Part shown: piece after piece, positions 1 to 64,000 of the stretch
Position numbering within the stretch: position 1 is the stretch's first letter
Layout of the letters: every line of letters begins with the position of its first letter
Sequence record: LC819005.1
Strand: one strand, 5' to 3'
DNA length: 64,000 bases
Made by a program: the position numbers and the translations under genes
Notes under the pieces: model-generated
Told to the model about the DNA's origin: nothing
Database searches by the model: none
What the model saw: the letters and a program-made list of their open reading frames with translations, nothing else

Positions 1-111
1 ACGCGGACGAACTCCTCAACAATGGGAAATTGCGTATCGATTGTCATAGGCGCATAAAAGGTATTATTTGAAGACTACACACGGGACAGTTCTGAAACTG
101 CTCTCCTGTAG

Positions 112-129
112 GTAATATGTGCTCAGCAG
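112..129 (-). promoter_or_regulatory. Putative early (virion RNAP) promoter, reading leftwards out of the window
   Basis: Minus strand CTGCTGAGCACATATTAC; matches the motif at 37760, 44786, 54841 and 57700, and the TATTAC-type phiKZ early promoter. Confidence 0.45.
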
Positions 130-149
130 ATTATACGTTCGAGGCGAAC

Positions 150-677
150 ATGAGTGAGATCCAAACCGTGCCCGATACGGCACAAACGGGGCAACCTGCC
201 CCGCTGAATGACGATGACGTCCTGGCCTATACCCGAGGTATCCGGGTCAAGATCGTGAAGACGATTACCGAGAATCAGGAAACCAAAGGCATGCCCGTGG
301 ATAACGGACAAGCCAACCTGCTCGTGAATATGCTCAACGGTTTGGACAGCCAGGCGATGGGCAACAAGAAGCTGGCCCAGGAACAACGCAACAACGACAA
401 CACTGCAGCAGTGGTGGCCGAGCTCTTGCGCAGTATCGACAAGAATAAGGCCTTCCAGTTGACCCCGGGTTCGAACGATGAGGTTATCGACGTCGAATCC
501 CGGGTGGTGCCGCTCGATGCGATGCCGGTGACGTCCCTGCCGGGTGAGATGGACGTCGCCCCGCCGCAGCTGGACTACGCGACCTTTGTCCGTTCACAGG
601 GCAAGGACGTGGATGCACTGGGCCGCAACGCCAAGCACGACGAAGCAGATGACGACGAAGACGACGGCATGCCTTAA
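150..677 (+). CDS. Conserved phiKZ-like hypothetical protein, acidic C-terminus
   Basis: ORF 117..677. ATG at 150 preceded by GAGG is the more likely start; the annotated start overlaps a promoter-like motif. Phage-typical codon usage. Confidence 0.75.
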   Translation: MSEIQTVPDTAQTGQPAPLNDDDVLAYTRGIRVKIVKTITENQETKGMPVDNGQANLLVNMLNGLDSQAMGNKKLAQEQRNNDNTAAVVAELLRSIDKNKAFQLTPGSNDEVIDVESRVVPLDAMPVTSLPGEMDVAPPQLDYATFVRSQGKDVDALGRNAKHDEADDDEDDGMP

Positions 678-1606
678 AGCAAGTCGTAGGCTTCACTCAG
701 ATCCACTTGAGGCAACGGGTTTTCTCGCACAAGCTCCGCTCCAGGGTGGTGCTTGTCGAGAAACTCTTTTATGTCGCTTTCCGTCACCTCGACCCGTTTG
801 ACCATCTCGGCCGCCGAGTGCTTGTTGATGGCTTCGTGAATAGAGAACAGTGACACCGGCATGTGTTTCAGCCGGAACAACGACGCGACAGCCTGCTCGG
901 TCATCCTGAACGGGTTCTGCTTCTTCAGATCCAACTGGTCGATGTCGTCTTGCGTTGGCATCTGCACGAAGATCTCCGGCACCACCAATGTGACAGTGGG
1001 AATGCCGCGCAGCTCGAAGAACGTCTTGTGCTTGTCCAGCCAGTCGATCCATTCATACCGGATCATGATCTGGTAGTTCCGCACGCAGTATTCCGGCGTC
1101 AGCTCTTCAGGCGGAATCGAGACGATCTGCACCGAGGACGTTGAGTATGTGTGAAAGCGGATACAGGCGATCAGCATATCCACCAGCCCGTCGTCCGAGA
1201 AGTCGTACGGCCACACATTGACCGTGAAGCACATCTTCTCGACCTTGTGCTGGATCACTGCCTCCAACAGACTGTCCTTGATCAAACGCCGCATAAAGAA
1301 CACGACGTTGGTCAGCACCGAACGCTTGAGCGTGTCGAGGTTCCGGGCTGCGTAGGCAGCCTTGAACTCTTCCTTGCTCACCCCTTCGAATTCATCGGTG
1401 GGGCGCTTGTGGTACGTGCCTGAGTTCAGTGCGGCCACAGCCAGGTCGCTACTGATACCGCCCAGTGTACCCATGCGGGTGTCGAGGATCGCATCCAGAT
1501 CCAGATAGATGTTATCCGCATCAGCCACCCGGTCATTGGTTTCGCCAATGACGTTCGGATCACTGGCCGGTTTGAACGCGGCGGTTGTTTGCGCGGAGTT
1601 CGTCAT
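674..1606 (-). CDS. Hypothetical protein, possible HAD-like fold
   Basis: 310-aa ORF with an N-terminal hydrophobic strand followed by a DxD motif (IYLDLDAILDTR). Confidence 0.7.
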   Translation of the reverse strand: MTNSAQTTAAFKPASDPNVIGETNDRVADADNIYLDLDAILDTRMGTLGGISSDLAVAALNSGTYHKRPTDEFEGVSKEEFKAAYAARNLDTLKRSVLTNVVFFMRRLIKDSLLEAVIQHKVEKMCFTVNVWPYDFSDDGLVDMLIACIRFHTYSTSSVQIVSIPPEELTPEYCVRNYQIMIRYEWIDWLDKHKTFFELRGIPTVTLVVPEIFVQMPTQDDIDQLDLKKQNPFRMTEQAVASLFRLKHMPVSLFSIHEAINKHSAAEMVKRVEVTESDIKEFLDKHHPGAELVRENPLPQVDLSEAYDLL

Positions 1607-2246
1607 AGCTGAAAATTCGTCCCCAGAGATTAACGAAAATGAACATGATGAGCCAGTTGTTGGCCAGCAACCACTCGGTCATCTCCTCAGCCGTGAAGCG
1701 ACGCATCGACAGTACGTCCGGCGTCAGATCCTTGTTTTCTTCCGGCTCGGGCACCAGCGACGGCGAGAGGCTTTTGTTCATGTCAATGTTGGGCATCACC
1801 GGCGCACCGGAGAGCGATGTCGCGAGGTTACCGATCATCTCGACCCAGGCTTCGTTGAACTCGCTGAACTGCGAGAAGAACTGCATCTGAATCGTGAACA
1901 AGAACTCGCGCATTGCCGGGTTCTTGAAGACGGTGTCCGAGACTTGTGCCAGACCCACGGTGGTCGCCATCGACTCCAAGGCCGTGTTGCGGATCTCGTC
2001 AATCATGATCTCCACAGCCTGGTAGTGATTGCGGTATTGCCACACCGTGCGATTGAGCGCATGCACGAACATCTGTTCGGCCGCCATCGCGTAGTTCTGA
2101 CGCATCGACAAAGCGATGTTCATGTTCTTCGGCGTCTCCGGGCGGAGCGCCGAGGTCAGGATCGGAGCGAGCAGAGGATTCTTCCGCTCTTCCGGTTGTA
2201 AGGGCACGCCACCAGTGGCGAACCCTTCTTGCGCAGGTGTTGACAT
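1560..2246 (-). CDS. Conserved phiKZ-like hypothetical protein
   Basis: 228-aa ORF abutting the RNAP fragment gene; typical codon usage. Confidence 0.75.
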   Translation of the reverse strand: MSTPAQEGFATGGVPLQPEERKNPLLAPILTSALRPETPKNMNIALSMRQNYAMAAEQMFVHALNRTVWQYRNHYQAVEIMIDEIRNTALESMATTVGLAQVSDTVFKNPAMREFLFTIQMQFFSQFSEFNEAWVEMIGNLATSLSGAPVMPNIDMNKSLSPSLVPEPEENKDLTPDVLSMRRFTAEEMTEWLLANNWLIMFIFVNLWGRIFSYDELRANNRRVQTGQ

Positions 2247-2921
2247 TTAAATGCCCGTGTTGGAAATGTGCATCGAAGTGAGCAACGTCGACAACGATTG
2301 CACAGCTTTGACCTTCGTGCCCAGCTGGTCGATCGCGTGCAGCGAGACCCCGCCGGTGTTGGAGATCATGTTGTTCATAGCGTTGAACCCGTTCAGGTCC
2401 CCGCCGCGGAATTTGAAGAACTCCTGAATGGTGTTATCGAACCCACCGAGAGCGGCCAGAATCTGCAGTTCCGGCCAGGAGATCTTCGAGCCCTTGGACT
2501 TGCCCGTCGGCTGACCCGTGAAGGTGTCGATGGAGCGGTTGTCTTCAGGAATCGAGATCTTCTTGATCAGGAACTGTGCCTGACGTTTAAGCGGCAGATC
2601 GACGACCAGATATTCGTCATTGGAGAGATAGGCAGGTGAGCCGTTCTGCGGGTCCATCCAGACGCGTTCCAGGAACTTGTGACCCCACTTGTCGGCCACA
2701 TTCAGATTCCGTTCCACGTCCAGCGTGACTGCCCCCAGTTCCGGCACGATCACAGCGAGATAACGCTCGCCACTTTCCAAGTCTTCAATCCAACGCTCGA
2801 ACTCGGGGTCCGGCATGACCTTGAAGATGTCCTGGTAAATCTTGGTATTCTCGCTGCCTGGAAGGATCGCCTCGATGCAATCGATCAGTTCCTTCTCAGC
2901 TGCCTTGCGGTTTCCACTCAT
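2247..2921 (-). CDS. Virion RNA polymerase beta subunit, C-terminal fragment (phiKZ gp149-like)
   Basis: RQAQFLIKKISIP...TFTGQPTGKSKGSKISWPELQILAALG...QEFFKFRGGD parallels the RpoB C-terminal [27 protein letters not shown]...QEMLTVKSDD. ATG at 2921 preferred over TTG at 2981. Confidence 0.85.
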   Translation of the reverse strand: MSGNRKAAEKELIDCIEAILPGSENTKIYQDIFKVMPDPEFERWIEDLESGERYLAVIVPELGAVTLDVERNLNVADKWGHKFLERVWMDPQNGSPAYLSNDEYLVVDLPLKRQAQFLIKKISIPEDNRSIDTFTGQPTGKSKGSKISWPELQILAALGGFDNTIQEFFKFRGGDLNGFNAMNNMISNTGGVSLHAIDQLGTKVKAVQSLSTLLTSMHISNTGI

Positions 2922-3378
2922 GATGTCTAGCCTTGAATCGGTTAGCGGAGAAGCGAGCCTTACGTCTCTCTTGGTAGTCAAGCCACCATTGATCTGGTTT
3001 GACCAGAATCACGGAAACGTGGATGCCCTGCTTCTGTGTGTTTTCGATCATTTCCTTGGTGCCGCGTGATTCGCCGTCCCAGAACACCAGCAGGTGTGTG
3101 AGCACTTTGCGCATCTCGGCATTACGGATATGTCCTGCAGCTTTACCTAATCCATCCCAATCGGCAGGGAAAGTAAAGCATGACACACTATGTTCTTCCG
3201 CCCATTCAATCGCTAAACGATCCGGTCCTCTCCATGCATCGCCGGAAATAAGCGCATACTTCTGTTTGGCACCCGCCCAAGAGAGAAACACTCTCAGGCA
3301 GATGTCAAACAGGTATGCATTATGCCAAGACCTACTTCCGGCTACACAGATTCGCACTGGGTAGTCCAAGAGGTCCAT
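2896..3378 (-). CDS. SLOG-superfamily protein (DUF2493/YspA-like)
   Basis: VAGSR, ISGDAWRGPDRLA, PADWDGLGKAAGHIRNAEM and FWDGESRGT are characteristic SLOG motifs. Confidence 0.85.
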   Translation of the reverse strand: MDLLDYPVRICVAGSRSWHNAYLFDICLRVFLSWAGAKQKYALISGDAWRGPDRLAIEWAEEHSVSCFTFPADWDGLGKAAGHIRNAEMRKVLTHLLVFWDGESRGTKEMIENTQKQGIHVSVILVKPDQWWLDYQERRKARFSANRFKARHHEWKPQGS

Positions 3379-3386
3379 GACAGACC

Positions 3387-3554
3387 TCAGAGGGCTTCTG
3401 CTGCTTGCAGCGCGATGTCCATGCTGCCTTGGTCAGCTTCCTTCGAGTACGGCGTCGAGGGAAGAACCGGGGAGATCACTGCAGTGCCGATAGCGGCGAC
3501 TTGCTGAAGCGCCACCCACGGCGCCGAAAACATTGCGAGAAACAGCTTGTCCAT
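3387..3554 (-). CDS. Small hypothetical protein (55 aa)
   Basis: ATG at 3554 immediately after the stop of the 3556..4158 gene. Confidence 0.45.
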   Translation of the reverse strand: MDKLFLAMFSAPWVALQQVAAIGTAVISPVLPSTPYSKEADQGSMDIALQAAEAL

Positions 3555-3555
3555 C

Positions 3556-4158
3556 TTAATGCTCCGTGGAGGACGGGTGCGAATCGGCACCCATGTTGGC
3601 TTGCGGGTCATGCTTTTCCAACGTCACCGGGAAGATCTGTTCGCCTTCGCCAGCATCTTCCCACGGCGGCGTTTGTGCCGCCGCTTCGTCGGTCGATTCG
3701 ACCAGCACGCCGTTCACAGCGGTTTGATCGGTCGTGCCCGGTGCTGCTTCGTCGAGGCCGACGACGGGATCTTCCTTCTTCTTGCGCTTGCCGGTCTTTT
3801 CGTCGAACTCGTTCATGAGCCAGGGGATGATGCCCTGCGTCATCAGCGCCGACCATTTGATGCTGTCGATGCCGTCAGCCAGCACCATGCGCGGCGTGAT
3901 ATTGTCACGCTCCGGGATTTCGGCGAGGAACAGGCGCAGCGCGCGGTTGGCGAAGAAGATACGTTGCTTTTCGTCTTCGTGCGTTTCGACGAGCGGATCG
4001 ATGTCCTTCATCCACGCGGTCGGTTCCGGATAACCGGCTTCGATCAGTGCCTGGGTGAGGAACACGGCTGGCATGAACGGTGCCGGCGCAGCAGGCGTTT
4101 CAGCCTTGGGCGTTTCCGTGAATTCGACGTCGGACACTTGTTGGTTGTTTTCTTGCAT
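3556..4158 (-). CDS. Hypothetical acidic protein
   Basis: 200-aa ORF, ATG start, phage codon usage. Confidence 0.75.
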   Translation of the reverse strand: MQENNQQVSDVEFTETPKAETPAAPAPFMPAVFLTQALIEAGYPEPTAWMKDIDPLVETHEDEKQRIFFANRALRLFLAEIPERDNITPRMVLADGIDSIKWSALMTQGIIPWLMNEFDEKTGKRKKKEDPVVGLDEAAPGTTDQTAVNGVLVESTDEAAAQTPPWEDAGEGEQIFPVTLEKHDPQANMGADSHPSSTEH

Positions 4159-4212
4159 GATGGTGTTGTGATGGGGTGGTAAAGCGGGAGAGCGAACTCT
4201 CCCGGGTGTGGC

Positions 4213-5685
4213 TTAAACCTTGGTCGGCGGCTTGGGTTGAGCTTTCGACAGATCGATCTTTTCTTTCTGTTCCGGCGTGAACCAGTACGGGATGTACTCG
4301 CCCGTGCGCATACGCAAGAAGTCCATCGTCGAGAGGAACTTGATGTCGTCGTGTACACCTTCCGGTGCCCACCAGCCGCGCGTATCAAGCAGGATCTTCC
4401 AGTCGTAGCCCATCTTGATCAGATCGTCGTACAGTTCCTTCGGCGTGCACAGGTATTCCGGTGCAATGTCGTGCCAGAGGTACGTGATCTGCAGCATTTC
4501 CGAGGCCAGGTTCAGGCCGCGGCGCAGTTCAGGGTGAGCGTCGATCTTGCGACGCACGAGGTGACGGGCCAGAGCGACTTCCGGGCAGAAGGCGAGCGTA
4601 TAGTTACGATCATTGCCTTCGAGGCCCCAGCGCTTTTCTTCCTTGATGTAGTGGAACTCGGTCAAGGACGGCAGCACGCCTTCTTGTTGCGAGACAATCA
4701 GCTTGACGGCCATGCCCGACGGACCCGACTTCGAACGCAACTGACGCACCGTCACTTCGTTCAAATCAGTGTCACCCGTGAGATCGTCGTCGGCATCGCG
4801 CGGATACTCCGGCGCTTTGGTACTCTGATTGATCAGCGGGGCCGCGTTGTAGCAGTGCCAGCAGTTGTTCATCACAAACGTGAACTTTTCGGGCACGCCC
4901 TTGAGTTTCACGCCGCCCTTCAAGTGCTGCAGCTTCTTGGGCGGAGGATTGCGCGGGTCCATCGAGAATTCGCTGCCGATGTGCGCAGTCATCAGCACGA
5001 ACGTATAGGAACCACCGGAGAGGGCCGGCACTTCCATCAGGAAACGGTTCTTCTGCAGACCTTGACGCATCGAGACGGTGTTCGCACCGGATTCACCGAG
5101 CGAGTTCTCATCCTGCATCTTGATCACGTCTTGCGTGACGAATTCCGACATCGAATCGACTTCGATGCCAGTGGGTTGCACGATCTTGAGCGGCTTGCCG
5201 TCGCGGTCCAGGAAAGGCGTCGTGATCGAATACTTGACCTTTTCCTTGATCTTCAAGTTCATGAAGTCCTTGACGGTGTCGTACCACTGGTCGCCGTGGT
5301 AGACCGTCTTGTCGGTAATCTGCCAACGGCCCGAGTCGAGGATGTTTTCACCCTTGAACAGTTCGTTGTTCAGTGCCATGCGCTGCAAGTGCCACTCGTG
5401 AATGTTGATCTCGGTGTCGTACGTCGAGAGACCAGCACCCGGGCCCATGCGTGCAACCATCGTGACGCCCATGTAGTGCATCACGGTGGATTTGAAGTTG
5501 TTGCCGATCCCGACGACGCCCGTGAGAAAGCCCAGGCCGCCATTCAGAATCGACTCCCCGTGCTTGCCCAGCAAATACTTGCCGGTCGGGATATCAAGCA
5601 AAGCGCCAACGTTAATCATGACCTTCACGTTCGGAGCTTGCGTGAGGCCCGGCATCAGAGGTGCCGAGAAGTTAGGTGTTGTCAT
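4213..5685 (-). CDS. uvsX: UvsX/RecA-like recombinase (phiKZ gp152-like)
   Basis: Divergent Walker A GIGNNFKST, YDTE, Walker B IEVDSMSEF, and RSKSGPSG; 490 aa. Confidence 0.85.
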   Translation of the reverse strand: MTTPNFSAPLMPGLTQAPNVKVMINVGALLDIPTGKYLLGKHGESILNGGLGFLTGVVGIGNNFKSTVMHYMGVTMVARMGPGAGLSTYDTEINIHEWHLQRMALNNELFKGENILDSGRWQITDKTVYHGDQWYDTVKDFMNLKIKEKVKYSITTPFLDRDGKPLKIVQPTGIEVDSMSEFVTQDVIKMQDENSLGESGANTVSMRQGLQKNRFLMEVPALSGGSYTFVLMTAHIGSEFSMDPRNPPPKKLQHLKGGVKLKGVPEKFTFVMNNCWHCYNAAPLINQSTKAPEYPRDADDDLTGDTDLNEVTVRQLRSKSGPSGMAVKLIVSQQEGVLPSLTEFHYIKEEKRWGLEGNDRNYTLAFCPEVALARHLVRRKIDAHPELRRGLNLASEMLQITYLWHDIAPEYLCTPKELYDDLIKMGYDWKILLDTRGWWAPEGVHDDIKFLSTMDFLRMRTGEYIPYWFTPEQKEKIDLSKAQPKPPTKV

Positions 5686-5856
5686 TGTAGATGGTGGACA
5701 ATGGGAGAATTCGGAGGGGAAAGGATTTCCCGGTCATTAGATTTAGTCGACAGTATTTTGTGACAAAATCATGCCCCTGGGCATAATGATTTGACACCGA
5801 ACACGTGACTTGTGCCGCCCCGCGCAAGCGCCTCTTTTCAATCCAAGGGAACACTC

Positions 5857-6702
5857 ATGAAGACTCTTCATATCGAAGAACCCACAGGGCTGCTGGCGCT
5901 GGAAGCGCTGAACTCCACAGTCGCTCTGGAAGCCTTTTCTTTGCGCGCGGTTGCTAACCGTGCCGCGGACATCATCCCCAACCTCGCACACGCTTTCAGC
6001 GAGGTGCTGGCCACCAGCAAGAACGACAAGTATGACCTGCGTCCGCTGTCGATCAACCTCACGGTGCTCAACAAGGCGCTGAAGGCGGCGAACTACCTCG
6101 AAGTGGGCCGCCTGAACGTGTTTGTGCCGCAAGGCTTCGCCGGGAATTTCAAGGAATACCTGGGCGTGCTCGGCGTGGCGCTGAATTTCACGAACAGCAT
6201 CCAGGAACGCATGACGCGTTTCAACCAACTGGTCTCGGCACTGATCACCGATCGCAACAGCCGCAATTCGACGCAAGACCTGTCGACTGCTGGCTCCAGC
6301 ATGGAACGTGAGCGCGAAGGCATCCGCTTGCAGCTGGAGAAGTTCACCAAGGCTGGCTCGCGCTCGGACCGCGCGACGCTGCAATCGGTCTACGCCTCGC
6401 TGGGTGAAGTCACCGAGTGTGCGTTCATCGCTGCAGAACTCGTCTCGAAAGCCAATGAAGTCTCGCTGGTCGAAGTCGAGAAGATGACGCAGGACGCTTC
6501 CGAACTGCTCAAGGCACTCGGCGAGCAAGCGATGCAAGGCAAGGCAGAACTCTCGCCCGAAGCGTACAAGAGCCTGAGCTCGGCGACCCTGACGATGGCG
6601 CGCGACGTTGAACTGCATGCGTTGCTGATGTTCTCGACCTGGCAAGTCAAGAAGGCGGTGGAAAACACCAGCGAAGTCCTGATCCAGGCACTGCGCTACT
6701 GA
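5857..6702 (+). CDS. Virion head/inner-body protein (phiKZ gp153-like) with prohead-protease sites
   Basis: N-terminal ALE motifs (LLALEALNSTVALEAF) match the S/A/G-x-E cleavage rule. RBS AAGGGA before ATG at 5857. Confidence 0.7.
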   Translation: MKTLHIEEPTGLLALEALNSTVALEAFSLRAVANRAADIIPNLAHAFSEVLATSKNDKYDLRPLSINLTVLNKALKAANYLEVGRLNVFVPQGFAGNFKEYLGVLGVALNFTNSIQERMTRFNQLVSALITDRNSRNSTQDLSTAGSSMEREREGIRLQLEKFTKAGSRSDRATLQSVYASLGEVTECAFIAAELVSKANEVSLVEVEKMTQDASELLKALGEQAMQGKAELSPEAYKSLSSATLTMARDVELHALLMFSTWQVKKAVENTSEVLIQALRY

Positions 6703-6713
6703 AAGTAAAACGC

Positions 6714-6764
6714 CAGCATAAAGGACCCCGTACCGGCTTGTGGCTGGTACGGGGTTTTATGTTG
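6714..6764. terminator. Bidirectional intrinsic terminator
   Basis: CCCCGTACCGGC-ttgtg-GCTGGTACGGGG flanked by CAGCATAAA and TTTTATGTTG, between convergent genes. Confidence 0.85.
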
Positions 6765-6780
6765 CTGAAAGGTCTTGCCT

Positions 6781-7191
6781 TTACGACACTCGGGGGCGCT
6801 GGTGGGTCGCCATGAGTTGCATGAAGTCCTTGAGCATGAAGGCATCGGACGCATAGCGCATCCACTCCGGAATGCTGCGAAGGAAATCCGCCGCTGCTTC
6901 TTCCGCTTTCTTTTCGCCGCGGATGGCCGTACGTGCCGCTGCTGTGCATTCTTCCAGTTCAGGCCAGACGAATTTGCCAAGCTTGGCAGGTAGGTCCAGG
7001 GCATTGCGATCTTTTGCCAACTTCATCGTACCGTTCAAGCGATCGCACTGCTCTTTCGTGAATTGCTGCGCACCACACATCTTGCTGTAAAACGTACTCC
7101 AGAAAACCAGTCGCTTGGTGTGGGCAGGCAGAATGGTGGAAGAAATTGCTCGCAACGCCTTACCGACGTTTCGGACAACAAATGGTGCCAT
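6781..7191 (-). CDS. Hypothetical protein
   Basis: 136-aa ORF with a GGAG RBS. Confidence 0.65.
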   Translation of the reverse strand: MAPFVVRNVGKALRAISSTILPAHTKRLVFWSTFYSKMCGAQQFTKEQCDRLNGTMKLAKDRNALDLPAKLGKFVWPELEECTAAARTAIRGEKKAEEAAADFLRSIPEWMRYASDAFMLKDFMQLMATHQRPRVS

Positions 7192-7276
7192 GTTAGTTTG
7201 CTCCGTGTGAGGCGCCTGACTGCGCGCCTTCTTCTCGGTTAAACAAGAAAGGAGATAACCCAGGGCCTAGTGAGAA

Positions 7277-8878
7277 TCACTTCGTCGCTTTCGCCTTAGA
7301 TGGCTTGGCTGTGACACGAATGCTGGAATTGACTCCAGACCAGATACCCACATCATCTCCGGCTTCGATGATGACGGCGTACATGAACGAGCCTTCACCC
7401 AAGGTGTTGGTGAGCAACCACATCTTCGGGTGACGGTCTTCCAATTTACGCAACGCATTGCGATCAGGCAAATCAATGCCGAGACGCAGCGTAACATCAC
7501 ACGATTTGACTTCGCCGCCGGATTCCTTCCACTGCGCTTGTGCCTTGTGCTTCGCGTAGCCGACGATGATTTCCGGTTTCAGAGTACACACAACCTTCGT
7601 GCGCGGCTCTTCTCCCTTCTTCACCTTCTCGGCCTCTTCCTTGTAATCAAAGAAGCTCGCGGTGATGTCCGTCACGCAGATGGTGGGATCATCCGGATTC
7701 TTGTACGCTTCCAGATAATCAGCCAGGATATCCACGCTATCGAACACACGATCTACCAGGAAGGGCGGCATGCATTCCACTGTCACCACCACCTTGCCGA
7801 ACGTCTGCAAGTGGCGCTTGTGGTCGACGACCCGATGCAAGAAGTCGGTTCCGTACATATCCAGGTAGCGTGAAGCTCCACCGTAGATATTGTCCAGATC
7901 GCACTTGAACTTGTAGTCGACGTCACGCGGCAGGCTAACCTGCTTGGCGACAATGTTTTCGATATGACGCTGCGGAGCAATCCGAACCAGCGAATAACCA
8001 TCATCCGCCGTACGCTTGCCATCGAGTTCCGACTGCTTGCCCTGGGTGGACAGCATGTACTCCTTGCGCTCGTCGCTTGCAGTGCCGATATCGAGATAAA
8101 CGTAACGATGACTCAGGAACGGATGACGCGCATCCGCACGTGACGCCCAATAGTCCGTCACATCCGAAGTCCGGAACACCGTATCCAGAACCGCCACAGC
8201 TTTGGGGTCCTTCGCAGTGATCCGTGCGGCGGTCGCCAGTTCGTCCGCCGAGTTGTTGCCGATACAGGTGCCGTGACCTTCCACCCATTCAAAGTGGATA
8301 CGCACACCCTTAGCCTGAATCAGTTCGCTGATGGCGTGAGCCCGCCGCCAGAGTTCAGGATTCTTCACCGACGTACCATCACGACGGATGAAGTTGTTCT
8401 TGAGCCACTGCGACAGATACGTGTTGTGGCCATCGACCACGTAACGGCTGTCCTGACGCACCACGATGATCGCGCACTGATCGAAGTCCGGCTCCTGCAC
8501 GATGCGCTCCAGGCAGTGGATCGCGGCGTTCAGTTCTGCCGTGTTGTTCGTACCACCGTATTCCAGCGGCACGAAACAGTCGTAGTAACGCTCCAACGGC
8601 ACACGGTGCTCGAAGTTCGGACCCGTGCTGGTCGAATCGAAGAGCCAGGTGAGGAAAGCCTCGCGGCTCATCTCGTTGACTTCGTTCTTGAATTCCTTGC
8701 TGGCAAACTCAAAGGAGTTGCCCTTGTTGGTGTAGCCACGCAACGTGGCCGAGTGGGTGTTGTGCCCGATGCCCTTGGCCGTCAGCCCGAGGTTCCAGCG
8801 ATAGCCGTGGATGCCGGCGCCACTGTGCTCGTTTTGCGGATAGCACCCACCGTCGGGGTAAAAGACGTAACCGAACAT
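7277..8878 (-). CDS. rnhA: Ribonuclease HI with long C-terminal extension (phiKZ gp155-like)
   Basis: YPDGGC, TNNTAELNA, QDSRYV, KNPELW and WVEGH...GNNSADELA. The start may lie upstream (up to 8944). Confidence 0.9.
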   Translation of the reverse strand: MFGYVFYPDGGCYPQNEHSGAGIHGYRWNLGLTAKGIGHNTHSATLRGYTNKGNSFEFASKEFKNEVNEMSREAFLTWLFDSTSTGPNFEHRVPLERYYDCFVPLEYGGTNNTAELNAAIHCLERIVQEPDFDQCAIIVVRQDSRYVVDGHNTYLSQWLKNNFIRRDGTSVKNPELWRRAHAISELIQAKGVRIHFEWVEGHGTCIGNNSADELATAARITAKDPKAVAVLDTVFRTSDVTDYWASRADARHPFLSHRYVYLDIGTASDERKEYMLSTQGKQSELDGKRTADDGYSLVRIAPQRHIENIVAKQVSLPRDVDYKFKCDLDNIYGGASRYLDMYGTDFLHRVVDHKRHLQTFGKVVVTVECMPPFLVDRVFDSVDILADYLEAYKNPDDPTICVTDITASFFDYKEEAEKVKKGEEPRTKVVCTLKPEIIVGYAKHKAQAQWKESGGEVKSCDVTLRLGIDLPDRNALRKLEDRHPKMWLLTNTLGEGSFMYAVIIEAGDDVGIWSGVNSSIRVTAKPSKAKATK

Positions 8879-8971
8879 AAAAGATAGTTTTTCTGCGTTG
8901 AGTGGAAAGGAAAGGAGACGATAGTGCAAAATGTTCCTACACACTATCGTCGTCGATGGTAATTAAACCCC

Positions 8972-9421
8972 TCACCTGACTACACAACGTTTCACGTAGT
9001 CCGCGTAAGCTTTCTTCTGCTGCTCCTGGATGTCCATGATCTGCTTGTGCAGCGCCTTGACATTTCCGAGCGCGACTTCGTTGATTTCCTGCGCACTGCT
9101 CGCTTTATCCAGATCCGAGAAATCGACTCTCACGGGATCAGGAATGGCGGGGGGTTGATACGGTCCGCAATTGGGCCGGATCTTACTGTTGCCCGTTACC
9201 ACGACGGGACGCACCACCGTCGGCTCTGAGGCCGGGTTAGGCAGTGTCTGCTTGACTTCGGTCTTATCTTCCGTGGCAATCGAGCCCAGTAATACATTCT
9301 GGGTGACTGTGGTCTCCGTGCGGAACTTCGGATCGTAGTGAGTGGTACGGTAGGTATTGATCGTGCACCCCGTAAGGAGGATACCTACCATGAGTTTTAG
9401 TGATACGCGAATCATTGTCAA
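8972..9421 (-). CDS. Lipoprotein, o-spanin-like candidate
   Basis: Lipobox LLTGC after a hydrophobic signal; Pro-rich segment; extra Cys residues; 4-bp overlap with the upstream TM gene. Confidence 0.65.
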   Translation of the reverse strand: MTMIRVSLKLMVGILLTGCTINTYRTTHYDPKFRTETTVTQNVLLGSIATEDKTEVKQTLPNPASEPTVVRPVVVTGNSKIRPNCGPYQPPAIPDPVRVDFSDLDKASSAQEINEVALGNVKALHKQIMDIQEQQKKAYADYVKRCVVR

Positions 9422-9831
9422 CGGCTCCCGTAAAGGACTTTGAGTTCCCTCACGGTTTGCTCGTACAGCGCATCGCGTTCCGATGGCGGCCGAGGGATAG
9501 TGGGGAGTTCTTTCTTCTCCGCCGTCGGCGCCTGATGCGGTTCCACCTGCTCGTCCTGCCGCGGTGCCAGCACCGCCAACTTAGAAACAACCTTGTAATT
9601 GATAAACAAGGAGAGCATCAAAACCATCAACATGATGGTGAGGAACCGCCGGGACGACTGCATCCGGTCTACGCACCAGCGTGCGGCGGAAGAAGCAAAT
9701 TGCATTTTCTTGCGGTCTTGCGTTTTACCCGTAGTGCGCTCTTTGGAAGCGTCTGTATCTTTGATTTTATCGCCGACAAACATTTCTTTCAAAAAGGGCC
9801 ATAGGCTAACAAGTAGCTGAATGAAAGCCAT
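9418..9831 (-). CDS. Membrane protein, i-spanin/holin-like candidate
   Basis: TM helix FLTIMLMVLMLSLFINY; translationally coupled to the lipoprotein gene. Confidence 0.55.
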   Translation of the reverse strand: MAFIQLLVSLWPFLKEMFVGDKIKDTDASKERTTGKTQDRKKMQFASSAARWCVDRMQSSRRFLTIMLMVLMLSLFINYKVVSKLAVLAPRQDEQVEPHQAPTAEKKELPTIPRPPSERDALYEQTVRELKVLYGSR

Positions 9832-9913
9832 GAAAGCTCCTTAATTCTGTGTGTTCGACCAGCTAAACTCCTGGTCTCGAAATACTCCCCGTTAAGCGAA
9901 TTGGAGATCTACA

Positions 9914-11242
9914 ATGTACTCAACCAAAAGCTTTTGCAACGTGTTTGCATTTGCTTCGAATGAGCCGGGAGTCGTGACCCCGATCGGCGAATTGACGACG
10001 TATGCCGAAACATTCACGAAGGAATTGGGTGTGTACCATCACACCAGCCTCGATGGTTACGATCTGCTGAACTTTAGCAGCGCAACCGATGGGGTGAAAA
10101 AAGCGGTATCCCAGACGATTGTTGACCAAGCCATCGGCCTGGTCGATCTCGTCGTCCGCGCAACTCTGGGGACGTCGGGCGAACTCTACTACGACGAAAT
10201 CCTGACGCAAGTCAAGGCGAAGGCGGAGACGCTCACCGCCAACGCTGTGGACATGGGCCCGATGGTTAATGCGGGCGCATGGTGGGTCCCGGAGTGGATC
10301 TCCTGGAGCGATGCGACAGCGGGTGCTGCGGACAACACCAACAAGGTATGGCTGGGCCTGGATGCTTTCAAGAACCAGTACACCGACTACGAAATCGTGG
10401 TGGTGCCGCCGCTGGACAACCTGGACCAGTTCTTCAATCCTGGCTCCATCGTTGAGAGCCTGATTGCAGCTATCACGCCGTCTCAAATGATGGATCGTGC
10501 TGAAACCGCGAAAAACGGTTTTCCGGCGACAGTCACGCGGACTGATCCGTACGAATACCTGGACCCGGTGAATACCTCGCGGCATTTCGATGTCTATTGG
10601 ACCGTGGTGATCTACGGTCCGGCAGGCAACGATCCGGACATCATCCGTGACGCGTTGGTGAACTACATCCTGGCACACTCCACCCACAGCCGTGACGAGT
10701 GGGCGACGATCTTCCCGGACATCTTCAAGCGCACCGAGTTCGTGTTCGCACCGCTGTGGGACAGCTTCGCTTCCGAGCAGAGCGTGTTTCGCTACGGCAT
10801 CTACAGCCCGATCGTCGACAACGGCAAGTGCGTGGACTGGCTGACCGAGTACGCCGACGGCTACACCGCAGACCAGATCAAATCGGTCTCGCAGTTGCTG
10901 GGCTTCCCGTACCGTTCGTTGCAAGTGCCGGTGGTGGGCAATATCGAGAACCGCGATGGCAAGATGCGGATCACTGATTACTACCCCGACTTCATCAACG
11001 TGGGTTCCGACTCCACTGACTTCGGTCGTATGTCGATCCCGACCCAGCAATGGGCGCAGGTGATGATGTCACTGATCGTCACGGCCGAATCGCTCACCAA
11101 CGCCACCGATATGCCCAAGGGCATGTACCGTGTCACACGGGGTTCGCTCGTCTACGTGGGTCAGACCTTTAACCGTCTGTTGCTGCTAGTGCTGGCCAAG
11201 TCCAACATCCCGCCCGCAACGACTACGCCGCAAGGCCAGTAA
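9914..11242 (+). CDS. Virion structural protein (phiKZ gp157-like)
   Basis: 442 aa, GGAG RBS; sequence style and position between RNase H and spike, as in phiKZ-like phages (recall). Confidence 0.65.
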   Translation: MYSTKSFCNVFAFASNEPGVVTPIGELTTYAETFTKELGVYHHTSLDGYDLLNFSSATDGVKKAVSQTIVDQAIGLVDLVVRATLGTSGELYYDEILTQVKAKAETLTANAVDMGPMVNAGAWWVPEWISWSDATAGAADNTNKVWLGLDAFKNQYTDYEIVVVPPLDNLDQFFNPGSIVESLIAAITPSQMMDRAETAKNGFPATVTRTDPYEYLDPVNTSRHFDVYWTVVIYGPAGNDPDIIRDALVNYILAHSTHSRDEWATIFPDIFKRTEFVFAPLWDSFASEQSVFRYGIYSPIVDNGKCVDWLTEYADGYTADQIKSVSQLLGFPYRSLQVPVVGNIENRDGKMRITDYYPDFINVGSDSTDFGRMSIPTQQWAQVMMSLIVTAESLTNATDMPKGMYRVTRGSLVYVGQTFNRLLLLVLAKSNIPPATTTPQGQ

Positions 11243-11254
11243 TAGGAGGCCGAC

Positions 11255-11872
11255 ATGGCACTGCTCCCACCGATCGGCACCGCGGGGATCTACAAGCTCA
11301 AGGCGCCGTTTGATGTTCAGCTGCAGCCCAACACGTCGTACCGGGCAGATTCCGCTCGTCGTGTGTCCGATTATCTAGAACTCGGCGTCGATCCGTTCGA
11401 AGAGTTCTACGACAAGTACGGGATTCCCAAAGAGACCTACGACGCGGACGTCCAGAACCAGGTCGTGATTGTCGGTCTGGTCTCTGCTGCGAATCAGTGG
11501 GTGTACGTGCCGTCGACGTACATCCTCTCCTATCCGGATCTGAATGGCATCGCGTACAACGTGATGGTGCTCGGACTGGAACTGGGGGCGATTCCGCAGT
11601 ACATGGATCTCACGGGACTGAAGAACGCGCTGGCGAACCTGGCGCGTGACACGATTGGGGTGAACCCCACGGTGAAGGAAGTCGTGATCTCGGCGGTGTC
11701 CAAGCTTTCCCAGGCGGACCACGATGCGCTGGAGTCAGCACGTCAAGCACTGATCACCAACTCCACCACTGACCGGGCCAAGTATCTGGCGCTGCAGGCG
11801 CAGTACGCGACTTTGCAGCAACAGTACCAAGCCCTCGAAGCGTGGGTGAAGGCAAACGTACCGGGCGCGTAA
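11255..11872 (+). CDS. Conserved phiKZ-like protein, probably virion-associated
   Basis: 205 aa, AGGAGG RBS, co-transcribed with the preceding gene. Confidence 0.7.
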   Translation: MALLPPIGTAGIYKLKAPFDVQLQPNTSYRADSARRVSDYLELGVDPFEEFYDKYGIPKETYDADVQNQVVIVGLVSAANQWVYVPSTYILSYPDLNGIAYNVMVLGLELGAIPQYMDLTGLKNALANLARDTIGVNPTVKEVVISAVSKLSQADHDALESARQALITNSTTDRAKYLALQAQYATLQQQYQALEAWVKANVPGA

Positions 11873-11877
11873 CGCAA

Positions 11878-11919
11878 CGACATAAAGGCCAGGTGGTTTC
11901 CCACCTGGCCGATATGCCG
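11878..11919. terminator. Bidirectional terminator
   Basis: GGCCAGGTGG-tttc-CCACCTGGCC flanked by CGACATAAA and ATATGCCG. Confidence 0.85.
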
Positions 11920-11929
11920 TCTAAACGGC

Positions 11930-12901
11930 TTAGTGAGGAACGTTGGACAAGCCCGAGCCATCACCGACAAACTTCGTCGCGTTGACCGTGCCATTGAACG
12001 TAGCACCCTGAGTGGCTTGGATTTCGCCATTCAGCTGAATCGTACCCGAACCTGCTGCACCGGAGACACCCGACTTCATACCGCCGCCGAGCGTGAGGTT
12101 GGCCCCAACGATCGCATCGGTCCCGACTTGCAGGATTTCCGTTGCGATCGTCTTAGGCGTGATGAACTCAACCTCTTTGGGGGACTTGATGTACGCACCC
12201 CCATTCGCCAACACAGAGAACGTGCCCTGCACTTTGACGTTCATGTTACCTGGGACGTTGATATTCAGGTCCTGATCGAACATGTCCCATGAACAATCGG
12301 ACGCTGTTTTCAACACCAGCCGCTTCGCAGCCGAATCCATGAAGACGACATTCTGGATGGTATCGAGGAACTGGAAGATTCCGTCCTTGGTGTTGAGCAT
12401 CAGGTCGTACCCATACGGCTCATCGTTGCTCTGTGAGGTATGGAAGTGTACGAGACCTTTGTGGGTGGAGATCTCCAGGAAGTACGTGGTGTCTTCCGTG
12501 GTGCCGTCGCCCTCCGCCTTGGTGCCGCTAAATGCCCAGATAACCGTCTCCAGCTTGCGCAGGTTCGGGTCATACTCTAGCTCACTCCAGTAATATTTGT
12601 CTGCATCCGCGAACTTCCAGATACAGACCTTCTCCCCGCGGCGCACGTCCGGGGAAGTCTTACGGTTAGAACCAAAGGGCAACCAGCGGGCCGTAAGCGT
12701 ATTGGCGTCGCGGACAGTGGATTCAAAAGACGCGCCATCCGCGTCCGTACCTTTCACGTTTTGGGAATTGAGGTTATCGGTCAACTCCCCATTGTTCATG
12801 GGCACCTTCTCCATCGGGGTGACCTGAATCTCGTTCGACTTCAGTGACTTGTTAGCTGCCACCACGCCGTACGAGTACATCTGCAGTTTGCTTGCTTCCA
12901 T
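11930..12901 (-). CDS. Baseplate central spike / puncturing protein (phiKZ gp164-like)
   Basis: N-terminal OB-type region and beta-strand-rich C-terminus (NINVPGNMNVKVQG...), typical of trimeric beta-helix spikes. Confidence 0.7.
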   Translation of the reverse strand: MEASKLQMYSYGVVAANKSLKSNEIQVTPMEKVPMNNGELTDNLNSQNVKGTDADGASFESTVRDANTLTARWLPFGSNRKTSPDVRRGEKVCIWKFADADKYYWSELEYDPNLRKLETVIWAFSGTKAEGDGTTEDTTYFLEISTHKGLVHFHTSQSNDEPYGYDLMLNTKDGIFQFLDTIQNVVFMDSAAKRLVLKTASDCSWDMFDQDLNINVPGNMNVKVQGTFSVLANGGAYIKSPKEVEFITPKTIATEILQVGTDAIVGANLTLGGGMKSGVSGAAGSGTIQLNGEIQATQGATFNGTVNATKFVGDGSGLSNVPH

Positions 12902-12989
12902 TCGGTACTCGTCTGATGAAAGTAGAAATTGACACTTTCGGGGAATCTGATGTTGGCAGTTTGCACCAAAATCTCAAAGAATTAACCCA

Positions 12990-15479
12990 ATGAAAATCCT
13001 GGAACTCGAACTCGACCTGTATAAGCGTCTGCCGGTGAACTATATCCGGCACTTCAAGTTGACGCTGAAAGAAATCGTCCAGTTGATTCTGGGCACCAAT
13101 GGCTCGGGTAAAAGCTCGATTCTCTTCGAACTCTCCCCGTTGCCAGCGGACAAGAACTTTTACCAGAAGGGCGGCAGGAAACGTATCCTGATCTCGCACC
13201 TGGGCAAGATGTACGAACTGATCTCGGACTTCAAGGACGGTCAGGACCACTACTTCTACGTGGACGGTGAGAACCTGAACATCGGTCGCACAGTCACCAT
13301 CCAGAAGGAACTGGTCAAGGAGCATTTCGGCGTCACCAACGAGACACGCGAGATCCTGCTGGGTGATGAGAAGTTCACCGAGATGTCGTCGGCTCGTCGC
13401 CGGGAAGTCTTTACGTTGCTGTGTGTGGTGGATTACACCTACGCGATCAAGCTGTACCAGAAGATCCAGACCGCGATGCGGGACGATCACGGTACGATCA
13501 AGAATCTGAAGAAGCGACTGGCCACGGAAACCGCCAATGCACTGAAGGAAGAAGAAGTCGCGATCATGCGCAACCGGCTGGCAGAGCTAAACCGGGAATC
13601 GCAGTCGATGTACATGCTGCGTAACGCCAATGCCCCGAGTATGCTCGAAGCGAAGTCAGTCGCCGAAGCGGTGAAGCAGACTATCGACGAACTTTTCAAC
13701 AAGTTCCGCAGTGTGCGAGCCGTGTTGCGGGATAAGTGCTATATCACGCCGGACGAATACCAGCAAGACATTGATTCGCTGCGCGCGGAGCTTCACGGCG
13801 TCGATGGCATGTACGCGCGGGCCTCGGAAGAGTTCATGAAAGCCGTGGCGGAAGTCGAATCGGTGTCAGGTTTGGAGGACGAAGACGTCACCAAACTGCA
13901 GGATGACATCATTGCTGCGAATAAGAAGGCGCAAGAGCTCCTAGAAACGCGTAAGAAGCCGCTGGAGGGCTTCAAAGCACTCGCGGCGTCCCAATCCATG
14001 GAGTTGGTCTACGAATCGCTCTACAGCGTTCTGACGGACCTTCCTGCCGATCCCGATGGAATGATGACTTCGCAGGCGCTGGGTGAAGTCACGGACAAAT
14101 TGCGGGAGTTGGAGTTGTCGCTCTCGGCGAACAAGGAGAAGCTCGCAGGCTTTGAGCACCGGGAGAAGCATCTGGTGGAACTCGCTGCTGCTGACGCCGT
14201 GAGTTGTCCGAAGTGCGAGCACTCGTTCAAGATGGGCTACACCGAAACCGAACACACTACGCTTAAGCAACGCATCGCCAGCGGGCAAGGTTTCCTGGGT
14301 ACGCTTAGCAAACAGATCGCCGAGTACAAGGAACAGCATGAGAAGCTGAGTAATTATGCGAACCTGTACAAGGAGTACGTCCGTATCACGCGTAACACGC
14401 CGGAGCTTCAGCCGTTGTGGGATCTGATTGTCGAGGAAGATCAACTGCGTCGTTCACCGCAGCACTGTCTGACCTTGATCGAACTGGTGCGTAGCGACTT
14501 GCGCATCGAGATGCACGTCTCCGCGATCCGTGAAAAGATCCAGACGGACATGCAGCGTTTGAAACTCGCGCAGTACGCGCAGTCGGAAGCAGTGAAGGGC
14601 AAGAAGAAACGCCTGGAGCAGTTGGAGGAAGAGATCGGCCGCTACTCCAAGCGCAAGGCGTACCTGCAGGATCAGGTGAACGTGCTCGTGATGACCCAGC
14701 GACAGATCAAGCACATGTACGAGCTTGGCGATCGCATGGGTCAGGCTAAGAAGGATCTGAGCCAGGCGAGCATTGGCGTCATCGATGCGGTAAAGAACGA
14801 AATCATCGACGAAGCCTTGGCCGATACGCACCGGGAGATTGCTACCCTGTCCACCCGTGTGAATTCGATCAACCAGCACGAAGCACTGATTGAAGACCTG
14901 AAGCAACAGATCGCCAAGACAGAGAAGTCGGAGAAAGCTCACAAGGCCCTCTCGGATGCACTCTCGCCGGTGGATGGTCTGATCGCAGAAGGTATGCTGG
15001 GCTTCATTCGCAATTACGTGGCGCGGATGAACGCACTGATCGCTAAGGTCTGGACGTACCGGATGGAAGTGCATGACTGTTCGACGGAAGAAGAGTCGGC
15101 AGAACTGAACTATAAGTTCCCTTTGACCGTTGAGCACAATTCAGAACCTGTGCCTGACGTTGCGAAGGGTTCGTCCGGTCAGAAGGAAATGATTGATCTG
15201 GCGTTTCGTATCATCGCGGCCCAATGTCTCGGTTTGGACAAAGGCCCGCTCTCGCTGGATGAGTTTGGTAAGACGTTTGACGAATCGCACCGCACCGCAG
15301 CCACAATGGTGGTGCAGCAGTTGATCGACCAGCTGAGCTTCTCGCAGTTGTTCATGATCTCCCACTACGAATCGAGCTATGGCGCGTTCTACAACGCCCA
15401 GATCTCGGTGATTGATAAACGCAACATCACTGTGCCGGTCAACCGTAAGTACAACGAGTACACGGAACTGGCGGCCTGA
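12990..15479 (+). CDS. sbcC: SbcC/Rad50-like SMC ATPase (phiKZ gp165-like)
   Basis: Walker A GTNGSGKS, long coiled coil with zinc hook CPKC, signature SSGQ, Walker B LSLDE. Confidence 0.92.
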   Translation: MKILELELDLYKRLPVNYIRHFKLTLKEIVQLILGTNGSGKSSILFELSPLPADKNFYQKGGRKRILISHLGKMYELISDFKDGQDHYFYVDGENLNIGRTVTIQKELVKEHFGVTNETREILLGDEKFTEMSSARRREVFTLLCVVDYTYAIKLYQKIQTAMRDDHGTIKNLKKRLATETANALKEEEVAIMRNRLAELNRESQSMYMLRNANAPSMLEAKSVAEAVKQTIDELFNKFRSVRAVLRDKCYITPDEYQQDIDSLRAELHGVDGMYARASEEFMKAVAEVESVSGLEDEDVTKLQDDIIAANKKAQELLETRKKPLEGFKALAASQSMELVYESLYSVLTDLPADPDGMMTSQALGEVTDKLRELELSLSANKEKLAGFEHREKHLVELAAADAVSCPKCEHSFKMGYTETEHTTLKQRIASGQGFLGTLSKQIAEYKEQHEKLSNYANLYKEYVRITRNTPELQPLWDLIVEEDQLRRSPQHCLTLIELVRSDLRIEMHVSAIREKIQTDMQRLKLAQYAQSEAVKGKKKRLEQLEEEIGRYSKRKAYLQDQVNVLVMTQRQIKHMYELGDRMGQAKKDLSQASIGVIDAVKNEIIDEALADTHREIATLSTRVNSINQHEALIEDLKQQIAKTEKSEKAHKALSDALSPVDGLIAEGMLGFIRNYVARMNALIAKVWTYRMEVHDCSTEEESAELNYKFPLTVEHNSEPVPDVAKGSSGQKEMIDLAFRIIAAQCLGLDKGPLSLDEFGKTFDESHRTAATMVVQQLIDQLSFSQLFMISHYESSYGAFYNAQISVIDKRNITVPVNRKYNEYTELAA

Positions 15480-15486
15480 GGAAGCC

Positions 15487-15615
15487 ATGAAAGCCACGAA
15501 GTCCCGCAACAATCAAGGTAATGAACTGGTGATGCAATTGCCGGTGCTGATGTTTCTGATTTACATGGTCCTCGCGGCCGTGGCGTATTGGAGGGGCTGG
15601 TGGCCTTTTGGCTGA
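15487..15615 (+). CDS. Small membrane protein (42 aa)
   Basis: GAGGAAG RBS, ATG at 15487, single TM helix. Confidence 0.55.
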   Translation: MKATKSRNNQGNELVMQLPVLMFLIYMVLAAVAYWRGWWPFG

Positions 15616-15633
15616 CCCGATAAGGACAAGAAG

Positions 15634-16053
15634 ATGAAAGGAAAAGTCACTAAGGCGGGGTTTCCGCTGCGTATCCGGAAAGCACAAGTCGCCTGGAATA
15701 CGGAACTGATGATTCGACGACGGCGACAGCTGGAAGCAGACATTGCGCGCGATCTTCACCGCAGTGCTGTTCTTGAACGTCAGGGTCGGATCGCAGCGGC
15801 TCGCGAGGCACGTCTTGCTCGCGAGAAAGCCGAAGAGGCGCGTGAAGAGTGTTTCGACTTCAAGAACAACATGGTCGCTCAGACCAGTGGAACGTTCACC
15901 TGGCTACGCACTGGCAGGTTGCTGACGATGAACGAGGCGCGTGCTTACATCGTTCATCGTCAGAAGCAGGATACGCTCAGAATGCTCGGCATTATCTTCG
16001 GCGTGTTTACAGCCGGTGCTTCGGTATCTGCGCTGGTTCTGAAATGGTTTTGA
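15634..16053 (+). CDS. Arg-rich protein with C-terminal TM anchor
   Basis: 139 aa, AAGGA RBS, C-terminal LGIIFGVFTAGASVSALVL. Confidence 0.7.
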   Translation: MKGKVTKAGFPLRIRKAQVAWNTELMIRRRRQLEADIARDLHRSAVLERQGRIAAAREARLAREKAEEAREECFDFKNNMVAQTSGTFTWLRTGRLLTMNEARAYIVHRQKQDTLRMLGIIFGVFTAGASVSALVLKWF

Positions 16054-16066
16054 TAAGGAGAAGAAG

Positions 16067-16531
16067 GTGGCCAAGTTAAGCCACACCGGTGTCAAAGTGC
16101 TACGACATCGCAAGCGAGAAATAGCGGCGGCTAATGAGCAGCGTCGCTATCAGCGTCAGGTGGAGCGGTTGACCACCACGTGGGACGTGGATGAAATTAT
16201 CCGTTGCGACCCACGCACGCGTGAGGCAGTTGCTCAGATGGCAGCCTGTGACCAGCGCTTTGTCGGAGTAGTGGCAATTGCGCGGGAGCCGGGCCAGAGC
16301 GTAGTGGAAACACTACAACTGGATGGGGTGGCGGTGCTCCGGTTCAGTAACGGTATTTATCGCTGGGGTAACTCGGGCGAAATACTCACCGTGAAAGAAC
16401 TGGATCGACTGCTTGATTATGGTCATCCGTGGCGTGACGCGGTCGTCATCGTTTTGGTGGTGATCGTTATCGCTGGGTTGCTGGGGTTGATTCTTCAGCA
16501 ACGTTTCTTTCCCAAACTGCCATGGTTTTAA
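16067..16531 (+). CDS. Arg-rich protein with C-terminal TM anchor
   Basis: 154 aa, AAGGAG RBS, GTG start, C-terminal AVVIVLVVIVIAGLLGLIL. Confidence 0.7.
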   Translation: MAKLSHTGVKVLRHRKREIAAANEQRRYQRQVERLTTTWDVDEIIRCDPRTREAVAQMAACDQRFVGVVAIAREPGQSVVETLQLDGVAVLRFSNGIYRWGNSGEILTVKELDRLLDYGHPWRDAVVIVLVVIVIAGLLGLILQQRFFPKLPWF

Positions 16532-16619
16532 ATCTGCACACTCCGCTTATTTTGCTTGGACTTCTGGTCGGGGGATTCGTTCTGTTTCTCGTCGACCTTT
16601 TTTCTGGGCCGATTTAAGG

Positions 16620-16658
16620 CGTCATAAGGGCCGGGGTTACCCCCGGCCTTTTATGCCG
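16620..16658. terminator. Bidirectional terminator
   Basis: GGCCGGGG-ttac-CCCCGGCC followed by TTTTATGCCG. Confidence 0.85.
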
Positions 16659-16663
16659 TCGCG

Positions 16664-17212
16664 TTAGGGCGCCACGTACTCGTTGAAGCCATCGAGGTTT
16701 TGGTTCTGAATCAGCGCACCACCTTCGAGCAACTCGGTGTTGACCGTGAAGGTCTTGCCATTGATCCAGAGCAGCGACTTCGGGTCAGCCTGCAACGTGA
16801 TCCCTGCATACACCTGGTCGAGCGTCGTGTACTCGTAGTCGATGATATCCGCGAGTGCGATCGGATACGGCATCAGCGCGTTGATCTGATCGAGGATGTC
16901 CGACATCTTGAACGGCAGATGCGAGGGCGTCACTGCGCTCAGATCGCTTTCGCTGGTGTGATTCAGGATACAGCGCCGGCGGTACAGAAAGCCCGAACCC
17001 TTGGCCCAGAAGCGGGCATCGTACTGGATGTCGACTTGAGCGGGGATGAACGTATTCGGATCAAGATCCAGATCCTTGCGGGGATCGACTTGCGAAGGAT
17101 CACCGAACTTGACCTTCTCCAGCGGGATGGTTTGACCCGTCGCCTCGTAGATCAAGTACAGCAGAACCTGTTCACGACTTTTCCCTACGTCGTGTTCGTC
17201 GATAACAACCAT
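16664..17212 (-). CDS. Putative virion structural protein
   Basis: 182 aa, lies in the tail-gene block, co-transcribed with the 418-aa gene. Confidence 0.6.
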   Translation of the reverse strand: MVVIDEHDVGKSREQVLLYLIYEATGQTIPLEKVKFGDPSQVDPRKDLDLDPNTFIPAQVDIQYDARFWAKGSGFLYRRRCILNHTSESDLSAVTPSHLPFKMSDILDQINALMPYPIALADIIDYEYTTLDQVYAGITLQADPKSLLWINGKTFTVNTELLEGGALIQNQNLDGFNEYVAP

Positions 17213-17229
17213 GATTTCTCCAGGGAGTG

Positions 17230-18486
17230 CTAAGTGTTGGGCGTGATCACAATCTTCTCGGACTCGATGTTCAAGAAGTATGCGTAGCTGTACGATTCCC
17301 GACCAATGGGCCGACGGTTATCCGCAGGCATCGGCGCCTCCTCAGGGGGCGTTGTGTGGTACAGGCGATGGCTGTAGATATTGTCGCCTACCGAGAGAGA
17401 CCACACGCCGTCGTCCTCTTGCGGCCAGTACGGCCAGAGCAAACCGAAACCACCCAGCATCGGCAGGGTCGGTTCTTCGTAGGTCAGGTACTGTTTGGCG
17501 AGCTGGGTCGGCGCAATCTGGGTGCGCTCCACCACTACGTTGGGGCTGTCGATAAAGACCAGAAAGCTTTGCGAGAGGGTCATCCACTTGGTCAGCACTT
17601 CGTCGCTGAAAAGCTGAGCCCGGGAGATCTGCATGTCGTGGGCGCCGTTGTAATCCAGGCCCAGTGGTGACAGATCGATGAGCTCGCGCGATTCGTAGAA
17701 ACGATCGAGCAGTGCCACCGTCTGGGTATCCAGACAGAAGATGTCCTCCGCAGTGCGGAAGAAGGAAGTGTTGTCGAGCAGGAACAGATACCCACCCATC
17801 ACCAACGCACAGGTCTTGCCTTCTGCCGAAACCGGGCTCTTGATAAAGATCTGGTTGGCAAAGGGTTGATCCGGATGGGCCTTGAACAGCATGTCTGCTG
17901 TGATCGGCACGAAGGTGAGTTCCCCGACATCGCGGAAGTTGAGAATCCCCACTTCGTTGCGCTGGCTGAGGTAATTGCTCTTGGCCGCATCGATCACGTA
18001 GACGTAAGTGCTGTCCGCGTCGGTGCGGTGAATCAGTCCGTTGATGGAGACCAAGCAATTCTTATAGAAAACGCGGGCGTCCACTCCGGGCTTAGACATC
18101 AGGAGTACGTCTGCGTCGTCCGGATCGGGAATCGTGGTCGGGCTGGTACTATACTTGCCCCGATCCAACTTATACCCGGCCCACACTGCATCAGCGTACT
18201 TGATCTGCCCGGTGGCGATGCTCGCCAGGCCGTCGGTCGAAGGCAGCGTGGTGTTACCCTGCGCTGCGAAAAACCCGGCGAGTGTTTGAGTCCGGTCGGC
18301 AAAGCCTTTGGTGATTTCCCCAAAGCGCATCGTTTGGTCTTTCGTCCAGAATGGACTGGAGACCCGCAGATAGGCATCTGTGTACCCGCTGTCGATTTCC
18401 GCCAGCGTGAGGGTACTCAGATCTACCGCAGCCCAAGCCGTACCGGCCGCCTTGAGTTGCGCAATCGCAGAGACCAGTTGATACAT
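17230..18486 (-). CDS. Putative virion structural protein conserved in phiKZ-like phages
   Basis: 418 aa, divergent from the tail fibre genes; composition typical of structural proteins. Confidence 0.65.
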   Translation of the reverse strand: MYQLVSAIAQLKAAGTAWAAVDLSTLTLAEIDSGYTDAYLRVSSPFWTKDQTMRFGEITKGFADRTQTLAGFFAAQGNTTLPSTDGLASIATGQIKYADAVWAGYKLDRGKYSTSPTTIPDPDDADVLLMSKPGVDARVFYKNCLVSINGLIHRTDADSTYVYVIDAAKSNYLSQRNEVGILNFRDVGELTFVPITADMLFKAHPDQPFANQIFIKSPVSAEGKTCALVMGGYLFLLDNTSFFRTAEDIFCLDTQTVALLDRFYESRELIDLSPLGLDYNGAHDMQISRAQLFSDEVLTKWMTLSQSFLVFIDSPNVVVERTQIAPTQLAKQYLTYEEPTLPMLGGFGLLWPYWPQEDDGVWSLSVGDNIYSHRLYHTTPPEEAPMPADNRRPIGRESYSYAYFLNIESEKIVITPNT

Positions 18487-18679
18487 GAAAAAACTCCGTT
18501 AGAGTGCGTTTTTCCGCTTTTTATGCGGCTTAAAATGGCTCAAATAATGTGATCTACTATTAGGCTAAGTAGTAATTTCTCAAGCGGCCCGAGCCCTCTC
18601 TCCCTGTGGGAAAGGGGCGGGTTGCCGCGTTCGTCTTGGCCGACAGTAGCCCGAGATTCCATGAAAGGACTTTAGTTCA

Positions 18680-20806
18680 ATGGCTACCGCTTACCAGTAT
18701 CCCTTCGATCCCAGCGGCACCTCGGCCGCGAACAAGATCACCAACGAGCAGCACGTTATCACGGCAGTGAACTTCCGGGACTACCATTACGTCATCCCGA
18801 ACTTCGCGCCGTTCTTCGAGGAAAGTCTCAAAATCAAACTGCAGTTCCCGGATGGTTCGGTACGCAACCTTACGGTGGGCGTCGACTACTATCTGTCGAA
18901 CCAGTTCCTGGACGCATCGCGTGCTTGCGCCAAGCCGATCTATGGTTCGATCTCGTTCCTCGACACGGACACGCAAGGTATTCTCTCCATCGACTACAAC
19001 ACGGTCGGCGGCGAGTGGAACCTGAGTCCAGCGGAGATCACGCGTATCCTCGCTGAGGAAATGCGTAACCCCCGTATTACGACGTGGGAACAAATCACGT
19101 ATTTACCTGAACGATTCCCCGTGGTCGACCACGAGTGGGATCTGGTGGATATGGTGGGTATGTCGAGTGTCGTGAATGCGATCGAGGACATCCGTAACGC
19201 CATTGCTGGTTCGAATGGCACGGGTCTGGCCGATCACATCAACAACTACTCGAATCCGCACAACACGACCAAGGCACAGGTCGGTCTGGGCAATGTCCAG
19301 AACTACCCCACGGCTACGCAAGCCGCGGCGCAAGCCGGGACGAGCGACAGCTTCTACATGACGCCGCTGAGTGTGGCCTACGCGATCAACTCGCTGGGTG
19401 CTGCGCTGGTGAACGCTCACGCGAACCGCACGGACAACCCGCACGGCACCACGAAGGCTCAAGTGGGTTTGGGTAACGTGTCGAACTTTGCAGTCTCGAC
19501 TACCGCTGAAGCTCAAGCTGGCGCGGTTGACACGTCGTTCATGACACCGCTGAAAGTTGCGCAGGCAATCACACAGCTGGTCGGTACGTCGTTCAACTCG
19601 CACATCAACAACCAGCTGAATCCGCACAACGTCACGGCAGCCCAAGTCGGCCTGTTCAACGTGCAGAACTTCCCGGTAGCGACGCAGCAGCAAGCGCTGG
19701 CTGGAACGGACAATGCGTCATACATGACGCCGTTGCGCACGCAGCAGCAGATCACGCAGTACGTGTCGGTTCAGCTCGACGGTCACGCGGCGCGGACGGA
19801 CAACCCCCACCAAACCACGGCAGCTCAGGTTGGTTTGGGTAACGTCGGCAACTACGCAATCGCGACGCAAGCGGAAGCGCAGGCAGGGATCTCGAACACG
19901 GCGTACATGACACCAGGTCGTACGGTGGACGCGATCAATACGTTCGCTACGCCGATCAGCCACTTGACGGATAAGAACAATCCTCACCAAGTGACCGCAG
20001 ATCAGGTCGGCACCTACACGAAGGTTGACATCGACACGATGCTGGCCAGCAAGGTTAATTCCAGCGACACCAATTGGGTCGCCGGCATGACCAAAGCGGA
20101 TTTCGTGGCGGAAATTCTGGCTCAGCCGGTGAACCATGCTGCGACGGCGGACAACTCGACGCAGTTCAACGGCAAGACGTACGCTCAGGTGTTCTCAGAC
20201 ATCTCGGCCTCCGTGCAGACGTCGCTGGGTAATGCGTTCGCGGAAACGTCGACGAAAGCGTCGCGCGATAACTCGCAGACGCCCAGCCCCGGCACCACGC
20301 CGAACCGCTGGATTCCGCTCGGTACGGTGCAGTCGTACTCGACCACCGGCGGTAGCACGTCAATTGCCAAGTCGTATCCGGACGCTTACTGGTTCGTGAC
20401 GGGTGGTCAGGCACAAGCATCCACGGATGCCAACAACGCCAAGACCACATCGGCCGGATACCTGATCCACGCGAAGTGCGGTGAGCTTGCAGCGAGCAAC
20501 ACGTTTGACGTGACGCGTCTGAATGGCGTGGCCGATACTGATGTTCAGTTCGGCTGGACGATGGACGGCACGACCAAAATCATGACGGTCTGGGCGAAGG
20601 TGGCTTACGGCTACAACAACCTGAACGCGACGAGTCTGGCAGGTCAAGCGAATGCGCTGGTCATGAACGACGACTCGGTACAGGCTGAACCGGCTGGTAT
20701 CGTCTACGCGACTCCGGTGGCCTACGCTACGTCGACGCAGTACGCTGCGTTGGCTCAGCGCGTGACCGACATCGAAACGGCGCTCAACAGCATCACCGTT
20801 GTGTAA
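18680..20806 (+). CDS. Tail fibre protein (phiKZ gp145/146-like)
   Basis: 708 aa; 61-aa repeats NPHxTTxAQVGLGNV; AAGGA RBS. Confidence 0.85.
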   Translation: MATAYQYPFDPSGTSAANKITNEQHVITAVNFRDYHYVIPNFAPFFEESLKIKLQFPDGSVRNLTVGVDYYLSNQFLDASRACAKPIYGSISFLDTDTQGILSIDYNTVGGEWNLSPAEITRILAEEMRNPRITTWEQITYLPERFPVVDHEWDLVDMVGMSSVVNAIEDIRNAIAGSNGTGLADHINNYSNPHNTTKAQVGLGNVQNYPTATQAAAQAGTSDSFYMTPLSVAYAINSLGAALVNAHANRTDNPHGTTKAQVGLGNVSNFAVSTTAEAQAGAVDTSFMTPLKVAQAITQLVGTSFNSHINNQLNPHNVTAAQVGLFNVQNFPVATQQQALAGTDNASYMTPLRTQQQITQYVSVQLDGHAARTDNPHQTTAAQVGLGNVGNYAIATQAEAQAGISNTAYMTPGRTVDAINTFATPISHLTDKNNPHQVTADQVGTYTKVDIDTMLASKVNSSDTNWVAGMTKADFVAEILAQPVNHAATADNSTQFNGKTYAQVFSDISASVQTSLGNAFAETSTKASRDNSQTPSPGTTPNRWIPLGTVQSYSTTGGSTSIAKSYPDAYWFVTGGQAQASTDANNAKTTSAGYLIHAKCGELAASNTFDVTRLNGVADTDVQFGWTMDGTTKIMTVWAKVAYGYNNLNATSLAGQANALVMNDDSVQAEPAGIVYATPVAYATSTQYAALAQRVTDIETALNSITVV
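19253..20010 (+). repeat. Coding tandem repeat, 61-aa (183-nt) period, 4 full copies plus 1 partial
   Basis: NPH codons at 19253, 19436, 19619, 19802 and 19979. Confidence 0.9.
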
Positions 20807-20855
20807 TCAATCTTGAAAGCCGGGTGGACAACCACCCGGCGTGAGGCAACTGTTT

Positions 20856-22535
20856 ATGTCTACTCCGACACCCCTCTATCGCTATCCCCTGGATGGCACC
20901 GGCACCAGTCCGGATAATCTGGTCGTCGGCGAAGAGCATCAGCTGTCAAACCGTACGGTGCGCGCAATCGCTCCGACGTATGGCGGCTTCTTCGCTGAGT
21001 CCTGCGTGGTCAAGGACATGGCGACCAGTCAGCCCCTCATCAAGGGCACTGACTACTACTTCGGTGAGCTGTACGAATTCCCCACGGGTCGCTACGGTAA
21101 GGAAATCTTCGGGGTCATCCTGATCACGAAACCGCTTGTCACCGGTGTGACGATCAACTACCAGGCGCTGGGTGGTGATTACTCGTATTCGATGGACGCG
21201 ATCATCACGATGATCGACAACCTGAATCTGGGTGATCGTCCGGTCGCGTGGGGCGACATCATCGGTCGTCCGGCCTTGTTCGATCCGGCAACGCACTGGC
21301 ACGATGCCGGTGACGTGTATGGTTTCGAGTATGTGGTGTCGGCTCTTATCGACTTGCGCAATGCCATCCTCACGGGTGACGTAGCCTCGCACGATGAGAT
21401 CTACCGTTACATCGACACCTGGGCGAATCAGAACCAGGATGCCATCAATGCAGTTTCGGCTGCTCTGGCCGCACACGTGGCACGGGTGGACAATCCGCAC
21501 GGTACGACCAAGGCGCAAGTTGGCCTCGGTAACGTCGACAACTTCCTGACGGCGACGCAGGCGCAGATGAACACCGGTACGGCAACGAACCTGTTCGTTA
21601 CGCCTGCAACGGTGGCTGCATACGTGACGGCTCAAGCAGTGAACCCGTTGGCGGCGCACGTGGCGCGTACCGACAATCCGCATAGCACTACCAAAGCCCA
21701 GGTTGGTTTGGGTAACGTGGATAACTACTTGACCGCGACGCTGGCACAGGCGCAGGCTGGTGTAGCCACGAACGCGTTCATGACGCCGTATCTGGTGGCG
21801 CAAGCAATTATCACGCAAGCGGGTTCTGCGTTGAATGCGCACATCCAGGACCACAACAATCCTCACCAGACGACCGTGGGGCAGCTGAATACGTACGATG
21901 GTCCCACCATCGATGCGAAGGATGCAGCAGTCAAGAAATTGATTACGGACCACACCGGCATTACTGCTGGCAATCCGCATGGCACAAGCGCTGCTGACGT
22001 GAAAGCTGTGTCGACTGCGGATTTTAGCAACACGTACTGGCCGCAAATCTGGAACGGCATCAATGGCAAGCAGCCAGCCGGCAACTACGCGGTCTGGGGT
22101 GCGAGCGGTCCGTTCGGTAACCTGAGCCTGAGCGGCTATCTGTCGGCTGCGGGCGACATCTACGCATTCAACTCGGACCGGCGTCTGAAGAAGAACATTC
22201 GTCCGATCCAGGGTGCGTTGGCCAAGGTGCGTCAGATCAACGGCGTGCTGTATCACTACAAGGTATCGGCTATCGAGATCCTCAAGATCGAAGATCGTCA
22301 GTATATGGGCGTGATCGCGCAAGAGATCCAGAAGGTGTGTCCGGAAATCGTGGCTATCGCTCCGTTCGATCGTGATCCGGAAACAGGTCTGTCGATTAGC
22401 GGCAAGAACTTCCTCACCGTGCAGTACGAGAAGCTCACTGCGTTGCTGATCGAAGCGCAGAAGGAAGCGGATCTGATCCAGCAGGAAATCTGCCGTCGTC
22501 TTGGTTACACTGATCTGTTGCCGTTGGCAGCATAA
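20856..22535 (+). CDS. Tail fibre protein with C-terminal Peptidase_S74 intramolecular chaperone
   Basis: Same N-terminal type and repeats as the upstream fibre; SDRRLKKNI...GVIAQEI...VQYEKLTALLIEA is the S74 signature. ATG at 20856 preferred. Confidence 0.85.
   Translation: MSTPTPLYRYPLDGTGTSPDNLVVGEEHQLSNRTVRAIAPTYGGFFAESCVVKDMATSQPLIKGTDYYFGELYEFPTGRYGKEIFGVILITKPLVTGVTINYQALGGDYSYSMDAIITMIDNLNLGDRPVAWGDIIGRPALFDPATHWHDAGDVYGFEYVVSALIDLRNAILTGDVASHDEIYRYIDTWANQNQDAINAVSAALAAHVARVDNPHGTTKAQVGLGNVDNFLTATQAQMNTGTATNLFVTPATVAAYVTAQAVNPLAAHVARTDNPHSTTKAQVGLGNVDNYLTATLAQAQAGVATNAFMTPYLVAQAIITQAGSALNAHIQDHNNPHQTTVGQLNTYDGPTIDAKDAAVKKLITDHTGITAGNPHGTSAADVKAVSTADFSNTYWPQIWNGINGKQPAGNYAVWGASGPFGNLSLSGYLSAAGDIYAFNSDRRLKKNIRPIQGALAKVRQINGVLYHYKVSAIEILKIEDRQYMGVIAQEIQKVCPEIVAIAPFDRDPETGLSISGKNFLTVQYEKLTALLIEAQKEADLIQQEICRRLGYTDLLPLAA
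21492..22000 (+). repeat. Coding repeat, 61-aa period, 2 full plus 2 degenerate copies
   Basis: NPH codons at 21492, 21675, 21858 and 21972. Confidence 0.85.
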
Positions 22536-22545
22536 GGAGGCTATC

Positions 22546-23109
22546 ATGACGATGCCTTCTCCTGGCCAGCCAATCACTATCGGTCAGGCACGAAACGAGT
22601 GTGGTCAGGGCAGTGGTTTTGTCCAGGCTAGTAACGTCGAACTTTCTCGTCTGGCTGGTGTGAACCCGGGACAGTTTTTGGCATGGAGTTACTGGTACAA
22701 TAAAACGTACTTGCAGCCGTTCGATAACCAGGAAGTCGCGAACGTTGCAGCCCACATTGACCGGATCAATGAGCTGTACATCAATCTGCAAACCGGAGCA
22801 ACCCGGCAAGGATCAGTGTACGGCGACCACAATCCACGCTTTACCTCGATCTCGACCCGGGCTGTACCCAACATTGACCAATACCACGGCTGGAGTTTGC
22901 AGCTGGTGTTCGTAGCGGGCAATCCGCGGGTCAATGTCTGTATCATCCAGGGCGTAGGTCCGGGTAGCTGGGAATGCATGATCCGTTTCGACGATCAGGG
23001 GAGTGACAACAACATCGCGGGCCTGCCCGGTAACATCAAGGGTAATGGTGCTAACATGAACGGTGACACCGACTGTCAGGTCAGTCTCCGTTTGACGATG
23101 GCGCGTTAA
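22546..23109 (+). CDS. Putative fibre-tip adhesin / receptor-binding accessory protein
   Basis: AAGGAGG RBS. N-terminus MTMPSPGQPITIGQARNECG resembles the MTLPxSGxISxxxxxxE(L)G start common in genes that follow S74 fibres. Confidence 0.55.
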   Translation: MTMPSPGQPITIGQARNECGQGSGFVQASNVELSRLAGVNPGQFLAWSYWYNKTYLQPFDNQEVANVAAHIDRINELYINLQTGATRQGSVYGDHNPRFTSISTRAVPNIDQYHGWSLQLVFVAGNPRVNVCIIQGVGPGSWECMIRFDDQGSDNNIAGLPGNIKGNGANMNGDTDCQVSLRLTMAR

Positions 23110-23188
23110 CCAAGAGCCTCTCTACCTTCGGGTGGAGAGGTTTCTTTTTTATGCTGTCGTTGTATGTTCTGTCACAACAGGAGCCACA

Positions 23189-23401
23189 ATGTCCCGTACC
23201 GTTCTATTCCGTAAAGTACGTCACCGTCTGTGGATGATCCGTCATCGCATTCGTCATAACCAGTTTGTCAAAGGTCTTCTCCCTCACGAACACGACTGGG
23301 CACGCTGTGATAGCAAATTCTGGCTGGATGAGTGTGAAATCTGTGCCAAATCCCGGTTGCACCGTCACGGTACGCCGACAAGAAAGCAGAAAGCCCTTTA
23401 G
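23189..23401 (+). CDS. Small His/Cys-containing hypothetical protein
   Basis: AGGAG RBS before ATG (MSRTVLFRK...); HEHDW...CEIC. Confidence 0.5.
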   Translation: MSRTVLFRKVRHRLWMIRHRIRHNQFVKGLLPHEHDWARCDSKFWLDECEICAKSRLHRHGTPTRKQKAL

Positions 23402-23423
23402 GACCTCACCAGAGCCTCTACAA

Positions 23424-23476
23424 CGGCATAAACGACTACGGACTGGGCTTTCCCTGTCCGTAGTCGTGTTATGTCG
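23424..23476. terminator. Bidirectional terminator
   Basis: CGACTACGGAC-tgggctttccct-GTCCGTAGTCG flanked by CGGCATAAA and TTATGTCG. Confidence 0.85.
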
Positions 23477-23498
23477 CTATGAGCCGTTTAAAGCCTTC

Positions 23499-24122
23499 TT
23501 ACGCTTCCGTGAGCTTATTCGTGAACACGGTGCTGTACAACTCCGCCAACTTAGCCTTCTGTTCCGGCGTGTAGAGATCGTTGCCACCAAAGATGGTGTC
23601 AGCGAGCGTAATCGGCAATGGTGGCCACTCCGTCATCTCGCCCGGCGTTTCCAGATCGATCTTGACCCAGTCCTTCGGGTTGCCTTGCGCGTCGATGAAG
23701 ACGTCCACTTCCCATTTCAGTTCCGTGCCTTCGATCGGGAAGGTGTAACGGATCTTGTCCATCGACTCACCCGTGATCGAGCGGAAGACTTCATGCAAAT
23801 CCTTCGACACCGGCACCGAGACTTCATCCGCTTCGCCACGACCCGAATAAGCTTTGGCTGTGAGCGTGAAGCGCACCTGCCCCATGCCGCTGGTTTCCCG
23901 CACCCGGATCGTGCCGCCCGCACCCTTGAGCGAACTCTGCTTCTGGGTTTCCTGGCTCTGCGCTTTCTGCAGTTGCGAGGCATCGGTCAGCCGTCCGTAC
24001 CAGACGTATTCCTTCTCTTTGGCCTTCTGACCGTTTTCCAGATCTTCCAGACCGAGCTTGTATTTCATCAGGCCAGGTGCCATCAGGCTCATGCCCGAAA
24101 AGATGTCATGCAATGCTTTCAT
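23499..24122 (-). CDS. CYTH-domain protein (triphosphate tunnel metalloenzyme)
   Basis: KEKEY (ExE), IRVRE, TLTAK, KIRY, WEVDVF and IDLE match CYTH motifs. TAAGGA RBS before ATG at 24122. Confidence 0.85.
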   Translation of the reverse strand: MKALHDIFSGMSLMAPGLMKYKLGLEDLENGQKAKEKEYVWYGRLTDASQLQKAQSQETQKQSSLKGAGGTIRVRETSGMGQVRFTLTAKAYSGRGEADEVSVPVSKDLHEVFRSITGESMDKIRYTFPIEGTELKWEVDVFIDAQGNPKDWVKIDLETPGEMTEWPPLPITLADTIFGGNDLYTPEQKAKLAELYSTVFTNKLTEA

Positions 24123-24196
24123 GATTGTTGTTAAGGATGGATTAAGACATAAGAAAGAGTGCGGCATAAAGGGCCGGGTAACCCCGACCCTCTATG

Positions 24197-24484
24197 TCAG
24201 TTCAAAGCGAACTTCACCACTTCAAACACACCCTTCAGCACTTCGCCGATGAACGTGGTATTCAGATCCTTCTCCTGCACCACGACCATGTAGATAAGCG
24301 TCGCAACGCTCGCAAACATGATGACGATGAAGGTCAAGGTGAAGGCCTTAACCAGCCACGTCTTCAGGCCGCGGGATTCGCGACGTTCTTCAAGTTCTTC
24401 GGTCTCGACAGCGGTGGGTACATCGTGCTCGCAATGAGCACCGAGCGCCTGAGGCGCATCGATTTTATTTTCTTCGGCAGACAT
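24197..24484 (-). CDS. Small membrane protein, holin candidate
   Basis: 95 aa from ATG at 24484 (GAGGAG RBS); one strong TM helix plus an amphipathic C-terminal helix; directly downstream of the spanin pair. Confidence 0.5.
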   Translation of the reverse strand: MSAEENKIDAPQALGAHCEHDVPTAVETEELEERRESRGLKTWLVKAFTLTFIVIMFASVATLIYMVVVQEKDLNTTFIGEVLKGVFEVVKFALN

Positions 24485-24521
24485 CTTGCAACTCCTCGGG
24501 TTAAGCGTGTTACACAAGATG

Positions 24522-24857
24522 TTATTTCGCAGCCGGGGTGTCTGCCTTGGGCGTGTAAATAACAGCTTGTTGTTTGGACCAGTCGGCAATACCCATCAAG
24601 CGAGCATTAGCCACGCCCAGCTCTTCGGTGCGTTTCTGGATCAGATCAACGAGCGTCTGTTCCTTGGCATCACACGTGAGCTGGCTGTAGGTAACAGGAT
24701 CGGGCGGCGCCGCCAGATGGACCTTCTCGGTCATCTCCACCGGCACCGGCACGAACTTGTTCTTGATTTGTACTTCGGGCGCAGGTGCCGGTTGGGGTCC
24801 GAGCGCACAGCCCGTCAGCCCGATAGCGAGCACCACACAAGCGAGTAGGGATTTCAT
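24522..24857 (-). CDS. o-spanin (Rz1-like lipoprotein)
   Basis: MKSLLACVVLAIGLTGC lipobox, Pro-rich (PQPAPAP, PVPVE, APPDP), AAGGAG RBS. Confidence 0.75.
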   Translation of the reverse strand: MKSLLACVVLAIGLTGCALGPQPAPAPEVQIKNKFVPVPVEMTEKVHLAAPPDPVTYSQLTCDAKEQTLVDLIQKRTEELGVANARLMGIADWSKQQAVIYTPKADTPAAK

Positions 24858-24866
24858 GACCGCTCC

Positions 24867-25355
24867 TTATTTGCAGGCCACGTTGGACGGTTCCTGCAGG
24901 CAGTACGTGAGCCACAAGCCCTTGGCCCGCTCCAGCGAAATCTCAGTGGCCTTGCGTTGCTCGTTGGCCGGATCTTTCGGTAGCGCGTCGTACTTCTGGT
25001 TGATCGCAGCGAGCTTGGCATCGACGTACTTGTTGGCCGCCGTCTTGGCAATCGCCGGCTTCGCTTCTTCCTGCTTGACCACAGCCTTCACTTCTTCGGT
25101 CTTGTCATCGGACTGGGCTTTCTGGACAGTGTCCTTGCGCACCTCGGTCAGATCCGCATCCTTCTGCTTGATCGTGTCGTCCTTGGCCGTGATCACCTGA
25201 TCCTTGGCAGCGATGGTCTGCTGTTGCGTGGCGATCTTGTCGTTCTTCGCTTCGAAGACCTTGATGGTGGTGTACGCGGCACCCAAGCACACCAGGACGA
25301 GCAAGCCTTTGCCCACCCAGCTCTTGAGGATGTCGCCAATTGCAATTCCAAACAT
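24867..25355 (-). CDS. i-spanin (Rz-like)
   Basis: N-terminal TM, periplasmic coiled coil (KDQVITAKDDTIKQKDADL), C-terminal Cys pair; immediately upstream of the lipoprotein gene. Confidence 0.75.
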   Translation of the reverse strand: MFGIAIGDILKSWVGKGLLVLVCLGAAYTTIKVFEAKNDKIATQQQTIAAKDQVITAKDDTIKQKDADLTEVRKDTVQKAQSDDKTEEVKAVVKQEEAKPAIAKTAANKYVDAKLAAINQKYDALPKDPANEQRKATEISLERAKGLWLTYCLQEPSNVACK

Positions 25356-25426
25356 GATTTTTTCCTTCAGAATAAAAAAAGGGAGATGGGAGAGGCTAGA
25401 ACCGAAGTCCTAGCTTCTCATATTAC

Positions 25427-26029
25427 TTACACTTCATTTCCTTCGAAGAGCTCTTTCCAGCGCCAGTACGCAATTGCACCGCTGTCCGTTGAGTGCTCAT
25501 CCAGCGCCTCGAAACTGGAGGCTGAGTGAGCCGCATCGAACTTGTCGAGCAGAAGCTTCTTAAGACATTGATGAACTTTGACCTTGCTCTTCATGTCGTC
25601 TCGGGTGACGATGCCCACCGCCTTCTTGGCCGTAGGCGGGTCGACCAAGTCTAGCTCCATGGTGGGATCGTACCGTTGCACTGCCAGCCGAACTCCAAAC
25701 ACCACCTCAGTCAGGACCGCAAACGCCTGGGGAAACCGGCGCTTGAGAAACGGTGACTCACAGGCAATGTGGTTCGGTGGGTTAGCCACAAATACATCGT
25801 GCAATGCATCCGACAAGCCCAAGATACGCGCATAGCGGTCGCTGTGGTTCAGCGCGATCAGATCATCCAATCGCATCTTGTCTGCATTGAAGGTGTAAGC
25901 ACAAAGACGCAGGATCTCCAGGGTGCGCACGTCGTATTCCAACATGCTGCACCCCAGGGTCGTTGATCCTGGATCGATCCCAATAATGCGGCCGACATGC
26001 TGATCGGCTTCGCAATGATTGGTGAACAT
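25427..26029 (-). CDS. ruvC: RuvC-like Holliday junction resolvase
   Basis: IIGIDPGSTTLG, ACESPF, PPTAKKAV and EHSTDSGAIA. Confidence 0.85.
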   Translation of the reverse strand: MFTNHCEADQHVGRIIGIDPGSTTLGCSMLEYDVRTLEILRLCAYTFNADKMRLDDLIALNHSDRYARILGLSDALHDVFVANPPNHIACESPFLKRRFPQAFAVLTEVVFGVRLAVQRYDPTMELDLVDPPTAKKAVGIVTRDDMKSKVKVHQCLKKLLLDKFDAAHSASSFEALDEHSTDSGAIAYWRWKELFEGNEV

Positions 26030-26042
26030 ACTGCTCCTGCGG

Positions 26043-26927
26043 TTATGCGTTCACGAGGCTGTTCGTGGTGGAGCCGTCGACTGCCGACAGAGCGTACAGC
26101 GGCTCGTTGACGCCGACGTCCATGTTGATCGAGACGCCCGTGTTCGTTTGCAGCAACGGGTTGTAAGCCGCGACGTGAGCCGCGATCTGGCAACCAATCA
26201 CTTCGTTGAACTGGAAGGAACCACCGCCATAACCTGCGGCCGTGATCATCTTGTCCACACCCGTACAGAGGCCGAGCTCCGAGACGATTGCGTAACGCTC
26301 GTCGTCCCAGATGACCTTGGCGACGTTGAGCATTTCAGCGACGTCAGCGTCCGTCATCGTGAGCGTCATGCGGGCCCGCGCCGACACGTAGTCGGCGTTG
26401 ATCAGGTTGGTCGCGCTGTTCGAGAGCTGTTGCGGCGTGGGGGTGAGGTTCGATTGTTGCGGAATGAAGTTGGTAACGGTTTCGATACCATCTTGCACCT
26501 GGGTATAATACATACCCACCGACATATTGCTCTTATCGAGCCGTCGACCGTAGTAGGCGAAGTACGGCACGCCATTGCGTTCTTCCTGACGACGCAGCAC
26601 GTATTTGGCGCGATCGGTCGCAGTCAAGTCCTGGTTGGTTTCACGCAGCACGAACGGCAGCTGGCCGAAGAGACCGGCATCGGTTGCGCGATGTTGCACC
26701 GTTTCGTTGAGCGGAATCCCGTCTGCGCCCACGATCATCGAGTGACCGCGATTGCCCCAGACGTAGTAGCCGAGATTCGGCTTGTCGGTAGCGGAAGGCA
26801 GCGTGTCTTTCTGGATGCTCAGCAGTTCGTTGAGCGTCGAGTAAGCCGGAAATTCGAAAGGCAGACCCAACAGCAAGCTGGTCTGCACGCGTGCACCGTA
26901 GATAGTGCGGGTGACGTTATTGTCCAC
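26043..26927 (-). CDS. Virion structural protein (phiKZ gp139-like)
   Basis: 294 aa, GTG start with GAGG RBS; TRTIYG...LNE N-terminus recalled from phiKZ-like tail/baseplate proteins. Confidence 0.65.
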   Translation of the reverse strand: MDNNVTRTIYGARVQTSLLLGLPFEFPAYSTLNELLSIQKDTLPSATDKPNLGYYVWGNRGHSMIVGADGIPLNETVQHRATDAGLFGQLPFVLRETNQDLTATDRAKYVLRRQEERNGVPYFAYYGRRLDKSNMSVGMYYTQVQDGIETVTNFIPQQSNLTPTPQQLSNSATNLINADYVSARARMTLTMTDADVAEMLNVAKVIWDDERYAIVSELGLCTGVDKMITAAGYGGGSFQFNEVIGCQIAAHVAAYNPLLQTNTGVSINMDVGVNEPLYALSAVDGSTTNSLVNA

Positions 26928-27030
26928 GTTTTTACTTCCTCAATCGGAAAGGTGAAATAGGTTGGAACACGGGACGAAACGACGTCCCGTGCTTACACAC
27001 AATTAGAGAAGGACTGTATTTACCTGATCT

Positions 27031-29262
27031 TTACAGAGCAGGCACGCCAGCATTCGCCCAGGTATCGACGTAGCTTGCCTGCTGTACGGCCAGCGGCAGC
27101 TTCAGGAAATTCTCCATACCCGGTACGACGGTGAGCTTACGGGGATTATCCACACCCGTCATGTCCACAATACAGTTGTAGCGTGCCCGCACACCAAGCA
27201 CGCGCTGAAACACAAACGCAGCATCCTTGGCGTAACTGATGTCACAGGTCTTGAAAGGCAGCTGCTCCTCGAACGTGGTCGAACGACCCACCACGTCAAT
27301 CTCCGGAAACACGTCCATATCCAGCAACAGATCAGCCGTACCCTGCGTCTTCACGTTCCATTCGTCGACCGTCGGAATCTCGATGCCGTAGGTGGTCTCG
27401 GTGCTGATGTCGAGATCGTCTTCCCGGACTTGCTGGAAGCCTGCATCGATCACCGGACCCGAGTTGATCGAAAGCCCAATCTGGATCGAGTAGCTGGAGA
27501 GCGTCGTGAGAATGCCCGCCATCGCGCGCTGAATGTCAGCCATCGTGATAGTCGACGTCAGGTTCGCACCTGTGGCTTCCTTCAGAATCACTGTCGACAG
27601 TTCCAGCAACTGGTCAGGGGTCAGGTCCTTCACCACGATGTTGCGATCGGCAAACCACGACGCGTAGTTCTGGCCCGGTGTGTCGCCGAGCGTGAACTTT
27701 TCGTCACCCCACAGACGACAGATCGCCGCTTCCTTCTGACCACGAGCCGTCATGTACTCTTCCTGACAGACCATCGCCCACTGCTCGTTCGCTGCTTCAA
27801 AGACTTCTTGGCAGTGATTGCGGAACGACTCCAACGAGATCTGCGGTTGCAGCGCTGGCATCGTCGCACGGGCGGTCATCAACCACTGATCCGGTACACG
27901 CTTCGGATTGACCACGGCCTGCATGTCAGACAACAGTGCCAGACCAATACGCTCCACCCGGTTTGCGACCACCGTCGGCAAGGTATCCATCTGGAAGCCC
28001 TGTCCCACCACGAAAGCGTAAGCGTAGAAGCAGAACGCATCAATCGGGTTCAGTGACAACCGCACACCGTTGGCCGGAATCACGAAATTCACGAATGCCT
28101 GATAGTAGCCCTTGTGCGCCAACCACAACCAGTGCTGCAGCACGATGTCGGCCATGCGGAACTTCTCGCTATCCGTGTAATCGATCACGGTCGACTGCAA
28201 CAGCTTGGTCGGCACGTTCGGATTCAGCGTATAGGTTGCGATGTCCTCGATATGGAGCTCTTCCTGATCCCGATACTGGTGATTCACCGGGTTGATGATG
28301 TCCTCGATGTCGAGCACTTCATCCAGCGTGTACTGGTTCTTGTTGTCGATATTGACCGCGGTGTTCAGCGGCTTCTTCTCAAACACCACCAGCGGCAGCA
28401 GGTTATCCGGCATGTTCTCCGTCGAGTGCGCCATACTGAAGTGGCCCATCGGCAGATTGCGATCCGTGAACGTCTTTTGCAACAGCGCGTCGAAGATCTC
28501 TTCGCGACCGTTGTTGTTCTGGATATACGCCAGGTTGTGATAGAAGTACATCTGTTGGGCGCGCGTCATGTACGGCACGTACTTGTCGAGCTTGGAATTG
28601 CTCGCCAGGTACTGCTGCACGTGATAGCTGTGTGCCTCATACGTCAGACACGCATTGGCCCGGATGTTCTCGATCGCACCCGGCAGCGAACCGTACAGCA
28701 CCGTCAAGAGACCCGCGAAATACAGGTTATCCGTGTTGGTGTACTGCACGTTGTGCCAGCGACGGATAAAGCCGTCCACGTGATCCTGCAGCGCCGGAAT
28801 CAGGCTGGGCTCAGTGTCTTCCACGAGCGTATCCGGGTAAGCAAGGATCTGGCCGTCATAGGCCGCAATTGCAACATCGATATCGGCCGGGTAGAGAATC
28901 CCGCGGATCAGGTCTTCCTGATCGGGATACTTGTCGACCAATTCTTTGTAATATGTTGTGCCAAAAGCGTAAGCTTTCTTTGTCGCGCGGTGAAACTCCA
29001 GGTTCGCCTTGGAGAATACAATCTCCTCCAGGCTGTCCAGCGAGGTGATCATCATCGGCGTATCGCTGGCGAAATACTCACCCGAGAGATTCAGGTAGTA
29101 TTTCCAGGTACGCGGGTCATTCTCGTCGTAGCTTGCGTTCGTGTAGCCCTGGACCCACTGGTTCATCAGCGTGGCCGCATCGCTAAATTTCAACACGATA
29201 CTGGAAGCCAAATCGAAGATGCTGTCCACGTAGATTTGGTAGTATTTGTTTTCCAATTCCAT
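27031..29262 (-). CDS. Large virion structural (baseplate-type) protein conserved in phiKZ-like phages
   Basis: 743 aa; DPRTWKYYLNLSGEY motif; divergent from the portal gene. Confidence 0.7.
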   Translation of the reverse strand: MELENKYYQIYVDSIFDLASSIVLKFSDAATLMNQWVQGYTNASYDENDPRTWKYYLNLSGEYFASDTPMMITSLDSLEEIVFSKANLEFHRATKKAYAFGTTYYKELVDKYPDQEDLIRGILYPADIDVAIAAYDGQILAYPDTLVEDTEPSLIPALQDHVDGFIRRWHNVQYTNTDNLYFAGLLTVLYGSLPGAIENIRANACLTYEAHSYHVQQYLASNSKLDKYVPYMTRAQQMYFYHNLAYIQNNNGREEIFDALLQKTFTDRNLPMGHFSMAHSTENMPDNLLPLVVFEKKPLNTAVNIDNKNQYTLDEVLDIEDIINPVNHQYRDQEELHIEDIATYTLNPNVPTKLLQSTVIDYTDSEKFRMADIVLQHWLWLAHKGYYQAFVNFVIPANGVRLSLNPIDAFCFYAYAFVVGQGFQMDTLPTVVANRVERIGLALLSDMQAVVNPKRVPDQWLMTARATMPALQPQISLESFRNHCQEVFEAANEQWAMVCQEEYMTARGQKEAAICRLWGDEKFTLGDTPGQNYASWFADRNIVVKDLTPDQLLELSTVILKEATGANLTSTITMADIQRAMAGILTTLSSYSIQIGLSINSGPVIDAGFQQVREDDLDISTETTYGIEIPTVDEWNVKTQGTADLLLDMDVFPEIDVVGRSTTFEEQLPFKTCDISYAKDAAFVFQRVLGVRARYNCIVDMTGVDNPRKLTVVPGMENFLKLPLAVQQASYVDTWANAGVPAL

Positions 29263-29290
29263 CCACCTATTCGGTTCGCAGGATTCCTAA

Positions 29291-32176
29291 ATGGCTAAAG
29301 AGAATACGTTCGCCCAAGTCGTGAGTCTGCAAGGCTCACGACAACGGGTGCCAGCGCTGCAGCTGGTAAGGGACAAGCCCCTCTCTGCATTGCTTTCGAA
29401 GGCGGTCGATCCGACCATCCAGCCTTCGCACACCGCAGCCGGTTCTCGTAAAGTTGAAGCGCCCAGTCTGGGCGCGTTGCACAACATTGCGGGACGTACC
29501 GCTAACAACATCTCGCATGCCGACACCGTCATGCAGATGCTGCCCGACATGCAGTTGGGCGCCCAGATTCTGGTGAGCTCGGTCACGTCGCCGAAAGACA
29601 TGGTGACGCTGGAGCTGAATTACCAGACCACCCCCGGCATACTGCCTCCGACTGTCCTGGCCACTGTTGTCCAGGCCGTGCGTGACCATTTCGATAACGT
29701 CTACAAGATTAAGAACAAGATCCCCCGGATCATTCACGAAATCTTGTTCGAAAAGGGCTCGCACATCGTCGCGATCATCCCGGAAAACTCCATCGACGAG
29801 ATGATCAACCGCAGCAATGCGATCTCGATGGAATCGTTCCACGAAGCGCTCGGAATTGCTCCGGGCATGCCGATGACCAAGGAACAAGCGCTCGCCGCTA
29901 ACCAAGGGATTCTCGGCGCGGGGATCGAAGGCTACACCGACAAGAATGCCAAGGGACGCAGCTCTAAGGGTCTCGGTAGTGCGGCGTGGTCCGTCGGTAC
30001 GGAGTCGCTCGAAGACGCGTTTGCTTCGTTCAAAACAGAGCAACTGCCGTTCTCGCAACAGATGCACTTTGAAGGCGCGACCAAGGGCCAGTTCGAAGCA
30101 TTGGAAGGTCTGTATATCACGGACAATCCGAACGTGCTGCGCCTGCCCAAGCTCGAAGAGAAGATCCGTCGTGACCAGTTGAACGCGAAGATGCGTTTTA
30201 ACAACACGGCTCTGGCACTCGAAGCACTGGGTGCGGGTCAGATCAAGCTCGATGACCGCAGCCTCAAGAACCTGATCTACAAGCCGCGCAAACGCGGTGT
30301 GCAGCCGTTGCAGGCACTGAAGACCGACAGCCAGCTGGAACGTCGTTCGGTAGGCCATCCGCTCGTGATGGAACTGCCCTCGGAATCCGTGGTGCCGGTC
30401 TACACGCCCGGTCAGGAAGACAAGCACGTCGGCTACTTCGTGTTGCTGGATCACACGGGGAATCCGGTCAAGGCGATGAACGAGAAGGATTCGTTCGGGG
30501 AAATGTCGGCGCGTCTGTTGAAAGCATCCAACCAGACCACCAACATCACCAACCGCCTGAAGCAGTTGACCGACGGCCTGAACTGTTCGGAGCAGGAATA
30601 CACCGAGCAGATGGTGCGCGTCTATGCGGACATGGTCGAGCAGGATCTGTTGGCGCGTCTGCGTAACGGGATGTACACCAACGCCGTCGCGCTGGCGAAG
30701 AACACCGACTACTACCGTGTGATGCTCTCGCGGGTGCTGCAACAGCAGCATACGACGATCCTGTTCATGCCGGCTGATCTGATCACGTATTTTGCACGTA
30801 AATACAATCAGTACGGTATCGGTATCTCGATCCTCGACGAGATGAAGATCCTGAACAACATGCGCGCGATTGCGATGATGGGTAACACCATTCTCGGCAT
30901 CAAGAACTCGATCCCGCGCACACAGGTGAACCTGACCATCGACGAGACCGATCCCGACCCGTACAAGACGGCTGAAACCGTCCTGAACGAAATCGCTCGG
31001 GTGAACCAGACTGCGGTGCCGTTCGGTGCTTCGGCGCCGGTTGACATTGCCGACTACTACCAGCGTGCTCAGTATCAGGTTCGGGTCACGGGTCACCCCG
31101 CGATTCCCGAGACGAACATCGAGTACACCGAGCAGAACTCGAACTACCAGAAGGTTGACACCGATCTGGAAGACAGTCTGCAAAAACGTGCGCTGATGGC
31201 GATGGGCTTGAATCAGGAGCACATCAACAACGGCTTCAACACGGAAACGGCAACGTCGGTAGTGGCCAATAACCTGATGCTTTCGCGTCGGGTGATGGTG
31301 ATTCAGGATCAGGTCAACCCGCACATCACGGACTACCACCGCAAGGTGATCCGTGCGGACGAAATCCTGCGTCAAGAGCTACGCGACATTCTCTTCACCG
31401 CTTACGACGAACTCGAAATCGACGAAGACGAAATCGCCAAGCAAATCGGACAGGACAAGGCGCAAGTGAAACCGCTGGTGATCGAACACATCATCAACGA
31501 TTTCGTGGAAGGGCTGGAAGTGTCGCTGCCGCGCCCGAATACGGCGACGACGGAGAACCAGAAGGCCGCGCTCGAAAGCTATCGCGATCTGCTCGACGAC
31601 GCCATCGACAACTACATCTCGGAAGACTACTTCACTGACGAAGTTGGTGGAGCGATCAGCCGTGACGTGGATAGCGTCAAGAAGATGTTGCGTGCCTACT
31701 TCATGCGTCGTTTCATGTCGGAAAACGGCATCATGCCGGAACTGGCAGAGATCGTGACCCTGAACGAGGACGACGAAGCCGAAGTCGACCTCTGGCTGGA
31801 GCAGTCGGAGCACATCAAGAAGCTGATGAAGACGATGTCGGGCTTCATGAAACGTATCCACAAGACCAAGCAGGACACCAACGAGGTCGTGGATCGGTTG
31901 AATGAGACGGCAGGTGGCGATCCTGATGGTGGTTACGGTAGCGGCAGCTCCGATACCTCGTCGGACAGCTCGGATTCGTCCAGCAGTTCGGATGATCCGT
32001 TCGGCGCTGGCGGTGGTGATGGTGGGTTGGACTTCCCGGGTCTGAGTGATGCAGGTGCGGGGGATGACGCGAACGCTAATCCGGATGACGATGCAAATGC
32101 CAATCCGGACGCCAACGCTGAACCGAAGGAAGGGGATGAAGACACCGACACCCCGCCTGAGGAACCCACGCTATGA
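29291..32176 (+). CDS. Portal protein (phiKZ gp129-like)
   Basis: 961 aa, opposite strand to its neighbours, acidic low-complexity tail, SME/SLE/ALE putative cleavage motifs; position matches phiKZ synteny (recall). Confidence 0.75.
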   Translation: MAKENTFAQVVSLQGSRQRVPALQLVRDKPLSALLSKAVDPTIQPSHTAAGSRKVEAPSLGALHNIAGRTANNISHADTVMQMLPDMQLGAQILVSSVTSPKDMVTLELNYQTTPGILPPTVLATVVQAVRDHFDNVYKIKNKIPRIIHEILFEKGSHIVAIIPENSIDEMINRSNAISMESFHEALGIAPGMPMTKEQALAANQGILGAGIEGYTDKNAKGRSSKGLGSAAWSVGTESLEDAFASFKTEQLPFSQQMHFEGATKGQFEALEGLYITDNPNVLRLPKLEEKIRRDQLNAKMRFNNTALALEALGAGQIKLDDRSLKNLIYKPRKRGVQPLQALKTDSQLERRSVGHPLVMELPSESVVPVYTPGQEDKHVGYFVLLDHTGNPVKAMNEKDSFGEMSARLLKASNQTTNITNRLKQLTDGLNCSEQEYTEQMVRVYADMVEQDLLARLRNGMYTNAVALAKNTDYYRVMLSRVLQQQHTTILFMPADLITYFARKYNQYGIGISILDEMKILNNMRAIAMMGNTILGIKNSIPRTQVNLTIDETDPDPYKTAETVLNEIARVNQTAVPFGASAPVDIADYYQRAQYQVRVTGHPAIPETNIEYTEQNSNYQKVDTDLEDSLQKRALMAMGLNQEHINNGFNTETATSVVANNLMLSRRVMVIQDQVNPHITDYHRKVIRADEILRQELRDILFTAYDELEIDEDEIAKQIGQDKAQVKPLVIEHIINDFVEGLEVSLPRPNTATTENQKAALESYRDLLDDAIDNYISEDYFTDEVGGAISRDVDSVKKMLRAYFMRRFMSENGIMPELAEIVTLNEDDEAEVDLWLEQSEHIKKLMKTMSGFMKRIHKTKQDTNEVVDRLNETAGGDPDGGYGSGSSDTSSDSSDSSSSSDDPFGAGGGDGGLDFPGLSDAGAGDDANANPDDDANANPDANAEPKEGDEDTDTPPEEPTL

Positions 32177-32397
32177 GCGTCATCGTCCTTCTGATCGGTT
32201 CCCTGTTCCTGTTTCTTGGGATCAAGCTCTCCTTGATGGCACAGGAGCTCCACATGCTGGGGTTCCGTAAAGAAGGGCGAAACATGGCTGAACTAGCCGT
32301 GACGCTGGCGCTGTTGGGTTTTGTTCTCTGGTCGACAGGTACACCGACACCGGATGAACCGATCCTGACTGATCCGGATGCTTTCTGGCAACAGTAA
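32173..32397 (+). CDS. Small membrane protein with two TM helices
   Basis: 4-bp overlap with the portal stop; two hydrophobic stretches. Confidence 0.55.
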   Translation: MSVIVLLIGSLFLFLGIKLSLMAQELHMLGFRKEGRNMAELAVTLALLGFVLWSTGTPTPDEPILTDPDAFWQQ

Positions 32398-32415
32398 AGC
32401 AAAAAAAAGAAGACG

Positions 32416-32458
32416 ACATAGGCGAGAGAGACCCGAAGGTCTCTCTCGCTTTATGCCG
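32416..32458. terminator. Bidirectional terminator, copy 1
   Basis: GCGAGAGAGACC-cgaa-GGTCTCTCTCGC followed by TTTATGCCG; the hairpin is identical to the one at 42994. Confidence 0.88.
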
Positions 32459-32605
32459 CCTCTTAAAGGCTTTCCCGCAAAGGGTGGACTGAAGAGTACA
32501 ACTGGATGGAAAGGTAAAGCTCCTAATGGGTTAGGGCCAACGTAAAGCCATCCGGATACCAGAGCGGGCTCTTATGCCCGTCATCCCACTCTGGTTCCCT
32601 GTTCT

Positions 32606-34735
32606 TTACGCAGGCTTCACTTCCTTGGACAGGAGGAAGCATTGACGGTTCAGCAGGCCGCGATGCAGGCGGTAGCGAACGTTGTCCTTGGTGACGAGGA
32701 ATTGCTCCGAGAAAGACATCGTGTTGATCGCATCATCGAACGTGCTACGCGCGATTTCGTACAGCGCGCCGAGCGAATCCGGCTGAATGGCTGCCGCGCC
32801 CTTCGGCGGCATGGCGATGGCGAGTTCATCATCCGTGAAGTTGACCCACACGGCACACACGTTGCGTTGCAAGAACAACACACGCTTGAGCATGGCTTCG
32901 CTCAGTTCTTCCACATCTCCCGTCGTGAGGGTTGCATTGGCGTAGCTGACCATTTCGGTCGCCGGCATCACGGTCACATTCGCTTTCAACAACGCTTGCT
33001 GGCTCGAACGCATCTTTTCACCCACCAGGGCGCCTTGCGTACGCTCCAGCACGTCGATGATTTGCGAACCGTCTTCCGCGAAGTCCGAAATCCGCACACC
33101 GACGCCGAGTTCACATTCGATCGCGCGGTTCACGGCTTGCGTGAGAACGTCGTTGATGGTCTTGCGTGCGAGGTCGCTGCGGATCTTGCTGATGTAACCT
33201 GCTGCTTCCACAAAGTCCTTGCTGCCTGCGATGGCGCGCAGTACGATCGCGTCGTCGCTTGCTTCTTCGGCTTCCGCGTAGATCACCGGCTGATTGACGA
33301 TCGACATCTTGACGAACGCATCAGGCACCTTCTCGCTCATCTCAGCGGCCAGGCGAGCCGTGCGCATCGCGCCCGACACGTCTTCTTCCGAGCTGAAGTG
33401 TTCGGCAACCGTGATGTTGATCTTCACGTTCTTCACATCCGTGTACAGCACGGCTGCTTCCTTGCGCACCGGACGCACCACGGCTTCCGGATCAGGCTGG
33501 CCCTTCGACGGATCGATGGCGTGTGCTTCGTAGTTCATTGCAATTTCCTTCTGTTTTTCGTCCAGCGGCTGCAGCATCGCGACAACCTGACCGTCCCTCG
33601 TTTCGAAATAATGCACCATGTGCGTACGCGCGCACCACGCCGGGTGAAAGCGTTGCAGCTGGCACGACTTCCATGCCTTTGCGCCCGCGCCTTCCGGCAG
33701 CTTACGCATTACGTCCACATTCACCCCAGCGATCTGCACCGAGAACATCGCTTTGGCCGGCTTGACTTCTGCGACTTCCGGCACCGGCGTGCTTTCCACC
33801 GACTTGCTGAAGTCCGTCACATTCGAATCGAATCGACGGGCGGCTTCTGCGGCTTCCTGATCCAGCTCAGGCTGACCGTGCTGTGTCGTCGCAGCCAGGC
33901 GGCTACGCAGACGCGAACGATAGCCCGTATCCGTCGGGGTCGGATCAGGGCGATCCAGCGACATGGCCGGTGCATTGCCGCCTTCAGCCAGGCCCGATTC
34001 ATGCAGCGCGCTTTGCAGTGACCCTTCCATCTTGCCCAGCAGCTTTTCAGCCCGACGTCCGTAACGACCCGCACCACGCGTCGCATTGTTGTTGTACGCG
34101 CTCGTCGTCACACCGCCTTCGAACTGCTGCGGTGCTTCGACGTAACCACCCGTCAAACCACGCGCAGCTGCCATCGCTTGCTGAGTCGTGCCGCTCACAC
34201 CCGACAGACCACCTGCCGAACCACCCATCTGCGAGAACGGGATGAACTGTGCCTGACCTTGCGCGAGCGAGAGCAGGTAGTTCCAGATCTCGGCGTTTTC
34301 ACGCACGTCCGCCTGATCACGCGGCGAGAGCGTGTTCATGAACTCCGGATCTTCCGCAGCCATAGCCGACGCACACGTTTTCACGCCACGTGCGATACAT
34401 TCTGCCGCTGCTGCGTCGAGCGAACGGAATTCACCTGCCTGGGCACCGTACGCCATACGCGTAACGATGGTTTGCACCAGGTCCTGGAACAGCGCGTTGT
34501 TGAACGCGTTTTCCGAGGTGATGTTGAACATACCCAGACGGATCGGATGACCGCGCTGTGCGTGGTTCTGGATTTCCTGGATCACCATCAGGCAGATCTT
34601 CGGCGTGAGCTGATCGTACGGCTGGCCGATGCCGAAGTTCCAGCCAGAGAACTGCATGGCGATCTGGTTCACGTCGTACGTTTCGATCGCAACGGAGCCT
34701 GCCGCGGGGCGATTGAACATAGTGGTCGAATGCAT
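32606..34735 (-). CDS. Conserved phiKZ-like hypothetical protein (709 aa)
   Basis: AAAGGAAA RBS before ATG at 34735; lies downstream of the nvRNAP gene. Confidence 0.8.
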   Translation of the reverse strand: MHSTTMFNRPAAGSVAIETYDVNQIAMQFSGWNFGIGQPYDQLTPKICLMVIQEIQNHAQRGHPIRLGMFNITSENAFNNALFQDLVQTIVTRMAYGAQAGEFRSLDAAAAECIARGVKTCASAMAAEDPEFMNTLSPRDQADVRENAEIWNYLLSLAQGQAQFIPFSQMGGSAGGLSGVSGTTQQAMAAARGLTGGYVEAPQQFEGGVTTSAYNNNATRGAGRYGRRAEKLLGKMEGSLQSALHESGLAEGGNAPAMSLDRPDPTPTDTGYRSRLRSRLAATTQHGQPELDQEAAEAARRFDSNVTDFSKSVESTPVPEVAEVKPAKAMFSVQIAGVNVDVMRKLPEGAGAKAWKSCQLQRFHPAWCARTHMVHYFETRDGQVVAMLQPLDEKQKEIAMNYEAHAIDPSKGQPDPEAVVRPVRKEAAVLYTDVKNVKINITVAEHFSSEEDVSGAMRTARLAAEMSEKVPDAFVKMSIVNQPVIYAEAEEASDDAIVLRAIAGSKDFVEAAGYISKIRSDLARKTINDVLTQAVNRAIECELGVGVRISDFAEDGSQIIDVLERTQGALVGEKMRSSQQALLKANVTVMPATEMVSYANATLTTGDVEELSEAMLKRVLFLQRNVCAVWVNFTDDELAIAMPPKGAAAIQPDSLGALYEIARSTFDDAINTMSFSEQFLVTKDNVRYRLHRGLLNRQCFLLSKEVKPA

Positions 34736-34821
34736 GTTTCTTTCCTTTGCGTTTGAGTTTATTGAGTAACTGTGGTGTTTTGGAGGCACAAAGCGCGGGG
34801 TTTTTCGCCCCGCGCCTCGCA

Positions 34822-36498
34822 TCATTGCTGGGCCACTGCGCGAGTGGTGAGTTCGTTCTTCGCAATCATGTCCAGCAGGTTTTCAAACTTCGGGTTACGC
34901 CTGATGCCAGTGCGATCTTCGCTGAGCAGCATGTAGTGGTTGATCTTGCTGCGGCCGTCCGGATCGGACTTCGGCATGCAGCTGATCGCCGCCACTTCTG
35001 CAATCGACGGGTGAAGACGTCGAGCGGGATCGTTGGCCGTACCCCGGTCACCTGCTTTCTTCACCTGCTTGGACGTTGCCGTCTGAGGGGTGAGGGTAGC
35101 GGTGGCCTTGAACGCCATGTTGTCGCCCGAGTAGCTGATGGAAGCCACTTCGCCGTGCGACTTGCCCAACTGGTAGCACATGCCAGGTTTCAGGTTTTCC
35201 TTCATGTGCTTTTCGATGTCGCGGTCGGTCAGCTCCTTGCGGGAGTTGGCCTTCAGCGCGAAGAACAGATTGAACACTGCCTTCGTCACATCGAACAGCA
35301 CGAAGTACAGCACGGACAACTCCTTGTTGTACATGCTGTTGACCTTGTCCTGGTTGTTCGAAACCAACGTACTGAAATCTCGCGTGATGTGCGCGAAGAA
35401 GTCGTAGATGTCGTTGATATCGATGCCGATGTCGTGCATGTTGTCGATCACCATCGAGTCGGCGTAGTCGTCCAGAGACGACAAGTGCTTACGCACTGCT
35501 TCTTCGATCTTGCCTCGGTTGTTATTCTCCGAGAACAACATGTAACCCATCGGCGCAATCCAGCCTTCAGGCTTGTTCGCCAGGTCGGGCGTGATCTGGC
35601 GCGGGAAATAGTCAGCGACGTAGAAGAGTGCGGCCACATACGGAATCACTTCCGGTTTGAAGTCGCCCTTTCGAATCGCCACCTGGATTTCCGGTGCACG
35701 CCAGTCGATATACTTCTTGCGACGCGTCATGCCTTTGGGCGGAATGCCCTGCGTCGAGTACACGTCCCATTCCATCGGATCGAGTTCCTGGTCGAGATGG
35801 TAGCCCACCAGCGGCGTAATCCCGAGATACTTCTCCAGCGTCCCTGCGAATCCGTACTTACAGAACAGGTAGTGCGGCATCGACGTGAAGGCGTTGTTGG
35901 TCGCCTGCTTGTCTTTGTCCTTGCTCTTGTGATAGATCCGGCTATGCACCAGATCCGTCCGGAACACCTGGCCATTACGCTTATACCAGGCACCCAAACG
36001 CGAGAACGTCAGACGGTCACGAAGCAGCCGCACGAAAATCTGCTCCATGCCCACCGAGATCACCCGGTCAGCCAACACCGGCGAGATGAACCACTTGGTC
36101 CCGCTGATGTAGATCGAGCCTGCTTGTCCGACCGAAGGCAGATAGATCTGCCGCTTCTCCAGCGGCTTGCCGTGGAAGCTGAACGACAACTCCATCAGGA
36201 AGAAGTCGGTCCTGGACATGTCGTACGTCTTGCTGCCGGAATTCTTCGTTCCCGGCGGCGTTTTGACTTTGCGCTTCTTGTTGCGTGGCTTGAGGGACGC
36301 GCGGTATTCCTCGAACGGATCGCAGATGCGATAGCCGTCATAAGTGAGGCCTTCCGGGAATCCCAGGGCGGCGGAGCGAATCACCTGATCGACATAGTCC
36401 GGTGTGTGCTTCATGTGCACGCGCGCCAACCCATTCGCCAAATCCATGTTGAGTGGGGCCGATTGCTTCTCGGTCCACTTCACGAGTCTGGAATGCAT
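34822..36498 (-). CDS. Non-virion RNA polymerase beta subunit, N-terminal part (phiKZ gp123-like)
   Basis: 558 aa; FPEGLxYxGY..C.P.EEY, LPSV, ISGTKWFISPVLAD and K..PDG...IN motifs recalled from gp123 homologues; located after the MCP gene. Confidence 0.8.
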   Translation of the reverse strand: MHSRLVKWTEKQSAPLNMDLANGLARVHMKHTPDYVDQVIRSAALGFPEGLTYDGYRICDPFEEYRASLKPRNKKRKVKTPPGTKNSGSKTYDMSRTDFFLMELSFSFHGKPLEKRQIYLPSVGQAGSIYISGTKWFISPVLADRVISVGMEQIFVRLLRDRLTFSRLGAWYKRNGQVFRTDLVHSRIYHKSKDKDKQATNNAFTSMPHYLFCKYGFAGTLEKYLGITPLVGYHLDQELDPMEWDVYSTQGIPPKGMTRRKKYIDWRAPEIQVAIRKGDFKPEVIPYVAALFYVADYFPRQITPDLANKPEGWIAPMGYMLFSENNNRGKIEEAVRKHLSSLDDYADSMVIDNMHDIGIDINDIYDFFAHITRDFSTLVSNNQDKVNSMYNKELSVLYFVLFDVTKAVFNLFFALKANSRKELTDRDIEKHMKENLKPGMCYQLGKSHGEVASISYSGDNMAFKATATLTPQTATSKQVKKAGDRGTANDPARRLHPSIAEVAAISCMPKSDPDGRSKINHYMLLSEDRTGIRRNPKFENLLDMIAKNELTTRAVAQQ

Positions 36499-36535
36499 GT
36501 TTGTTTCCTGAGAGATGGGTTAGAGTGAGCCTGTA

Positions 36536-37660
36536 TTACTTCTTGAAGGCAGCTACAGTGGCTGCAATCGTAGACAAGACTACAGGCACACACTTAATGA
36601 CTTCTAAAGTATTTTTACGCCGCACACTCAAGATATCTCCGGCTTGTTTCTCCAGATACAGCTCGTGCTCCTTGAGCAACTTCTCACGCTCACGTTGCAG
36701 CTTCTCCAGTTCTTGGCTATGTTTCGTGAGCCGCAACTCGGCATCGCGATCCATGTTTTCCCGTTCCTGCTGCGCTTTGAGCAGTTGGTTCTCTGCCGTG
36801 CGCGCTTTGGTTTCCAGTTCCTGGATCTGGATACTCCCCCGATTCTGCAGAGCTTCCTGCTGAGTCGCATACAACTTGTAAGGGAGTTTTTTGTCACCGA
36901 AGACATACCGATCCGACAACAGCTTCTGCGGACCTTGCCCGTTGAGCAGGTTCTTGGAGTACGTGACGTAGATCCCATCCGCCACATCCGGGTCCTGACA
37001 CGCCACAATACAGAACGGCGTATCATCAATCAGAATCCACTTCGAGCCAAACTCCTCATTGTTATCCACAATGCGAATGTTCAGCGTGAAATCCCCTTTC
37101 CTCAAGTGCGGGTTACCTTCCGCGACCTTCTGGAAAGAATTGAACGTGTGACCCGCTTTCGAATACGGATGATGGATACGTCCCATATCCGCTTCCGAAA
37201 ATCCATACATCACAACGAGGTCGTGTTCTTCCAGATACACGACGCCGTCGTTCTCAAGCAGTTCCACTAGCCTGAGCTTGCTCAGCACGTCGACTGAATA
37301 ACGAGAGGACATCGGTGGTTCCGAGCCCCAGCTAGTCAGCATCGCCTGATGCGCGTACTCTCTCATCGACGTCGCTGTACTTCTAGCCTGACGGATGTAG
37401 TCCTGCTGGGTTTCTGGTGTGCATTCGATGTGCTCGCCAATAAAGAAGAAGTCTGGTTCGTACGCACTCGATTCAAGTCTCGGTCTGACGCGCGTAAGCA
37501 GGCCAGATCGCTCTCGAATGAATACGTCACCCGGTAGACGGTTGACGAAGAACTTCGTACGATCCGTCTCTACTTGCCTACGCCTCTCAACTCTCTGGTC
37601 ATGCGTGAGAGTCTCGACGTGATCGAGGTATATGCGCTTCATGGATATTTCGCTGGTCAT
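36536..37660 (-). CDS. Conserved hypothetical protein with C-terminal coiled coil and hydrophobic tail (phiKZ gp122-like)
   Basis: 374 aa, AAGGAG RBS; lies between the MCP and nvRNAP genes. Confidence 0.75.
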   Translation of the reverse strand: MTSEISMKRIYLDHVETLTHDQRVERRRQVETDRTKFFVNRLPGDVFIRERSGLLTRVRPRLESSAYEPDFFFIGEHIECTPETQQDYIRQARSTATSMREYAHQAMLTSWGSEPPMSSRYSVDVLSKLRLVELLENDGVVYLEEHDLVVMYGFSEADMGRIHHPYSKAGHTFNSFQKVAEGNPHLRKGDFTLNIRIVDNNEEFGSKWILIDDTPFCIVACQDPDVADGIYVTYSKNLLNGQGPQKLLSDRYVFGDKKLPYKLYATQQEALQNRGSIQIQELETKARTAENQLLKAQQERENMDRDAELRLTKHSQELEKLQREREKLLKEHELYLEKQAGDILSVRRKNTLEVIKCVPVVLSTIAATVAAFKK

Positions 37661-37759
37661 GGTTGGACTCCTTTGTCTGTAGTCACGTCGTCTTCAGACA
37701 CGAGAAGTCAACCTCTCGTTGGTCTTCTTGATTCCCAGTTCCTGGTTATCATTCAAGTA

Positions 37760-37778
37760 GTAATATGTTGCTGATGAA
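37760..37778 (-). promoter_or_regulatory. Putative early promoter for the gp122-like/nvRNAP operon
   Basis: Minus strand TTCATCAGCAACATATTAC, preceded by an AT-rich tract. Confidence 0.6.
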
Positions 37779-37806
37779 TCTTTGATTTAAACGAGAAAAA
37801 TCACAG

Positions 37807-37855
37807 CGGCATAAATAGCAAAATAAAAAGAGGGAGGCCGAAGCCTCCCTCTTTT
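37807..37855 (-). terminator. Terminator after the major capsid gene
   Basis: AGAGGGAGGC-cgaa-GCCTCCCTCT; on the minus strand followed by T-runs and TTATGCCG. Confidence 0.85.
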
Positions 37856-37937
37856 AGCAGCGCCCTGGTAGGCGGATCACCTTCCTGGATTAGCTGCCGT
37901 ACTCGTGGAAACCGTCCAGGTCAGTGACCCGGAAAGC

Positions 37938-40103
37938 TCACGGAGTCGGCGTCACGTCGGTCGTGTCGAGCGAACCCGTAACGACCACCGGCACGCGCGT
38001 CTCGACCGTAGCCGGGATACCCGAGACGGTCAGGTGCAGCAGGATCGGCAGGTTCGTGATGTGGCGGAATGCCGGCTGAACCGTGAGTTCCTTGCTGTTC
38101 GCACCGTTACGGTGGATCGGCAGGACGACCGTGACTTCCGGCTTCCATGCCATGTTGCCGAACTGCAGCGGATGCGGAACGCCGTCGGCAGCACCCTTCA
38201 CGCCGAACGTGATGAAGATGTGACCGTGCATCTTTTCGTTCTGCGTGTCCACGATGAGGACTTCTTCGAAGCCACCACCGATGGTGCGCAGGTCGCCTGC
38301 AACCTGCAGGTAACGGCCGGTGACCTGGTCCGTACCGATGATGACGACCGGCTTCGCCGATTCGCCGCCAGCCAGCATGTCAGCAGCAGCCTTGTAGCCC
38401 GAGAGCTGGTACGCACGGAACACCATGTCGCGGATCACGTTGATCAGCGTTGCCTGGATGTTCGCAGCGAGTTCGGCGCTGTTACGCGTCTGAACCGTGC
38501 TGTCGACCTTCACTTCTTGCTCTTCGAAGTACGCCGTGATGAGGTGGCGGGCGATACCCAGCACCATCAGGTTGTCGCCCAGCGGACGACGGCCTTCTTG
38601 CACGAGCGCCTTCAGCGTGTCGGCTGCCTTGAACAGTTCGTCCACGGCCATGCCCGATGCCATTGCGCGGGTCAGCGTGACGAGCGAAGCCAGGTCGCTT
38701 GCGTCCGTCGTGTCGTTCAGGCCTTGCGGGCGCTTCACGGTGAACGGCGACAGCAGCGGCACGGCGTACGCCTGCACGTCTTGACGCGTTTCGAGCATCT
38801 GACCGATCGAGCGACGGTTCAGGTTGGTACGGCGAGCGTCGAGGTCGTAACCGATGACCTGTGCGTTGTTGAACAGCGCGACGATCGAAGCCATCGACGA
38901 GGACGTCGGCAGCAACACTTCACCCGAAGCGTCGATGATCTTGTCCACGCGAACCGGCGATGCGTTCAGTTCGGTATTGCCCTTGTCGCGAACGACCGAG
39001 CCCGTCACCGTCGTCTTGATGTAGACGACCAGGTTGCCGTCGACCACCGGCTTGAGCGTGACGAGTGCAGCGCCAGCAGCGGTGAGCGAAGCCGGCGTAA
39101 CCGACAGCGCGTCCGTTTCCATACGCACGTCCATGCGTTGCTGGTCGCCCTGGATCGGGTACACGAACTGCGAGCCCGGCAGGTGCGTCGTCGGGAACTT
39201 CAGCACGTCGTTGCCGACCTTCACGTACACGGCCTTCAGCAGGATGTCCGTGTCGATCGAATCGGTTTCGTCCATGTGACCTTGATCCAGCTGCAGATCG
39301 GTCTGCGACAGGTCGATCAGGTCGAACACCTTGTTCACGGCCAGCGGCGCGGTCGTGATCGATTCGCCGTTCACGTCTTGTTGCGACGTTGCGACGAGTG
39401 CCGGATCGACGAAGTATTGCGCCGTCGCGTCGGTCACGCGCGGAACGATGTGCGTCGACGTCGAGTTGATCAGACCCGGGTTGCGGATCACGTTGACGAT
39501 GTTGTGGCGGTTCCAGTTGTCCAGTTCGCCGGTGGCCTTACGGCGCACGCCGTTGATCAGGTTCACCAGGTTGATGTGGATGTGGTAACCTTGCTGGTCG
39601 GGAGCGACGACCACGGTCGGGTAGAACGCTTCGCCGAACGCGTCTTGACGCGCTGCTTGCAGGTTGTACGCAACCGTGTACACGGCAGCTGCACGGTTTT
39701 CCTTCTCGTCGTACGACTCCAGCGCCGGTCCGATACGGCCGATGCCGTTCGAAGCTGCCAGGCCGCCCACGACGTTCGACATGTCGCTGTTGCGCAGGAA
39801 TGCGCCGATGTCGCCGGAAACGGCGCCAGCGTAGACAGCTGCTTCGCGCTGAGCTGCGGTGAATTCGCCTTCGAGGCCAGCGACGACGTTGTTCAGGCCC
39901 GACAGGGTCGATGCGAGGTCAGCGGCCGAGACTGCGTCTTCGAAGCCTTCGAGGCCGAGCGCTGCACCCGAACCCTTGGCGGTATTCAGGCTGTCGCGAC
40001 CCGAGAGGCGCATTTGTTGTTCGACGGCGTCGATAGCTGCTTGCAGCGGCGTGGTCGATTGATGACCGTTGAAGCCGGCCATCAGTTTCTTCAGTTGAGA
40101 CAT
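37938..40103 (-). CDS. Major capsid protein (phiKZ gp120-like)
   Basis: 721 aa, extreme codon bias, propeptide with GLE/ALE sites, RQDAFGEAFYPTVVV motif. Confidence 0.88.
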   Translation of the reverse strand: MSQLKKLMAGFNGHQSTTPLQAAIDAVEQQMRLSGRDSLNTAKGSGAALGLEGFEDAVSAADLASTLSGLNNVVAGLEGEFTAAQREAAVYAGAVSGDIGAFLRNSDMSNVVGGLAASNGIGRIGPALESYDEKENRAAAVYTVAYNLQAARQDAFGEAFYPTVVVAPDQQGYHIHINLVNLINGVRRKATGELDNWNRHNIVNVIRNPGLINSTSTHIVPRVTDATAQYFVDPALVATSQQDVNGESITTAPLAVNKVFDLIDLSQTDLQLDQGHMDETDSIDTDILLKAVYVKVGNDVLKFPTTHLPGSQFVYPIQGDQQRMDVRMETDALSVTPASLTAAGAALVTLKPVVDGNLVVYIKTTVTGSVVRDKGNTELNASPVRVDKIIDASGEVLLPTSSSMASIVALFNNAQVIGYDLDARRTNLNRRSIGQMLETRQDVQAYAVPLLSPFTVKRPQGLNDTTDASDLASLVTLTRAMASGMAVDELFKAADTLKALVQEGRRPLGDNLMVLGIARHLITAYFEEQEVKVDSTVQTRNSAELAANIQATLINVIRDMVFRAYQLSGYKAAADMLAGGESAKPVVIIGTDQVTGRYLQVAGDLRTIGGGFEEVLIVDTQNEKMHGHIFITFGVKGAADGVPHPLQFGNMAWKPEVTVVLPIHRNGANSKELTVQPAFRHITNLPILLHLTVSGIPATVETRVPVVVTGSLDTTDVTPTP

Positions 40104-40150
40104 GGTTTTGTTTTCCGGAAAAGGATGTAATTACAGGATCGATCGGATCG

Positions 40151-40720
40151 TTAATGCATTAACGACTCGACGTAGGCCTGGCCCACGGGACGAGACACCA
40201 ACGCGTGGTAATCTTCATACACATAGAGCTGTTTGACCATACATCGAAGTAGCGCAAGCTGATTCTTCGCGTGCTCAACCAGGGTAAACCCTTGCTTCAG
40301 CTTCACCGCAATTGCCACGTCACCGGCCAGAGACACCTCAAAGGTATCCTTGGGACCTGTGTCGCCATACGGAGAAGGAACAACATCGGACTGCTCGATG
40401 ACCAGGCGGCGCAATGTCTCATCTTGCACTTTCTTATCATTCGCGAGGGCAGCAATGTCCTCAATAGCGCTTCTAACCCTAGCATCGCCGGACGGTACGC
40501 TGTCCAGCCAACGATAGTGAAACAGGACCGTATCGGGTCCGACGCCATTGCCGGCAAAAAAGTGAGCCACTTGGCTCAGTGCTGCGAGGCTCGTGAGGTC
40601 CTCAGTGGAAAAGAACGGACGAATCTTCTCATACGTGAGCAAATCCTCCGTCTTGAGGTTGTTACGCACCAAGACGGGAGTGATCCACCACGGAATGAAA
40701 GCGAACTGTTTCTCTTGCAT
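40151..40720 (-). CDS. Conserved protein upstream of MCP (phiKZ gp119-like)
   Basis: ATG at 40720 (MQEKQFAFIPWW) preferred over the longer ORF that starts at 40900. Confidence 0.65.
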   Translation of the reverse strand: MQEKQFAFIPWWITPVLVRNNLKTEDLLTYEKIRPFFSTEDLTSLAALSQVAHFFAGNGVGPDTVLFHYRWLDSVPSGDARVRSAIEDIAALANDKKVQDETLRRLVIEQSDVVPSPYGDTGPKDTFEVSLAGDVAIAVKLKQGFTLVEHAKNQLALLRCMVKQLYVYEDYHALVSRPVGQAYVESLMH

Positions 40721-40941
40721 ATAAATGGTGATGTTTTTACTGGAATAAATCCCAGTGCGGAATAGGGAAGTCGTCACAGTCGTACGCACCGCGACGACTG
40801 GCGGTGGTGTGAATGGCTGCTCAAATAATTGGTACAGTATTGGTAGTGATAAAAAACTCAACGTACCTTTTAGTATGCAGAGTCGGGGTAGCCCGACCAA
40901 CCTAATACCAACCCATCTAGAAGAACAGCCGTCAGTTCACC

Positions 40942-42477
40942 ATGAAAGATATTCTGCTCCTCATCCGTGCTATCACTTTGCTCTTCCGTGAAAGCCAGCT
41001 TGACATTGGTGCGACTTCCTCGCCCGAGATCGTAAAAGAAGTAGCAGATACCGTGAAGCCGCCCGAGATGGCGGTGGGCTCCAGCGACAATGACCGAGAC
41101 ATGGTCATGGGTCTGCGTGGCATGGCAGTATGGATGGCCTCTAATACAGAAGGCGCCAAGTACGTCGCTGATGACCTGTTGCAAAAGGTCCGGATGCTGA
41201 CCCGTCACGACGAGTCGCTCTACGACGCACTGAAAGAAGGCATCAGCGGTGAGATGCCTGAGACGGACCTGAAGATCATTACCGGCAACATCCGTCAGGA
41301 GCTGAACGCCTATCTCCGGGAAGTGCAGGCACTGAACATCATCAAAGAGAATTCCCGTAAGGCGTCGTTCAATCGGGAAGACATCGCTTCGATGCCGGAG
41401 TTCATTGCACAGTTCCGTGCACAACTGGAACAGTATGAAACCAACGTCAAGGAGCGTGATCCGGCGATCGTTGGTGAAGTGAAGCTCAGTGAAATGGATG
41501 CGGTCGAGGCAGTCTATCGACAGGCCAAGGAACTGAACAACGAAGCCGGTATCATGAAGACCGGCTGGCAAGCGCTCAACCGAATGCTCCAGGGCGGTTT
41601 CCGTCGCGGTGAAGAAGTGGTGGTGGGCGCGCTCCAGCACAACTTCAAGACGGGTTTCACGCTCTCGTTGTTCAAGCAGATCGCGCTGTACAACAAGCCG
41701 TACATGATCGACGAGAAGAAGAAACCGCTGCTGTTGCGAATCTCTTTCGAAGATCCCCTGTCATTGAACTTCCCGTTCCTCTACCGTAACATCAAGGAGA
41801 ACGAGACCCTCGAACACGCCAACGTGGTCAACACGCCGGTCGAGGAGATGTCGGCTTACATTCACGAGAAGCTCACGGTCAACGGCTACGAGATCATGCT
41901 CGTGCACGTCAATCCGTCGCTGTGGGGTTATCGTGACGTACAGAACTACGTCTTGCAGCTGGAAGCCGAAGGCTACGAAGTGCACATGTTGATGCTCGAT
42001 TACCTGAACATGCTGGATAAGCGTGGTCTGGATAATACGGGTCCGACAGGTTCGAACATTCGTGACCTGTTCCGTCGTATGCGTAACTTCTGCTCGCCGC
42101 GCAAGATCACGCTGATCACGCCGCATCAGTTGTCGACAGAAGCGAAGATGTTGATTCGTCAGGGTAACGAAGAGTCCTTTGTGCGAGACATCGCCAATAA
42201 GGGCTACTACGACTCCTGTAAGACGATCGACCAGGAAGTGGACTTGGAGTTGTATATCCACAAGGTGATTGCAGACGGGAAGTCCTGGCTATGCGTGCAG
42301 CGTGGCAAGCATCGTCTCATCCAACAGACCAAGGAAGAGTACAAGTACACCGTACTGCCTTTCGAGGACATTGGGGATATTCGAGACGACGTCAACGGAC
42401 CGGACTCGTCACGCAAGAAACCAGCGGGACCTGCTGAGGGAGAGAAGCCTGCGTTCTGGGATTTCGATCTCGTGTAA
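40942..42477 (+). CDS. dnaB: DnaB-like replicative helicase (phiKZ gp118-like)
   Basis: TGWQALNRMLQGGFRRGE, divergent Walker A GALQHNFKT, Walker B LMLDYL, TPHQL and QRGKHR. Confidence 0.9.
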   Translation: MKDILLLIRAITLLFRESQLDIGATSSPEIVKEVADTVKPPEMAVGSSDNDRDMVMGLRGMAVWMASNTEGAKYVADDLLQKVRMLTRHDESLYDALKEGISGEMPETDLKIITGNIRQELNAYLREVQALNIIKENSRKASFNREDIASMPEFIAQFRAQLEQYETNVKERDPAIVGEVKLSEMDAVEAVYRQAKELNNEAGIMKTGWQALNRMLQGGFRRGEEVVVGALQHNFKTGFTLSLFKQIALYNKPYMIDEKKKPLLLRISFEDPLSLNFPFLYRNIKENETLEHANVVNTPVEEMSAYIHEKLTVNGYEIMLVHVNPSLWGYRDVQNYVLQLEAEGYEVHMLMLDYLNMLDKRGLDNTGPTGSNIRDLFRRMRNFCSPRKITLITPHQLSTEAKMLIRQGNEESFVRDIANKGYYDSCKTIDQEVDLELYIHKVIADGKSWLCVQRGKHRLIQQTKEEYKYTVLPFEDIGDIRDDVNGPDSSRKKPAGPAEGEKPAFWDFDLV

Positions 42478-42549
42478 GTGTGAGGGACGGGGAAACCCGT
42501 CTCTTATGCCGCAATTTTATGGTACACCTGTACCTATCTGGAGCAACAC

Positions 42550-42966
42550 ATGCAATTCACTTTCTCGCTGGCTTCCCTGAAAGCCCTGATTACCAAGATC
42601 AAGGAAGACGCTCTCGTCTTGTGGTTTGCTCGTAAGCACGCCGATACGCCGTTCACCGCTAAGGTGCTCTGCGTGCTCGCAGTGGCCTATGGTCTTAGCC
42701 CCATCGACCTGATCCCGGATTTCATCCCGGTGATTGGCAAGCTGGACGACATGATCATCATGCCGGGTCTGATCTGGCTCGCGTACAAACTGTTGCCGGC
42801 CAAGGTCATCGAAGACTGCCAGCAACAAGCTGATGATTTCCTGGAAAAGCAACCGTCTCTGCCCACGAGCATTATGGGCATGATCACCGGTTCGTCGGCT
42901 TGGGTCGTAGCGGGCCTGCACTTCGTGCAGAAGTTCGTGCCGTTCCCGTTCAAATTGCCGTTCTAA
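42550..42966 (+). CDS. YkvA / DUF1232 family membrane protein
   Basis: AYGLSPIDLIPDFIPVIGKLDD is the family signature. Confidence 0.88.
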   Translation: MQFTFSLASLKALITKIKEDALVLWFARKHADTPFTAKVLCVLAVAYGLSPIDLIPDFIPVIGKLDDMIIMPGLIWLAYKLLPAKVIEDCQQQADDFLEKQPSLPTSIMGMITGSSAWVVAGLHFVQKFVPFPFKLPF

Positions 42967-42986
42967 GGCAAAAAAAAAGATAGCCT

Positions 42987-43031
42987 GACATAAGCGAGAG
43001 AGACCCGAAGGTCTCTCTCGCTCTTATGCCG
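42987..43031. terminator. Bidirectional terminator, copy 2
   Basis: Same 28-bp hairpin as 32422-32449, followed by TCTTATGCCG. Confidence 0.88.
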
Positions 43032-43400
43032 TTAGTTGAGGCGCATGTCAGGCACACCAAACTTCGCAGTCATGTGGTAGGTGTAATCCTTAAAGCGCTG
43101 GATGTGGCTGATCAAACAGTGGTCATCCGGATAACCCAGTTCACCTTTCGGACAAGCGCGGTTCGCTTCGAAAGGAATCGCCTGACGCTTGGCTTCTACC
43201 TGGGACTTGATCACCTGAGGAACCTGCTTAGACTGATCCACAGCGTACACGTAGTTGTCAGCCTGTTGGTACTCATTGCTGATCACCATCGACCAGCAAT
43301 TATCACGCTGAGCCTTGGAAGGCATCGTATCGCAGGTAGAAACCGCGAACGCATGAGAGGCCCACAGAGCGGTTACAAGAGCCAGGATATAGTTGCGCAT
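43032..43400 (-). CDS. Secreted protein with 4 Cys, LprI/DUF1311-like candidate
   Basis: Sec signal peptide ending ASHAFA; C-x10-C near the N-terminus and C-x10-C near the C-terminus. Confidence 0.6.
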   Translation of the reverse strand: MRNYILALVTALWASHAFAVSTCDTMPSKAQRDNCWSMVISNEYQQADNYVYAVDQSKQVPQVIKSQVEAKRQAIPFEANRACPKGELGYPDDHCLISHIQRFKDYTYHMTAKFGVPDMRLN

Positions 43401-43465
43401 GGCGAGAACTCCTTAGCGGCATAGAAGACGGCCTAAGCCGTCCTCTGTGGGTTTTACAGCGCCTG

Positions 43466-43873
43466 TTACTTGACGACCGAGAGGAAACCCTTACTAACCG
43501 GGCTTTTAGGAGTGTCTGACGACAGAGCAGGCGTTTCTGCTGCCGATGCTTGTGCAACCGGCAGTTCCGGGAAGGCCATTCCCTCACCCGTTTCACGGGC
43601 GTAGATGGCCAACACGCGATCGACCGGCACTTCGATCTTGAACATCTTGCCGGAGAAGCGAGCACTGAACTCGATCATCTCGTTGCCCATGTTCAACATG
43701 TTGGTGGCTTCACCGCTGATGTTCAGCGTGATCTGGCCATCCTTCACGTATTGCATCGGCACCCGAACGGTGTTGTCAACCAGCACCGTCATATACGGGG
43801 TGTGACCATTGTCAGTGCACCACTCGTGCAGCGCTCTCAGGAAGTACGGCTTGTTCGAAATGACCTTGCTCAT
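43466..43873 (-). CDS. sspB: Stringent starvation protein B (ClpXP adaptor)
   Basis: KPYFLRALHEWCTDNGHTPY, ITLNIS, FSARFSG, LAIYARETGEGMAF, and the C-terminal ClpX-binding LSVVK. Confidence 0.93.
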   Translation of the reverse strand: MSKVISNKPYFLRALHEWCTDNGHTPYMTVLVDNTVRVPMQYVKDGQITLNISGEATNMLNMGNEMIEFSARFSGKMFKIEVPVDRVLAIYARETGEGMAFPELPVAQASAAETPALSSDTPKSPVSKGFLSVVK

Positions 43874-44256
43874 CAGTCGCCTTTCTTAAGCTGAGCGTTA
43901 AGTTGATCCACGACCGACTGGACTTTCTTTTCATCCATATAGTCGTAGCCTTGCAGTGCATCGATGTGCACCTGAATCGCGAAGCCGAAGTCGCCATGAC
44001 CGTAGGTGACACGCTTCACGCTATAACCAGTAACCTTTGGACCAGGAGGCGGCGTACTTGCACCACCGCCTCCACCGCCCGTCGGCGGACAGGGAGCGCC
44101 ACCGCTGGCGCCGTTGCTGTTCGCAGGAGCCATACCGCCGCCGGCAAAGCCGACAGCGGGAATGCCAAAGCCATGCGCATTCAGGCCACCCGAGCCATTC
44201 GGGCCCATCGGCGCAACCGTACTGCCTGCGCCGTTACCGGGGAACTTGTCGCTCAT
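43873..44256 (-). CDS. Gly/Pro-rich hypothetical protein
   Basis: 127 aa, translationally coupled to the genes on both sides. Confidence 0.65.
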   Translation of the reverse strand: MSDKFPGNGAGSTVAPMGPNGSGGLNAHGFGIPAVGFAGGGMAPANSNGASGGAPCPPTGGGGGGASTPPPGPKVTGYSVKRVTYGHGDFGFAIQVHIDALQGYDYMDEKKVQSVVDQLNAQLKKGD

Positions 44257-44738
44257 CAGGCGCTCTTCCGCAGGATGTTTTCGAGTTCGACGATGTCGTC
44301 CAGGTCCTGTTCACGCTTGGCCTGCAGGCGGTCCGGGCGGTTAGCCAACTTCAGCTTCTGCTTGAGCAGCTCTTCCGGCGTATAGCAGCCGATGCCGCCA
44401 TACACGCCGATCTTGACGCCTTCCTGCAGTCCGCGATGCAGCGAGTATTCGCCGATGCGCAGGTATTCAACGCCAGCCGACTGCACGAGCGTCGCTTCCT
44501 TGTAGGTCTTGATGTAGTCGCCATTCGGTTCCAGAATGACGTCGATGCCGTCCTTGCACAGCTTGCGCTTCAGGCGGTCATACAGTTCAGCCGGGACGTC
44601 CAGATCCAGATCTTCGGTTTCCTTGCGCAAGCCGAGCATCACCAGCGCACCGCCGGCGGAAACGATGGCTTCCTTGATGGTCAGGCGATGCTGCTTACGG
44701 AAACGGTCGTATGCTGCAATGAAAGCGGATTTGTTCAT
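44256..44738 (-). CDS. Pol-beta superfamily nucleotidyltransferase-like protein
   Basis: SAGGALVMLGLRKETEDLDLDV is the GG-x-DxD motif of minimal NTases. Confidence 0.7.
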   Translation of the reverse strand: MNKSAFIAAYDRFRKQHRLTIKEAIVSAGGALVMLGLRKETEDLDLDVPAELYDRLKRKLCKDGIDVILEPNGDYIKTYKEATLVQSAGVEYLRIGEYSLHRGLQEGVKIGVYGGIGCYTPEELLKQKLKLANRPDRLQAKREQDLDDIVELENILRKSA

Positions 44739-44785
44739 GTTGTTTTGAAATCTCTCTAAAGATTAGGGGGTGGTACTGCAGGATG

Positions 44786-44803
44786 ATGATATGCGGTTGA
44801 AAA
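44786..44803 (-). promoter_or_regulatory. Putative early promoter
   Basis: Minus strand TTTTCAACCGCATATCAT, upstream of the NTase-SspB operon. Confidence 0.6.
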
Positions 44804-44808
44804 ATGAT

Positions 44809-44848
44809 AGCATAGAGAGGAGGGTCATCCCCTCCCTCTTTTATGCCG
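44809..44848. terminator. Terminator
   Basis: AGAGAGGAGGG-tcatc-CCCTCCCTCT flanked by GCATAG and TTTTATGCCG. Confidence 0.75.
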
Positions 44849-44850
44849 CT

Positions 44851-45618
44851 TTAAAACGATGAACGACGGCTGATGTTCAGCTCTTCCGTAGCCAGCGCCT
44901 GCAACAGATCCAGCTGCTCGGGCATGGCCACAACGTGCACGTGCTCCATCGCGCCGACCTGGAAATGTTCGGTTTTCAGGCTCAGAAGCAACGATGAGAG
45001 CATGATGTTCGGGAAGTGTTGGGTAAAGCGTTGCACGTAGTCCGACACCGACAGCATCGTAACAATCCCCGGCATCTCGGCAGCCATCATGAATTCCCAA
45101 CGCGGAACCGCCGCTGTCTTGAAAAACGGATCACCTTGATCGTTCTTCTCCGCAACGTGATAGCGAGCCACAACTTTGGCTGCCTCGCGCAGTTCAGTCA
45201 GCAGGTGCACTGCCTGGATCATCACGTGCTCGGCATTCTCAGTCTTGTCACTGAAGAGCTCGTAAGCCGCACCCAGATCAGTCATGTACTTGGTGAAGAA
45301 ATGCTCGATCTCAACGTTGATCTTCATGCACTCAAAGACACCCTCTACTGACAGAGACATCTGGCGCGTTGAGCTTGCCGCGAACAGTGGTGAGCTCAGC
45401 GGCGAGAGGCGTCGTGCTTTGTAGCCACGGATACCGTTGGGCTCCGAAGCCTGGACGTGCGCGCTGCCAGCGCCGACCGGTTCGCTTTCCGACGGACGGG
45501 CATCCGGTTCAACTGCGATCGGTTCAATCGAGCGCACTGGCGGCAATTCGCCAATTGCCTGTTCATTCATGGAGTCCATTGCGACTTCGGGGACATCGTG
45601 GCCGTCATTCGTAATCAT
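44851..45618 (-). CDS. Hypothetical protein
   Basis: 255 aa, AAAGGAAA RBS. Confidence 0.7.
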   Translation of the reverse strand: MITNDGHDVPEVAMDSMNEQAIGELPPVRSIEPIAVEPDARPSESEPVGAGSAHVQASEPNGIRGYKARRLSPLSSPLFAASSTRQMSLSVEGVFECMKINVEIEHFFTKYMTDLGAAYELFSDKTENAEHVMIQAVHLLTELREAAKVVARYHVAEKNDQGDPFFKTAAVPRWEFMMAAEMPGIVTMLSVSDYVQRFTQHFPNIMLSSLLLSLKTEHFQVGAMEHVHVVAMPEQLDLLQALATEELNISRRSSF

Positions 45619-45663
45619 CTTGTTTCCTTTATTGAGTTCAGTGGTGGTGGTGAATCAACAGCT

Positions 45664-46080
45664 TTAGTTCGGCAGCTTGCCTTCGACCAGATACGTCGCG
45701 ATGTCCGAGTGGATGTTCGCGATGTCACGACACATCAGGTTGCTCACCGGATGCTCTTTGGCCGCCATCGTCAATGCGCCCTGGTAGCTAATCGTGCGGA
45801 TCGTGGCGCCGTCCATCGTGCCGAATACTGCAACCTGCGTCCCGCCGTTGTCGTAAGCGATGTTGCTCAGGTGCACGATGCCGATGTCTTCAGCTTGCTC
45901 CGCCTTCTGATCCAGGAAGAACGAAGTACGGAACAGATTGCCTTCCACGCCGACGGGCTTCGCGTAGTTCGGGCGTGCAGTCTGCAAGCAGTCGGGATGG
46001 TCTTTCAGCATCGCGACGAGCGTCGCTGCGATGTTATCCACTGCTTCGGGTTGCTTGTACAGCTTGGTTGCGACTGCCAT
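45664..46080 (-). CDS. Hypothetical protein
   Basis: 138 aa, AAAGGAAA RBS, strong codon bias. Confidence 0.75.
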   Translation of the reverse strand: MAVATKLYKQPEAVDNIAATLVAMLKDHPDCLQTARPNYAKPVGVEGNLFRTSFFLDQKAEQAEDIGIVHLSNIAYDNGGTQVAVFGTMDGATIRTISYQGALTMAAKEHPVSNLMCRDIANIHSDIATYLVEGKLPN

Positions 46081-46170
46081 GATAATTTCCTTTCGTGGTG
46101 AGAAAGCGGAATAAAAAAGGCCAGGCCCGAAGACCTGACCAAGAGGGCACTACCTATTGCCCTGAGAGAC

Positions 46171-47175
46171 TCATGAATGCTTGCGTTCCAACTCTTCAAT
46201 CGCAAACTTTTCATGCAAGAGAACTGGCAGCGTGACATGCGAGAGCGTTTGCTGCTTACGCTTCAAGGTCAGGTTGGGCGAGGCGATCAACCGGTTCTTG
46301 ACCTCGTCAATGTACTCGTACACCCGCTGCAGACACGGGAAAGCAATCGTGGTCTTGCGATGCTTGTAGAGACAGTGCTCGCTGTAGGACTTGTTGTTGC
46401 AGAACGTCGAGACATGCATGGTGACGGTCTTGTCCTCGTGGATATGAGCCACATAGCGCAGCGTCAGACGACGCTCCGGACAGCACTCATAACCGAAGTA
46501 CAGATTAAGCTCAATGAGCTCTTTGTCATCCCGCGCATACTCGTCAGCCCAGTTCATCTTTTCGAGTCCAGCCAGGTCAATGATGTCCTGAACAAACTCG
46601 AACTTCAGATGCTTCTGGTAATTCGGGTTGGTCTTAAGCTTTAATGCCTCACCCAAATACTGACTGCATGCATCCAAGTCTTGCATACTTGGATTATCAA
46701 ATCGTGCGATATTCGAGTTGTCGATCGCTGTTTCGATCGCCACCTTGATCGCTGCGTAGTCTTGCACCACGCGTTCAATATAAGCGTCGTACGGCTCACC
46801 ATCAACCCGTGCCAGCGCTTCGGCCGTGCTCATGAGAGCGGGGGAGACCATATAGTCATCCACCAAGGACCGAGGCGTCAGTCCCAACTCACGACCGTTT
46901 TGAATCACCTTGCCGAGCAGCGTCGCACACAAACCGTGAACGGTAGAAGCCCGCTCAGCAGTTCGCAGCACGTGCTGGATATAGGCATGACCCGTGAGGT
47001 CTTTTCTGCCCATATGGACGATATACGCAAGTTCCAAACAGGTGTTGCGAAGATCCAGTAGGAAACGCTCCGTATTGCGCGCTGTTTTATGCGATTCCTG
47101 CGCTTTCGTTTTCAGCGTTTGCAAGGCCGCGTGCTGTTTCTCCAGTGGAGTCTTCTTTACATCCGAGAGCATCAT
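46171..47175 (-). CDS. HD-domain (RelA/SpoT-hydrolase-like) protein, degenerate active site, with C-terminal extension
   Basis: RKDLTGHAYIQHVLR and GEPYDAYIERV...DNSNIARF match small HD hydrolases, but ALLHDVVED appears as TLLGKVIQ. Confidence 0.65.
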   Translation of the reverse strand: MMLSDVKKTPLEKQHAALQTLKTKAQESHKTARNTERFLLDLRNTCLELAYIVHMGRKDLTGHAYIQHVLRTAERASTVHGLCATLLGKVIQNGRELGLTPRSLVDDYMVSPALMSTAEALARVDGEPYDAYIERVVQDYAAIKVAIETAIDNSNIARFDNPSMQDLDACSQYLGEALKLKTNPNYQKHLKFEFVQDIIDLAGLEKMNWADEYARDDKELIELNLYFGYECCPERRLTLRYVAHIHEDKTVTMHVSTFCNNKSYSEHCLYKHRKTTIAFPCLQRVYEYIDEVKNRLIASPNLTLKRKQQTLSHVTLPVLLHEKFAIEELERKHS

Positions 47176-47349
47176 GCCGTATTCTCCTTATTCGCAGTTC
47201 AATTGGGTTAGCTGCTACTGGTCGTCTCGCCACTGTAAATTACGGAGTTTTTTGTGTGTTGAACTAGTGGCATGCCATATGCGTCGTAGTACAAAAACAC
47301 TTCTCTCCACGCCTGAATCCTATGTCTAAGAAACTTGGCGTCACTACCT

Positions 47350-48078
47350 ATGTTCGAATCCCTTCTTATTACACCACCGCGCAGCAGCATTATCGTCCCC
47401 AGCGGTAATCCGCTGGCAGGGTACAACTGGGACGCGAATGCGAGCACGGGCTCACAACTCATTACCCCTTCGGTTGCAGGGACACTCATTGCTCCGCCGG
47501 TTCCGACTGCAGGTGCATTGCAGGGCTACTCCAAGATTCTGAAGTGTGGCGGTGGAGCACCCAACGTCGAACTGTTGCCACGCTCGTTTGCTAACGTGGG
47601 GCTGGGTGACTACACTGTGGAGTTCCGTATCCTGCTGGGAGCGTCGTCCGGCTACGTGGATCTCTTCACCATCTACTCCAACCCGTACTACATCTACGCA
47701 CGAATTGGTGACTCGGGCTTCGGTAACCGAGTGCAGGTGTCAATGTACCCGACTACCATTGCAGGTTGCTGGAATATCCCGTACAGCCGTACCGACATGA
47801 CCAATGCCTGGCGGCATATGGTCTTGCAGCGTCGAAGCAACAAGTTCTCCTGCTGGTTCGATGGCGTGAAACAAAGTTTAGCCAATGGTACTGGATCGAC
47901 GTACAACACTCCGGATGCTGATGTCTCCGGGATGACCATTACCAATGCCAGCTTTGCAGGCTTCGATGGTACTGCGTCCAACGTCGTCTACGTGGCTGAA
48001 GTCGCGTTCTTCAACATCGCGAAATACACAGGCAACTTCACCCCGCCTGTGGGTTATATGTACCCCATTCCGTCATAG
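47350..48078 (+). CDS. Putative virion protein with a LamG/concanavalin A-like domain
   Basis: ATG at 47350 (MFESLL); GDYTVEFRI, WRHMVLQRRSNKFSCWFDG and KYTGNFTPP are LamG_3-type motifs. Confidence 0.7.
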   Translation: MFESLLITPPRSSIIVPSGNPLAGYNWDANASTGSQLITPSVAGTLIAPPVPTAGALQGYSKILKCGGGAPNVELLPRSFANVGLGDYTVEFRILLGASSGYVDLFTIYSNPYYIYARIGDSGFGNRVQVSMYPTTIAGCWNIPYSRTDMTNAWRHMVLQRRSNKFSCWFDGVKQSLANGTGSTYNTPDADVSGMTITNASFAGFDGTASNVVYVAEVAFFNIAKYTGNFTPPVGYMYPIPS

Positions 48079-48122
48079 CGGCATAAAGCCCGGGTCACCC
48101 CAGGCTTTATGCTTTTATGCCG
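48079..48122. terminator. Bidirectional terminator
   Basis: CGGCATAAAGCCCGGG-tcac-CCCAGGCTTTATGC...TTTTATGCCG. Confidence 0.8.
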
Positions 48123-49037
48123 TCAGTCCTTCGGATACACTTCTTTGTTGAACGCAAGGAACGTATTCAACTGTGCGCGGGCGACTTCCACCGCGCCCGA
48201 CCAGATCACCTGATAAGCGCGATCCAGATGCTCCCACGCCTTGAGACCGCGCACACGGTGCTGATCCTGCGAGTCCCAGGAGTAATTCATCGTCATGTGC
48301 ACCGACGTCTTGTAGATGCCGTAGATCGTATCGGCCATGGCGTCCGGCTTGTTGACCAGATGATGCACGATCACCTGCGCCGGGTCGATATCCGGCAGCG
48401 AACGGAACAATTCGCTGTGCTTCTCGAAGTCACCCAGGAAACGGGTCACAGCCGAGCGTACCTGGTCTCCCTGGACGATCGTGAACAGGCGTGCGACTTC
48501 ACTGATGATCGACGGGATGCGCACTTGGATATACGCGTCCTGGTCACCGACCCACAACGCGAAACGCAGATACACGTCCCAGTTCAGCTCCGTGTTCAGA
48601 CGCTTCACCACGATCGCGCTTTCGAAGTGCACGCCGGTTTCGTTCTCGGCTCGCTTCTGCCGCACGAAGTCTTCCATGATGATCAGCAGTTCCTCGACCG
48701 GCCGTGGATCTTTCACCAGTCGATTCGGCAACTGCAGGCCGTGGGGTGCCAGTTGCTTCTGGATGTAGTTCTCCACCCGATGGAGTGTATGCAGGAAGTT
48801 ATCCCGCTCATACATCGCGTTGTAGATCACCGTGCCCGGTTCTTCGGACAGATTCAAGGTAATCCAGCGATCGTGATTCAGACCGCTGTTGAGTGCTGCC
48901 GTGCGCAAGCCCTTCGCTGCGCTGTAATGCTTCTGCGTCGATGGCGCGCTGAAGAGGGATTGCACTTTGACCGAATAGCCAAAGCCCAATGCTTGTTCCA
49001 GGAAATCCTGGAGGGAGAGAGTCGTCACGGCTTCCAT
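48123..49037 (-). CDS. Hypothetical protein (304 aa)
   Basis: GAAGGA RBS before ATG at 49037. Confidence 0.75.
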   Translation of the reverse strand: MEAVTTLSLQDFLEQALGFGYSVKVQSLFSAPSTQKHYSAAKGLRTAALNSGLNHDRWITLNLSEEPGTVIYNAMYERDNFLHTLHRVENYIQKQLAPHGLQLPNRLVKDPRPVEELLIIMEDFVRQKRAENETGVHFESAIVVKRLNTELNWDVYLRFALWVGDQDAYIQVRIPSIISEVARLFTIVQGDQVRSAVTRFLGDFEKHSELFRSLPDIDPAQVIVHHLVNKPDAMADTIYGIYKTSVHMTMNYSWDSQDQHRVRGLKAWEHLDRAYQVIWSGAVEVARAQLNTFLAFNKEVYPKD

Positions 49038-49109
49038 GTCATCCTTCTGATTATTCGGGGTGGCTTTTCTAATAACACTCAATCTGAATGTGAGTAGAAA
49101 AACGAAAAA

Positions 49110-49720
49110 AATAAATAGCACATTGCCCACCCTCTAACCACTCGGTCTTACTCTAGCCGCTTCGCGAAGTAGCTAGTGTCAAGTGAGTGCGTTGGGGCGG
49201 GCGTATGCCTTTCTTTGAGTGACGCGGATCTCTCAGCAAATCTCCTAGTGGCATTCCATCGGTTCCAGATTGATGGCGCGGGCTAGGTCTCAGTGCTTAT
49301 TGAGTTCTCTGTCAAAGACACCACACAGGCGTCTGTTTCTCGATTCTGGTAGCGTGTACTTACCAGGCTTGAGGGCTCGTCAGTTCCCTCAATATGACGC
49401 CAGTTGTCCGACGTACGCAAGTATGTCTGCAATCGGAGAGCCAGCGTGAGCGACGGCATGTAAGAGCCAAGTAAGTGAAGATCAGCTACTTTTCACTGTA
49501 GGTGTTAGCCCTGTTCCTAGCGACTCGCGTCGTTAAGGAACCCATTTTACGCAGGTGCTCATGCTGCGCGGAATGTAGGCGATGCAAACGAGCATCAGAC
49601 CACGGGTTGAACGTTAGGTCCAATACCCGCGTGAAAAGAGGAGATCTCCAGAAACCCCAGCTCAAGTACCGCAAGAAGCTAGCGTAACCGTAGATTTTTT
49701 GTTCTCCTTATTTGGTTCTA
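49110..49720 (-). ncRNA. Candidate large structured ncRNA (about 550-600 nt), family not recognised
   Basis: No credible ORF; more than 10 hairpins; G.U pairs mostly favour the minus strand; GCGA tetraloop; ends in a long hairpin plus T-tract. Confidence 0.55.
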
Positions 49721-49757
49721 TAAAAATGGAAAGAGCTGTAAATTCTTACAGCTTACC

Positions 49758-50006
49758 TTATTCCGGCTTCTGATTCCGAATGCACTCGTCCCGAGCACGC
49801 TCGAAACGTTCGGTGCGCCACTGATTCAGAAGCAGGTCCACGTTAGTCGTGGACGGCGCAACCGCAGGAGGCGGCGAAGGCGGGACAGCCTCCACCACCT
49901 CCCAGACAACCGGCGCCGGCTTGAGACGCTGCTCACGCGATTGGCGAGCTTGCAGCGATTCAGAGGTCGTTGTAATACGAGACACTGGCGAGAGGCTTAT
50001 GGTCAT
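49758..50006 (-). CDS. Small hypothetical protein
   Basis: 82 aa, followed by the hairpin AGCTGTAA-gaat-TTACAGCT; overlaps the upstream ORF. Confidence 0.45.
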   Translation of the reverse strand: MTISLSPVSRITTTSESLQARQSREQRLKPAPVVWEVVEAVPPSPPPAVAPSTTNVDLLLNQWRTERFERARDECIRNQKPE

Positions 50007-50346
50007 AGCTGAAAATCTCCAGGGTATAACGCATACGAGTTTCGCTCTTTTCGCGAGTAATCTTCGCGGTCGGGTGCGTAGCCGACGTGCTCTTGAATGC
50101 AGCCTTGAACGACTGAACTGCCTCGATGTAGCGGTTCAGCTTTGCTTCATCCAGCATGGTCATGTTGCTGTAACGCAGAGCACGTTGCACGCGGCGCAGT
50201 TCGTTTTCGAGTGCGTCGTGATGCACGGCCGTGTTCGTGAAGAAGTCAACGTTCTGCACTTCAAACGTTTCGACCTTCGGTGCAACCTTGGCCGGTGCGT
50301 CTTCGATACCGAGCAGGGCTTTGAGTTCGTTGGTGATGGACAGCAT
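49960..50346 (-). CDS. Hypothetical protein
   Basis: 128 aa, AAGGAG RBS. Confidence 0.7.
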   Translation of the reverse strand: MLSITNELKALLGIEDAPAKVAPKVETFEVQNVDFFTNTAVHHDALENELRRVQRALRYSNMTMLDEAKLNRYIEAVQSFKAAFKSTSATHPTAKITREKSETRMRYTLEIFSYDHKPLASVSYYNDL

Positions 50347-50377
50347 GGCAATACTCCTTGAGTTGTTTAAAAGGTTT

Positions 50378-50704
50378 TCAGATCACTGCGCTCAGGCAGG
50401 TATAACCAACCGAGTGAGTCTCAGACCCCTCGATTGCTCGGACCTCGATCCTGAGGCCACCGGCACCACGGATGGATTTGCGCGTAATCGTCAGCACGCT
50501 AAACTGCCGCTCACCAAGCTCACGCACTTTCTCGCTGAAGAGGATTATCTCTTCCAGCATCTCGCCTTCCAATTCAAAGGCACGGGCATAGCGCAGAGCA
50601 TTCAAGCTCTCCACATGTGCCGCTATCTTACCTTCCTGGCGCTCCGTGTAAGTTTCCTTAGCGGGCAGCCAGGCCATCATTCTCTTTCTTTCTACGGTTG
50701 ACAC
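50378..50704 (-). CDS. Hypothetical protein
   Basis: 108 aa, GGGAG RBS, GTG start. Confidence 0.6.
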   Translation of the reverse strand: MSTVERKRMMAWLPAKETYTERQEGKIAAHVESLNALRYARAFELEGEMLEEIILFSEKVRELGERQFSVLTITRKSIRGAGGLRIEVRAIEGSETHSVGYTCLSAVI

Positions 50705-50794
50705 AATTGCTCCCTGTTGCGAGTTGTTCGGCGCATAAAGCGCCGACCACCAGGGTCAGCGCTTGTGTTAGTTCTTATTCAACCACGACTCCAA

Positions 50795-51223
50795 TTACTG
50801 CTTGAACCAGACAGCCGAGCGGGTGGTGCCGTCGACCAACACGTACACCACCTTCACGCATTCGCGCGTTTGGCCCGGCGTGCACATCACGCCCGTGCAC
50901 AGAGACACAGCCGACCAGTTATCGCGGATCATGTTGCGATCAATGTCGCTCAACAGGTCCTTGAGAGCCGTCAGATGCAGGTCACGCGTGTACGGCAACT
51001 GGCGCTCGATACTGGAGATCGCATCGCGCAGCGACGAACGCTTGAAGATGTCGCCTTCGTTGAGGAAGTCCGAGCGGCTGTACTCGACGAAGCCGAGCGG
51101 CATATTGCCCGGCAGGCTCGACGGCTGCGGAGCCGGCGCAGCTGCGGGACGATCACCCAGTGCGTCAGCGAGGATGTTCAGGGCAACAGCGGCAGCCAGC
51201 TTCGAGGTACGGTTCGTGAACAT
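50795..51223 (-). CDS. Hypothetical protein
   Basis: 142 aa, AAAGGAAA RBS, followed by a terminator at about 50732-50765. Confidence 0.75.
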   Translation of the reverse strand: MFTNRTSKLAAAVALNILADALGDRPAAAPAPQPSSLPGNMPLGFVEYSRSDFLNEGDIFKRSSLRDAISSIERQLPYTRDLHLTALKDLLSDIDRNMIRDNWSAVSLCTGVMCTPGQTRECVKVVYVLVDGTTRSAVWFKQ

Positions 51224-51267
51224 GGTATTTTCCTTTACAGAGTTTATTGAGTTAGAGGTACTACTAC

Positions 51268-51546
51268 TTACAGACAGATGCGACCACTCACCACAAAGCT
51301 GGCGATATGGTCTTCGATATACTTCATGGAGTCGTGGTTACGGGCATCGCAGAAGCGATTGATTTCCGCAACCATCACGCGAGCCAATACCTGCTTGGTG
51401 TAACGGCCCACATTGACGTGGTCCTTTTCCACCGCTTGTTCTACCGCTACCAGAGCTGCCTGACGGCGTGCAGCCCAGTCAATCGTCGGAGCCTTTTCCA
51501 TGAGTGATCCAAATGCATTGGTCATGAGAGCAGAGATGAGAGACAT
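51268..51546 (-). CDS. Hypothetical protein
   Basis: 92 aa, ATG start. Confidence 0.6.
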   Translation of the reverse strand: MSLISALMTNAFGSLMEKAPTIDWAARRQAALVAVEQAVEKDHVNVGRYTKQVLARVMVAEINRFCDARNHDSMKYIEDHIASFVVSGRICL

Positions 51547-51608
51547 GATCTAGTCCAGTTGGCAGGCACATTGGAGAGAGCTCTTGCTCTCCCCGATGAG
51601 TCCGCTAG

Positions 51609-51890
51609 TTAGCGACCATCGATTTCGAACCGTTCTACCAGTTCATCGACGACACACAAGTCCGAGATGCTGCGGACATCTTTCGCAGCCTTGAGCAAAC
51701 GCTCCAGCTCGTCAGCGCGACGGTTCTTCATGAACTCCGGCGTGCTGTGAGTGTGGTCGTCTTCCATCGCCGCGGCCAACTTGCTGCTCACCCGAGCAAA
51801 CAGTCGGTCGAACTTCGCCACCACATCCGTTGCCAGTGTACGGCTGGGATGATTCAGGGGGCGTGCGGGACGGTTGATGAATTCAAACAT
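51609..51890 (-). CDS. Hypothetical protein
   Basis: 93 aa, TAAGGAAG RBS. Confidence 0.7.
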   Translation of the reverse strand: MFEFINRPARPLNHPSRTLATDVVAKFDRLFARVSSKLAAAMEDDHTHSTPEFMKNRRADELERLLKAAKDVRSISDLCVVDELVERFEIDGR

Positions 51891-51901
51891 GTTACTCTTC
51901 C

Positions 51902-52018
51902 TTATTTAGAATTATGATCGACGACTTCGACAGTGTAGTCATCACTAACAACGTGAAGCGCGGGACAAACAATCCGCACCAACCAACACACCAGCTTATC
52001 CAACCACAGAACTTTCAT
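51902..52018 (-). CDS. Small protein (38 aa) missing from the ORF track
   Basis: GAGGTG RBS; MKVLWLDKLVCWLVRIVCPALHVVSDDYTVEVVDHNSK; its stop overlaps the RBS of the next gene. Confidence 0.55.
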   Translation of the reverse strand: MKVLWLDKLVCWLVRIVCPALHVVSDDYTVEVVDHNSK

Positions 52019-52089
52019 TGAGTCACCTCTCTGAATTTCATGTTGCGGATACTGCGGCATAAAGGCCAGGGTCTCCCCTGGCCTCTTAC

Positions 52090-52596
52090 TTACGCCATCA
52101 GGGATTGACCCATCAGGTACTGCGCATGCAACGCCTTCACCCGATCCAGGTTAGGCGTTGCAAACGGCGTATTGATCGCCTTCTGGAGGAAGGTGCCAAT
52201 ATCATCCCACGGACCGTGACCACGATCGGTGACGTCTGCACCGAAGATGAAGTCCACGTCCGAACCCGTGAGCGTCGTACCGAAACCATCGGTATCGAGC
52301 GCCCGGGTGATATAACCCGAACAGCACACGCCCAGACCCACCGGCGCATCCGACGTCCTTACGTCATGCTGGAATACCACCGCGTTACCGAAGGGTGTGC
52401 CCACCATGATGATCTGGCGGCCATCCGGCGCCGTCGTCTTGGCGAACTGACCCGAAGTCAGCTTCGGTGCGTCAGCGGAATTTACCGCGCCAAAGAAGCC
52501 GTCATCCACGAGCCACTTCGGATCGAAGCCCAGCATGTTGTCGATGGCGAGGAACTTCTTGTCGAACTTGCGGATTGCGTAGATTTGCTTGAACAT
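52090..52596 (-). CDS. Hypothetical protein
   Basis: 168 aa, AGGAG RBS, followed by a terminator at 52055-52088. Confidence 0.75.
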   Translation of the reverse strand: MFKQIYAIRKFDKKFLAIDNMLGFDPKWLVDDGFFGAVNSADAPKLTSGQFAKTTAPDGRQIIMVGTPFGNAVVFQHDVRTSDAPVGLGVCCSGYITRALDTDGFGTTLTGSDVDFIFGADVTDRGHGPWDDIGTFLQKAINTPFATPNLDRVKALHAQYLMGQSLMA

Positions 52597-52687
52597 TTAA
52601 GTTCTCCTGATTTAGAGTTATTGAACTACGGGTTGGACTGCATTGCGAAGAGCTATCCGGAGATAGCCCTTGACACTGCCGCCTAAC

Positions 52688-53092
52688 TTACCACCAGCGC
52701 GCCATCACGAAAGCCGCGAAGCATTCGAGCGAGTCGAACAGCTCCGGCTCCTCCTCACGGGTGTCGTTGTAGAACAACTCACCCCAGATGGGGAAGCTGT
52801 GCAACGAACCCGGGCGGAGCTCATGAACGATCGTGCACCCGTACAGCTGGGCCATGATCGTGCTCTCAGTGCGGTACTCCCACTTGAGCGTTTTCATGAG
52901 CTGCGAGAGCGCCGTACCTTCGCCACGTCGCGGATCATTCTCCGGACGACGGCTCAGGTAGATCTCGGCGGCTTCATGATCGCGGCAGTAATCCACCGCG
53001 GTCTTGCCCTTGATCTTCTCGCTGCGCTCCGCATACAGGCGGGCGACTTCAGCGTTGATCTCGGGGGAATACAGATCCCGATTCTTTTCCAT
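52688..53092 (-). CDS. Hypothetical protein (134 aa)
   Basis: AGGAG RBS before ATG at 53092. Confidence 0.7.
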   Translation of the reverse strand: MEKNRDLYSPEINAEVARLYAERSEKIKGKTAVDYCRDHEAAEIYLSRRPENDPRRGEGTALSQLMKTLKWEYRTESTIMAQLYGCTIVHELRPGSLHSFPIWGELFYNDTREEEPELFDSLECFAAFVMARWW

Positions 53093-53093
53093 C

Positions 53094-53351
53094 TCAATCT
53101 CCTGGATTGTCCATTGCGTTGCGAGCCTGCGTAACACTACGCTCAACTCGTTCTTCGAGACCCTCAGCTTCGTACAAGACGAACTCGGTCGGCTTGTAGT
53201 CAGAGGGCATGCCATCGATCGTCTTCAGGAAGTTCTTAGCCAAGCTCAGACTGCTGTCTGCCCAGCGTCGCTTGTCTTGCGACATCTTGGAGCGCGGCAA
53301 CACGTCTTCCAACTCAGCCACCAAGGACCGTAAGTAATCGAACTTGCTCAC
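53094..53351 (-). CDS. Hypothetical protein
   Basis: 85 aa, GGAGG RBS, GTG start, coupled to its neighbours. Confidence 0.65.
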   Translation of the reverse strand: MSKFDYLRSLVAELEDVLPRSKMSQDKRRWADSSLSLAKNFLKTIDGMPSDYKPTEFVLYEAEGLEERVERSVTQARNAMDNPGD

Positions 53352-53596
53352 AGGTCATCCTCCAAGATCCACCGGGTAACTTGCTCATTCAGAGCAATGC
53401 CTTCCAGCATGTGAATACGATCATGAGCATCGTAGCTCTTGAAGAACAGGACGATCTCGTCACGCAGCTTGCAGTAGCTGCGGAACAGATCTTCGGTGAG
53501 CGTGTCGTTGTGAATGTGCGTGCACATCACGTCATCGATACGCTCCAGCATGCTGAGCTTCAAAGTTTCAGCATCCGACAGAAGTTGCTCCGCCAT
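53348..53596 (-). CDS. Hypothetical protein
   Basis: 82 aa, GGAGG RBS. Confidence 0.65.
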   Translation of the reverse strand: MAEQLLSDAETLKLSMLERIDDVMCTHIHNDTLTEDLFRSYCKLRDEIVLFFKSYDAHDRIHMLEGIALNEQVTRWILEDDL

Positions 53597-53599
53597 GAC

Positions 53600-53980
53600 T
53601 CAAGCCTCCTTGCCCGAACGCAGACCGGTGAAACGGAAGTGGTACTGGCGTTGACCACCAATCTCACTGAAGTACAGCACGTAGATGTTCGACTCCGTGA
53701 TGTTGTCACAGTAGTACACCGTGACTTCCCAGTTCTTGATGAACGTGGCGAAGTCGCTGTAGGCCAGCTCGATCACGTCGCCAACTGCTTCGCGCATCAG
53801 CATGCCTTCCTGGTCGACTGCCACCGTGCCGGTGTAGTCGATACGATCCTGCAGTTGTTGCAGGACTTCATTCAGCACCGTGATACCGAAGTGACCGTTG
53901 ATGATGGTCTTCTTATTGGTCAGGTACTTGCGCTTGTTAGCTTCGATGAGCTTAGCGGCGGCGGAGAGAACTTTACCCAT
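53600..53980 (-). CDS. Hypothetical protein
   Basis: 126 aa, TAAGGAG RBS. Confidence 0.7.
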   Translation of the reverse strand: MGKVLSAAAKLIEANKRKYLTNKKTIINGHFGITVLNEVLQQLQDRIDYTGTVAVDQEGMLMREAVGDVIELAYSDFATFIKNWEVTVYYCDNITESNIYVLYFSEIGGQRQYHFRFTGLRSGKEA

Positions 53981-54018
53981 GGTGATACTCCTTATTTAGA
54001 ATTGGAATGGTAATACGG

Positions 54019-54258
54019 TTAAGCGACTTTCTTGATAACGAGGAACTGCTCGTAGTTGACCGGGTCATCCGGATCATCCACGTAGCTGCGTGTGCGCAGG
54101 CTGACCGACTCGATGCTGAGATGTTCCAGCACCAGGCACTCACCCCACTTCTCGTTACACAACGTCAGGATTGAAGCCATGGTTCGATACTCGCCTGTCG
54201 AGAGAAGATACATTTCGGTATCCGTATCAACCGGCTGTTCCACTGTCCACTGAGACAT
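54019..54258 (-). CDS. Hypothetical protein (79 aa)
   Basis: AAAGGAAA RBS before ATG at 54258. Confidence 0.65.
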   Translation of the reverse strand: MSQWTVEQPVDTDTEMYLLSTGEYRTMASILTLCNEKWGECLVLEHLSIESVSLRTRSYVDDPDDPVNYEQFLVIKKVA

Positions 54259-54268
54259 GGTGTTTCCT

Positions 54269-54703
54269 TTATTGTTCAGCACGAATCACGAACGAAGCCT
54301 TACCGACTTTCGTTCCGCGATCGCAGAATTGCAATTCGAAGAAATCCGTGTTCTTTACATCGCCGTCAAAGAAGAGCCAGGCGTCTGGTTCTTCCCGATC
54401 ATTCGCTACTGCAATGGCTGCGGTCAGCGTGGTCATGAACCGCGCATCCGCTTTGGTAATCTTGGTTACTGCTTCCGGTGACGCTCCAGTCATCTGGAGT
54501 TTGTTCGTCCGGATACTGCACCAGAAGGAAATCATCTGGACGACGCTCTTGTGTTCTGGCGTCAGCTTCACACACTGCAGGTCACGTGTCTTCGCCGGTT
54601 TCAGGCTAACACGGTGACCACTTGCGCTCGCAAAGCTAGCCAGCGCATGGCCTGCCAAGAACTTGGCGGTGTTGCCCGTCAAGGCGTTGAACAAGTAACC
54701 CAT
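54269..54703 (-). CDS. Hypothetical protein
   Basis: 144 aa, GGAG RBS. Confidence 0.7.
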   Translation of the reverse strand: MGYLFNALTGNTAKFLAGHALASFASASGHRVSLKPAKTRDLQCVKLTPEHKSVVQMISFWCSIRTNKLQMTGASPEAVTKITKADARFMTTLTAAIAVANDREEPDAWLFFDGDVKNTDFFELQFCDRGTKVGKASFVIRAEQ

Positions 54704-54729
54704 GATTTACTCCAAAGAAAAAATCCAGC

Positions 54730-54840
54730 GAAAAGAACGGGGAAGAGCTTTCGCCCTTCCCCGTAAAAGTGCCTAGCCCATTCGGGCTACGCTCACGAGA
54801 AAGCAGCCTAAGTAGCCATATGGTTACATTAGTTCAAGTG
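54730..54840 (-). ncRNA. Candidate ~100-nt small RNA or attenuator leader
   Basis: Starts at a promoter motif; hairpin TAGCCC-gaat-GGGCTA, then terminator ACGGGGAAG...CTTCCCCGT plus TCTTTT. Confidence 0.4.
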
Positions 54841-54858
54841 GTGATATGTGGTTGAAAC
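54841..54858 (-). promoter_or_regulatory. Putative early promoter
   Basis: Minus strand GTTTCAACCACATATCAC. Confidence 0.65.
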
Positions 54859-54878
54859 TTTTTTCGTTTGAATCGTAG

Positions 54879-54923
54879 CGGCATAGGAGCGAGAGGAGGC
54901 GCAATGCCTCCTCTCGCTTATGC
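54879..54923. terminator. Terminator of the NTase operon
   Basis: GCGAGAGGAGGC-gcaat-GCCTCCTCTCGC with CGGCATAG on the left. Confidence 0.85.
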
Positions 54924-55690
54924 TACTGAGTTGTTGCAGTTGCTTCCTTGCGGGCGAAATACACGTGATGCGCTGTTTCCGTCGGATTGCGATCCTTGAT
55001 GCTCGCTACCATCCGTACCAGAATCTGCGGCGCTGTCGACATGTTCTTGCCAGCATTCTCCGATACATCGATCACAAACGACAATACCGTGCGGATCGAG
55101 CCTGTCGTCGTACGTTGACGGCAGTGATCAATCAGGTATTTGTTGTTGTGGTCCATGCAGTGGTAGATGTACAGCGCCAACTGCTCCAAGCTGTCGTTCA
55201 TACACGCCCAGCCGTCTTGCGCCATGACTTCAACCATCTCCTTGGTGAGCATGCTGATCGCGTTGTGATCCAGGTCGATCTTCTTCAACTCATGCCAGCG
55301 GTTCTTGTCGTAGCCGCAGATACTGCTCACCGTGCGTAGCCCCGTTTCGCCTTCTGGTCCGTAGAACACCGTAGTGATCAGGTTCAATCGCACCGGGCCC
55401 TTGCGTACGTTAGAAAGCCGCCGCATCTGGTTCAGGATCGCGATGATCGAGCTTTCACGATCCTGAGGCTCAGCAAGCGCAGACACGTACGACGTCAGAT
55501 CCGTAAAGGGGATGGGTTGCGTGGCAACTTCTTCTTCCTCCGAAGCAGGCTCTTTCAGAACCGGTTCTTTAGCTTTACCCTTCTCGGGCAACGGTTGTGC
55601 ACGATCGGGTAGGATGTAACCTGCCAGGAACAGGAACATGTAGCCAAAGAACAGGCGGACGTAATGGACTACGAGCTTGAGGGCTTTCAT
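54923..55690 (-). CDS. N-terminally membrane-anchored hypothetical protein
   Basis: 255 aa; hydrophobic N-terminus VVHYVRLFFGYMFLFLAGYIL; 4-bp overlap with the NTase-B stop; GGAGG RBS. Confidence 0.75.
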   Translation of the reverse strand: MKALKLVVHYVRLFFGYMFLFLAGYILPDRAQPLPEKGKAKEPVLKEPASEEEEVATQPIPFTDLTSYVSALAEPQDRESSIIAILNQMRRLSNVRKGPVRLNLITTVFYGPEGETGLRTVSSICGYDKNRWHELKKIDLDHNAISMLTKEMVEVMAQDGWACMNDSLEQLALYIYHCMDHNNKYLIDHCRQRTTTGSIRTVLSFVIDVSENAGKNMSTAPQILVRMVASIKDRNPTETAHHVYFARKEATATTQ

Positions 55691-56646
55691 TTTCCTCCTT
55701 CGAGCAACATGTCGGCGAAGTAGTGATTCAACCTATTCGCGTGTTGGAGATAGACGTCGATGCTACGATCCATCGGCGACGCCTTGATCGGGCGCTTCAG
55801 GATCTGCGGCACGAGCCGGTCGATCACTTCGATGATCTTGCCGTGCCAGTAGACGTGGCCCCGCTTGAACAATCCGTCATGCAGATGCGGGATCAGATTG
55901 CGTGCCATGAATCTGACATCGCAGTCGAGCGCCACTTCGTCGATATAGCCTTCCATCAACTCAGACAACGAAAGCGTGTTGCTGTAAAGCAGTTCTCGCG
56001 CGTAGCGATTGCTGGTGGCTGCCCATGCCAGAAACAGCCGATAAAGGCCATCCGTGATTTCCGAATGCTTTGGCGCTTCCTGCACCACACCAGCCTTGAC
56101 GTCCTTCAACTGCAACATCACCCGCTTGGCACGACTCGCGCAGCTATGACGCAACTTCTCCGGATCGTAGGTGGCCTTGGCGAACTCGCCGATCATCATG
56201 AACAGCGCGTCCAGGTCACCGCCAATCTTCAACACTCGGTTGTCGTGAGCGATGCGGAAATCCAGATTGCCCTTGCCGATCTCCTGCGTCCAGTGATCTA
56301 GACTTACGAAGTTCAGCTGCACTTCACGCGTCTCCAGCACAGTGTGGTCTTTTTCCCGACTGACCACCGTGAGCGTTACCTGAGGCGGCATTGCGTCTTC
56401 GCGCGCCACCTGTTTCGTATCCACGTTCAGGAGTTTGGCGTACTGCGACACCGGCCCGACGTAGATGACGTAGAAGTCGAGATCCGATTCTTCACTTGCA
56501 CAGCCCTTGGCTTGTGAGCCAAAAAGACCGGCATAAAGCGGTCGGATGTTGTGCTGCACCGCGAACTCGTCGATGAAGGTTTTGACATTCGGCAGCAGTC
56601 GTTTGCCAAACTTCTCGTCGAACATTCCCCGTGTAAACGTGGCCAT
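55687..56646 (-). CDS. RlaP-like (PF10127-type) pol-beta nucleotidyltransferase B
   Basis: LYAGLFGSQAKGCASEESDLDFYVIY and KGN motif; GAGGA RBS before ATG at 56646. Confidence 0.8.
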   Translation of the reverse strand: MATFTRGMFDEKFGKRLLPNVKTFIDEFAVQHNIRPLYAGLFGSQAKGCASEESDLDFYVIYVGPVSQYAKLLNVDTKQVAREDAMPPQVTLTVVSREKDHTVLETREVQLNFVSLDHWTQEIGKGNLDFRIAHDNRVLKIGGDLDALFMMIGEFAKATYDPEKLRHSCASRAKRVMLQLKDVKAGVVQEAPKHSEITDGLYRLFLAWAATSNRYARELLYSNTLSLSELMEGYIDEVALDCDVRFMARNLIPHLHDGLFKRGHVYWHGKIIEVIDRLVPQILKRPIKASPMDRSIDVYLQHANRLNHYFADMLLEGGK

Positions 56647-56704
56647 ACTTTCCTCTGTATTGTTCAAATGGTACTGCGGGCCATCCGAAGATGGCCCTTG
56701 CCGC

Positions 56705-57646
56705 TTATGCCGCGAGCAGTTCTTGCTTGTTGGTGTTGATCAGTTTGCCTTGACCCGAACGATCGTCTTCGTGGTCGATCAGTTCCGAATAGAGGTCGAT
56801 CATCTCGCGCGTTTCTTCACGCGTGTTCGGATACTGCTGCGGATTGGCGCGCAGATACGTCGTGGCTTCCTTGAGCACCGCAACCGAGAACGCTTTCAAC
56901 AGCGATTCGGATTCGCTCGGAATACCTGTCGGCATATCGAACGGACTGCGTTCGGTGCGAGCACGGATGACACCGGTGACTTCCTTGCGGAAACCACTCG
57001 GGAAATCCGCTTCCCACTTGCCGCGGTTCATTTCGATCAGTTCCTGGATCGTGCGGCAGTGCTGTTTGTCGCCATCCAGGTACGCGAGCAGACGATGCGC
57101 TGACCACAGCGTGCCGAGGAACGTGCGCTCTTGCTTGTACTCGCGCCCGTGCGATTCGATCTGCTGGAGCGTGCGCAGGTTGTTCGTCATGTGCTCGCCG
57201 CAGCGGTGCACCAGATTCGAGACGCTGAAGTAATCCTGGGCGACCGAGTCGAACAGGAACTTCACGTGCGCGTTTTCCTTGGCGAAACATTCGTACGCCA
57301 TCAGCGAGAACGTGCTTGCGTTCATAATCCCGCGCAACAGCGAGCGCATATCCAGCAACGACACCATGATCTGCCAACCAAGCTCACGCGACATCTGCGT
57401 GGAGAGCTTGGCGAGCTTCTCACGACGGTCATCCAACGTGCCTTCGAAGATCGGCGCATTGGACATGTTGATGTAGTCCGAGACGGGACGGTTCAGCAGG
57501 AAGCAGATGTCCGTGTCGGAGTTGGGGTCATTGAATCCCCGGAGAATCGATCCGTGAATTGCAGATGCCGTCACTTCCAGCCCCAAGTGACGGGATACCA
57601 GCGCCGTAGCTTCAGCGAGACGCTGCTTTTTGATTTGTTCGTGCAT
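56705..57646 (-). CDS. RlaP-like (PF10127-type) pol-beta nucleotidyltransferase A
   Basis: AIHGSILRGFNDPNSDTDICFLLNRPVSDYI; GAGGA RBS before ATG at 57646. Confidence 0.82.
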   Translation of the reverse strand: MHEQIKKQRLAEATALVSRHLGLEVTASAIHGSILRGFNDPNSDTDICFLLNRPVSDYINMSNAPIFEGTLDDRREKLAKLSTQMSRELGWQIMVSLLDMRSLLRGIMNASTFSLMAYECFAKENAHVKFLFDSVAQDYFSVSNLVHRCGEHMTNNLRTLQQIESHGREYKQERTFLGTLWSAHRLLAYLDGDKQHCRTIQELIEMNRGKWEADFPSGFRKEVTGVIRARTERSPFDMPTGIPSESESLLKAFSVAVLKEATTYLRANPQQYPNTREETREMIDLYSELIDHEDDRSGQGKLINTNKQELLAA

Positions 57647-57699
57647 TTTGGTGTCCTCGATGTGGTAAATTGGCAATAGACCTAGATCCATTCTCAGTA

Positions 57700-57717
57700 G
57701 TGATATGTGCCTGAAAC
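57700..57717 (-). promoter_or_regulatory. Putative early promoter for the NTase operon
   Basis: Minus strand GTTTCAGGCACATATCAC; 16/18 identical to the 54841 motif. Confidence 0.65.
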
Positions 57718-57800
57718 TAAGTCCAGATCACCTATCCAAGCCATTTGCTCACAGTAAGGACACCCGACTGTATTTTCTAATTGCTTACAACTATCCTTGT

Positions 57801-58208
57801 TCAGAAGTAAATCTGAACGGTGTGCGCCGCCGCTTCACGATGCATCGTATCCGTGTTGTGCAGGCGCATAGAGACGACGCCGTGGCAACCCTTAGCGTTG
57901 TCCTTCGCCCACTGGCTCGTGACCTTCTCGAAGCCCGCATACGTGCAGAACCACAAACGTTCGTCAGTGCCTCGTACGGTCTTGATCAGACCCTTGGTGT
58001 AAAAGTCTTCGGAGGTCACGACGTCGAAGATGTCACTTACCTCGTCACTCATCGCCGGATTCGTGTCGCCCCAGTAGGCCAACAGAATTGCCGTGATCAG
58101 ACGCATGTTATCGCGCAGTTCCGCTTGGGAGCCCGCGTAGCCCACGCCGTGTAACAGCGCGCGGGTGTAGATCTTGTTGTTTGGTGTTACCAGATGCAGA
58201 AAAGCCAT
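57801..58208 (-). CDS. Hypothetical protein
   Basis: 135-aa ORF, ATG start. Confidence 0.65.
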   Translation of the reverse strand: MAFLHLVTPNNKIYTRALLHGVGYAGSQAELRDNMRLITAILLAYWGDTNPAMSDEVSDIFDVVTSEDFYTKGLIKTVRGTDERLWFCTYAGFEKVTSQWAKDNAKGCHGVVSMRLHNTDTMHREAAAHTVQIYF

Positions 58209-58238
58209 GAGAATCCCCGATGATTGACTTAGGTCAAT

Positions 58239-58670
58239 TCATGGACGATCTTTGTAATTCTCCACTTCCCACGGTCGCCAGCAACGCACTCCCTGAGAAC
58301 GTTTGTATTCCATGTCTGTGCGACGCTTTATTTCTTTCAGACAGATCGCTCGCACACGCTGTGGAGTTATATCCAGCACTTCGGCTATAGCTCGGTAGTT
58401 GTAACCACGCACATTGTGCTGAACCAAGATATGGCCGAACAGCTGTGCGATATAATGCACACGCTTTTGCAAGGCGATTTCGTGTCTGAGATCCATCATT
58501 TCGTTACGAGTATCAACGATCCAGTCTTTCTGTGCTTTGGTGAGCAGGTGCGCTAGATCGTTCTCTACGTGTAACAGCTTAGTCATGAACTCATCGTATT
58601 TTGCTAGATGATACTTCCGTCGTTCACGTAGTTGTTCGAATGACATCGGCAGAGGGGTGGCGTCCATCAT
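58239..58670 (-). CDS. Protein with a C-terminal helix-turn-helix (sigma70 region-4-like)
   Basis: GYNYRAIAEVLDITPQRVRAICLKEIKR; TAGGAG RBS. Confidence 0.65.
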   Translation of the reverse strand: MMDATPLPMSFEQLRERRKYHLAKYDEFMTKLLHVENDLAHLLTKAQKDWIVDTRNEMMDLRHEIALQKRVHYIAQLFGHILVQHNVRGYNYRAIAEVLDITPQRVRAICLKEIKRRTDMEYKRSQGVRCWRPWEVENYKDRP

Positions 58671-58757
58671 GTCTCCTAAATTGGGGGTGTGATAAATAAC
58701 CCTCGGAGTAAGAAGTTGACAGCATAAAAGCCGGTTTCCCGGCTCCGATGCTTTATC

Positions 58758-58827
58758 TGCGTAGGATGGGAATCGAACCCACTCTTTCGGGTCGTAACCG
58801 ACGTTATGCCAATCTACTACCTGACGC
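58758..58827 (-). tRNA. tRNA-Arg(ACG), atypical, possibly a pseudo-tRNA
   Basis: T arm GTGGG-TTCGATT-CCCAT; anticodon arm TCGG-TTACGAC-CCGA; D-loop TTGG; acceptor GCGT(C)AGG/CCTACGC with a bulge; no encoded CCA. Confidence 0.7.
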
Positions 58828-59001
58828 AGTTACAACGGACGTTACCGGCATTTCCAACCCCGAGCTGATACTGAGACCCTAGGTTAAGAAAGTAACTAGC
58901 AGCGGAATTACTGCTACAAAATGCAATGACGGTGTATTAAAACAAATTACTATAGACAAGAGGTGTACTCTCTACCACCCTGACTTTTTATAAGGTCGTT
59001 T

Positions 59002-59724
59002 ATGTTCGAACTGCTTCTCTCAACCAGATTGGTCGCTAGCGGTCCCGACCGCAGTATGACGTTTCTGGGGGAAGTTGCTGCAGCTGATTTTATTGCAGGC
59101 GATGCTTTGGCTGCCGCGGTGGGTGTGTCTTTTGGCGTAGCAACCAATACGACCACCAACTGGCTCCGCTTTCTTTATGGGGGCAAGACGCTCTACGTTC
59201 CTAAGCTAGCGATACGGACTACCAATGGTTCAAACAGTGTTACGTGGGGTAAGCTTTACACTGCAGGTGTAGTGTATGGTAGTGGTCTTAGTTCTGATCC
59301 AGTGCCGTTGAGTCAGGCTCCTGCTGTCCAGAACGCACGAGTGACAATTGGCGGTCAGGTGTATATCGTTCGTCTTATCAGGGGCGCGCCGGTCAATCCA
59401 CTGCCTGCGTTGACAAATGGTTACGATCCAGCCGTTTGCGTGGGATCGGAATGGAATGATTTATTCTACCCCATTGTCAGCGATCCCAAGATTACGTCAT
59501 ACACCGGACCCATGCAGGCGTCTTATTCCCTAGCGAATCTGGGCTTCACTGGTTCATCGAGTGGCGGTGGTGCTTTTGTCGCCAACACCGTTGGATCAGC
59601 CAATGCTGCGCTAGTGCGCGGCGCCTGGGGTTCTGACACAGCGTGTTTTGCTGGTCAGCTCAATTACGGTTCGTCCGGAGCTCCCTATGGCTGGCGACCC
59701 TGTCTCGAACTGGTGTCGTCGTAA
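59002..59724 (+). CDS. Putative virion protein of the phiKZ-like 'MFELLL' paralogue family
   Basis: WLRFLYGGKTLYVPK, W..LY.AG.VYG, VRLIRG, SEWNDLFY and WRPCLEL recalled from phiKZ-like tail-associated paralogues. Confidence 0.7.
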   Translation: MFELLLSTRLVASGPDRSMTFLGEVAAADFIAGDALAAAVGVSFGVATNTTTNWLRFLYGGKTLYVPKLAIRTTNGSNSVTWGKLYTAGVVYGSGLSSDPVPLSQAPAVQNARVTIGGQVYIVRLIRGAPVNPLPALTNGYDPAVCVGSEWNDLFYPIVSDPKITSYTGPMQASYSLANLGFTGSSSGGGAFVANTVGSANAALVRGAWGSDTACFAGQLNYGSSGAPYGWRPCLELVSS

Positions 59725-59795
59725 TACTTCTACGCTTCGTGGTTGCGAAGACAAAAAAATAAAAGGAAGGCTTCGGCCTTCCTTTTATGCCGGCA

Positions 59796-60146
59796 TTACC
59801 AGTAACGAGCGTCACCGGGCTTCTCGCGCAGCTGAACCTCGTGGTCTGCGTCTCGCTTGTAGCGATGCAGTTCCTTCGTGGCTTGCTGGCGATACGTCCG
59901 TTCTGCTGTGTTGCGATAGCTCCAGGGAACGCTCGCGTGAAGGTATTCCTTGGTGAGACAATCGCCGCGCTTCTTGCGCAGCTTAGCGTACTCAACTTTG
60001 GACAGCATTTCCTTCGCTGCTGTCCAGCCACCAGAGGCGACAGGAATCCACCAGAGATCCCACAGATAACCGCCTTCGACTTCCCGGGAGTTATCGATGC
60101 AGTATTCGAGGGTACGGCTGGGGTTGGTGCGGTAGGTGCGTGACAT
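59796..60146 (-). CDS. Hypothetical protein (MSRTYR-start type)
   Basis: GGAG RBS before ATG at 60146; 116 aa. Confidence 0.7.
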   Translation of the reverse strand: MSRTYRTNPSRTLEYCIDNSREVEGGYLWDLWWIPVASGGWTAAKEMLSKVEYAKLRKKRGDCLTKEYLHASVPWSYRNTAERTYRQQATKELHRYKRDADHEVQLREKPGDARYW

Positions 60147-60236
60147 GGTTTTCTCCGAATGAGGGGCACATTCGGGAAGTGGCATGCCAGCGTGTGGCGA
60201 TGTGGTTCATGGATAGCTCCGAGGTTGACTACACTA

Positions 60237-60902
60237 TTACAGATCGTGTAGCGTGACGATCAGTTCTTGATACTGATCACGTGCCCAGGTGATGAGCATG
60301 GATTGTTGCGCATTCGACGTCTGCAGTTCTTCGCGGAAATCGACACCGCTGGCGTCACCGTCCAGGAAACTGGCCATCGCATTGGAAAACGACGTCGTGG
60401 TGCAGCCCAACCACTGACAGAGGCAGAACAGCCAGTAGCATTCGCCAACCGTGTAGTGCAGCCCTTCCTTGCTGTTGAAGGAGCGATGGAAGTTGGCTGC
60501 GTGACGCAGGGTCGGCGTACGCTGATAGCGAGGGAACACGTCCTTGCGCAGGTACTCGGCGAGCAAGTAGCGGTCGAAGTCGGGATCGTTGGAGACGATC
60601 AGCCGCAGAACTTCGTTGGAGCCCATGTACAGGTCCGAGGCCAGCAGAGCCGGCACGCAAACGAGATAGCGCGTGGCCTTGACATTCGCGGCGAGCTTGT
60701 CGAACATTTCGTTGATCCCGGTGTGCAGGACACTCCGGGTGTGTTCGATTTGTTGCTTCTCGCGGCGGTCTTCTTCGGACAGTCCGTCCCAGCGCGTGTC
60801 GCGCCGCGGCCCAGGCGAGCCCTTTCGAAGGCTTTCCTGAATTTCTTCTTCGAACTTAGCGACGAGTTCTTTGCTCTTTTCCTGCGTGGCGATAATGCTC
60901 AT
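60237..60902 (-). CDS. Hypothetical protein
   Basis: 221 aa, AAGGAG RBS. Confidence 0.75.
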   Translation of the reverse strand: MSIIATQEKSKELVAKFEEEIQESLRKGSPGPRRDTRWDGLSEEDRREKQQIEHTRSVLHTGINEMFDKLAANVKATRYLVCVPALLASDLYMGSNEVLRLIVSNDPDFDRYLLAEYLRKDVFPRYQRTPTLRHAANFHRSFNSKEGLHYTVGECYWLFCLCQWLGCTTTSFSNAMASFLDGDASGVDFREELQTSNAQQSMLITWARDQYQELIVTLHDL

Positions 60903-60979
60903 GGTAAGACTCCTTGTGGTGAAGGTGGTTGTGGATTAAGGGCATAAGGGCCCAGGGCCGAAGCCCTGGGCAGACAACT

Positions 60980-61345
60980 TTACAGGAATACCAGAAACAC
61001 GTGCACGGCATCGTGTTCCTTGTCGAGCAGTGTGATCACCAACTCGTGCGTGGCCAGCGGAAACTGCTCTTTTGCCCACACGCTCGTGATTTCACGCAGA
61101 CCAAAGCGGCCGAAGGTCCAGCGCTGCTCCGGCTCCCACGCTTCGGGGATGTGCATCGCTTCGCTTGCGATCGGAGCATCAATAACGCCCTCGTCGTTCA
61201 GCAATGCCATCGACGCCAGTGTCGTGTGCAGGAAATGCGGCATCACGCCGACATAGTCGGTATCGGCGTTTTTGATAAAATCTGCGACCAGCTCTACCGT
61301 CTCGTCATCGATGACCTTTCGCAGGTCGATCACTTTGATGCTCAT
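60980..61345 (-). CDS. Hypothetical protein (121 aa)
   Basis: GGAG RBS before ATG at 61345. Confidence 0.7.
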   Translation of the reverse strand: MSIKVIDLRKVIDDETVELVADFIKNADTDYVGVMPHFLHTTLASMALLNDEGVIDAPIASEAMHIPEAWEPEQRWTFGRFGLREITSVWAKEQFPLATHELVITLLDKEHDAVHVFLVFL

Positions 61346-61434
61346 AACTACTCCAGGGTTAGATTGAGGGATTGCTACAAATAGTCCGGTACGGTAAAAA
61401 GACAGCATAAGAGGCGGGTTTCCCCGCCCCTCAT

Positions 61435-62013
61435 TTAAGCCGCCATGGCTTCGTAGCTGTATTCCAACAGGATGCTGACCAAGGACTTGCCAGCCACCAT
61501 AAAGGTGACGTGCATGCCGTTCTGCGTCGGGGTGAACTTCACGTGCTTCGGCGTCGTAGGATCACAGGGCTTGAGCGTAGCGCGCATCGCCTTGAATGCC
61601 TCGACGGCTGCGGTGGAGAAGCGCGGGCTGGACGACAGCACTTCATGCGCCTTGCACCAATCAACCGACTTGCCTAGCATCGAGAGATCGTGCTTACGCG
61701 GCGGGACTTTGTCTTTCACGACATCCGTGTAGACAGCCACACTCTCACCACGCTCAGCGAGCTTCACCTGTTCGAAGACCCGAGCGTCAACCTTCGAATG
61801 GAACGTCACGATCAGGAGATCACCCTCACCGTGCGTACGAATGAACGAACCGGTATTCTTACCAGCGCGCACCCACAGACGATCGAGCGCTTCCCACAGC
61901 GCTCGCATCACCAGTCCGTTATCGAACTCGTGATCAAACCCCAGATCCCGCAAGGCGTACATAAACGCCATCACATCGTCAAACGACTTCCCGGCAATGG
62001 TCTTGATCTTCAT
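61435..62013 (-). CDS. Hypothetical protein
   Basis: 192 aa, followed by a terminator at 61403-61432. Confidence 0.7.
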   Translation of the reverse strand: MKIKTIAGKSFDDVMAFMYALRDLGFDHEFDNGLVMRALWEALDRLWVRAGKNTGSFIRTHGEGDLLIVTFHSKVDARVFEQVKLAERGESVAVYTDVVKDKVPPRKHDLSMLGKSVDWCKAHEVLSSSPRFSTAAVEAFKAMRATLKPCDPTTPKHVKFTPTQNGMHVTFMVAGKSLVSILLEYSYEAMAA

Positions 62014-62042
62014 GGCGGCTCACTCTAAAGTGACTGCGTTAG

Positions 62043-62708
62043 TTATCCCCAAGGATGCCAGTTAGCGTCCTTGTCTGCTTTTTCTTCTGCGATCAGCTTG
62101 TCCAGCTCCGCCACGGTCCAGGGCAGTTCGTAGTCTGGACTGAGACGACGGCGTGTCAACGGATTGAACACGCCCTTGGCCTTCAGTGCATGAGTCTCTT
62201 CCGAGTATTTCATCATGCCCGGATGACGACAGTCGGTCACACAGCCGTAGCTGTGGTCGTAGCCGAAACCTTCACGACGTGTGAAGCCATCGAAACCTTC
62301 AGAACCGTGGTAATAGATGAGCCATTCACGACCCATTCCTTCACTGATCGTGCGCATCAGGATGTCGCCGGGCGCGACCACCAAGTGTTGGTACAGACCT
62401 GAACACAACATCATGAAGATCATTTCATCGGCGTGCTTGCAGCTGGCACGGCTCTCGTACTGGATACAGTCGTCGAGTTCTTCCTTCACCCGCCATTCGT
62501 ACGTTTCGAAATACGCTGATGAGCTCTGCAACATGCTTTCCAGCCGACTGATAGCCATCAGGTAGAAGTTCGCTGCATTCGGAATCGGCGGTGCGGTCAC
62601 GCGTGGTGCGTTATTGATCGCGTATGCCGAATCTAGGAATGCGAAGACTTCAGCCGGTGCGTCTTTCTTGACTTTCAGTCGAGACGCTAGCGCGGTATAA
62701 TTGGCCAT
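62043..62708 (-). CDS. Hypothetical protein, paralogue 2
   Basis: 221 aa, AAGGA RBS; shares RLKV(K/R)K.APA, FET..WRVKE and YESRA.C with the upstream gene. Confidence 0.78.
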   Translation of the reverse strand: MANYTALASRLKVKKDAPAEVFAFLDSAYAINNAPRVTAPPIPNAANFYLMAISRLESMLQSSSAYFETYEWRVKEELDDCIQYESRASCKHADEMIFMMLCSGLYQHLVVAPGDILMRTISEGMGREWLIYYHGSEGFDGFTRREGFGYDHSYGCVTDCRHPGMMKYSEETHALKAKGVFNPLTRRRLSPDYELPWTVAELDKLIAEEKADKDANWHPWG

Positions 62709-62717
62709 AATGGTTCC

Positions 62718-63332
62718 TTATGCCGCCTGATCGATTCGATCCAGCAGCTTGGTGCTCCAGGGAGGCACGAAAGCGTCAGCAGACGCCTTGCGCGAAGTCC
62801 GGCTGATCGCACCCACCAGGATCTTGGCTTTCATGTCCTGCGGGTACGTGAACCGGGTCGGATGTCGATCGTCATCGAGCACTTCCGTAAAGCCCCGAAG
62901 GGTGCAGTTGTACTCGAATCCGATTGTTTCGGTAAAGCGGCGTCGACGGCCGTCGTAACACAGCGCGATCTCTCGCACGCTCGTGGTATAGAGCTTACGG
63001 GCGACGATGTCTCCGTCGTTCACAATCAGCCACGGTTGAATGGACCGCAGCAGCATGGCGAAGAGGTCGAGGCTGCCGAAATGGCAAGCCGCACGACTTT
63101 CATACACCCAGTGATTACCCTTGTTCTCCTTGACGCGCCATCCCCAGGTCTCGAACGGATCAGCGACCGACGACAGCATCGTACGCAGCGTCGAGCTGTT
63201 ACGCGAGCCGATCAGTGAGATCGACTCAGGCGGAGTGACAATGCCGTACAGATCATCCAGCATGGCGATGGTGCTCGCAGGAGCGGACTTCCGTACTTTA
63301 AGCCGGGTGGCTATGCCTTCATAAGCACTCAT
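62718..63332 (-). CDS. Hypothetical protein, paralogue 1
   Basis: 204 aa; first gene after the promoter-like motif at 63367. Confidence 0.78.
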   Translation of the reverse strand: MSAYEGIATRLKVRKSAPASTIAMLDDLYGIVTPPESISLIGSRNSSTLRTMLSSVADPFETWGWRVKENKGNHWVYESRAACHFGSLDLFAMLLRSIQPWLIVNDGDIVARKLYTTSVREIALCYDGRRRRFTETIGFEYNCTLRGFTEVLDDDRHPTRFTYPQDMKAKILVGAISRTSRKASADAFVPPWSTKLLDRIDQAA

Positions 63333-63366
63333 TCAGAAATCTCTTCAGTTGGGTTAATTCACAGTT

Positions 63367-63383
63367 GTAATGTAAGCTCAAAG
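63367..63383 (-). promoter_or_regulatory. Possible early promoter (variant)
   Basis: Minus strand CTTTGAGCTTACATTAC with an AT-rich upstream region. Confidence 0.4.
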
Positions 63384-63446
63384 AAATCTTCAAATCAATT
63401 TCGCTAAGGGTATAAACCGACCGAGCTTACGTCCATAGAATTTTAG

Positions 63447-63484
63447 CGGCATAAAAAAGTGGGGGAGGGCCAATGCCCTCCCCC
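63447..63484 (-). terminator. Terminator closing the candidate large ncRNA
   Basis: Minus strand GGGGGAGGGC-attg-GCCCTCCCCC followed by ACTTTTTTATGCCG. Confidence 0.85.
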
Positions 63485-64000
63485 GTAGTGTATTGTCACC
63501 TATGGACGCTCCACCAAACGCCATAAGATCCAACCCGCAAACAAACTACCACAGCACGAACGACGCCTCTAGACTTTAGTGAGCGCGGGGAGGGGATACG
63601 GGCCCATCTACCTATCTTACCCCTCCCCACCGCCTCGGCCAGGTCACCATCAAACCTGGGCAAAGAGTGGCGATGCCCACTCACTACCTCCAGTGTTCTC
63701 CGCGCATAAATGCACATTGGGTCAGCTCCCAACTCACTGAAGGAACTACGCTCGTTCTAACGTAGCTTTGCTTTTTACCGCATACCAAGATAGCGGTGTT
63801 GACCTCTCCTCGTTCACTTGGGCTTTCGAGGTTTCGCAATACCATATCCTTCTCGGGATAGGCTGGTGCTGCATGAGGTAGAGACAGGCTGCCGTACAAC
63901 GACTTGCACATTTTCCCTACGCTGCTGCTACCCAGGCTACCCTTCTAAACCAGGCACACAACCATTGCATGGCTGCGCCGGTTCATCTACGTTTGACTTT
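63485..64000 (-). ncRNA. Candidate large ornate ncRNA (at least 510 nt; 5' end beyond the window)
   Basis: No credible CDS; many hairpins and nested long-range helices, with G.U wobbles that consistently favour the minus strand. Confidence 0.62.

Follow-up and report, generated by a model that had tools for sequence, protein, structure and literature searches.

A candidate structured RNA family joined to a predicted small non-AUG gene in an annotation gap of a Ralstonia jumbo phage

The window analysed here, a stretch of 64,000 nucleotides, is 100% identical to Ralstonia phage FLC1-1B (LC819005.1), and its positions are obtained by subtracting 62000 from the record coordinates. A second phage, FLC4-3B, is 98.6% identical to the region; both are 290-kb jumbo phages related to RP12 and RP31. 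Jumbo phages of the PhiKZ group have attracted much study because they form a nucleus-like compartment and possess RNA polymerases of their own, and to our knowledge almost nothing has been reported on non-coding RNAs in this group. RP12 and RP31 belong to the PhiKZ group, and their replication is independent of the host RNA polymerase (PMC11530567, PMC5468394). In the deposited annotation, 720 nt are left empty between gp101 (49758-49985, minus strand) and gp100 (48123-49037, minus strand), and these two genes as well as every gene downstream for more than 15 kb are located on the minus strand.

A first-pass annotation of the sequence had described this gap as hairpin-dense, free of ORFs and bounded by terminator-like hairpins. 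The gap itself and both boundary hairpins (49734-49753 and 49118-49208) were recovered in our analysis. On the minus strand, the 631-nt island folds with -213.7 kcal/mol compared to -185.9 +/- 5.8 kcal/mol in shuffled sequences (z = -4.80), and the plus strand gives z = -4.19; a z-score near zero had been named as the outcome that would speak against the element. Since boundary hairpins were found and folding is far better than in shuffled sequences, the hairpin-rich, terminator-bounded island is real and exceeds chance. The description as ORF-free, in contrast, was wrong: the 62-aa ORF at 49486..49674 extends upstream to 49695 and is part of a conserved 69-codon frame with purifying selection at the protein level. 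The following features were assigned, from 5' to 3' on the minus strand:

49734..49753, minus strand: upstream hairpin, found by terminator scan, which ends gp101 and marks the 5' boundary
49713..49726, minus strand: T-rich stretch TTTTTATAGAACCA, conserved in five lineages and reading TTTTATGAACCA, ATTTTGTACCA or TTATTTGACCA in relatives
49702..49709, minus strand: perfect Shine-Dalgarno sequence AAGGAGAA, 6 nt upstream of the AUC
49486..49695, minus strand: predicted small gene of 69 codons with AUC start at 49695-49693 and TAG stop at 49488-49486
49514-49540, minus strand: conserved GNRA-capped hairpin within the small ORF
49355..49479, minus strand: subdomain D1, closed by long-range helix P1 (49467-49476 with 49358-49367), with helix P3, hairpin P4 and an invariant single strand of 18 nt inside it
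49410..49434, minus strand: 25-nt hairpin block in D1, identical in four of five lineages and unique in the window
49208..49357, minus strand: subdomain D2, a hairpin with UGUGU loop (49316-49334) followed by a multi-branch domain
49105..49211, minus strand: subdomain D3, a terminal hairpin of about 91 nt (49118-49208) followed by a U-tract (49105-49117)

Homologous loci were detected by several routes. Sensitive blastn revealed a 55-nt match in RP12 and RP31, in a gap left without annotation at the corresponding position, and the alignment of the whole gaps of FLC and RP12 gave patchy but clear homology from end to end, including the 25-nt block, which is identical in both. A scan of public viral contigs for this block returned only RP12 and the 283-kb viral contig UViG_3300049460_000312 (UViG in the following). 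Exact scans with the 25-mer and a 20-mer gave one chance match inside a GST-like coding sequence among metagenome contigs and no match among genome contigs. Searches with the gp100 and gp98 proteins, after which the contigs were fetched, added three further lineages, L011, L017 and the distant L018, each with a gap of 0.66-1.07 kb in the gene calls at the equivalent position. The element is syntenic in FLC, RP12/RP31, UViG, L011, L017 and L018; these are six lineages, about five of them independent, and the covariation tallies given below count cells and not events. Protein identity of gp98 to FLC decreases from UViG (82%) over L011 (70%), L017 (61%) and RP12 (48%) to L018 (32%). No homologues of gp100 or gp98 were found outside this clade, and because both proteins are confined to it, the sister phages RSL2 and RSF1 are without a syntenic locus. 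A paralogue of the element was not found in 143 kb, neither by blastn nor with three covariance models.

Some observations concern the annotation of these relatives. The gap in RP12 comprises 939 nt, and its upstream part of about 200 nt (L003:4351-4550) aligns, by eye, with the coding region of FLC gp101; therefore, RP12 probably carries an unannotated gp101 homologue. In RP31, a 95-aa ORF103 on the plus strand spans the element (L004:3776-4063), whereas RP12, identical over the element, has no such ORF in its annotation. ORF103 is probably a false gene call, since its frame is not conserved in the other lineages. The gp98 gene (46171-47175) shows a weak match to metal-dependent (HD-type) phosphohydrolases, namely to phrog_990 with E = 2e-6 and to a likewise annotated tblastn match.

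At the 5' boundary, the upper stem and tetraloop of the upstream hairpin (GTAA-GAAW-TTAC) are kept in five lineages (alignments A6 and A8). The hairpin is followed by TTTTATGAACC in UViG and L011 and by TTTTTATAGAACC in FLC. No second copy of its 12-mer was found in the window, and the conserved GTAAGAAWTTAC was rejected as a general promoter or terminator motif because it does not recur. The TTTTATG at the T-rich stretch matches a junction that recurs in this phage, a hairpin followed by TTTTATGCYG, and it also fits the T-3 A T G+1 pattern of late promoters in PhiKZ (PMC7598289). The T-rich stretch may be a restart promoter with the transcription start. No sigma-70 promoters were detected by scan. 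A GC-rich hairpin followed by TTTTATGCYG was found seven times in the window versus 0.12 expected, and the motif scan placed the copies as follows:

16649, 23147, 44839, 48113 and 59783, plus strand: junction motif TTTTATGCYG
58729 and 63456, minus strand: junction motif TTTTATGCYG

This junction motif seems to unite an intrinsic terminator with a restart promoter of the PhiKZ TATG type, and it would be used throughout the phage. At the 3' end of the element, the arms GCCCGCCCC and GGGTGGGC (49125-49202) belong to the 91-nt hairpin at 49118-49208, which runs directly into the T-run TATTTATTTTTTT at 49105-49117. Such a stable hairpin directly followed by a U-tract, with a stem kept by compensatory changes, is probably an intrinsic (Rho-independent) terminator, which a simple terminator scanner misses owing to its long, branched loop. 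In RP12 and L017, the standard junction motif of the phage, TTATGCCG, comes after the terminal hairpin. UViG and L011 carry an extra gene between the terminator of the element and the gp100 homologue (L012:4590-4988, 132 aa, and L011:4650-4979, 109 aa), which FLC and RP12 do not have; its 132-aa product matches phrog_2315 of unknown function. Because of this additional gene, the element is not tied to gp100. From the boundary hairpins, the junction motifs and this independence from gp100, we infer that the element forms a self-contained transcription unit.

The strand call had been left uncertain in the first-pass annotation. This doubt was fair, since the RNAalifold scores of the two strands are about equal. 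The 76 pairs that the predictions for both strands have in common carry 26 Watson-Crick double changes, and in these pairs the cells that can pair only on the minus strand (G-U) outnumber those that can pair only on the plus strand by 15 vs 3, which favours the minus strand. The ORF, the Shine-Dalgarno sequence, the U-tract and the orientation of all neighbouring genes agree with it.

The 3' two-thirds of the element (49488..49105, about 380 nt) contain stops in every frame and indels that do not come in threes, and covariation supports their folding as a non-coding structured RNA. For the analysis this region was split in three, a covariance model was built for each part, and pairs were counted on the model-based alignments. 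In the case of D1 (model R1, alignment A10), 32 pairs with 97.8% of cells paired were obtained, and 20 of the 32 are compensatory compared to 2-4 in slid controls, with none of 500 shuffles as high; the alignment includes one spurious partial match of L017, which covers no more than the invariant hairpin and a part of P3. D2 (model R2, alignment A14) comprises 31 pairs with 87.5% paired, 16 of them compensatory versus 1-7 in slid controls and again 0 of 500 shuffles reaching this value. D3 has 20 basal pairs (95% paired), of which five are compensatory versus 0-1 in slid controls, and G-U cells outnumber A-C cells by 13 to 1. The comparison with homologues that had been proposed along with the first description thus gave compensatory pairs above the controls in all three subdomains.

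Single helices illustrate this pattern. P1 joins segments about 100 nt apart and occurs in three versions, ACTTACYTGG/CCTGGTAAGT, TCTTTCCAG/CTGGAAAGA and ATCTCACTCAG/CTGAGTGAGAT. In D2, the CTGTGTG sequence with its UGUGU loop does not differ between any of the six lineages, L018 among them, whereas the stem of this hairpin varies. Model R1 did not detect D1 in L018, even with filters turned off. Invariant stretches in the 3' domain reach 18-25 nt. Within the 25-nt block, L011 differs at one base, a U to C change in the ACAUAC loop, which would turn a G-U into a G-C pair in a possible kissing contact between ACAUAC and UGUGU; this is one one-sided change. Further covarying long-range helices or pseudoknots were not found in the element, where the only candidates are invariant and covariation cannot show, and inspection by eye revealed no conserved anti-Shine-Dalgarno sequence within it. 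Most of the stems listed initially carry compensatory changes in relatives, namely CGCAG/CTGCG, the GNRA hairpin TTCCT...GCGA...AGGAA, GAGGG/CCCTC, AGACGCC/GGTGTCT, CCTAG/CTAGG, CCATC/GATGG and the terminal hairpin. Two others are not conserved: GATGC/GCATC is absent from relatives, and CTGGTA/TACCAG competes with the covarying long-range helix P1.

In the comparison of FLC with L011 and UViG, D1-D3 show 85-92% identity, the small ORF 72-73%, gp100 67-75% and gp98 71-78%. Given this difference between the RNA domain on the one side and the ORF and the two genes (67-78%) on the other, D1-D3 are the slowest-evolving sequence of the neighbourhood. This bears on the explanation that the locus is an ordinary small protein gene with a long folded 3' UTR acting only in cis, as terminator, block to exonucleases or translation control. 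The folded domain does lie directly 3' of the ORF and ends in a terminator hairpin, and in the fold prediction the start codon is possibly part-paired with downstream sequence. However, a 3' UTR of this kind would be better conserved than the ORF it serves (85-92% vs 72-73%), a mere stability element would have no need of stretches of 18-25 nt and a UGUGU loop that do not vary, and the other terminators of this phage are short GC hairpins. We consider a purely cis-acting 3' UTR unlikely.

The 5' third of the element has the properties of a protein-coding gene: an open frame, indels in multiples of three, an excess of synonymous changes and a ribosome-binding site, with the canonical start missing in five lineages. 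The frame is open in FLC, L011, UViG, L017 and RP12. AGGAGAA is found in five of six lineages, 5-6 nt ahead of the start codon, which is AUC in four lineages, AUU in L017 and AUG only in the most distant L018. Earlier, a TAAGGAG near 49706 had been noticed as lacking a start codon at normal spacing; the conserved AUC 6 nt downstream opens the 69-codon frame. FLC has an in-frame TAA four codons upstream of the AUC. No ATG, GTG or TTG occurs in the upstream open stretch of FLC, L011, UViG and L017, and RP12 has one GTG 12 codons upstream of the start, where the FLC frame is closed by the stop. Length differences between anchors within the ORF (+6, -3, -9, +3) are all multiples of three, whereas those 3' of the stop include five changes of +-1 as well as 4 and 8. 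In-frame pN/pS (Nei-Gojobori) amounts to 0.38 for FLC-L011, 0.51 for FLC-UViG and 0.36 for L011-UViG, with Fisher p of 2e-5, 3e-3 and 3e-4, respectively, compared to 1.2-1.6 in the other two frames of the identical alignments; RNA covariation in this region could skew the substitution patterns there. In L018, a 106-codon ORF with a normal ATG is located at the matching place and ends in the shared ARER..RHSE motif (hhalign E = 1.7e-4). By this comparative evidence the 5' third is a real small gene, which gene callers missed because it has no canonical start.

The predicted protein, 67-106 codons long across the lineages, is basic and rich in arginine and histidine with an aromatic-rich N-terminus (IYGYASFLRYLSWGFWR), and arginine is kept through AGA, AGG and CGT codons (alignment A3, by eye). 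No homologue of the small protein or the short ORFs was found in Pfam and PHROGs, where the neighbouring genes match only families of unknown function, and the small protein gave none in a word-indexed search of 5.8 billion proteins or in a profile HMM search of 1.84 billion representative proteins. AlphaFold2 on an alignment of five sequences predicts an all-helical structure with a pLDDT of 60, which is weak and insufficient for a fold search. A point against its translation is that AUC is a very poor initiator in model bacteria. The combination of a strong ribosome-binding site with a weak start codon (AUC or AUU) would lead to low or regulated translation. In L017, the small ORF (L017:5147-5431) begins with AUU, and its usual stop is absent due to a 2-nt difference, so that the frame reads 27 codons further through helix P1 and the invariant D1 hairpin. 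This may be either a real extension or an assembly error; unless it is the latter, the readthrough into D1 would be odd if D1 must stay folded.

Folding continues through the coding part. RNAalifold on the codon-based alignment of the ORF region gave 52 pairs with 90% of cells paired, and 11 of the pairs are compensatory compared to 0-4 in slid controls and 3.9 +/- 1.5 in shuffles. For example, CGCAG/CTGCG changes to CGCGG/CCGCG, and the TTCCT...AGGAA hairpin becomes TCTCTG...CAGAGA and CGCTGGC...GCCAGCG while the tetraloop remains GNRA (GCGA or GUGA).

These observations have to be weighed for the interpretation of the first-pass annotation, a pure large non-coding RNA that is independently transcribed, with the open frame and the Shine-Dalgarno-like sequence as untranslated by-products of RNA constraint. 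Much of it agrees with our results: a terminator-bounded structured RNA with covariation in six lineages, better conserved than the neighbouring genes and without an Rfam family. The canonical start codon is absent in five lineages, the ORF contains covarying hairpins throughout as well as a conserved GNRA loop, and the protein searches returned no homologue, as such an RNA would lead one to expect. The coding 5' third, however, does not fit. The synonymous excess is confined to one frame, all indels in the ORF are multiples of three, arginine is kept through differing codons, the spacing of the Shine-Dalgarno sequence is conserved and a distant homologue uses ATG, and we regard a purely non-coding RNA as quite unlikely. 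Conversely, translation of the 62-aa ORF at 49486..49674 had been put forward as something that might account for the whole region. The frame is real, with purifying selection acting in the 5' third, but it does not explain the region, since the 3' part of about 380 nt is non-coding and the best-conserved part.

The interpretation that we favour, tentatively and with a little less than even confidence, is a two-part minus-strand transcript in which a weakly translated small basic protein and a large functional RNA domain work together as an RNA-protein particle. The self-contained minus-strand unit would give a heavily folded RNA of about 600 nt. Its 5' third would be translated at a low or regulated level from the AUC or AUU behind the strong ribosome-binding site, and the 3' part of about 380 nt would fold into three subdomains ending in the long terminator hairpin and is probably the main functional part. 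The RNA domain is favoured as the main player and the protein as its partner, because the RNA is more conserved and contains invariant unpaired sequences and conserved tetraloops. The folded RNA may bind a particular partner, of which the simplest candidate is the small basic protein whose gene lies just upstream, and the two would form the particle. Dosage tuning is suspected because the strong Shine-Dalgarno sequence is paired with a weak start codon (the reverse is found in L018), and the weak start may balance the amounts of protein and RNA. The unit would then work as a dual-function RNA and not as a plain mRNA or a plain non-coding RNA; both coding-level and RNA-level selection are supported by the comparison of sequences.

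A more far-reaching proposal, possible in our opinion but doubtful, is that the element represents a novel class of large, structured RNAs confined to PhiKZ-like jumbo phages, with a core of about 380 nt (about 600 nt with the mRNA part), which would act as a ribozyme or as scaffold of an RNA-protein complex with a defined three-dimensional fold and a partner translated in cis from a non-AUG codon. A defined three-dimensional architecture is hinted at by the GNRA tetraloops, the possible ACAUAC/UGUGU loop kissing and the invariant single strands.

The invariant single-stranded and loop sequences also suggest sequence-specific recognition, as would be expected if the 3' domain were cut out and acted in trans without the help of the small protein, as a regulator of or decoy for an RNA or protein of host or phage, for instance in host takeover or anti-defence; the surroundings of the unit, a series of small genes without known function as is typical of host-takeover regions, point in the same direction. 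We consider a processed trans-acting RNA of this kind improbable, because we identified no target, a complement of the 25-mer occurs nowhere else in the window, and the sequence shows no evident processing site. Control of gp100 by the element as a long leader or attenuator is very improbable, although gp100 follows on the same strand after about 70 nt and a hairpin resembling a terminator stands at the end of the element, since a different gene of 132 or 109 aa intervenes in UViG and L011 and the standard terminator/restart motif separates both in RP12 and L017. That the element functions as DNA, for instance as an origin of replication, as a packaging site or as an array of protein-binding sites, is hardly credible. 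Both strands folding about equally well in silico would speak for it, but G-U cells are in excess on one strand in the helices common to both predictions, the 5' third carries a coding signal, and the locus has no GC-skew switch, repeats or paralogues.

A second unannotated gap of about 1 kb is located between gp125 and gp126, from 63264 to 64000 in the window and on to position 126303 of the record (L007:1265-2304), 1 kb away from a cluster of four tRNA genes. Of this gap, 755 nt are 73.8% identical to an unannotated stretch in RP12, so that it is better conserved with RP12 than the 49-kb element. It gave no Rfam match and no sequence similarity to the 49-kb element, and it is probably another conserved non-coding RNA. 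The RNA-gene cluster suggested for this region gains some support from the second gap, which has no annotation and matches RP12 with 74% identity over 755 nt. The two elements share no sequence.

The locus offers a compact and well-delimited candidate for study, combining an RNA family with strong covariation and a small gene missed by every annotation pipeline. It raises the questions whether non-AUG initiation is regulated in these phages, whether large folded RNAs take part in infection and whether a protein-RNA particle is formed. The 'empty' gaps of jumbo-phage genomes can hide both kinds of genes at once, and conservation is also seen in the second gap, at a distance of 14 kb.

To compare the element with known RNAs, all 4227 models of Rfam 15 were searched, so that any models for GOLLD, ROOL, OLE, HEARO, RNase P, 6S RNA, group I/II introns and riboswitches were included. 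No match at the gathering score was obtained for the whole window, the island gave only three chance-level matches of 13-19 bits at E <= 10, and the homologous loci L003, L011, L017 and L018 gave nothing at the element at E <= 5. This outcome of the cmscan proposed at the outset, without a family match in any lineage, fits a novel RNA. A group I intron was ruled out, as there is no match to RF00028, the element lies between complete genes and the neighbours vary among lineages. A type I toxin-antitoxin system of the hok/sok kind was likewise rejected, as the protein is basic without an uninterrupted hydrophobic stretch and no conserved antisense ORF or promoter was found. With tmRNA, the element shares a structured RNA that holds a reading frame without AUG; its ORF, however, has a Shine-Dalgarno sequence and is far longer than a tag peptide, and tmRNA was ruled out since ARAGORN finds no tmRNA or tRNA-like domain, only a tRNA-Arg at 58757-58828 in the window.

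Regulated non-AUG initiation is exemplified by infC, whose AUU start is read out by IF3. The conserved AUY start behind a good ribosome-binding site resembles this case and suggests a deliberately weak or regulated start; the ORF has no homology to infC. RNAs that combine a coding and a structured regulatory part are known with RNAIII/hld of S. aureus and SgrS/SgrT of E. coli. Like these, the element would be a transcript of a few hundred nt with a small ORF and a conserved multi-hairpin domain, in which the RNA part is better conserved than the peptide; unlike them, it is phage-encoded, its ORF comprises 67-106 codons with an AUC or AUU start, and no relationship by sequence or Rfam is seen. 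GOLLD and ROOL are large structured non-coding RNAs linked to phages, and Rfam holds models of both. The element is similar to them in its several hundred nt, its multi-domain structure supported by covariation and its occurrence in phage genomes with tRNA genes in the region, but it has no Rfam match, contains an ORF predicted to be translated where GOLLD and ROOL have none, and belongs to a jumbo phage of Betaproteobacteria. Judged from its sequence and that of its relatives, the element appears as an RNA family absent from Rfam and joined to an unannotated non-AUG gene, akin in kind to the dual-function RNAs and to GOLLD and ROOL and a member of neither.

Follow-up and report, generated by a model that had tools for sequence, protein, structure and literature searches.

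Three consecutive genes of Ralstonia phage FLC1-1B, a 290-kb phiKZ-related jumbo phage, encode two nucleotidyltransferases of the pol-beta type (NTase-A and NTase-B, here A and B) and a partner protein (C), and our results support their organization as one unit, lying between a promoter-like motif and a hairpin, in which the third gene is coupled to the two NTases. Our preferred, still tentative, reading is that this cassette, carried by the Ripduovirus/FLC clade of phiKZ-related jumbo phages, works as an accessory NMP-transferase module to which a dedicated partner belongs. A and C are the conserved core, with A as the core enzyme, and B is a second, accessory and fast-evolving NTase of the MNT/RlaP type with a helical C-terminal part.

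The window analyzed is a stretch of 64,000 nucleotides of the FLC1-1B genome (record LC819005.1). Its open reading frames for A, B and C correspond at 100% identity to GenBank gp116, gp115 and gp114, all on the minus strand and all annotated as "hypothetical" (Table 1). The annotated ATG of A is preceded by a GAGGA Shine-Dalgarno sequence, and its open frame continues to 57691. For gp115 we favour the ATG at 56646 over the annotated start at 56625, because it has the better Shine-Dalgarno sequence and agrees with the N-termini of the relatives; the predicted product would have 319 aa. The B and C genes share an ATGA overlap, seen directly in the sequence, and GGAGG lies upstream of the C start.

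Table 1. Genes and signals of the cassette, with positions in the 64,000-nt window
Feature	Position	Strand	Remark
Promoter-like motif TTTCAGGCACATATCAC	57700..57716	minus	about 54 nt upstream of the A start codon; read directly
NTase-A, gp116	56705..57646	minus	313 aa from the annotated ATG
Hairpin with TTCG loop	56678..56697	minus	just 3' of the A stop codon
NTase-B, gp115	55687..56625 as annotated; likelier start 56646	minus	
Partner protein C, gp114	54923..55690	minus	255 aa
Terminator-type GC hairpin, 12 bp	54889..54917	minus	directly 3' of the C stop codon

Pfam and PHROG scans of the ten flanking genes gave no functional clue; the cassette is among the few of the region to include a recognizable enzyme. 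A tRNA-Arg gene, missing from the annotation, is located 1.1 kb upstream of the cassette, with four further tRNAs at about 7.7 kb on the same side. An Rfam scan of positions 53000-59500 returned only a sub-threshold tRNA and a chance U6 match on the hairpin between A and B. FLC1-1B has a genuine RNA ligase, gp223 (PF09414), about 85 kb from the cassette, and no RNA ligase was found among the flanking genes or in the annotation of the window. In phage RP12, an RNA ligase and RtcB lie 75-80 kb from the cassette.

A preliminary description of this locus had placed a promoter motif at 57700, and the motif is indeed there, reading from 57716 to 57700 on the minus strand. The 17-base pattern has five matches against 0.28 expected, a number reached by no shuffle; exact 9-base cores also number five in the window, all on the minus strand, and one of these exact-core copies lies at 54857..54841. 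Near-identical motifs stand upstream of A in 8 of 12 lineages. A sigma-70 promoter scan gave no match, as is to be expected since a phage of this type uses its own RNA polymerases. The motif looks like the early promoters predicted for phiKZ-like phages (table in PMC7058600), and also like an AT-rich early motif centred on -10 (PMC7598289); to judge by this likeness, the A-B-C unit is probably expressed early. At the other end of the unit, the terminator previously put at 54879 proved to be a strong 12-bp GC hairpin (-32.3 kcal/mol, z = -7.7), but its actual position is 54917..54889, and it was not called by the consensus terminator scan because the T-run is missing in FLC1-1B. The 12 relatives examined all have an equivalent hairpin directly 3' of C, in most cases with a short T-run and ATGCC behind it. 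The hairpin between A and B (-18.3 kcal/mol, z = -3.3) has counterparts of other sequence after the A stop codon in the eight lineages with a spacer, and may be an attenuator or a 3'-end stabilizer.

The assignment of A was judged by the motifs of the pol-beta-like nucleotidyltransferase fold superfamily (Kuchta et al. 2009, PMC2794190). The hG[GS] motif appears as H31-G32-S33, with G and S in 27/27 sequences, and [DE]h[DE]h as D44-T45-D46-I at the start of strand 45-52, so that the GS...DTD signature described earlier is invariant throughout the 27 A sequences (27 relatives, 51-89% identity). A matches Pfam NTP_transf_2 with 28 bits (cut-off 21) and phrog_34134. Its model (AF2, pLDDT 84.8) consists of an NTase domain with a three-stranded core, followed by a helical bundle domain of about 200 aa; helix 2-21, strands 24-31 and 45-52, helix 71-89, strand 93-99 and helix 100-108 give the core fold of the superfamily, which is backed by NTase-fold neighbours in the PDB. 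The closest of these by Foldseek are ANT(4')/KNTase (E = 3.4e-3), ANT(9) (TM 0.45/0.54) and AadA/ANT(3'')(9) (TM 0.45/0.52), with probabilities of 0.98-1.00, TM-scores of 0.37-0.54 and weak E-values of 0.003-0.02. In sequence searches the likeness of A and B to characterized enzymes is limited to about 50 residues around GS/DxD: profile searches aligned this stretch alone (in the PDB, residues 9-57 with E about 0.7-1.9), and direct searches against PDB chains gave nothing meaningful.

B (phrog_32942) carries the corresponding motifs as F35-G36-S37 and D48-L49-D50-F, invariant in its 14 sequences, which bears out the GS...DLD noted before; its 13 relatives share 31-54% identity. Both proteins had been called RlaP-like. 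This holds for B to the extent that it reaches 27.6 bits with Pfam RlaP (PF10127; gathering cut-off 23), but the alignment is confined to residues 32-87 of B and profile positions 9-62 of 249, a stretch also matched by the Polbeta, NTP_transf_2 and MntA models; A stays below the cut-off, and the ligase is not nearby. Comparison of the A and B families by hhalign indicated homology around the NTase core only (probability 35-38%). Three lineages (L008, L013 and L016) keep A and C without B; it is this that identifies A and C as the conserved core, and it also makes an obligate form of the A-B heterodimer proposed earlier unlikely.

Of the three catalytic Asp of the RlaP type, two are invariant in both A and B, and the canonical slot of the third is plausibly non-acidic in both. 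In the model of A, beta-3 comprises residues 93-99, and the slot (I93-V95), positioned by the parallel beta-2 and beta-3 of AadA (PMC4631478), holds Met94 in 25/27 sequences and Asn in 2/27. Around the slot of B stand Gln103 and Asn105, both in 14/14. The earlier reading of the third Asp as Met in A and Gln in B is consequently plausible for the canonical slot, but other invariant acidic residues lie close by. The superfamily has its third carboxylate in an h[DE]h motif on the adjacent third strand. In A, a triplet L-D99-M (D in 27/27) stands at the far end of beta-3, E88 (27/27) lies just before this strand, and R101 is invariant; in B, D110 (13/14) and D122 (14/14) are close to the slot in sequence, and N120 and R124 are invariant. 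Given these residues, a non-acidic slot does not by itself amount to lost catalysis, although Met in A and Gln/Asn in B may mean that one or both are non-catalytic nucleotide binders. The hhalign alignment of the two families was dropped as a guide to the third carboxylate of B, since it allowed two competing Asp placements (D110 and D122). We take MMP37 and Tam41 to be one and the same protein. MMP37 was judged inactive from its missing carboxylates (PMC2794190), and PDB 6ig4, among the fold matches of A, describes Tam41 as a CDP-DAG synthase. In KNTase, furthermore, the proposed base lies outside beta-3 (PMC4631478).

C is composed of an N-terminal hydrophobic helix, a disordered acidic/proline-rich linker and an alpha/beta platform domain (AF2, pLDDT 90.3). 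It has no match in Pfam, NCBIfam or PADLOC (phrog_32802), and the structural search returned no real neighbour except the RP12 orthologue; no HEPN protein was found among its structural matches and no channel among its best 50 PDB matches. TldE/PmbA and MHC-class-I-type platforms were rejected as relatives, their TM-scores of 0.16-0.29 being topology-level noise. We are confident that the platform domain, as modelled, is a new alpha/beta fold. The preliminary description had presented C as a membrane-anchored ORFan of 255 aa joined by an ATGA overlap; its length and overlap stand, but the family has 31 cluster representatives among 1.84 billion proteins and is not a strict ORFan, and the anchor is borderline (KD19 1.66; 2.08 for a 15-residue core), the hydrophobic segment being strong in only 16 of 34 family members. 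The helix probably tethers C to the membrane. If it were a true N-in anchor, the domain of C would be periplasmic, apart from the cytoplasmic NTases. Tyr68, at the edge of the disordered linker and the start of the platform domain, is invariant (34/34).

The linkage of the C gene to the NTases, on which the preliminary description had made its proposal depend, is found throughout: C adjoins an A- or B-type NTase gene in 14/14 lineages, in the order A-B-C or A-C, and overlaps the preceding NTase gene by a 4-nt start/stop in 8 of them. The most distant C examined, that of L016, has an A-like neighbour (hhalign probability 98.9%) with the same 4-nt overlap. The family was missing from RSL2/RSF1-type and other phages searched, and from 185,579 reference genomes in a pattern scan. 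The cassette is among the genes by which the RP12/FLC clade differs from RSL2/RSF1. Scans by pattern for relatives of A gave two loci in viral contigs and one in metagenome contigs, most relatives having been found through exact-protein look-ups. The orthologues of RP31 do not appear in the RP31 virion mass-spectrometry table.

According to the reading we prefer, A-B-C would be an accessory transcription unit, probably an early one, in which A would be a two-domain nucleotidyltransferase with the architecture of KNTase, LinB, AadA and RlaP, B a faster-evolving second NTase inserted between A and C, and C a clade-specific partner, its gene closely coupled to that of the preceding NTase. A would hold NTP-Mg through GS/DxD and pass NMP to an acceptor hydroxyl held between the NTase and helical domains, with the general base coming from a non-canonical position, as proposed for Glu145 of KNTase, and C could serve the enzyme as a dedicated adaptor, regulator or substrate. 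As acceptors, an RNA 3' end and a protein hydroxyl rank alike, with a small molecule behind both. The role of such a module is likely to be in host takeover or counter-defence.

We weighed this reading against several others. RNA-end repair of the RlaP type, in which A and/or B would add 1-2 nucleotides to damaged RNA or tRNA 3' ends and the phage RNA ligase would then restore RNAs cut by host anticodon nucleases, with C as an accessory, is unlikely. RlaP adds 1-2 NMP to RNA 3'-OH with the same NTase-plus-helical build (PMC12776372) and is common in jumbo phages having RNA ligases (PMC7824862); B scores above the PF10127 gathering cut-off, no other RlaP stands beside the genuine ligase gp223, and tRNA genes lie upstream of the cassette. 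However, the PF10127 match falls within the stretch shared with the other NTase models, A is under the cut-off, the ligase is distant, and the strict link to C is left unexplained. Furthermore, RlaP has three strictly conserved catalytic aspartates (PMC12776372) where A and B have a non-acidic canonical third slot, and both proteins are mildly acidic, with a median pI of about 6.1, whereas the RNA cleft of RlaP is positive. Protein nucleotidylylation resembling that of MntA-HepT or HalB, by which the NTase would modify C (e.g., at Tyr68) or a host protein and so switch its activity, the pair acting as a toxin-antitoxin, guard or exclusion module, we regard as rather doubtful. The start/stop overlap of NTase and partner is as in NTase-containing toxin-antitoxin pairs, A and B weakly match the MntA model and small MNT defence candidates, the fold neighbours of A include MntA, a HEPN toxin and HalB, the invariant Tyr of C sits at the border of its disordered linker, and HalB, which controls a membrane protein, uses a tyrosine of its own to prime synthesis (PMC13434031). 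Yet the MntA scores are far under the cut-off, and C is not HEPN-like, has no HalA-like channels among its best structural matches and possesses one short hydrophobic helix at most. A bolder form of this idea, in which A, alone or with B, would add one or more nucleotides to the invariant Tyr of C, using a base outside the beta-3 slot, and thus produce a membrane-tethered protein-nucleotide switch or a decoy against host NTase-based immunity of the MNT-HEPN or Hailong type, seems improbable.

It is likewise improbable that A and/or B are pseudoenzymes, acting without catalysis as nucleotide-binding scaffolds or regulators of C: the Met/Asn and Gln/Asn of the beta-3 slot and the fast evolution of B and its loss from three lineages would fit, but GS and DxD are invariant in both families, as are D99, E88 and R101 of A and D122, N120 and R124 of B, and NTase-fold proteins judged inactive can be enzymes (MMP37, PMC2794190; Tam41, PDB 6ig4). 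Quite improbable, in our view, is an ANT-type function, with A adding AMP to an antiphage or antibacterial metabolite of the soil or compost habitat and so inactivating it. FLC1-1B was isolated from compost (PMC11530567), the best structural neighbours of A are all antibiotic nucleotidyltransferases, and the overall acidity of A and B would suit cationic ligands; nevertheless, NCBIfam ANT models reach only 12-16 bits against cut-offs of 193-505, the TM-scores do not exceed 0.54, the base position of AadA, LinB and ANT(2'') is non-acidic in A and B, and the need for B and C would go unexplained. The CBASS-like layout put forward earlier is not supported. Nucleotide signalling of this or another kind, with an NTase product activating C as a membrane effector or with the pair as a decoy for host signals, is very improbable, as it has in its favour the gene layout only, an NTase gene beside a gene with a hydrophobic helix, and faces the lack of any CBASS or CD-NTase model match in PADLOC, Foldseek probabilities of only 0.14-0.21 for CdnC, CdnE and OAS, the absence in C of a known effector fold, its single weak helix, and a family that was phage-only in the searches made.

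Nucleus-forming jumbo phages have hundreds of genes without an assigned role. If A is active without the canonical third carboxylate, it would add to the chemistry known for the pol-beta NTase fold, as did KNTase and Tam41; if C is a substrate or adaptor of A, the two would make up a new two-component module for nucleotidylylation in the conflict between phage and host; and if the tyrosine of C were the acceptor, phage counter-defence of a new kind, resting on a new protein fold, would be the result. For annotation of the clade, the analysis provides an early-type promoter word, a terminator form (GC hairpin, short T-run and ATGCC), the corrected gp115 start and the previously unannotated tRNA-Arg.

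Compared with known systems, the likeness to CBASS goes no further than an NTase-fold gene standing beside one that encodes a hydrophobic segment: CdnC and CdnE align to the A model with TM about 0.2, C has no recognizable effector domain or structural neighbour and a single borderline helix, and accessory CBASS genes were not found among the flanking genes. MntA-HepT (type VII) resembles the cassette in having the NTase gene first, overlapping with the partner gene downstream of it, and in the GS/DxD signature of small NTases, with MntA and HEPN among the weak fold matches of A; with MntA model NF047752, however, A scores 20.1 bits and B 25.7 bits, far below the cut-off of 60, MntA is a third as large as A or B, and C is not a HEPN RNase. 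Hailong has the same two-gene logic of an NTase and a membrane protein, and HalB (9dbj) resembles the A model at the level of fold (probability 0.63-0.69, TM 0.30-0.47, E = 0.13-0.19), but the channel of HalA is tetrameric and multi-helix and bears a cytoplasmic crown (PMC13434031), in contrast to the one short helix and unrelated platform domain of C, and Hailong is a bacterial defence system whereas the cassette is phage-only. RlaP, common in jumbo phages, shares the NTase-plus-helical-domain build with A, and FLC1-1B has an RNA ligase; in contrast to a full RlaP model spanning both domains, B aligns at the generic N-terminal fifth only, A reaches 17.5 bits with PF10127, the cassette lacks the neighbouring RNA ligase gene (RtcB or 5'-phosphate ligase) of RlaP loci, and it has C as an extra partner gene. 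Finally, ANT(4')-Ia/KNTase, LinB, AadA and ANT(9) are built like A: the pol-beta NTase domain, with GS and DxD, is N-terminal, and an up-and-down helical domain comes after it. In the KNTase and LinB dimers the active sites are formed between the subunits, both of which contribute (PMC4631478). A has no family-level match to them in sequence, is about 60 residues longer than these two-domain antibiotic nucleotidyltransferases, carries Met where the beta-3 base is Glu87 in AadA, Glu89 in LinB and Asp86 in ANT(2''), and, unlike the ANTs, is encoded by a phage together with a dedicated partner gene.

The 54800-57800 interval proved to be 100% identical to Ralstonia phage FLC1-1B (LC819005.1, 290,008 bp; record position minus 62000 gives the window position); FLC4-3B matches it at 99.3% identity. 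FLC1-1B, isolated from leaf-litter compost, is a jumbo phage whose closest described relative is the phiKZ-related Ripduovirus RP12 (PMC11530567), and RP12 and RP31 do not need the host RNA polymerase to complete infection (PMC5468394). The interval is occupied by three ORFs, all on the minus strand and each a "hypothetical protein" in GenBank, here called nucleotidyltransferases (NTases) A and B and partner protein C, and together the cassette. The annotated start of A has a GAGGA box 8 nt ahead and keeps its position in the relatives. For B, the spacing between the annotated start and a purine-rich box is almost nil; since the ATG at 56646, with a GAGGA box 4 nt upstream, has a better Shine-Dalgarno sequence and the two closest B relatives have longer N-termini that match it, this is the likelier start, and the GenBank annotation probably omits 7 codons. 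The B and C reading frames overlap in an ATGA, which GGAGG immediately precedes. The RP31 orthologues (ORF115, 114 and 113) are missing from the mass-spectrometry table of the RP31 virion, which fits intracellular rather than structural proteins.

Features of the cassette, of protein C and of a predicted tRNA gene nearby (window positions unless residues are stated)
Feature	Position	Strand	Remarks
Promoter-like word TTTCAGGCACATATCAC	57716..57700	minus	54 nt ahead of A start
A (gp116)	56705..57646	minus	313 aa from annotated ATG; open frame on to 57691
Hairpin after A stop	56697..56678	minus	TTCG loop
B (gp115)	55687..56625 as annotated; likelier start 56646	minus	ORF
C (gp114)	54923..55690	minus	255 aa
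GC hairpin, 12 bp	54917..54889	minus	directly 3' of C stop; -32.3 kcal/mol, z = -7.7
Second promoter-like copy TTTCAACCACATATCAC	54857..54841	minus	between C and gp113
tRNA-Arg(ACG)	58757-58828	minus	ARAGORN; between gp118 and gp119, 1.1 kb upstream of A
C, N-terminal helix	residues 2-26		model
C, disordered linker	residues 27-64		model; acidic and proline-rich
C, globular domain	residues 65-245		model; two helix-plus-three-strand units, sheet topped by long helices

The cassette is restricted to one clade of jumbo phages. We found 27 cluster relatives of A (51-89% identity), 13 relatives of B (31-54% identity) and, with a profile search run exhaustively over 1.84 billion proteins, 31 representatives of C at E <= 0.001. 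The only annotated phages with all three genes are FLC1-1B, FLC4-3B, RP12 and RP31, and no relatives of A emerged when 185,579 reference genomes were scanned by pattern. When gene neighbourhoods were compared in the window and 13 further lineages, the order A-B-C was found in L003, L004, L006, L007, L010 (RP12), L011, L012, L014, L015 and L017. C directly follows A in L008 and L013, the fetched flanks of which contain no B-family match, and in L016 a distant C homologue (E = 7e-12) is overlapped by 4 nt by a neighbouring gene for an A-type protein (hhalign probability 98.9% over 254 columns). The expected linkage of the partner gene to the NTases was therefore upheld, C adjoining an NTase gene in 14/14 lineages, so that A and C form the invariant core and B is an insert missing in some lineages. 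This absence argues against an obligate form of the A-B heterodimer proposed in the preliminary description. In 8 lineages the C start and the preceding NTase stop overlap by 4 nt, which suggests translational coupling. As individual variations, A and B are separated in L015 by an additional ORF of 67 aa (5914-6117), and the B protein of L017 (3793-5004) has 403 aa, approximately 80 residues above the usual length.

The NTase motifs are G32-S33 and D44-T-D46 in A and G36-S37 and D48-L-D50 in B, every residue being invariant among the 27 A and 14 B sequences, and the relatedness of the two proteins is confined to the NTase core around these motifs. In Pfam, A matches NTP_transf_2 (28 bits, cut-off 21) and stays below the cut-off for RlaP, whereas B matches Polbeta, NTP_transf_2 and RlaP (27.6 bits, cut-off 23), each only over approximately residues 32-87, with positions 9-62 of 249 of the RlaP profile covered; the name "RlaP-like", once given to both, is thus a thin one. 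Small MNT-type defence candidates and the MntA model (25.7 bits, cut-off 60) give weak matches to B as well. An AlphaFold model of A built on the 27-sequence alignment (pLDDT 84.8, pTM 0.80) combines an NTase core of three strands (24-31, 45-52 and 93-99) with a helical domain spanning approximately residues 100 to 300. Its best PDB match was ANT(4')-Ia/KNTase (E = 3.4e-3); ANT(9) gave TM 0.45/0.54 and ANT(3'')(9)/AadA TM 0.45/0.52, and weaker neighbours were the N-terminal domain of glutamine synthetase adenylyltransferase, HalB, MntA, Tam41 and a HEPN toxin (C-terminal part). Given these fold neighbours, and a sequence likeness to solved proteins limited to residues 9-57, A has a two-domain nucleotidyltransferase architecture without membership in any curated ANT family.

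Three motifs define the superfamily (PMC2794190): hG[GS], [DE]h[DE]h on strand 2 and, on the neighbouring strand 3, the h[DE]h that supplies the third carboxylate. Strands 2 and 3 of AadA are parallel (PMC4631478), and from the superfamily motif and the AadA residue numbering we take its catalytic base, Glu87, to lie on strand 3; the counterparts are Glu89 in LinB and Asp86 in ANT(2'')-Ia. Because D44 and D46 open strand 2 in the model, the corresponding slot expected in A is the N-terminal part of strand 3, I93-M94-V95, where position 94 is Met in 25/27 sequences and Asn in 2/27. An ungapped match of the two strands brings the invariant Q103 and N105 of B into the same slot. The earlier by-eye assignment of Met in A and Gln in B fits this placement, the residue in B being Q103 or the neighbouring Asn. 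A has two invariant acids close in sequence, E88 just ahead of strand 3 and D99 at the opposite end of that strand, and B has D110 (13/14) and D122 (14/14). For KNTase, the base has been proposed to be Glu145, supplied by the helical domain of a second subunit (PMC4631478). Alignments and model together make a non-canonical active site likely in A and B, and we make no claim of lost activity.

Neither C nor any of the 34 members of its family had a match in Pfam, NCBIfam or PADLOC. The model from the 34-sequence alignment (pLDDT 90.3) found one structural match worth the name, the RP12 orthologue; TldE/PmbA and MHC-class-I-type platforms were discarded as relatives, TM values of 0.16-0.29 reflecting shared topology only. 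Y68, W132, E151 and G160 are invariant in 34/34 sequences. Near the N-terminus, K2, K5 and the nearly invariant R12 precede a hydrophobic core of 15 residues (KD 2.08); such a core reaches KD 2.0 in 16/34 members, and the median flank charge is +3 N-terminally and 0 C-terminally. This segment is a plausible, although not secure, membrane anchor; if it is one, the charge pattern would place the N-terminus on the inside and the domain on the outside, making a direct partnership in the cytoplasm harder to envisage.

The description of these genes as a bounded unit agrees with the promoter-like word ahead of A and the GC hairpin after C. A 17-base pattern for the word has 5 sites in 64 kb against 0.28 expected, and the exact 9-base cores are 5/5 on the minus strand, that of nearly all genes in the window. 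Nearly the same word occupies the same place upstream of A in 8/12 lineages compared, and it recurs after C in nearly all of them. It is similar to the predicted early promoters of phiKZ, 201phi2-1, OBP and EL tabulated in PMC7058600 and consistent with the AT-rich early motif of approximately 10 nt, centred near -10, of jumbo phages with their own RNA polymerases (PMC7598289); from this likeness, the cassette may be transcribed early. A hairpin equivalent to that 3' of C is present in 12/12 relatives examined, mostly followed by a short T-run and ATGCC, and 8 lineages with a spacer after A have a hairpin behind its stop codon, the sequence differing between them.

Other elements were observed nearby. 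On the minus strand, the second promoter-like copy is followed after approximately 75 nt, still ahead of the gp113 start at 54703, by a strong hairpin plus T-run (54764..54737; -23.6 kcal/mol, z = -5.3), and the 54857-54737 segment might represent a short transcript, a leader or an attenuator; L003-L017 have a small conserved hairpin shortly after the same word downstream of C. Terminators of the clade have a signature in common, a GC-rich hairpin with a short T-run and then ATGCC/ATGCT; the places concerned are 54889-54917, where the FLC1-1B hairpin lacks the T-run, and 58735-58760 in the window, and in L003-L017 the flanks of the cassette, 3' of C and 5' of A. TATG, part of the signature's tail, coincides with the four bases of the phiKZ late-promoter element (PMC7598289), and such sites might combine termination with late initiation. 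A second conserved element upstream of the A promoter word (57760-57790, minus), in the same place in 10 relatives, comprises a T-run and ACA, a GGTGTCC-like block and then TATGA-like bases in relatives. Further intergenic copies of the core ACATATTAC are at 37760-37776 and 112-120 (minus), one of them between the major head protein gene and a possible unannotated ORF with a GTG start, the other approximately 65 nt upstream of gp50.

The ten flanking genes gave no functional match; the window also contains virion, replication and RNA polymerase genes, and four tRNAs lie approximately 7.7 kb upstream of the cassette. The nearer tRNA-Arg, followed by a hairpin and T-run, scores 27.2 bits with the Rfam tRNA model against a gathering score of 29, and is missing from the GenBank feature table consulted, which has four tRNAs, all farther upstream; the paper on the phage reports five tRNA genes. 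The sole plus-strand gene within a long minus-strand block, gp119 (59002-59724), matches virion structural PHROGs (phrog_16120, E = 8e-18; phrog_1062, E = 3e-37). In most relatives (L003, L004, L006, L012-L015 and L017) a BCS1-like AAA ATPase gene (approximately 450 aa) stands at a fixed distance of 3-5 kb upstream of A; no BCS1-sized gene is annotated at the counterpart place in FLC1-1B, where record positions 125264-126303 have no annotated feature.

Beyond the gene order, conservation, folds and motifs that these comparisons establish, we infer a chemistry, an A-C partnership and a timing for the cassette, and the whole is a reading that we prefer tentatively. A would be an NMP-transferase that binds NTP-Mg via GS/DxD and holds an acceptor hydroxyl at the junction of its two domains or of two subunits, the base coming from a non-canonical position. 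C would be its dedicated partner, as adaptor, regulator or substrate, and probably membrane-tethered; B would be an auxiliary second NTase. The unit would serve an accessory function in host takeover or counter-defence, with transcription driven by the early-type promoter.

Alternatives differ mainly in the acceptor. An RNA 3' end, as the partial RlaP match of B might suggest, is unlikely; the FLC1-1B RNA ligase gp223 (PF09414 and OB domain) lies approximately 85 kb from the cassette and has no RlaP beside it, and in RP12 the cassette is separated by 75-80 kb from an RNA ligase gene and an RtcB-like gene. We give somewhat less credence to a protein hydroxyl, which could be that of C itself, the constant neighbour of the NTase gene. 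That A, B or both are pseudoenzymes, as the altered third slot might suggest, is improbable, and GS and DxD, invariant in both families, speak for retained nucleotide and metal binding. A small-molecule acceptor, which the ANT-type fold neighbours of A bring to mind, is if anything more doubtful still. Nucleotide signalling is very improbable; CD-NTases and OAS matched the A model with a probability of only 0.14-0.21. Among all these, we retain the preferred reading of A as an NMP-transferase with C as its partner.

The linkage of the cassette is clean and the oddity of its active site real, and its distribution is narrow. RlaP membership fails on a partial model match and the lack of a neighbouring ligase, and MntA-HepT membership on scores under the cut-off and a partner C that is not HEPN. 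The CBASS-like layout suggested earlier was not sustained, as the cassette has no CD-NTase and no effector, and it differs from Hailong in that C is unlike HalA (PMC13434031). KNTase, LinB and AadA come closest in architecture, with the cassette outside their families. Its fold and motifs are thus known ones; the unusual active-site make-up and a partner C of new fold are what is new.

Follow-up and report, generated by a model that had tools for sequence, protein, structure and literature searches.

Genomic locus and boundaries of the transcription unit

The window analysed here, a continuous stretch of 64,000 nucleotides, corresponds to bases 62001-126000 of the 290-kb genome of Ralstonia phage FLC1-1B (LC819005), a jumbo phage related to phiKZ that infects R. 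pseudosolanacearum (PMC11530567). Positions refer to the window unless they are given for L001 (FLC1-1B, GenBank LC819005), in which case the window position is obtained by adding 57299. Near the window end the genes gp125 and gp126 are separated by a gap of about 1040 bp, which is left without annotation in five GenBank genomes, namely those of FLC1-1B, FLC4-3B, RP12 (two records) and RP31. The gap holds an RNA gene on the minus strand, and the whole unit of about 777 nt reaches from 63453 to about 64229, past the window end. The stretch 63485-64000, for which a preliminary description had proposed a structured RNA of at least 510 nt, is the 3′ two-thirds of this unit; the minimum length holds, but the feature is larger, with the 3′ ~548 nt inside the window and the first ~229 nt (L001 6702-6930) beyond it.

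Minus-strand intrinsic terminators flanking the RNA gene on both sides were detected in a terminator scan. The order on the minus strand is gp126, a terminator (L001 6978-7005) that belongs to this small gene, an AT-rich and poorly conserved spacer, the RNA, and the RNA's own terminator. The strong minus-strand terminator already noticed in the preliminary description is this last element (63453..63484, minus strand); it consists of the stem GGGGGAGGGC/GCCCUCCCCC at 63461-63484 and a U-run at 63453-63458, and it is kept, with compensatory changes, in all full-length homologues. Directly after it stands the motif TTATGCCG (63447..63454, minus strand), a recurrent unit-boundary signal of FLC1-1B, of which 16 copies are found in the window compared to 1.46 ± 1.16 expected, most of which directly follow a GC-rich hairpin that stands at the end of a unit or gene (for example at 16651(+), 23431(-), 24169(-), 32451(+), 37814(-), 43024(+), 48086(-)/48115(+), 52062(-) and 63454(-)). 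The motif follows the RNA also in RP12, in the IMG/VR contig and metagenome contig described below (the latter abbreviated MTEW), and in locus L135. As a side observation, the hairpins preceding TTATGCCG often carry its partial inverse (GACATAA/G) on their other side, and the motif resembles a terminator or unit-boundary signal peculiar to this phage or, as it contains TATG, a terminator-promoter cassette. Since the RNA unit ends with this boundary, the phage appears to treat the RNA like any other transcription unit. The RNA is a stand-alone gene of the minus strand with its own terminator and constitutes a predicted transcription unit.

At the 5′ side, conservation of the RNA starts abruptly at T(A/G)TGTCCC (L001 ~6932) and runs for 769-784 nt to the terminator. 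This T(A/G)TGUCCC, located just 3′ of the terminator of the preceding gene, is presumed to be the start of the RNA and serves as its predicted 5′ end. In phiKZ, TATG is the late-promoter motif of the non-virion RNA polymerase (nvRNAP), with G as position +1 (PMC4666361). The TATG is found at the presumed start in five of the seven distinct sequences (FLC1-1B, RP12, the IMG/VR contig, MTEW and L135), and TGTG replaces it in FLC4-3B and L140; because of these two sequences, the assignment of TATG as the putative promoter of the RNA gene is inferred by analogy with phiKZ. No sigma-70-like promoter was found for the RNA gene. The exchange of TATG for TGTG is one of about 10 differences between FLC1-1B and FLC4-3B in about 40 nt of the spacer (L001 6931-6975 compared with L003 2432-2480), while the RNA itself is 99.6% identical, and the putative promoter region upstream of the RNA is a local hotspot of change.

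Gene neighbourhood

In every lineage with enough upstream sequence (FLC1-1B, RP12 and the IMG/VR contig), a tRNA island is located 1.0-1.5 kb upstream of the RNA on the same strand, with four tRNAs at a distance of 1.08 kb in FLC1-1B, two in the IMG/VR contig and one in RP12. The FLC1-1B tRNAs (L001 8014-8378; window 58757-58828) are Tyr-GUA, Asn-GUU, Asp-GUC, Gln-UUG and Arg-ACG, three of them with GUN anticodons (queuosine-family), a set of the kind that could substitute for tRNAs attacked by anticodon nucleases of the host. Only the Asn tRNA is kept in RP12, and the Asn and Asp tRNAs are kept in the IMG/VR relative.

Searches of ten neighbouring proteins against Pfam and PHROGs yielded no function except for one HNH endonuclease. 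The HNH homing-endonuclease gene gp131 (L001 9993-10598; phrog_374, E 7e-68) separates the tRNA island from the dCTP deaminase gene and may explain the local differences in gene content between relatives. The downstream gene gp125 (62718-63332, minus strand) is annotated from an internal start (181 aa), while a 204-aa ORF starts at 63332, the N-terminus of which (MSAYEGIATRLKVRKSAP) parallels that of the paralogue gp124 (MANYTALASRLKVKKDAP); both proteins are members of phrog_4334, which Erwinia jumbo phages of the Agricanvirus type have as well. A second apparent gap of the window, 595 bp downstream of the major head protein gene (37343-37937, minus strand), is mostly coding: an in-frame ATG at 37660 with a good RBS (AAAGGAG) extends gp87 by 106 codons without a stop, and on these grounds the start of gp87 in the record looks too late.

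Absence of coding potential

All frames on both strands of the RNA region are interrupted by stop codons (7-19 in each). The two ORFs of 75 and 78 aa present in FLC1-1B are not kept in frame and extent in RP12, the IMG/VR contig and MTEW, the indels among the RNA homologues are mostly not multiples of three, and no ribosome-binding site was found for ORFs in the RNA region. Judged by these sequence features the region is non-coding, in agreement with the initial observation that no conserved or RBS-supported ORF is present.

Homologues and distribution

Homologues of the RNA were found in six lineages, i.e. FLC1-1B/FLC4-3B, RP12/RP31, one IMG/VR contig, one metagenome contig and two contigs from the Logan assemblies, and the comparison of the core was based on these six lineages with seven distinct sequences. 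A blastn search of 50,697 phage records returned only FLC4-3B (99.6%) and RP12/RP31 (74-76% over 96% of the RNA). Scans with exact motifs added UViG_3300049460_000312 from IMG/VR (a 283-kb contig) and the metagenome contig MTEW01001443, and two further homologues, SRR30452385 and SRR23892727, were reached in the Logan assemblies via homologues of the upstream protein gp128. The former contains the full RNA and the latter its 5′ 547 nt, cut by the contig end. Two less specific scans of IMG/VR were discarded: the 102 loci (L007-L108) from an unspecific 15-mer scan were dismissed as chance, and six further loci from a gapped 20-base pattern turned out to be chance matches when scored with the covariance model described next.

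A covariance model of the core, named R1 (231 positions, 68 base pairs), identified one copy in the window with 257 bits. Scores of 240-267 bits were obtained in FLC1-1B, FLC4-3B, RP12, the IMG/VR contig, MTEW01001443 and SRR30452385, and 116 bits on the truncated contig SRR23892727. Nothing above noise was found with R1 in about 660 kb of other phage sequence. In particular, R1 gave no match in the rest of the window or in the whole genome of RSL2, the next-closest Ralstonia phiKZ-like phage, nor in the loci of the jumbo phages from Kosakonia, Pseudomonas (OBP) and Erwinia (AH04), in nine gp128-like loci from IMG/VR or in three small-phage contigs. Searches by synteny via gp125 and gp128 (jumbo phages of Erwinia, Kosakonia and Pseudomonas as well as small non-jumbo phages) revealed neither a large gap nor an R1 match, and two scans of 185,579 prokaryotic genomes contained no homologue of the RNA. 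RSL2 does have several unannotated gaps of 640-735 bp (L115 18845-19578 and 47957-48675; L114 12915-13554), and these are without an R1 match.

The feature that defines the new family, the R1 core together with an adjoining 5′ domain that the GGACUAUC.../...GAUAGCC helix closes, is present. Because R1 finds nothing in RSL2 or in the other jumbo-phage loci, the family is narrow; as far as can be seen from the sequences searched, it is limited to Ralstonia jumbo phages of the RP12/FLC1-1B type and to environmental contigs related to them. The earlier suggestion of a new class in nucleus-forming phages was right as to a new family and too broad as to its carriers, which are only RP12/FLC1-1B-like phages and a few environmental contigs.

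Folding energy, strand and covariation

Relative to dinucleotide shuffles, the minimum free energy of the full-length RNA (776-777 nt) had a z-score of -3.56 on the minus strand and -2.14 on the plus strand. Better-than-shuffled folding was likewise confirmed for the 516 nt inside the window (z -3.06 minus, -1.49 plus). The assignment of the strand was supported by the wobble pairs: when the consensus structure was read on the minus strand, the alignment contained 143 G.U cells and 46 non-pairs, compared to 7 G.U cells and 182 non-pairs for the mirrored structure of the plus strand, as had been anticipated from the single sequence, in which almost all of the non-Watson-Crick positions were described as G.U on the minus strand. 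The alifold energy was -221 kcal/mol for the minus strand versus -173 kcal/mol for the plus strand. On these sequence-derived measures the minus strand is unambiguously the RNA strand.

The same pattern bears on the possibility that the locus is a DNA-level element (an origin, a packaging or a recombination site) or a decayed or unrecognised protein gene, to which the many inverted repeats and the 75-aa and 78-aa ORFs of FLC1-1B could be attributed. A strand-specific excess of G.U pairs (143 versus 7) is inexplicable by DNA hairpins, and compensatory pairs act over distances of up to 390 nt; a protein gene is at odds with ORFs that are conserved neither in extent nor in frame, with indels that are not multiples of three and with the lack of an RBS. 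This explanation is largely refuted and is given next to no weight here.

Covariation was assessed at several levels. In the full-length alignment of three lineages, 229 pairs with 94.9% of the cells paired included 32 pairs changed on both sides, compared to 11.1 ± 2.4 compensatory pairs in shuffled controls (0 of 500 reached 32) and 2-8 in slid controls. For the core, 98.2% of the cells of 68 pairs were paired in the seven distinct sequences, with 13 compensatory pairs versus 6.6 ± 1.5 after shuffling and 0-2 after sliding. Domain 1 contained 76 pairs in six lineages, 24 of which had compensatory changes. The helix closing domain 2, which spans about 390 nt, comprised 19 pairs (97.2% paired, 7 compensatory versus 2.1 ± 1.2 shuffled and 0-2 slid). 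As a full-length alignment including MTEW misaligns the variable arms and loses this helix, it was tested on the three-lineage alignment. The duplex energy alone was significant only in MTEW, the z-scores were weak in three of four lineages, and the matrix of cognate versus non-cognate duplexes was not diagonal; for these reasons the evidence for the domain-2 closing helix is its covariation and not its energy.

A scan for extra covarying antiparallel runs as signs of pseudoknots or loop-loop contacts, which has low power with six lineages, recovered only the known helices. All six lineages are fairly close. Many helices of the core are invariant and so neither backed nor contradicted by covariation. 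The two-domain fold as a whole, predicted by comparative analysis, is supported by covariation in six lineages, and together with the strand-specific G.U pattern this bears out the view of the locus as a large, multi-junction structured phage ncRNA of the minus strand.

Architecture of the RNA

The RNA is organised into a more variable 5′ domain of about 310 nt (RNA ~1-310) and a 3′ domain of about 380 nt (RNA ~320-700) with a nearly invariant core, followed by a hairpin and then by the terminator. The 3′ part of domain 1 occupies 63921..64000 (minus strand, RNA 230-309), and the domain continues to about 64229 (L001 6702-6930). It is closed by a helix of about 24 bp, GGACUAUCUUUCUGGACCG / ..GGUUUAGAAGGGUAGCC, in addition to a CCC/GGG closure and inner long-range helices. 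The two domains are joined by the conserved linker GUAGGGAAAA (63911..63920, minus strand), in which GUAGGGA is invariant in six lineages; the linker's UAGGG pairs with CCC(C)UA at the 5′ end of the RNA, the pairs of positions 5-7 with 331-333 being invariant C-G.

Domain 2 is closed by a long interrupted helix identified by covariation, with its 5′ strand at 63879..63910 (minus strand, RNA 320-351) and its 3′ strand at 63532..63576 (minus strand, RNA 654-698). Between this helix and the core lies a three-way junction (63801..63878, minus strand, RNA 352-429), which is predicted by RNAalifold with compensatory pairs 376/402 and 416/431 and is made of ACCUC/GAGGU, a GCAG..UUGC arm and a CCUCG/CGAGG hairpin. 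The highly conserved 224-nt 3′ core (63577..63800, minus strand, RNA 430-653; R1 model and covariation) consists of four elements, Pa to Pd, all on the minus strand within this interval. Pa is the hairpin ACCGCUAU/GUA.GCGGU and Pb the hairpin AGCUACGUU/AGCGUAGUU. The helix Pc, with compensatory changes at six of its nine pairs, encloses a GUUGGG/CCCAAU hairpin and a variable hairpin, and the helix Pd (UAGUGAGU/GCUCACUA) closes a three-way junction with the CCAGGU and GGGGAGGGG hairpins, the latter of which bears the invariant 24-nt loop UAAGAUAGGUAGAUGGGCCCGUAU. The 3′ hairpin (63499..63527, minus strand, RNA 703-731), predicted by RNAalifold with compensatory pairs 728/752, 729/751 and 730/750, has a conserved UUGGUGGA apical loop region.

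Most of the local stems proposed from the single sequence are part of this consensus, while several of the long-range pairings were wrong in detail. The stems CCTCG/CGAGG, ACCGC/GCGGT, AGCTACGTT/AGCGTAGTT, CCAGGT/ACCTGG, GGGGAGGGG/CCCCTCCCC, CTTATGG/CCATAGG and TAGTGAGT/GCTCACTA were recovered, four of them with compensatory changes; the last is compatible with the data but not proven, being invariant except for one change of U.G to U-A. The stem CAGCCAT/ATGGTTG does not hold in RP12, and in its place stands a helix supported by covariation, CCGG../..GGUU, with GCA/UGC inside it. Both proposed extensions of the long-range helix, CTGGA/TCTAG and GCGCGGA/TTCGTGC, are likewise contradicted by covariation: CACUGGAGG pairs with CCUUCAGUG (six of nine pairs compensatory), and UUCGUGC is part of the long helix closing domain 2.

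Conservation and probable action in trans

An alignment of FLC1-1B with RP12 covers only 35% of the genomes (PMC11530567), and the flanking protein gp125 has at best 38% amino-acid identity to any RP12 protein, yet the RNA is alignable from end to end between these two phages (96% of its length). Identity amounts to 79% in the RNA core, where stretches of 40-60 nt are invariant, compared to 54.5% at four-fold degenerate sites of the conserved dCTP deaminase gene. Among the homologues the 3′ core shows 79-91% and the 5′ domain 58-81% identity. The three differences between FLC1-1B and FLC4-3B within the RNA, a change of A-U to G.U in a stem and two changes in the terminator, are all compatible with the structure. 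These sequence comparisons firmly support strong purifying selection on the RNA and a function that depends on its fold.

In MTEW and L135 the RNA is kept but is followed by a different gene, and for this reason it is considered to act in trans and not as a leader. Control of gp125 by a giant cis-acting leader or attenuator, working via the terminator, would fit the downstream position of gp125, which lies on the same strand and starts about 120 nt past the terminator, and the G-rich and C-rich arms of the core, which resemble the terminator arms in FLC1-1B and RP12. However, besides the exchange of the downstream gene, the complementarity between core and terminator is lost in the IMG/VR contig and MTEW, terminators of the GGGAGGG type are general in FLC1-1B, and the unit ends in a hairpin and TTATGCCG boundary as ordinary genes do. 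With 777 nt and two closed domains, the RNA is also far beyond any leader known to us. Regulation of gp125 in cis is consequently regarded as most improbable. A specific antiterminator, formed by the CCCCUCCCC arm of the core and the 5′ arm of the terminator, was considered separately and rejected, as the pairing is not conserved in two lineages.

Taking these results together, it is highly probable that the locus is a true gene for a structured ncRNA which acts in trans and represents a new family.

Relation to known RNA families

A cmscan of the window with Rfam 15 (4227 models) gave nothing at the gathering threshold. When the full RNAs of four lineages were searched at E<=10 with permissive filters, only noise-level matches to unrelated small families were obtained, and the models of GOLLD, ROOL, OLE, HEARO, raiA, RNase P, group I/II introns, tmRNA and self-cleaving ribozymes had no match at E<=10. 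ARAGORN predicted no tRNA or tmRNA inside the RNA element, and literature searches found no description of this RNA. By these tests of membership, the RNA is not GOLLD, ROOL, OLE, RNase P RNA, an intron or tmRNA. The preliminary description had already placed the RNA in the size class of GOLLD and ROOL without recognising an Rfam family, and had seen no tmRNA, RNase P or group I/II intron; both statements withstood the searches.

GOLLD is a multi-junction ncRNA of about 800 nt from phages and prophages, often located near tRNA genes, in which the 3′ domain is better conserved than the 5′ domain. In favour of true homology to GOLLD (or ROOL), with a divergence too great for the Rfam models, are the size class, the layout of conserved 3′ and variable 5′ parts, the location in phages and the proximity to tRNAs, all of which the FLC1-1B RNA shares with GOLLD. 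Such a homologue would have to escape detection at E<=10 in four lineages despite permissive filters, and the known families live in other hosts and phage types, so that such an origin appears very unlikely. As the GOLLD and ROOL models have no match at E<=10, the resemblance is one of analogy and not of homology. By the available sequence tests, the RNA belongs to a previously undescribed family that is broadly similar in kind to GOLLD and ROOL and unrelated to them.

Proposed function

GOLLD and ROOL assemble into RNA-only nanocages of unknown purpose. By analogy, the FLC1-1B RNA may be an 'ornate' RNA similar to GOLLD and ROOL that acts in trans through its structure, a proposal that is made tentatively and with considerable doubt. 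Its mechanism would be self-assembly, or the scaffolding of a higher-order RNA or RNP particle during infection, as in GOLLD/ROOL, and the invariant apical loops, such as the 24-nt loop with the palindrome GGGCCC, could serve as sites of tertiary or intermolecular contact. Scaffolding or self-assembly is favoured because the size class, the pattern of domain conservation and the tRNA island are shared with GOLLD/ROOL. The 6-nt loop palindrome is weak evidence of oligomerisation, because about a dozen such palindromes are expected by chance in 777 nt.

Ranked next, because the core is far more invariant than in a typical ROOL, is a large ribozyme or RNA-processing catalyst that would act, for instance, on phage or host tRNAs or on other transcripts instead of forming a scaffold. 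The 224-nt core contains invariant runs of 40-60 nt, including helices that could have covaried, and such invariance is more typical of catalytic or of ligand- or partner-binding cores than of ROOL; moreover, a tRNA island is nearby, and UGGUG in two invariant apical loops could pair with NCCA 3′ ends, an observation of no statistical weight. Against catalysis, no match to RNase P, group I/II introns or self-cleaving ribozymes was found at E<=10, no catalytic motif is recognisable in the RNA, and with lineages this close the invariance may partly reflect a short time of divergence. A catalytic role is therefore judged unlikely.

In its furthest form, the favoured scaffold proposal would make the RNA a third independent class of phage 'ornate' RNA after GOLLD and ROOL, which assembles an RNA-only or RNP particle during infection by phiKZ-related jumbo phages and may handle the island tRNAs or other cargo in the compartmentalised infection cycle; alternatively, it would be a new large ribozyme. 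This extension is speculative, and we hold it with more reserve than the proposal of action in trans itself.

Bacterial and phage ncRNAs of such size and complexity are very rare, comprising rRNA, group II introns, GOLLD, ROOL, OLE and few others, and to our knowledge each such large RNA found has led to unexpected biochemistry. An unrelated new family with the same genomic habits (phage-borne, tRNA-adjacent, with a conserved 3′ domain) offers an independent test case for the role of such RNAs in viruses. The RNA gene is left blank in five GenBank genome records, FLC1-1B is culturable and its host is tractable.

Comparison with known large RNAs

Bacterial RNase P RNA is large and structured, has an invariant core and is tied to tRNAs, with a GGU-type loop that binds the tRNA 3′ CCA. 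The FLC1-1B RNA is likewise large and structured with an invariant core; it differs from RNase P RNA in being twice the size, in that P4 and the CR-I to CR-V motifs were not seen, and in having no match to the model at E<=10. OLE, an ornate ncRNA of bacteria that functions as a structured RNP or dimer, is comparable in being large (~600 nt), but it is chromosomal in anaerobic Firmicutes and linked to genes for ole-associated proteins, none of which are located near the FLC1-1B RNA, and the latter is without a match to it in Rfam.

ROOL has an average length of 581 nt, few highly conserved nucleotides, intertwined 5′ and 3′ regions and three pseudoknots. Common to ROOL and the FLC1-1B RNA are the character of a large ornate RNA borne by phages or prophages near tRNA islands, many multistem junctions, and a stand-alone transcript, which is predicted in the present case. 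The FLC1-1B RNA differs by its greater length (777 nt), its two separately closed domains and its strongly invariant 224-nt core, and it is without a covariation-supported pseudoknot (at the low power of six lineages) and without an Rfam match.

From GOLLD the RNA is distinguished by the lack of a sequence or structure match to the Rfam model, by its occurrence in a betaproteobacterial phiKZ-related jumbo phage, and by a linker without an embedded tRNA. GOLLD self-assembles as a 14-mer RNA-only nanocage. In layout the RNA is similar to GOLLD: it has a length of 769-784 nt and a 3′ core that is 79-91% identical compared to 58-81% for the 5′ domain, which is a resemblance and not a proof of homology, and it is located in a phage genome in which tRNAs are encoded 1.0-1.5 kb upstream of it in the same orientation.
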